Assembly (NCBI RefSeq): GCF_021378375.1
Contig: NZ_CP076228.1
Location: forward strand, 1,230,001-1,262,000
DNA length: 32,000 nt
Source: Wolbachia endosymbiont of Drosophila innubila
GTDB lineage: Bacteria; Pseudomonadota; Alphaproteobacteria; Rickettsiales; Anaplasmataceae
Direction of reading: 5' to 3'
Shown here: positions 1 to 32,000 of the stretch, one piece after another
How positions within the stretch are numbered: the stretch's first letter is position 1
How the letters are laid out: each line of letters begins with the position of its first letter
Position numbers and translations under genes: made by a program
The notes under the pieces: model-generated
What the model saw: only the letters and a program-made list of their open reading frames with translations
Databases searched by the model: none
Told to the model about the DNA's origin: nothing

Positions 1-1
1 G

Positions 2-838
2 GCTAATGAAGTTGATCAATACATAGAGAAGCATAATATAGATCTTGGTATTTTAAGAAAACAAATAAAATGTCAGTTACTGTGGAGCAAAATTATTGAA
101 GTAAGAATTGTGCCATTTATTAATATAAGCGATAAAGAAGTAGATGATGTAAAAAGGCAAACAGAAAAGCCGGATTATCTTATCACGTTCCAAGAGTTTA
201 TAATTCCTGATCAAAAAGACAAGGACGTTTATGGTATAGCTGAAGATTTAGTAAAAAAATTACGCAACAGTGATAACCCAGAATCTCCAATAAAGATGCG
301 TAAAGCAACAGTTAATTTAAGTCAGCTAAAAGGAAAACTCAAGAGCGTTTTAGAAGGATTAGAAACCAGCGACATAGCAGGTCCATTCAGTTTCAGTGAA
401 GGTTACTCCGTTATAAAAGTAATAGATAAAGTACAACTTAATCATGCACTGCTGGAAAGCACTTTAAAATTAAAACAGATTGTGGTTGAAGGTTCAGAAA
501 GTTTATTAGATAATCTCAAGGAGCAAAAGGTCAGTTGTTTAAATTTTGATAAATTGGCAGATAATTTTAAGCTGCCAAACGCAAAAGAATTTGAAATAAA
601 AATGCGAGATTTAAATCCTGATTTACAGATTTTATTTAGTAAAACAAGTGTGAATGAAATAGTAGAATTGAGAGAAAATGGCACTGCAAAGTTGATGATG
701 TTGTGTGATATCAAGAGTAATGTAGCGGGTATAGAAGCAATCAAACAGAAAATGTACCAACAAAAGATTATGATACAAAGCAACTTGTTATTAGATGATA
801 TGCGTAAAAATGCAGCTATCAGTTATCGGTATAGTTGA
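2..838 (+). CDS. SurA-like periplasmic chaperone / parvulin-like protein (5' end outside window)
   Basis: The frame is open from base 2 (ANEVDQYIEKHNIDLGILRKQIKCQLLWSKIIEVRIVPFINISDKEV...). The GTG at 110 in the ORF track is therefore internal. A SurA_N-like helical segment is followed by a degenerate parvulin-like segment (..LEGLETSDIAGPFSFSEGYSVIKVIDK). Stop at 836-838. Confidence 0.6.
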   Translation, partial: ANEVDQYIEKHNIDLGILRKQIKCQLLWSKIIEVRIVPFINISDKEVDDVKRQTEKPDYLITFQEFIIPDQKDKDVYGIAEDLVKKLRNSDNPESPIKMRKATVNLSQLKGKLKSVLEGLETSDIAGPFSFSEGYSVIKVIDKVQLNHALLESTLKLKQIVVEGSESLLDNLKEQKVSCLNFDKLADNFKLPNAKEFEIKMRDLNPDLQILFSKTSVNEIVELRENGTAKLMMLCDIKSNVAGIEAIKQKMYQQKIMIQSNLLLDDMRKNAAISYRYS

Positions 839-935
839 AGTCAGAGAGTGTTCTTGTCTTTGTGTATAGAACTATATAAATTACTTTGTTCTATAAAATT
901 TCAAAAAATTTGAACAAATGCAGTTAAAATAGCAC

Positions 936-1556
936 ATGAAGAATATAATGCTAATTGGTGGTGGAGTTGGAAATGCAGTGTTATTTTCGATAGGGAAGGC
1001 ATGTCTTGAAAATAATAACAAGGTTTTGTACTTTGCTGGCTATAAGAAGTTAAGTGATGTATTTAAACGAGCACTGATAGAGCGTGCATCAAATGCAGTA
1101 ATTTGGGCATGTGAAGAAGGATTGATAGAAACAAGCAGAGATCAAGATAAATCCTTTCATGGTAATATAGTTGATGCAATAGTCTCTTATCAACAAGGAA
1201 GATTAGGTATTAATTTGAACGTTATAGATAAAATTATCACTATTGGTTCTGACAAAATGATGAAAGCTGTGAATGAAGCTAGAAAAACAATTTTAAAGCC
1301 ATATCTGAAATCAGGCCACATAGCGATATCATCAGTTAATTCTCCTATGCAGTGTATGATGAAAGAAATCTGCGCTCAGTGTGTGCAGCAACATATAAAT
1401 GCGAAAACAGGAGAAAGGAGTTTTGTTTATAGTTGCAGTAATCAAGACCAGGATATGGGGTGTGTTGATTTTGACTTTTTAAGTGAGCGCTTGAAGCAAA
1501 ATAGTTTACAAGAAAAACTTACTGCAAAATGGATAGATCATGTTCAAAGATATTAA
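936..1556 (+). CDS. PyrK/ferredoxin-reductase-like NAD(P)-binding domain protein with C-terminal Cys cluster, lacking the FAD-binding N-domain
   Basis: MLIGGGVGNAVLFSIGKA matches the GGGxGxA Rossmann start of FNR/PyrK NAD-binding domains. ITIGSDKMMKAV resembles the CGPxxM region. The C-terminal C-x5-C-x2-C...C cluster (QCMMKEICAQC...YSC) resembles PyrK-type Fe-S ligands. An in-frame TAG at 930-932 rules out a longer N-terminus. Confidence 0.45.
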   Translation: MKNIMLIGGGVGNAVLFSIGKACLENNNKVLYFAGYKKLSDVFKRALIERASNAVIWACEEGLIETSRDQDKSFHGNIVDAIVSYQQGRLGINLNVIDKIITIGSDKMMKAVNEARKTILKPYLKSGHIAISSVNSPMQCMMKEICAQCVQQHINAKTGERSFVYSCSNQDQDMGCVDFDFLSERLKQNSLQEKLTAKWIDHVQRY

Positions 1557-2091
1557 ACAGCACAAAAAGGAAATAAGAGAGCAATATAGAGCTATAAGAA
1601 AAGATATTGATGAAAGTTATTCCAGTTATGCGGCAAATTCCCTTATTAATCTCTTTAATCAGAACTTAAGCTACGTTAAAGGCAAAACAATAGCAGCTTA
1701 CATTCCAATGGATGAGGAAATAGATGTTGTGCCTTTGATGCATAGTTTACTCGATTTAGATTATAAAGTAGCAATTCCTAATAAAAATAAGTTACTAAAA
1801 TTTGAGGAATGGAACAAAACAAATGAAGACGTAATTCCCGACACAATCATTACTCCTGTTATTGCTTTTGATGATCATTTTAATAGATTGGGTTTTGGCG
1901 GTGGTTGGTATGATACAATGATAGAAAAACTGCGGCCACTTGGAAAAATATTTATAGGTGTAGCCTATGAGAAACAATATTGTAAAGATTTACCTGTAGA
2001 AAAACATGATCAAAAATTGGATATTATAATCACTGAGATGTGTGTTAGATGTGGAAGTGGATTGCTCAAAAAAGTGGATAAAAAAGAATAG
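1540..2091 (+). CDS. 5-formyltetrahydrofolate cyclo-ligase
   Basis: 183 aa with the family hallmarks: IAAYIPMDEEIDV, then VIAFDDHFNRLGFGGGWYD and a terminal DIIITE. The ATG overlaps the upstream stop by 17 nt, suggesting translational coupling. Confidence 0.8.
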   Translation: MFKDIKQHKKEIREQYRAIRKDIDESYSSYAANSLINLFNQNLSYVKGKTIAAYIPMDEEIDVVPLMHSLLDLDYKVAIPNKNKLLKFEEWNKTNEDVIPDTIITPVIAFDDHFNRLGFGGGWYDTMIEKLRPLGKIFIGVAYEKQYCKDLPVEKHDQKLDIIITEMCVRCGSGLLKKVDKKE

Positions 2092-2127
2092 ATCTCTACC
2101 TTTTCCATTCCCTCCCTCTCCAAGCCA

Positions 2128-2436
2128 TCAGAGGGTTTTGGTTTCTCCTGTACTCGCTTGTTCAGAACTTGGACTATCTAATTGAGGAACTGGTGACTTC
2201 ATTTGGTTAACTTTATCATTAACCATTTTTTCTACCTCCTCTATTTTACCCTCACCAATGGCCATAATTTTAGATTGAAATTTCTCCATAAGTTCCTCAA
2301 GTGCTTCCTTATCACTTTCATAAGTACTAGTACCTTTTTCTCTAAGCTTTTTCATGTCATCTTCTGAAAAATTTTGAATAGTTCCATTCTTTACTAACTC
2401 TTGTATAGCAGATCGCTGCCCTTCATTTTGAAGCAT
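2128..2436 (-). CDS. hypothetical acidic protein (possibly the C-terminal part of a split gene)
   Basis: 102-aa ORF with no recognisable motif. It is in the same frame as 2458..3162 and separated from it only by one TAG and 7 sense codons. Confidence 0.4.
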   Translation of the reverse strand: MLQNEGQRSAIQELVKNGTIQNFSEDDMKKLREKGTSTYESDKEALEELMEKFQSKIMAIGEGKIEEVEKMVNDKVNQMKSPVPQLDSPSSEQASTGETKTL

Positions 2437-2457
2437 GCCTATGACCTTTGCTTTACT

Positions 2458-3162
2458 CTAGGCGTTTTTTATTTTTTCACCTTCTTCGGACATATTATAG
2501 CCTATAATCTCTTGAGCCAAACTGTTGTATAATTTACTAAAGTTATCTTTTTTTGGCCCAACCTCAGGCAATTTATCCCCTAAATTTTTAGATAAACTTT
2601 TCACTGCTTTTCCTGCATCAATCGCACCTTCTTTTATTTTTTCCCCTGCCTTTACTATACCTATTCCTGCATAACGTGCTCCAATACCTACAAGTGCTAT
2701 TAATGTAGCAAGCACAATAAGTGGAGAAAATGCTGCTCCTAATACCATTACGGCAGAAGCTATTCCAATTTTTTTATTTGCAGATGCTGATTTAAAATAA
2801 TTGACTAGATTGTCCAGTGGACCTTTATTATTATTTATAACATTACTTATTGCTTGCTGATTAACAGATTTTAACGCCTCTTCTATTATTTTTGAGTCAA
2901 CATTTTCAGAAGTTAAACCTTCAAGCGCTTCTTCAATGAATTTTATAAATAATTCTTTGTTGACCTCCTTTTGCAAGCCTTGGTCATTAATCGCTAAACC
3001 TAAATCTTTGAGGTTCATCCCTTTAACTTGTTCTGATAGGGTTGTAAATAACTCTTTTTTCCCCTCTTGTGAGGATTGTGCAATACTTTCTATTATATCT
3101 GAAATAGCTTTTCTTAGTTCTGGATAGTCAGTGTCAAAAAACATACTATTGCTAGATTCCAT
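2458..3162 (-). CDS. hypothetical membrane protein
   Basis: 234-aa ORF. A helical acidic N-terminal half is followed by a long hydrophobic stretch (IGIASAVMVLGAAFSPLIVLATLIALVGIGARYAGIGIV). No family recognised. Confidence 0.5.
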   Translation of the reverse strand: MESSNSMFFDTDYPELRKAISDIIESIAQSSQEGKKELFTTLSEQVKGMNLKDLGLAINDQGLQKEVNKELFIKFIEEALEGLTSENVDSKIIEEALKSVNQQAISNVINNNKGPLDNLVNYFKSASANKKIGIASAVMVLGAAFSPLIVLATLIALVGIGARYAGIGIVKAGEKIKEGAIDAGKAVKSLSKNLGDKLPEVGPKKDNFSKLYNSLAQEIIGYNMSEEGEKIKNA

Positions 3163-3298
3163 ATTCAGCTTCGTTGATTATAAATATGCCTAATTATACA
3201 TACTAATCATTAATTATATTATAATTGATATAACACACCCCTTTCCAAATATAGAATTTGTATTAAAATATCTAGATTATATGAAATCAAGGTACTTT

Positions 3299-3994
3299 AT
3301 GGGTGAAAAAAAATTAAAAGCTGCTGTGGTCTTATCAGGGTGTGGTCACCTTGACGGTGCAGAGGTAAGAGAAGCGGTTTTAAGTTTGCTTGTGCTTGAT
3401 CAGCAGGAAGTGGATGTTAAATGCTTTGCACCTGATATCAATATCACACAAGTTATGAATCATAGAACAAAAGAAAAAAGGAATGTACTTGTGGAAGCAG
3501 CAAGAATCGCAAGAGGCGAAATATATGACTTAAAAGAAGCCAAAGCTGAAAATTTTGACATGCTAGTTGTACCTGGTGGATACGGGGTTGCGAAAAATTT
3601 ATCTGACTTAGCTGAAAGTAAAGACATGGTGACAGTAATGCCTGAATTTGAAAGATTAGTTTCAGAATTTTTTGTTACAAAAAAGCCAATAGGAGCGATA
3701 TGCATATCTCCAGCCATCATTGTTTCAATTTTAAGTAGCAAGATAGGTAAAGAAGAAAGTAAGGTTAAGGTAACTATAGGAGATGACAGAGAACAGTTGA
3801 TAGAAAGGCTTGGCGGCGAGCACATAAAATGCGATACAGAGTTATCAATAGAAGACGAAGAACATAATGTATTTTCCTGTTCTGCTTATATGCGTAGCGA
3901 CGAAAGTACATACTCTGTATATCAAGGGATAAAGCATATGATTGACAGCATGGTAAAAAAGATTAAAAAAAAAACTAAACAGCCATTCCTATAA
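3299..3994 (+). CDS. elbB: ElbB-type DJ-1/PfpI-family glyoxalase (isoprenoid biosynthesis protein ElbB homolog)
   Basis: Collinear with E. coli ElbB: KAAVVLSGCGHLDGAEVREAVL, NVLVEAARIARGEI, MLVVPGGYGVAKNLSD, PIGAICISPA. The start is placed at the ATG at 3299 (MGEKKLKAAVV..) by homology. The ORF track start at 3281 is possible. Confidence 0.8.
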   Translation: MGEKKLKAAVVLSGCGHLDGAEVREAVLSLLVLDQQEVDVKCFAPDINITQVMNHRTKEKRNVLVEAARIARGEIYDLKEAKAENFDMLVVPGGYGVAKNLSDLAESKDMVTVMPEFERLVSEFFVTKKPIGAICISPAIIVSILSSKIGKEESKVKVTIGDDREQLIERLGGEHIKCDTELSIEDEEHNVFSCSAYMRSDESTYSVYQGIKHMIDSMVKKIKKKTKQPFL

Positions 3995-4169
3995 GGTGTA
4001 CTAAATAAGACTTCTCTATTAATCACACAATTAACTGTTGAATTTTACATTTCTAGCTGTATTATGGCTACGTAGCTAAAGTAACTTAGGTTTATCGACG
4101 CTTTACTACTTGTTAGCGGTGTGGTGTAGTGGCCATATATGTTTAGTTCTTTTTTTTAAGGTATTTTGT

Positions 4170-4478
4170 ATGTCAGATCTTTTCTATATTGAAACTACGT
4201 GTTGTGTGGACGGTCAGTGTGATGTCTATACAGGGGAAGTGAGTTTTAATGATGTCATGTTAGGCAAGTTCAGTCTAAATTCGTGCAGCGGGAAAGAAGC
4301 TATGATAAATCTAGACATTATTACATTCGATATTAATATCGCTATTGATGGTCAAAATGGAAAGACAATAAAAAAAGACCTTAAAGGTCTTGAATTTGTA
4401 ACTAAAGATGATGGTTCTTGGTATATTAATAAGGATTTTGGTGATGATAAATTTGAAGTTGTAGTAAAGCAATCATAA
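4170..4478 (+). CDS. hypothetical small protein
   Basis: The ORF is open from a TTG at 4110. The ATG at 4170 has an aagg about 9 nt upstream. 102 aa with no recognisable motif. The stop lies 2 nt from the convergent ftsI stop. Confidence 0.35.
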   Translation: MSDLFYIETTCCVDGQCDVYTGEVSFNDVMLGKFSLNSCSGKEAMINLDIITFDINIAIDGQNGKTIKKDLKGLEFVTKDDGSWYINKDFGDDKFEVVVKQS

Positions 4479-4480
4479 TT

Positions 4481-6028
4481 TTACATCTCAGGTGTAACAT
4501 TTAGTATAGGCGCTATTCTATTTATAATGTTCTTTACTATAGGCGCAGCAATTATTCCCCCGGTATGGTGCATCCCTTGAGGCTCATCAATAGCAATTAG
4601 CACTATGTACCTTGGGTCAAGCATAGTTAGCACTCCTATAAATGATGCTATGTTTGCATCTTTGCTATATTTACCATCTACAACTTTTTCCGCCGATCCA
4701 GTTTTTCCTCCTATTGAATATGCCTTTATTTTTGCTTTTCTGCCAGTGCCATCTGTTACTGCTGCACGTAATAATTTTCTCATTTCCCTGGAAGTTCTTC
4801 TTGAGATAATTTGCTCTCCTATACTTCTTTTATTCAATATCAAGGTTGCGTTATGAAATATCCCATTGTTGATTAATGCTGCTGCAGTTTGTGCAAGATG
4901 TATAGGAGTTACAGCTATGCCATAACCATAAGATGCTGTTATTAAAGTGGTTTCACTCCATTTATCCGGGATTATCGGTGTGGATTTTTCTGGTATTTCT
5001 ATTTTCAAAGGAGAAAATAGCTTCATAGCTTTAAAGTATTCTACCTGTTTTTCAATACCTAGTTTGACTGCAATTTTTGCTGCACCAATGTTGGATGATT
5101 TTACAAATATATCTTGCACAGTAATTTTTGGAATTTTAGATTTATGAAAATCCTGAATTTTATACTTTCCGATGGTGATTGGTGTTGATACGTCATATAA
5201 ATCGCTAGTTTTTGTAGCGTTCGCATCAAGCGCTGCGGCTATTGTAAAGTATTTTAATACCGACCCCATCTCATATACCCCAAGACTGGCGCGATTAAAC
5301 TTTTGTACGTCTTCTGCCTTATTCTGTAAGTTGGGATTAAAATCAGGTAGGCTGACCATCGAGATAACTTCACTATTTCTCACATTTAAAACAATTCCTA
5401 CTCCGCCAAGTGCCTGATATCTGCTTACAGCTTTAGTTAGCTCTTCATGCACTATGCTTTGCACTCGTGTATCTAAGGATAGTATTATGGGCTTTTCTTG
5501 CTCATTGTTTTTACTTATATACGCCTCAACTCCTGCAATACCATTGCCATCTATGTCAGTGTAACCAAGCACGTGTGAAAATAAATTACTGTGAGGATAT
5601 ATACGCTTTATGTCGTCATCAAAATTTACTCCTGGTACACCAGCGTTTTTGATCGCTAGTAATTCTTTTGGAGTCAAGTGCCGCTTTATCCAAGCAAATT
5701 TCTTTTCTGAAGTAAGTACTCTATATAAGTTCTTGTATTCGAGGTCATGCAAAGTAGAACACAGTTGTGCTGCTATACTTTCCGGATTCTTTACTTTGGT
5801 TGCATCTATATATAGTGATGTTGTGGGCACATTTGTTGCTATTACCACTCCATTTCTATCTAAAATATCAGGTTGTTTATGTACTATATTATCTTTTCTA
5901 AAATTTTCTGAAGTAGTAAGTTGATCAAATGTTAAAGAGAATATGCGAAAAATAATTATTATATAAAATATAAATAATGGTACTATAAAACACAGTGAGC
6001 GGAGCTTATTTTTAAGTAATGCTTGCAT
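4481..6028 (-). CDS. ftsI: peptidoglycan D,D-transpeptidase FtsI (PBP3-class penicillin-binding protein)
   Basis: N-terminal TM anchor. Carries SxxK (GSVLKY), SSN (VKSSNIG) and KTG (GGKTGSAEK). Collinear with E. coli FtsI blocks ([43 protein letters not shown]; [20 protein letters not shown]). The first ATG is at 6028; the ORF track uses a TTG at 6046. Confidence 0.8.
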
Positions 6029-6048
6029 ATTTACTTGATTTGACAAAA

Positions 6049-6978
6049 ATGGAAATCATCTTAGCTGAACCACGAGGTTTTTGTGCCGGGGTAAAAAGAG
6101 CTGTGGACATATTAGCTATTACTTTAGAAAAATACAAAAACGAGCGCCAAGTTTATGTGCTACACGAAATTGTTCACAATAAATATATAGTAGAGGACTT
6201 TAAGAAACAAGGAGTGGTTTTTGTAAGCAGTATCGAGGAAATTGAAGATAATGAAGGAATACTGATCTTCAGCGCGCACGGAGTATCAAAAAATATAGAA
6301 GATGAGGCAAAAAGAAAGGGTATTCAAGTGATTGATGCAACATGTCCTTTAGTCAACAAAGTGCATAAAGAAGCAAAAAGGTATGAAAACAGTGGTAAAG
6401 AATTAATTCTCATTGGGCATGAAAACCATCCAGAAGTTAAGGGAATTAGGGGAAGAGTAAACAATCCTGTCACTTTAGTGCAAACTTTGCAGGATGTATA
6501 TGATTTAAAGGTTAAAGATCCAGATAATTTGTCTTATGTTACACAAACTACGTTAAGCATCGACGATACCCGTGACATTATTGCTGCCTTGAAATTAAGG
6601 TTTCCAGGCATAACAGGTCCAGATTTAAAGGACATATGCTATGCAACGCAAAACAGACAAAATGCTGTTAAAAAGCTAGCTGAAATTGTAGACATGGTAT
6701 TAGTTGTAGGAAGTAAAAATAGCTCAAATTCAAACCGCTTATTAGATCTGTGCACTGCCAGAGGAAAAAGAGCCTACTTGATTGATAATTACAGCTGTGT
6801 GAATAAAAGCTGGTTTCAGGGCGTAGAAAAGATAGGAATCACCGCAGGTGCTTCCGCTCCTGACATATTAGTTGATGAATTAATAGACTACCTAAAAGTA
6901 AACCTGAGTGTAAAAATTTCAGTTATGCCAGGTGGTATTACTGAAAATGTTCAGTTTAAAATACCGAATCTGGTTTAA
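6049..6978 (+). CDS. ispH: 4-hydroxy-3-methylbut-2-enyl diphosphate reductase
   Basis: [19 protein letters not shown] matches the IspH N-terminus. All three Fe-S cysteines are present ([20 protein letters not shown]), as are HNKYIV, SAHGVS and [13 protein letters not shown]. The start at 6049 is by homology; the ATG at 6019 would add 10 non-homologous residues. Confidence 0.95.
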
Positions 6979-7116
6979 AACACAACTTATCTACTAAACT
7001 TCTCTTGAAATCACACAAACCAGCATCTATAGCTAAGACGTCATACCGCGATTCATTAGACTTCTTGCATAACCATATAACAAACTTTTATTGGGAATAG
7101 AAACGAAAAAACTTGC

Positions 7117-7145
7117 TTGACAAACTCCGCTAGCCCCCTTATCAT
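7117..7145 (+). promoter_or_regulatory. near-consensus sigma70-type promoter inside repeat copy 1
   Basis: TTGACA (7117-7122), a 17-nt spacer, then TATCAT (7140-7145). An A-rich tract (aaacgaaaaaa) lies just upstream. No gene lies downstream. Confidence 0.5.
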
Positions 7146-7378
7146 GAAACTGAAGCTATTGTATTTGCTTTCGCCAATCTGCAGATTAAAAGGTAAGGAT
7201 TACTTAATGTATCGGCGTCTTATGTTCAATTTTTTGCAGTATATAGATACTGTATGTCTTTACAAAACTTCATCTACATCTAGATTTTTATCTAAATAAG
7301 CTGAACGCGCTTATAAAGCGTTACAAGACATCAAAAAATGCCAATACTCGACAGAGATAGTAAAAGACTAGCTAACTC

Positions 7379-7400
7379 GGGGATTCTTTGTCTTTTTTTC
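7379..7400 (+). terminator. weak hairpin plus T-run at the end of tandem unit a, copy 1
   Basis: ggggattctttgtc followed by tttttttc. The stem is short and includes wobble pairs; the call rests mainly on the T-run and on recurrence in all units. Confidence 0.25.
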
Positions 7401-7522
7401 TGCTTAGTAAATTTCTTAAACATTTGCAGCGTAGGTTAGTTGCAATTAAAAGCGGCTGAATCTCGCTTGTCAAGCGTTTAAAACATAAAAAACGCCAATA
7501 TTTTAAAGCGGATAATAACCAC

Positions 7523-7546
7523 GGGGCTTCTTTTGCCTTTTTTTTC
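7523..7546 (+). terminator. weak hairpin plus T-run at the end of tandem unit b, copy 1
   Basis: ggggcttcttttgcc followed by ttttttttc. GGGGC can pair with GCCUU (two G-U pairs) around a 7-nt loop, followed by a U8 run. Confidence 0.3.
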
Positions 7547-7584
7547 ATTTGGTAAATTTCTTAATATTTATGGCTAAACGACAA

Positions 7585-7860
7585 CCGTCATCCCGCTGCT
7601 TGTTAGCGGCTGAGATACCGCGAATGAATCGCGGTATGACGGTTCGCAGAGGCATGACGATAAGGTTTATACCTTGTCATCCCAGTGCCCAAACGCTGGG
7701 ATCCAGTTTTCTTTACAAATTCACCAAAAGTGTTTCATTCTATAACATAAAACCCATACTCACCAAATCCAATGCATTACTTGCAATTAAGTTTCCTGGA
7801 TCCCAGTGTCTGGGCACTGGGATAACAAAGGAGGACGTTATTCCAGTGCCAAGCACTGAC
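7585..7860. repeat. nest of short palindromic elements at the centre of the ispH-htpG palindrome
   Basis: 7586-7642 (cgtcatcccgctgcttgttagcgg ctgaga taccgcgaatgaatcgcggta tgacg) has outer and inner stems. 7676-7706 (gtcatcccagtgcccaaacgctgggatccag) is mirrored by its reverse complement at 7796-7827. The same families recur at 14485, 21327, 24593 and 26489. Confidence 0.85.
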
Positions 7861-7914
7861 CATTTCTGGTCTCTTAAATTGCAACTAATCTAAGTATTAA
7901 AAAATTTACCAAAC

Positions 7915-7937
7915 GAAAAAAAAGGCAAAAAAAGCCC
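7915..7937 (-). terminator. weak hairpin plus T-run at the end of unit b, copy 2
   Basis: The reverse complement reads gggctttttttgcc followed by ttttttttc. Confidence 0.25.
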
Positions 7938-8070
7938 GATGGTTGGCTAGTTACTTACATTATACTTTCAAGTATGGCGTTTTTTTATTCTAAACGCTTA
8001 ATAACCGTGACTCAGCCGCTTTTAAGCCGCAACTAATCTAAATTATAAACGTTAAGAAATTTACTAAACA

Positions 8071-8091
8071 GAAAAAAAGGCAAAGAAACCC
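8071..8091 (-). terminator. weak hairpin plus T-run at the end of unit a, copy 2
   Basis: The reverse complement reads gggtttctttgcc followed by tttttttc. Confidence 0.25.
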
Positions 8092-8302
8092 TAGGGTAGC
8101 TAATTATTCACTATCCATTTTTTAAGTTGGCGTTTTTTGATGTTTTAAATAGCGTATTTCAGCTTGTGTAGCTAGAAATTTGATAAAGACATGAGGTGCA
8201 CATAGTGCAAAAAATTAAGCATGATTTACGCCAAATACATTAAGTTTTTTTGTCATTAATCCACTGCAGAGATTGCGAAGATAAATAAATAGCTTCAGTT
8301 TC

Positions 8303-8331
8303 ATGATAAGGGGGCTGGCGAAGGGTGTCAA
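8303..8331 (-). promoter_or_regulatory. near-consensus sigma70-type promoter inside repeat copy 2
   Basis: On the minus strand: TTGACA (8331-8326), a 17-nt spacer, then TATCAT (8308-8303). It points leftward, away from htpG. Confidence 0.5.
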
Positions 8332-24944: not shown

Positions 24945-27900
24945 ATGCCGAAACGCACAGATATAGAATCTATATTAGTAATAGGAGCAGGCCCAATAGT
25001 TATAGGTCAGGCATGCGAGTTTGATTATTCCGGAACGCAAAGCTGTAAAGTATTAAAAAGCGAAGGTTATAAAGTCATTTTGGTTAACTCCAACCCCGCA
25101 ACTATAATGACAGATCCTGAGTTTTCTGATGCGACGTATATTGAGCCGGTACTGCCTGAAATCATAGAGAAAATTATAATTAAGGAGAGGCCAGACGCAA
25201 TATTGCCAACAATGGGCGGGCAAACAGCGCTCAATTGTGCAATAAAACTTGCAGATGATGAAGTGTTAGACAAATACAACGTAGAATTAATAGGGGTAAA
25301 TAGAGGAGCAATAAAAAAAGCAGAGGATAGAGAGTTATTCCGTCAGTCCATGGATAGAATAGGACTGAAATACCCCAAAAGTATCATTATAAAAAATCAA
25401 GAACAAATAAAAAAGGCTTTGGATTACGTTGGATTACCAGCAATCATTCGTTCATCATTCACTCTTGGTGGTGCAGGTAGTGGCATAGCATATAATAAAG
25501 AGGAGTTTTTCAATATCGCAGAAAGTGCTCTCAAAATTTCGCCAATAAATGAAGTTCAGATAGATGAATCAATTATCGGCTGGAAAGAGTATGAAATGGA
25601 AGTTATCCGCGATTGTAAAGATAACTGCATAATAATCTGTTCGATAGAAAATGTTGATCCGATGGGAGTGCACACCGGAGATAGTATTACGGTTGCTCCT
25701 GCTTTGACTCTGCGTGACGTAGAATACCAACAGATGAGAAATGCATCTATAGCAGTGCTGAGAGAAATTGATGTTAGTGCCGGTGGTGCAAATGTTCAAT
25801 TTGCAGTGAATCCTAAAGAAGATGGAAGCCTCGTTGTGATTGAGATGAATCCAAGGGTTTCTCGCTCTTCTGCACTTGCTTCGAAAGCAACAGGCTATCC
25901 TATTGCAAAAGTTGTAACTAAACTTGCTATTGGCTATTCGCTCGACGAAATACGTAACGACTGTGCTCCAATAATACCAGCAGCATTCGAACCAGTGATT
26001 GATTATATCGTCACTAAAATTCCTCGATTTGAGTTTGAGAAATTTAAGGGGACGAATTGTGAATTATCAACCTCCATGAAATCAGTGGGAGAAGTGATGT
26101 CTATAGGCCGCACTTTTAATGAGTCACTACAGAAAGCTTTCCGTTCACTTGAAACTGATTTTACAGGACTTGATGAAGTATTTCCTGAGAACATTGATAT
26201 TGATCACATAAAATCTCAATTAGCAAAATTGCTACCAAACAGATTACTGATTGCTGCTGACGCAATGCGCCACGGAATTAGCATAGAAGAAATAAATTCG
26301 ATTACAGGATATGACTTATGGTTTCTGCAAAATATACAGCAAATTATATTAACTGAACAAAAAATCAAGGAAAATGGATTTCCTGGAACTGCGTACGAAA
26401 TGTTAGAGCTGAAAAAAATGGGATTTTCAGATGCAAGATTAGCAAAGTTAAGTAATAGACCTACCTCTGTCATTCCAGTACCCTCTAATGTCATCCCAGT
26501 GCGTGACACTGGGATCCAGCCAGCGTTACACGCTGGAGATCGAGTAAAACAAATCGAAGAAATAAGAAAAAAATTTGGCATTAAACAAGTTTATAAACGC
26601 GTAGACACCTGTGCAGCTGAATTTGAATCGAGCACTGCTTATATGTATGGCTGCTATGAGGGTGATGTTGAAAATAAAACGGAATGTGAGGCGAATATTT
26701 CTGACCGAGAAAAGGTTGTCATTTTAGGAAGTGGTCCAAATCGCATTGGTCAAGGTATTGAGTTTGATTATGCATGCGTACATGCAGCTTCTGCCGCCAA
26801 AGAAATGGGGTATGAAACAATAATGATCAACTGTAATCCCGAAACTGTCTCAACTGACTACGATACCGCTGATCGTTTATATTTTGCACCACTCATTGCA
26901 GAGGATGTGCTTGAAATACTAAGTAAAGAGCAAGAAAATGGCACACTGGTTGGTGTAATAGTTCAAATAGGCGGTCAAACACCTTTAAAGTTAGCCAAAG
27001 TGCTTAACGAGAGAGGTTTCAAAATTCTGGGAACTTCGTTTGATTCTATTGACCTTGCAGAAGATCGCATGAGGTTTAAAAGCCTTGCTTTGCAACTTAA
27101 TTTAAAACAACCTGAAAATTCTATCTGCCATTCAGTAGAAGAAGCGTTAACCAACGCAGAAAAGGTGGGGTTTCCACTAGTAGTCAGGCCATCATATGTC
27201 CTCGGCGGTCAGTCTATGTCGATTAGACACGATACTCAGAGCTTTAAAGAGTACGTCTTAGATCAAACTAAAATCTTTGAGCATGGTTCGCTGCTTCTTG
27301 ATAAATTTTTAGTCAATGCAGTTGAGGTTGACGTTGATGCTGTATGTGATGGGGAAAAAGTTTTCATTGCAGCGGTCATGGAGCATATTGAAGAGGCTGG
27401 TATCCACTCTGGTGATTCAACATGCTCAATACCGACAAATACATTGAGTGACGAAGTAATAAAAGAGATCGAGCTCCAAACTGAGAGAATAGCATTAGCA
27501 TTAAAAGTGAAAGGTCTGATAAACATTCAGTTTGCTGTTCAAGAGAATAGACCTCTTGCAGAACCTGTTTGTGATGAGAAATCTTTAGGAAAAGTGCAGA
27601 TGAGCACCACAGAATACTCGAATGTATTTGAGGAGCGCAGACAAGCTTTGACGACAAAATTGCCTTCAGAAATCGAGTTATGCAAGAGGTCTAGTGATGT
27701 ATACATACTTGAAGTGAATTTAAGGGCTAGTCGAACCGTTCCTTTTATTTCCAAGGTAATCAATATTCCTATTGCAAAGCTTGCCACTCAGGTTATTTTG
27801 GGTAAAAAATTGAATCAGGAAAACAAGCCTTTCAATCATTTTGCAGTTAAAGCTGCTGTTTTTCCATTTACCCGCTTTGCAGGAGTTGATACTTTACTTG

Positions 27901-28400
27901 GTCCTGAAATGAAATCAACAGGAGAAGTGATGGGAATTGACTCATCATTTGAAGCTGCACTTGCAAAAACGCACATGGCTGCAGGATACAAGTTACCAAC
28001 AGAAGGAACAGCTCTGGTTTCAGTAAAAGATGATGATAAAAAGTATATATTGCCAGTTGCACGAATGTTGAAAGAACTGAGTTTTGAAATATATGCCACC
28101 AAAGGCACAGCTTCGTATCTGAACAATAACGGCATTGCTGCACAAGCTGTAAATAAAGTAAGAGAAGGCAGACCCCACATAGTTGATATGCTCAAAGATG
28201 GAAAAATAAATCTAGTGATTAATACTTCAAAAGGTGTAAAGTCAGTCTCAGACAGCAAAGATATCAGGAGAACTGCTATTTTGCAAAATATAGCTTACAG
28301 CACCACAGCTTCCGGAAGTAAAGCGTTAGTGCTTGCAATTCAATATGTAAAGAATAGCAAACTGGAAGTGAAATCATTACAGCAGATACAAAACGTTTAA
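24945..28400 (+). CDS. carB: carbamoyl-phosphate synthase large subunit, carrying two in-frame insertions
   Basis: Full-length collinearity with CarB: [84 protein letters not shown] and the MGS-like C-terminal domain. At 1151 aa it is about 75 aa longer than typical because of the insertions at 26457-26543 and 27552-27689. Confidence 0.95.
26457..26543 (+). repeat. 87-bp palindromic element inserted in frame in carB
   Basis: gtcatcccagtgcgtgacactgggatccag (26489-26519) belongs to the same family as 7676-7706 and 24593. Hairpins: cccagtg/cactggg and ccagcg/cgctgg. It encodes [29 protein letters not shown], absent from E. coli CarB between ARLAKL and the ..[12 protein letters not shown] block. 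Confidence 0.85.
27552..27689 (+). repeat. 138-bp element with 9-bp terminal inverted repeats inserted in frame in carB
   Basis: cctcttgca at 27552-27560 pairs with tgcaagagg at 27681-27689. It starts on a codon boundary and is 46 codons long. It sits between [11 protein letters not shown] and [19 protein letters not shown], which are contiguous in E. coli CarB ([27 protein letters not shown]). Confidence 0.7.
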
Positions 28401-28776
28401 ATATCAAAACTAGAATAATTCACTCTCAAAATGCTAAAGAGAACATAATAAAAAGATGGAAATTTTGAAGGAAATAGTATACCTAAAGAATCAACTAGCG
28501 TAATTGAACAGCCAAATGCTGCAACGAATGCTCCACAATCTCACCTAGAGGACACTTCCCTTATATGTTAAGAACAAGTCTTTATAAATATCAAAGTAGT
28601 GAGATTAAAGACACACAGAGAAGAGGAATCGTCACGCCCCTTGATTATAAGAATCGTTGTTCAGCAAGGTTCTCTTCTCTGGTTTATTATACTGAAAGTT
28701 CCGAATAACTGATTGAGCTTTTAGGCTCGTATATAAGGCTGGAAAATGCAGTATATGTTATTATTACGGAGGAATT

Positions 28777-29371
28777 ATGAATTCATCAAACATTATTGCT
28801 GGCATTGATGTTAGCAAAAGTAAATTAGATCTCCACATTCACCCACTTGAGCATTATAAAATATTTGAAAACAATGTACAATCCATTGATGAAATGCTGG
28901 ACTTTTTACGTTTGCATAATGTAACCAAAATTGGTCTTGAGGCAACTGGTGGATACGAAAAATTATGTGCCTATACTTTACTAAGCAATGGTTTTGAGGT
29001 GTACGTCATTCAACCAAGGTGGGAGAGACTATGCTAAAAGCCTTGGTATTACTACAAAAACTGATAAAATAGACTGCAGTATCATCTCACGTTATATTAA
29101 TAATACAGATATGCGTGTTACTCCTTTAACAGTTAGTAATGGTAATATTGATTGCTTGAAACAAAAATTATCTCGTAGAAACCAACTTGTAGAAATAGCA
29201 AAAATACAAAAAACCCAAATCCAACAGGTAACTGATACATCTATAATCAAACAAATAGAGGAACTTCTTGCAATTTTACGTAATCAAATTAAAACTTTAG
29301 AAGATGAAATGATTACATTTATCGATCAAAACCAAGAGCTTAAAAGAAAATATATATCAATAATTATATAG
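28777..29371 (+). pseudogene. IS110-family transposase remnant (frameshifted and 3'-truncated)
   Basis: N-terminal IAGIDVSKSKLDLHI...IGLEATGGYE..VYVIQP is the IS110 DEDD domain. The expected continuation RDYAKSLGITTKTDKIDCSIISRY is in another frame, with the shift near 29012-29030. The reading frame ends at 29371 before the C-terminal transposase domain, and a palindromic-element fragment (agcgggatgacgg, 29373-29385) follows. Confidence 0.75.
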
Positions 29372-29545
29372 TAGCGGGATGACGGTTTTTCAAATTATCG
29401 GTAAATCTAAGTCAGTTTAGCTATAGGCAGCAATTTTCTGTATTGATTTTAAATTGAAGAAAGCTCAAATGAAAGATCGTGTTTTGCTAAAAATCACAGA
29501 ATGCAGTCTGGTTACTATTTAAAAGGATATGTTCAAAAAACTGTG

Positions 29546-30526
29546 TCAAATCAACTCATACACTTCATGACCAACTTCATGATGAAGTTCCGCAGTTGGA
29601 TGGAAATAATCAAAAAAGAAATAATCCTTTAGTGTTTCTTTGCTACACCCAGGGTTATAGTGAACGTCAAGTTCCCCTTTAAATATCAACTTTAAGAGTA
29701 TTTTTATATTTTCTTTAAATCTCCCAACTTGGTCTGCAATGTTCGATGTGCATGCATCTTGACAATTTAAACCTTTGCTCTTGTATTCGCTAAACATACT
29801 TCTCATTTTAGAGTTAAGATCAAATGCTTTTATTTCAAGATTTGTACTTTTCTTCATATAATCTAAGCCTTTAGCCAGTTTTGCATTGAAACTCTCCGTG
29901 AGCTTTGTAGCTAGTTCCCTTGCTTCTTCATCTCTATTAAAAGCTGGTATTGAGCCAACTTCAGGTGCATTTGCAACAACTACATGCTTAACACCATGTT
30001 CATTTAGAACCTTAAGTGCATTACATATTTCACTCACTGCTTGTTCCAACACTTCTTCCGCTTTAGTATCGTCATAAGCAGTGGCAACCATAACATCATT
30101 TCCGCCGATTATGATGCAAAATAAATCTTCTTTACCTATATCTGGATGATGTTTAATTACCGCATCTAGCTGGTTAGCTAAACGAAATTTATTGAAGAAA
30201 TAAGAAAAAATAGGGTCAAAAATTTCAGATGCTGTTGCATATGAAACTGCGTAATTCTGACCTTGCTGTTCGTGGCATCTCCCAAAAAATGAATAACTCC
30301 ACCCAGGTTTAAATTCATCTAAATCTAAATATTTTGCTATATATTCAACAGCAGTAGGGCCATTGCTAAAAGATCTTCCTTGATAAAAAGGATCATCAAA
30401 TTTTACGCTTTTTGCAAAGGATAAATTATTTAAAATTCCAATGATTGCGCCATTATCGGATAAGCTATCACCCAGAACATAAAAATTTCTATACTTTGAA
30501 TTAGAATTGTCATTTTTGTTTGTCAT
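29546..30526 (-). CDS. GDSL/SGNH-family lipase or acyltransferase with no signal peptide
   Basis: All four SGNH blocks are intact: I FYVLGDSLSDNG, II SFSNGPTAVEY, III IIIGGNDV, V FFDYFHPT (DxxH). The N-terminus MTNKNDNSNSKYRN is hydrophilic. Confidence 0.8.
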   Translation of the reverse strand: MTNKNDNSNSKYRNFYVLGDSLSDNGAIIGILNNLSFAKSVKFDDPFYQGRSFSNGPTAVEYIAKYLDLDEFKPGWSYSFFGRCHEQQGQNYAVSYATASEIFDPIFSYFFNKFRLANQLDAVIKHHPDIGKEDLFCIIIGGNDVMVATAYDDTKAEEVLEQAVSEICNALKVLNEHGVKHVVVANAPEVGSIPAFNRDEEARELATKLTESFNAKLAKGLDYMKKSTNLEIKAFDLNSKMRSMFSEYKSKGLNCQDACTSNIADQVGRFKENIKILLKLIFKGELDVHYNPGCSKETLKDYFFFDYFHPTAELHHEVGHEVYELI

Positions 30527-30666
30527 AATATTTACCGTAGATTAGCATGTTGTTTCATTAGATTCATAGAAAAAGAAAAATAGCGGTGAAATTATACAAC
30601 TTTGGCCTAACTTGCTCTCCACTTTTTCCGGGCAAAATCAGCTTCTTCTTAACTTGACACGTATAC

Positions 30667-32000
30667 TTAAAAGAACCCTCTAAGTTTTCTAGCACGGCTT
30701 GGATGTTTCAACTTGCGCAGTGCTTTTGCCTCTATTTGCCTAATTCTCTCACGTGTTACATTAAAAACTTTTCCTACTTCTTCTAAGGTATGTTCCTTCC
30801 CATCTTTACCAAGGCCAAAACGCATTCTTAAAATTCTTTCTTCCTTTGGTGTTAAAGTTGCAAGAACATTGGTTGTAATGCCACGCAAGTCAGCAAGTAT
30901 TGCAGCATCCTCTGGCCTGGAGACTCGCTTGTCTTCTATACAATCACCAAAGGTACTACTATCATCTTTTCCTGTTGGAGCTTCAAGACTTACTGGATCC
31001 CTTGCTATTTTCATAACTTTGCGTATTCTTTCCAGTGGCATTGTCAGTTCTACACTCAATTCCTCTAACGTCGGCTCTCTTCCCATCTCATGAGTCATCT
31101 TTCTTAATGCTCTGTTGATTTTACTGATAATTTCCACCATATGAACTGGTATTCTAACTACTTTAGACTGCTCAGGTATTGCTCTAGTGATTGATTGTCT
31201 TACCCACCAAGTGCCATAAGTTGAAAATTTATATCCACGTTTGTAATCAAACTTATCCACGGCCTTCATAAGACCAATATTGCCTTCTTGTATCAAATCA
31301 AGCAGATCAAGGCCTCTTTTTGAATACTTCTTAGCAATGGAAACTACTAGCCTTAAGTTAGCCTTAATCATTTCTTGCTTTGCTTCAGAGACTTCTCGTT
31401 CGTGTTTTTGTATTCTCTTGATTAGCTCCTTAAATTCTTGTACGTTATCTTCCTGTATATGCTGCTTAATACCGTTCAAGGTACTAGCTATATGTTCAGA
31501 GTTATCGTCTATAAACCTTAAAAATTTGTTTTTTAATTCACCTGTAAAAGAGGACTGATTTTCATTGATCTTTAAAAGACTTACCTTTTTCAATTCGTGC
31601 TTTAAAAGCACGTCATCATAAACTTTATAGAAACTTTCTCTATCGATATCGTATTTTCTAGCCTCAGCAATAAGATTAGCCTCTTCAAGCGTAATGGATC
31701 TATTTATCTTATAAAGTTCTTGTGTAATTCTGGCAACAGCAGCATCACTTAACTTAATTTGTAATGCTATAGACCATATTTGATTATACAAATTTTCTAG
31801 CTCATTAGAGAAATTTTTAGAATTTTTTCTTAATATCAACGCTTCATTTGTTAAAGTAATTATCTCATCCAATGCAACTATGACCTTTGGCAATAAGTCA
31901 CTTTCCATTTCAAGAATAGAAACATTTAAATTGACTGAACTTATATCTTCATTATTACCGTCTTTCTCATCATCACTTTTTTTACTATCTTTCTCATCAT
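30667..32000 (-). CDS. rpoD: RNA polymerase sigma factor RpoD (N-terminus outside window)
   Basis: Regions 2 to 4 are present: [80 protein letters not shown]. The frame stays open upstream of the ATG at 31908 through the window edge (..[31 protein letters not shown]..). Confidence 0.95.

What the first reader, a model, noticed from the sequence alone, without database searches (positions are those of the whole stretch)
7117..7145. A near-consensus TTGACA-17-TATCAT promoter is the best-conserved part of all three repeat copies yet faces no gene
At 7117-7145 (+), 8331-8303 (-) and 20883-20911 (+) both hexamers, the 17-nt spacing and the unusually GC-rich spacer end (GC.AGCCCCCT) are identical. 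The rest of the repeat has diverged noticeably. An A-tract resembling an UP element sits upstream (aaacgaaaaaactt / aaacgaaaaactt / aaaactt). The roughly 190 nt downstream has no ORF conserved between copies: a 28-codon ORF in copy 1, 13 codons in copy 2, and no ATG in copy 3. That is the signature expected of a multi-copy non-coding RNA gene or an outward-firing mobile promoter, not of random AT-rich DNA.
Basis: partly seen in the sequence, partly recalled or inferred. Interest (0 to 1): 0.7.

Follow-up and report, generated by a model that had tools for sequence, protein, structure and literature searches.

The report
Active promoter heading a Wolbachia repeat
The three look-alike promoters are real, working start signals at the head of a roughly 450-base repeat scattered through Wolbachia genomes; published start-site maps show they fire exactly where predicted and make RNAs that code for no protein, but nobody had recognised them as one family.

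Summary
TTGACA-17-TATCAT occurs at 7117-7145(+), 8331-8303(-) and 20883-20911(+), where 0 matches are expected by chance.

The window is a wMel-group Wolbachia. Each promoter heads a modular dispersed repeat:
- an A-tract plus the promoter
- a leader of about 190 nt
- two periods of about 141 nt
- palindromic modules

A close paralog of copy 3 starts at the equivalent of 20918. Cappable-seq lists start sites at the same relative position in at least five more wMel paralogs.

In 42 copies found through a body motif rather than the promoter, the hexamers mismatch the consensus at 2.2% of positions. The spacer and discriminator mismatch at 28%. The spacing is fixed at 17. An intact promoter also sits downstream of ispH in a Wolbachia whose IspH is only 88% identical.

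No ORF is shared by all subfamilies, and orientation relative to neighbouring genes is random. Half of the elements run into a WsnRNA46-type palindrome, against 2.8% of random positions. In this window copies 1 and 2 converge on one such palindrome.

What the RNA does is unknown, and covariation support for a fold is weak. The start sites are already in published supplements; recognising the family is new. Interest is moderate.

The parts
7095..7116 (+). Copy 1: 5' flank of the repeat with A-tract (gaatagaaacgaaaaaacttgc), resembling a proximal UP element
   Evidence: Sequence. The family consensus AAAAAACTAC at -45..-36 is 92% conserved in copies found through a body motif.
7117..7145 (+). 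Copy 1 sigma-70-type promoter, TTGACA-17-TATCAT
   Evidence: A mapped transcript 5' end lies 7 nt downstream.
7152..7577 (+). Copy 1 transcribed body. It holds a 5' hairpin (GAAG..CTTTC), a leader, and two periods of about 145 nt that each end in GCCTTTTTTT..GTAAATTTCTTAA. The start is at G7152.
   Evidence: The RACE insert of wMel IGR-1047 aligns to 7152-7444 at 296/297 positions. The RT primer sits at 7447-7465, so the RNA is at least 314 nt long and passes the first T-run at 7393-7399.
7580..7664 (.). Palindromic module (CCGTCATCCCGC...GCGGTATGACGG) that follows copies 1 and 3
   Evidence: (D3, I12, I13).
7675..7827 (.). WsnRNA46-like long palindrome on which copies 1 and 2 converge
   Evidence: Rfam RF02625 scores 56.1 bits on the - strand and 42.8 on the + strand, with a gathering score of 65.3 and E = 6e-11. 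Such palindromes are enriched behind elements.
7891..8296 (-). Copy 2 body, with a predicted start at G8296
   Evidence: Aligned with copies 1 and 3. The wMel IGR-1049 primers match 8187-8239 in the sense of this RNA. That explains why the published RACE, aimed at the + strand, found nothing.
8303..8331 (-). Copy 2 promoter, TTGACA-17-TATCAT
   Evidence: It is invariant in orthologous loci L026-L032.
20883..20911 (+). Copy 3 promoter. The recF stop codon (TGA, 20884-20886) lies inside the -35 hexamer.
   Evidence: The ancestral RecF ends six residues earlier in strains without the element.
20918..21318 (+). Copy 3 body, with a predicted start at G20918
   Evidence: The paralog IGR-1021 (179/186 identical) has a RACE 5' end at the equivalent base.
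21320..21405 (.). Palindromic module after copy 3
   Evidence: D3; I1.

Best explanation
Each site is an active housekeeping (sigma-70-type) promoter. It forms the 5' module of a modular, dispersed Wolbachia repeat and drives a non-coding transcript through that repeat.

Mechanism, step by step:
1. RNA polymerase holoenzyme recognises TTGACA and TATCAT at the optimal 17-nt spacing. The conserved upstream A-tract probably helps. (Recognition is inferred from the consensus match and from conservation.)
2. Transcription starts at the G seven bases after the -10 hexamer. (Shown for copy 1, for a close paralog of copy 3, and for five more wMel paralogs.)
3. The RNA begins with a conserved 5' hairpin (GAAG..CUUC). 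It then crosses a leader of about 190 nt and two periods of about 141 nt. Their T-runs are not efficient terminators. (Shown for the first T-run: the RACE product spans it.)
4. The transcript continues into the palindromic modules that follow the repeat. (Shown by RT-PCR for one wMel paralog; inferred for the others.) In half of the copies these include a WsnRNA46-type hairpin.

In the ispH-htpG spacer, two copies fire towards each other across one such hairpin. Both of its strands should therefore be transcribed (inferred).

The promoter is maintained by selection, helped by gene conversion among copies. The hexamers and spacing stay fixed while the spacer between them drifts.

The RNA is most likely a structured non-coding RNA or a precursor of hairpin-derived small RNAs. 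At some copies it additionally reads into neighbouring genes, in sense or antisense.
For: Promoter and start site:
- Three 11/12 matches, where chance predicts none.
- The RACE 5' end falls at window 7152, and a copy-3 paralog starts at the equivalent of 20918.
- Cappable-seq start sites exist at the same relative base at wMel 131,390, 388,537 (201 cpm), 713,865, 1,067,756 and on the hemC side.

Family:
- At least 21 copies in one complete genome and copies in two other assemblies.
- 53 metagenome loci.
- Primers for 8 of the 13 'highly transcribed intergenic regions' of Woolfit et al. lie in family sequence. The primers that failed in RACE for IGR-151, -446 and -1049 have the same sense as the element RNA.

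Selection on the promoter:
- Hexamers mismatch at 11/504 positions; spacer plus discriminator mismatch at 272/966. Fisher p is about 1e-41, though copies are not independent.
- Four spacer haplotypes occur with invariant hexamers among near-identical strains.
- An intact promoter sits at the orthologous ispH-downstream site in a lineage with 88% IspH identity.
- In wAlbB a copy with decayed hexamers starts about 15 nt downstream from a new TATACT.

Non-coding, and not tied to a gene:
- No ORF is shared by all subfamilies, and almost none has a Shine-Dalgarno match.
- The downstream ORF is co-directional in 17 cases and convergent in 13.
- Co-directional neighbours are unrelated genes.

Cargo:
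- 16 of 32 elements have a WsnRNA46-like palindrome starting 300-700 nt after the start site, against 2.8% of random positions.
- The reverse primer of the positive IGR-1021 RT-PCR matches such a palindrome with 2 mismatches.
Against: - Copies 2 and 3 of this window have no start site of their own on record. None of the three window copies appears in the high-confidence Cappable-seq list. That study discarded multi-mapping reads.
- Expression is modest at 34-201 cpm, against 895 for the htpG promoter.
- RNA-structure support is weak. Only 1 of 38 predicted pairs shows a compensatory change. Long-range pairing is no better between cognate than non-cognate partners. MFE z-scores are only -2.1 and -3.2.
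- The WsnRNA46 match in the window is below Rfam's gathering score.
- In 12 of 16 cases the palindrome's better-scoring strand is opposite to the element.
- The 3' ends of the transcripts are unknown.
- The hexamer-versus-spacer contrast partly reflects a few subfamily founders, not 42 independent lineages.
Confidence: 0.8

Rival explanations
1. Portable gene promoter. The repeat's role would be to supply transcription to whatever protein gene lies downstream, as described for promoter-bearing small repeats in other bacteria.
For: - In wMel the IGR-1021 transcript was co-amplified with the annotated downstream CDS.
- 17 of 30 copies have a co-directional ORF 330-1000 nt downstream, including prmC, bamB and an ABC ATPase.
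- The internal T-runs do not stop transcription.
Against: - Orientation is statistically random: 17 co-directional against 13 convergent.
- All three window copies face away from, or converge on, their neighbours.
- htpG uses its own promoter with its own start site at 8476.
- The 'downstream CDS' primer of IGR-1021 lies in a palindromic repeat, not in a convincing gene.
- The promoter sits at least 400 nt from any downstream gene, with conserved repeat sequence in between.
Confidence: 0.25
2. Selfish or decaying repeat with an incidental promoter. The element would have spread by DNA-level duplication or recombination, the promoter would be a relic of its source, and transcription would have no function.
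For: - Copy number varies strongly between strains. One metagenome Wolbachia carries copies where the window has none: after the ortholog of the 16447-17622 gene, on both sides of carB, and upstream of brkB.
- Truncated solo fragments exist.
- Mosaics produced by gene conversion are seen.
- RNA covariation is weak.
- Expression is modest.
Against: - Within the same 29 nt the hexamers are about 13 times less variable than the spacer, and the spacing never changes in 42 copies. Neutral decay does not predict this.
- The promoter survives at an orthologous site across lineages while the flanking spacer DNA has become unalignable.
- The wAlbB copy that lost its hexamers is still transcribed, from a shifted start behind a TATACT.
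Confidence: 0.2
3. Small-protein or type I toxin-like gene. The transcript would encode a peptide of 13-30 residues (MFNFLHYVHLMSL or MCTxCLYKTSRFLPI).
For: - Both short ORFs recur in many subfamilies and lie in the best-conserved leader block.
- Multi-copy repeats of about 500 bp with strong promoters are typical of type I toxin-antitoxin loci in enterobacteria (general knowledge).
Against: - Neither ORF is present in all subfamilies. Copy 3 lacks the first and copy 1 lacks the second.
- The two ORFs overlap in different frames.
- No ORF has a Shine-Dalgarno match except one in the copy-1 type.
- The variable positions are non-synonymous.
- The peptides are not hydrophobic in the way membrane toxins are.
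Confidence: 0.05
4. Chance promoter-like matches in AT-rich DNA.
For: Nine-of-twelve matches are as common as in shuffled sequence in these regions.
Against: - Three 11/12 matches with identical spacing, where none is expected.
- Experimentally mapped start sites.
- Conservation across the family.
Confidence: 0.01

Closest known systems
'Highly transcribed intergenic regions' of wMel (IG-1047 ispH/WD1275, IG-1049 WD1276/htpG, IG-1021 and others; Woolfit et al. 2015, PMC4349823) and orphan start sites of wMelPop-CLA (Cappable-seq, PMC12558409)
   Same: These are the same loci or their paralogs. The published 5' end at 1,216,539 is window 7152. Primers for 8 of the 13 regions lie in this repeat. 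Five listed start sites carry the same promoter.
   Different: Both papers treat each site on its own, as a candidate sRNA, an orphan start site or an intragenic start site. Neither describes a shared promoter or a repeat family. IG-1047 was dropped because specific primers could not be designed.
WsnRNA-46 (Rfam RF02625, Wolbachia sRNA 46; Mayoral et al. 2014)
   Same: A long palindrome of this family lies between copies 1 and 2 and directly behind half of the elements elsewhere. [quoted passage not shown]
   Different: The promoter-bearing repeat itself has no Rfam match. The window's palindrome scores 56.1 bits, below the gathering score of 65.3. Whether the mature small RNA is cut from these transcripts was not tested. 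The Mayoral paper was not held in the library.
Promoter-bearing small dispersed repeats such as Neisseria Correia elements, and modular repeats such as pneumococcal BOX elements (general knowledge)
   Same: An intergenic, multi-copy, non-coding repeat that carries a functional promoter. It has a modular build with a variable number of internal units and a patchy distribution between strains.
   Different: There is no sequence relation. This element is longer, at about 450 bp. Its promoter points into the element rather than being created at an end. It has no clear terminal inverted repeats or target duplications.
VNTR-141 and VNTR-105 typing loci of wMel (Riegler et al. 2012, PMC3287509)
   Same: The VNTR-141 reverse primer matches family sequence exactly at +256. 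The VNTR-105 reverse primer matches with one mismatch at +347. The element's internal periods are 133-155 nt long and include a short hairpin, like the described 141-bp period.
   Different: The VNTR loci are tandem expansions used as size markers. No promoter or transcript was described for them. The identity of the periods was inferred from primers and the published description, not from the VNTR sequences.
wMel repeat families of Wu et al. 2004 (PMC368164), including four unnamed families with hallmarks of mobile elements
   Same: A dispersed repeat longer than 200 bp in wMel, present in many copies. It was very likely counted among those 19 families.
   Different: The table contents are not available in the held text, so the assignment could not be made. 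That paper does not mention promoters.

Membership tests
Bacterial sigma-70-type promoter | -35 and -10 hexamers close to TTGACA/TATAAT, with 16-18 nt spacing | tested here: met
   TTGACA-17-TATCAT, 11/12, at all three sites.
Bacterial sigma-70-type promoter | Transcription starts 5-9 nt downstream of the -10 hexamer | tested here: met
   The published RACE insert re-aligned here starts at G7152, 7 nt after TATCAT. Cappable-seq start sites fall at the same offset in five paralogs. Copies 2 and 3 themselves have no direct data.
Bacterial sigma-70-type promoter | Hexamers conserved relative to flanking and spacer sequence in homologs | tested here: met
   2.2% against 28% mismatch in 42 copies found through a body motif. 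The promoter is intact at the orthologous site in contig L052.
Bacterial sigma-70-type promoter | Activity depends on the hexamers (mutational test) | not testable with these tools
   Needs reporter fusions.
WsnRNA46 (Rfam RF02625) | Covariance-model score at or above the gathering score of 65.3 bits | tested here: not met
   Window 7675-7827 scores 56.1 bits (-) and 42.8 bits (+). The threshold is met in related loci directly behind elements: L022 at 73.3 and L002 at 67.1. The promoter repeat itself has no match.
Structured non-coding RNA gene | Conserved secondary structure supported by compensatory changes | tested here: inconclusive
   1 of 38 predicted pairs is compensatory. The 5' hairpin GAAG..CUUC is kept, with one compensatory variant AGAG..CUUU. 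Cognate and non-cognate long-range duplexes are equal.
Structured non-coding RNA gene | Defined 3' end or terminator | tested here: inconclusive
   The first internal T-run is read through. In most of the 16 cases examined the first arm of the palindrome is followed by only TTTT.
MITE-like transposable element | Terminal inverted repeats and target-site duplications | tested here: inconclusive
   Only a low-complexity 11-nt candidate was found: AAACGAAAAAA at 7101-7111 and TTTTTTCATTT at 7540-7550. No target duplication was identified. The 5' boundary comes in two variants.
MITE-like transposable element | Presence/absence polymorphism at orthologous sites | tested here: met
   Absent after recF in wCin (L090). 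Absent upstream of htpG in a supergroup E strain (L035). Present at sites in a metagenome Wolbachia where the window has none.
Retro-copied element (RNA intermediate) | The repeat unit begins at the transcription start | tested here: not met
   The repeat includes the promoter and 10-50 nt upstream of it. An RNA copy could not carry these.
Type I toxin-antitoxin repeat | Conserved small hydrophobic ORF in every copy | tested here: not met
   No ORF is shared by all subfamilies.
IS110 bridge-RNA or other transposon guide RNA | Homology to the non-coding end of a transposase gene, or a match to a curated RNA family | tested here: not met
   No similarity to sequences flanking the IS110 transposases in L030 and L034. 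No Rfam match.

The most novel reading that the evidence does not exclude
The repeat would be a selected, genome-wide transcription system, not selfish DNA. Its conserved promoter would be the dedicated driver that makes the precursors of WsnRNA-46-class hairpin small RNAs, which are reported to act on both Wolbachia and host genes. Convergent pairs such as copies 1 and 2 would generate double-stranded RNA across the palindrome. Copy number and promoter haplotype would then tune small-RNA output between strains.
Probability: 0.15. Interest if true: 0.75.

Novelty: new member of a known kind. Interest (0 to 1): 0.5.

Why it matters
Wolbachia has few transcription factors, cannot be genetically manipulated, and is released in the field for mosquito-borne disease control. 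How it makes regulatory RNAs is poorly understood.

This family would tie together several scattered published observations in one promoter-led modular repeat:
- most of the 'highly transcribed intergenic regions' of wMel
- several orphan and intragenic start sites
- the two VNTR typing loci
- the palindromes annotated as WsnRNA46

It would also give WsnRNA46-type hairpins a candidate promoter. It would explain why strand-blind RACE failed at several loci. It warns that pipelines which discard multi-mapping reads undercount this transcription.

The promoter also supplies the stop codon of recF at one copy. At other copies it can send antisense transcripts towards neighbouring genes.

Tried and rejected
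- **Curated RNA families and tRNAs.** Rfam at gathering threshold found nothing in the whole window, and there are no tRNAs or tmRNA.
- **Other collections.** The element has no match in plasmids or viral contigs. The single 'phage' hit is chromosomal flank of wRi carrying a solo promoter fragment.
- **Consensus fold.** RNAalifold on 20 copies gave almost no covariation.
- **Long-range pairing.** The stem between the A-rich 5' segment and the first T-block in the copy-3 MFE fold is generic. Cognate duplexes average -22.9 kcal/mol and non-cognate -22.2.
- **Retro-element idea.** Rejected because the repeat includes its own upstream promoter.
- **IS110 bridge-RNA or guide-RNA idea.** Rejected for lack of any homology or RNA-family match.
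- **Type I toxin idea.** Rejected for lack of a conserved ORF.
- **Leader of one particular gene.** Rejected because downstream genes are unrelated.
- **Empty site versus L021.** The syntenic locus did not help because synteny breaks at window 28425.
- **Supplementary read counts.** IG-1047 and IG-1049 could not be found in the stored, truncated Woolfit spreadsheet.
- **Mayoral et al. 2014.** Not held in the library.
- **Palindrome as terminator.** Left open; most first arms are followed by only four T.

Full report
**Observation**

The promoter scan finds TTGACA-17-TATCAT, 11 of 12 consensus positions, at 7117-7145(+), 8331-8303(-) and 20883-20911(+). The composite pattern, with up to three mismatches allowed, hits only these three places. 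No shuffle of the window gives any hit.

The three sites head copies of a much longer repeat: 7107-7664(+), 8341-7870(-) and 20862-21405(+). Copies 1 and 2 face each other in the spacer between ispH (6019-6978) and htpG (8502-10397). Copy 3 begins at the very end of recF.

- The promoter is one of three equally conserved blocks, not the single best one.
- Copy 3 does contain ATG codons.
- The GC-rich spacer is conserved only among these close copies.

**Identity of the sequence**

An exact-pattern scan of one genome per species hits about 20 sites in the Wolbachia endosymbiont of Psylliodes chrysocephala. It also hits several contigs of two other Wolbachia-type assemblies.

The window's HtpG is identical to that of many wMel-group genomes. 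The window differs from wMel-like strains in the ispH-htpG spacer by a 16-bp indel and a few substitutions. Primers published for wMel match the window exactly.

**Anatomy of the repeat**

Aligning 25 full copies gives a consensus that is well conserved from about 10 nt upstream of the -35 hexamer to ...GGTAAATTTCTTAATATTTAT about 400 nt past the start site. Many copies share a further 15-50 nt upstream, (TAGC..)AGAAACGAAAAAAC. The A-tract is therefore part of the repeat.

Downstream of the start site come, in order:
- a conserved 5' hairpin, GAAG..CUUC
- a leader of about 190 nt with subfamily-specific segments
- two tandem periods of 133-155 nt, each ending in GCC-T7-8-..GTAAATTTCTTAA
- palindromic modules

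At least three subfamilies exist, and the three window copies represent three of them.

**The promoter fires**

Woolfit et al. 2015 chose 13 highly transcribed intergenic regions of wMel for 5' RACE. For ispH/WD1275 they report a 5' end at 1,216,539. Their cloned insert aligns to window 7152-7444 at 296 of 297 positions. It begins, right after the adaptor, at G7152, seven bases after TATCAT.

The RT primer lies at 7447-7465. The RNA is therefore at least 314 nt long and crosses the first T-run.

For WD1243/WD1244, a 96%-identical paralog of copy 3, the insert begins at the base equivalent to 20918.

Primers for 8 of the 13 regions lie in this family. In three of those regions (IGR-151, -446 and -1049, the last being copy 2) the primers have the same sense as the element RNA. 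That explains why RACE, which the authors aimed only at plus-strand RNA, failed there.

The 2025 Cappable-seq study lists start sites with the same promoter and the same offset at wMel 131,390, 388,537, 713,865, 1,067,756 and next to hemC. These run at 34-201 cpm, and some respond to temperature shifts. The window's own three copies are not in that list. That study removed multi-mapping reads. Neither paper describes a family.

**Conservation**

The first scan selected on the promoter, so I also searched metagenome contigs with a 22-nt body motif about 75 nt inside the transcript.
- Of 47 unique copies with upstream sequence, 39 keep TTGACA, a 17-nt spacer and TAT(C/T)AT.
- Among the 42 alignable copies, the hexamers mismatch the consensus at 11 of 504 positions. 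The spacer and discriminator mismatch at 272 of 966.
- The A-tract is 92% conserved.
- Copies share ancestry, so the p-value overstates independence. Even so, the contrast within 29 nt is large.

Near-identical wMel-group strains carry four spacer and discriminator haplotypes at copy 1 while the hexamers stay invariant. Some haplotypes match other paralogs, which points to short-tract gene conversion.

One metagenome Wolbachia has IspH 88% identical to the window's. It carries an element with an intact promoter in the same orientation about 115 nt after ispH. The sequence between ispH and that promoter is no longer recognisably similar to the window's, by visual comparison of the two sequences.

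A wAlbB copy has decayed hexamers (TTCAAC, TACCAT). It starts transcription about 15 nt further down, behind a TATACT.

**What it drives**

No ORF is common to all subfamilies. Two overlapping ORFs of 13-15 codons recur, almost always without a ribosome-binding match.

Orientation relative to neighbours is random. The next ORF is co-directional in 17 cases and convergent in 13. The upstream ORF is co-directional in 46 and divergent in 36. Co-directional neighbours are unrelated genes.

The sequence between copies 1 and 2 contains a long palindrome. It matches Rfam's WsnRNA46 below the gathering score: 56.1 bits against 65.3, E = 6e-11. In related loci the same family reaches the gathering score directly behind elements, twice on the same strand.

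A profile built from these hits finds such a palindrome starting 300-700 nt after the start site in 16 of 32 elements. The figure for random positions is 2.8%.

The 'downstream CDS' primer of the positive RT-PCR at the copy-3 paralog matches such a palindrome with 2 mismatches. The palindromes therefore behave as a frequent 3' module of the transcription unit.

**RNA structure and mobility**

Evidence for a conserved fold is weak. The way the element spreads is also unclear.
- There is presence/absence polymorphism.
- Truncated solo promoters exist, one of them antisense to rnhB in wRi.
- Only a low-complexity candidate terminal inverted repeat was found.
- An RNA intermediate is excluded, because the repeat carries its own upstream promoter.

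**Verdict**

What is new is the recognition that these scattered orphan transcripts, the VNTR flanks and many WsnRNA46-type palindromes belong to one promoter-led modular repeat with a selectively maintained promoter.

The function of the RNA remains open. The finding is a new member of a known kind: promoter-bearing dispersed repeats, or multi-copy non-coding transcription units. It is of moderate interest.

Noticed in passing
window 19789-20886 (stop codon at 20884-20886): RecF ends on the TGA inside the -35 hexamer of copy 3. Strains without the element end six residues earlier (...FKFFELSSK*). The wMel-type protein reads ...ELSNELNAKLP*, so the repeat or its flank supplies the C-terminal codons and the stop.
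   Followed up: yes
window 21554-21898, 22117-22470, 22488-22814 (- strand): Three tandem paralogs of the TrbC/VirB2 type IV secretion pilin (Pfam PF04956). They are convergent with copy 3, so read-through from copy 3 would be antisense to the first of them.
   Followed up: partly
window 8441-8469 and 8476: A weak consensus match, TTGAAA-17-TAAATT (9/12), is the real htpG promoter. The published Cappable-seq primary start site of htpG (wMel 1,217,879) corresponds to window 8476.
   Followed up: yes
window 7123-7151, compared with L026-L032: Near-identical wMel-group strains carry four different spacer and discriminator haplotypes at copy 1 while the hexamers stay the same. Some haplotypes equal those of other paralogs, which suggests short-tract gene conversion.
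   Followed up: partly
window ~7619; L026 1166-3001: The window lacks 16 bp present in other wMel-like strains inside the palindromic module. One strain (L026) has an extra insert of about 300 bp inside the WsnRNA46-like palindrome.
   Followed up: no
window 7549-7893 (+): A 114-codon TTG-initiated ORF lies in palindromic repeat sequence and has no Pfam match. It is probably the counterpart of the hypothetical genes WD1275/WD1276 and is likely spurious.
   Followed up: partly
window 14485-14517, 24586-24699, 26482-26523: Further copies of the Wolbachia palindromic repeats lie away from any promoter-bearing element. The one at 24586-24699 resembles WsnRNA46 (57 bits with the profile built here).
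   Followed up: no
L036, L042, L052, L060 (metagenome Ga0209755): A Wolbachia with proteins 81-92% identical to the window's carries the element at many more sites, often at both ends of short contigs. This suggests a large expansion of the family in that strain.
   Followed up: partly
L089 1491-1585 (wRi, record MN180249): A solo fragment consisting of the promoter plus the first ~55 nt of the leader abuts the 3' end of rnhB in antisense orientation. It matches the wMel start site at 1,067,756.
   Followed up: partly
window 10436-13201 (+): A 921-residue protein downstream of htpG has no Pfam family above threshold.
   Followed up: no
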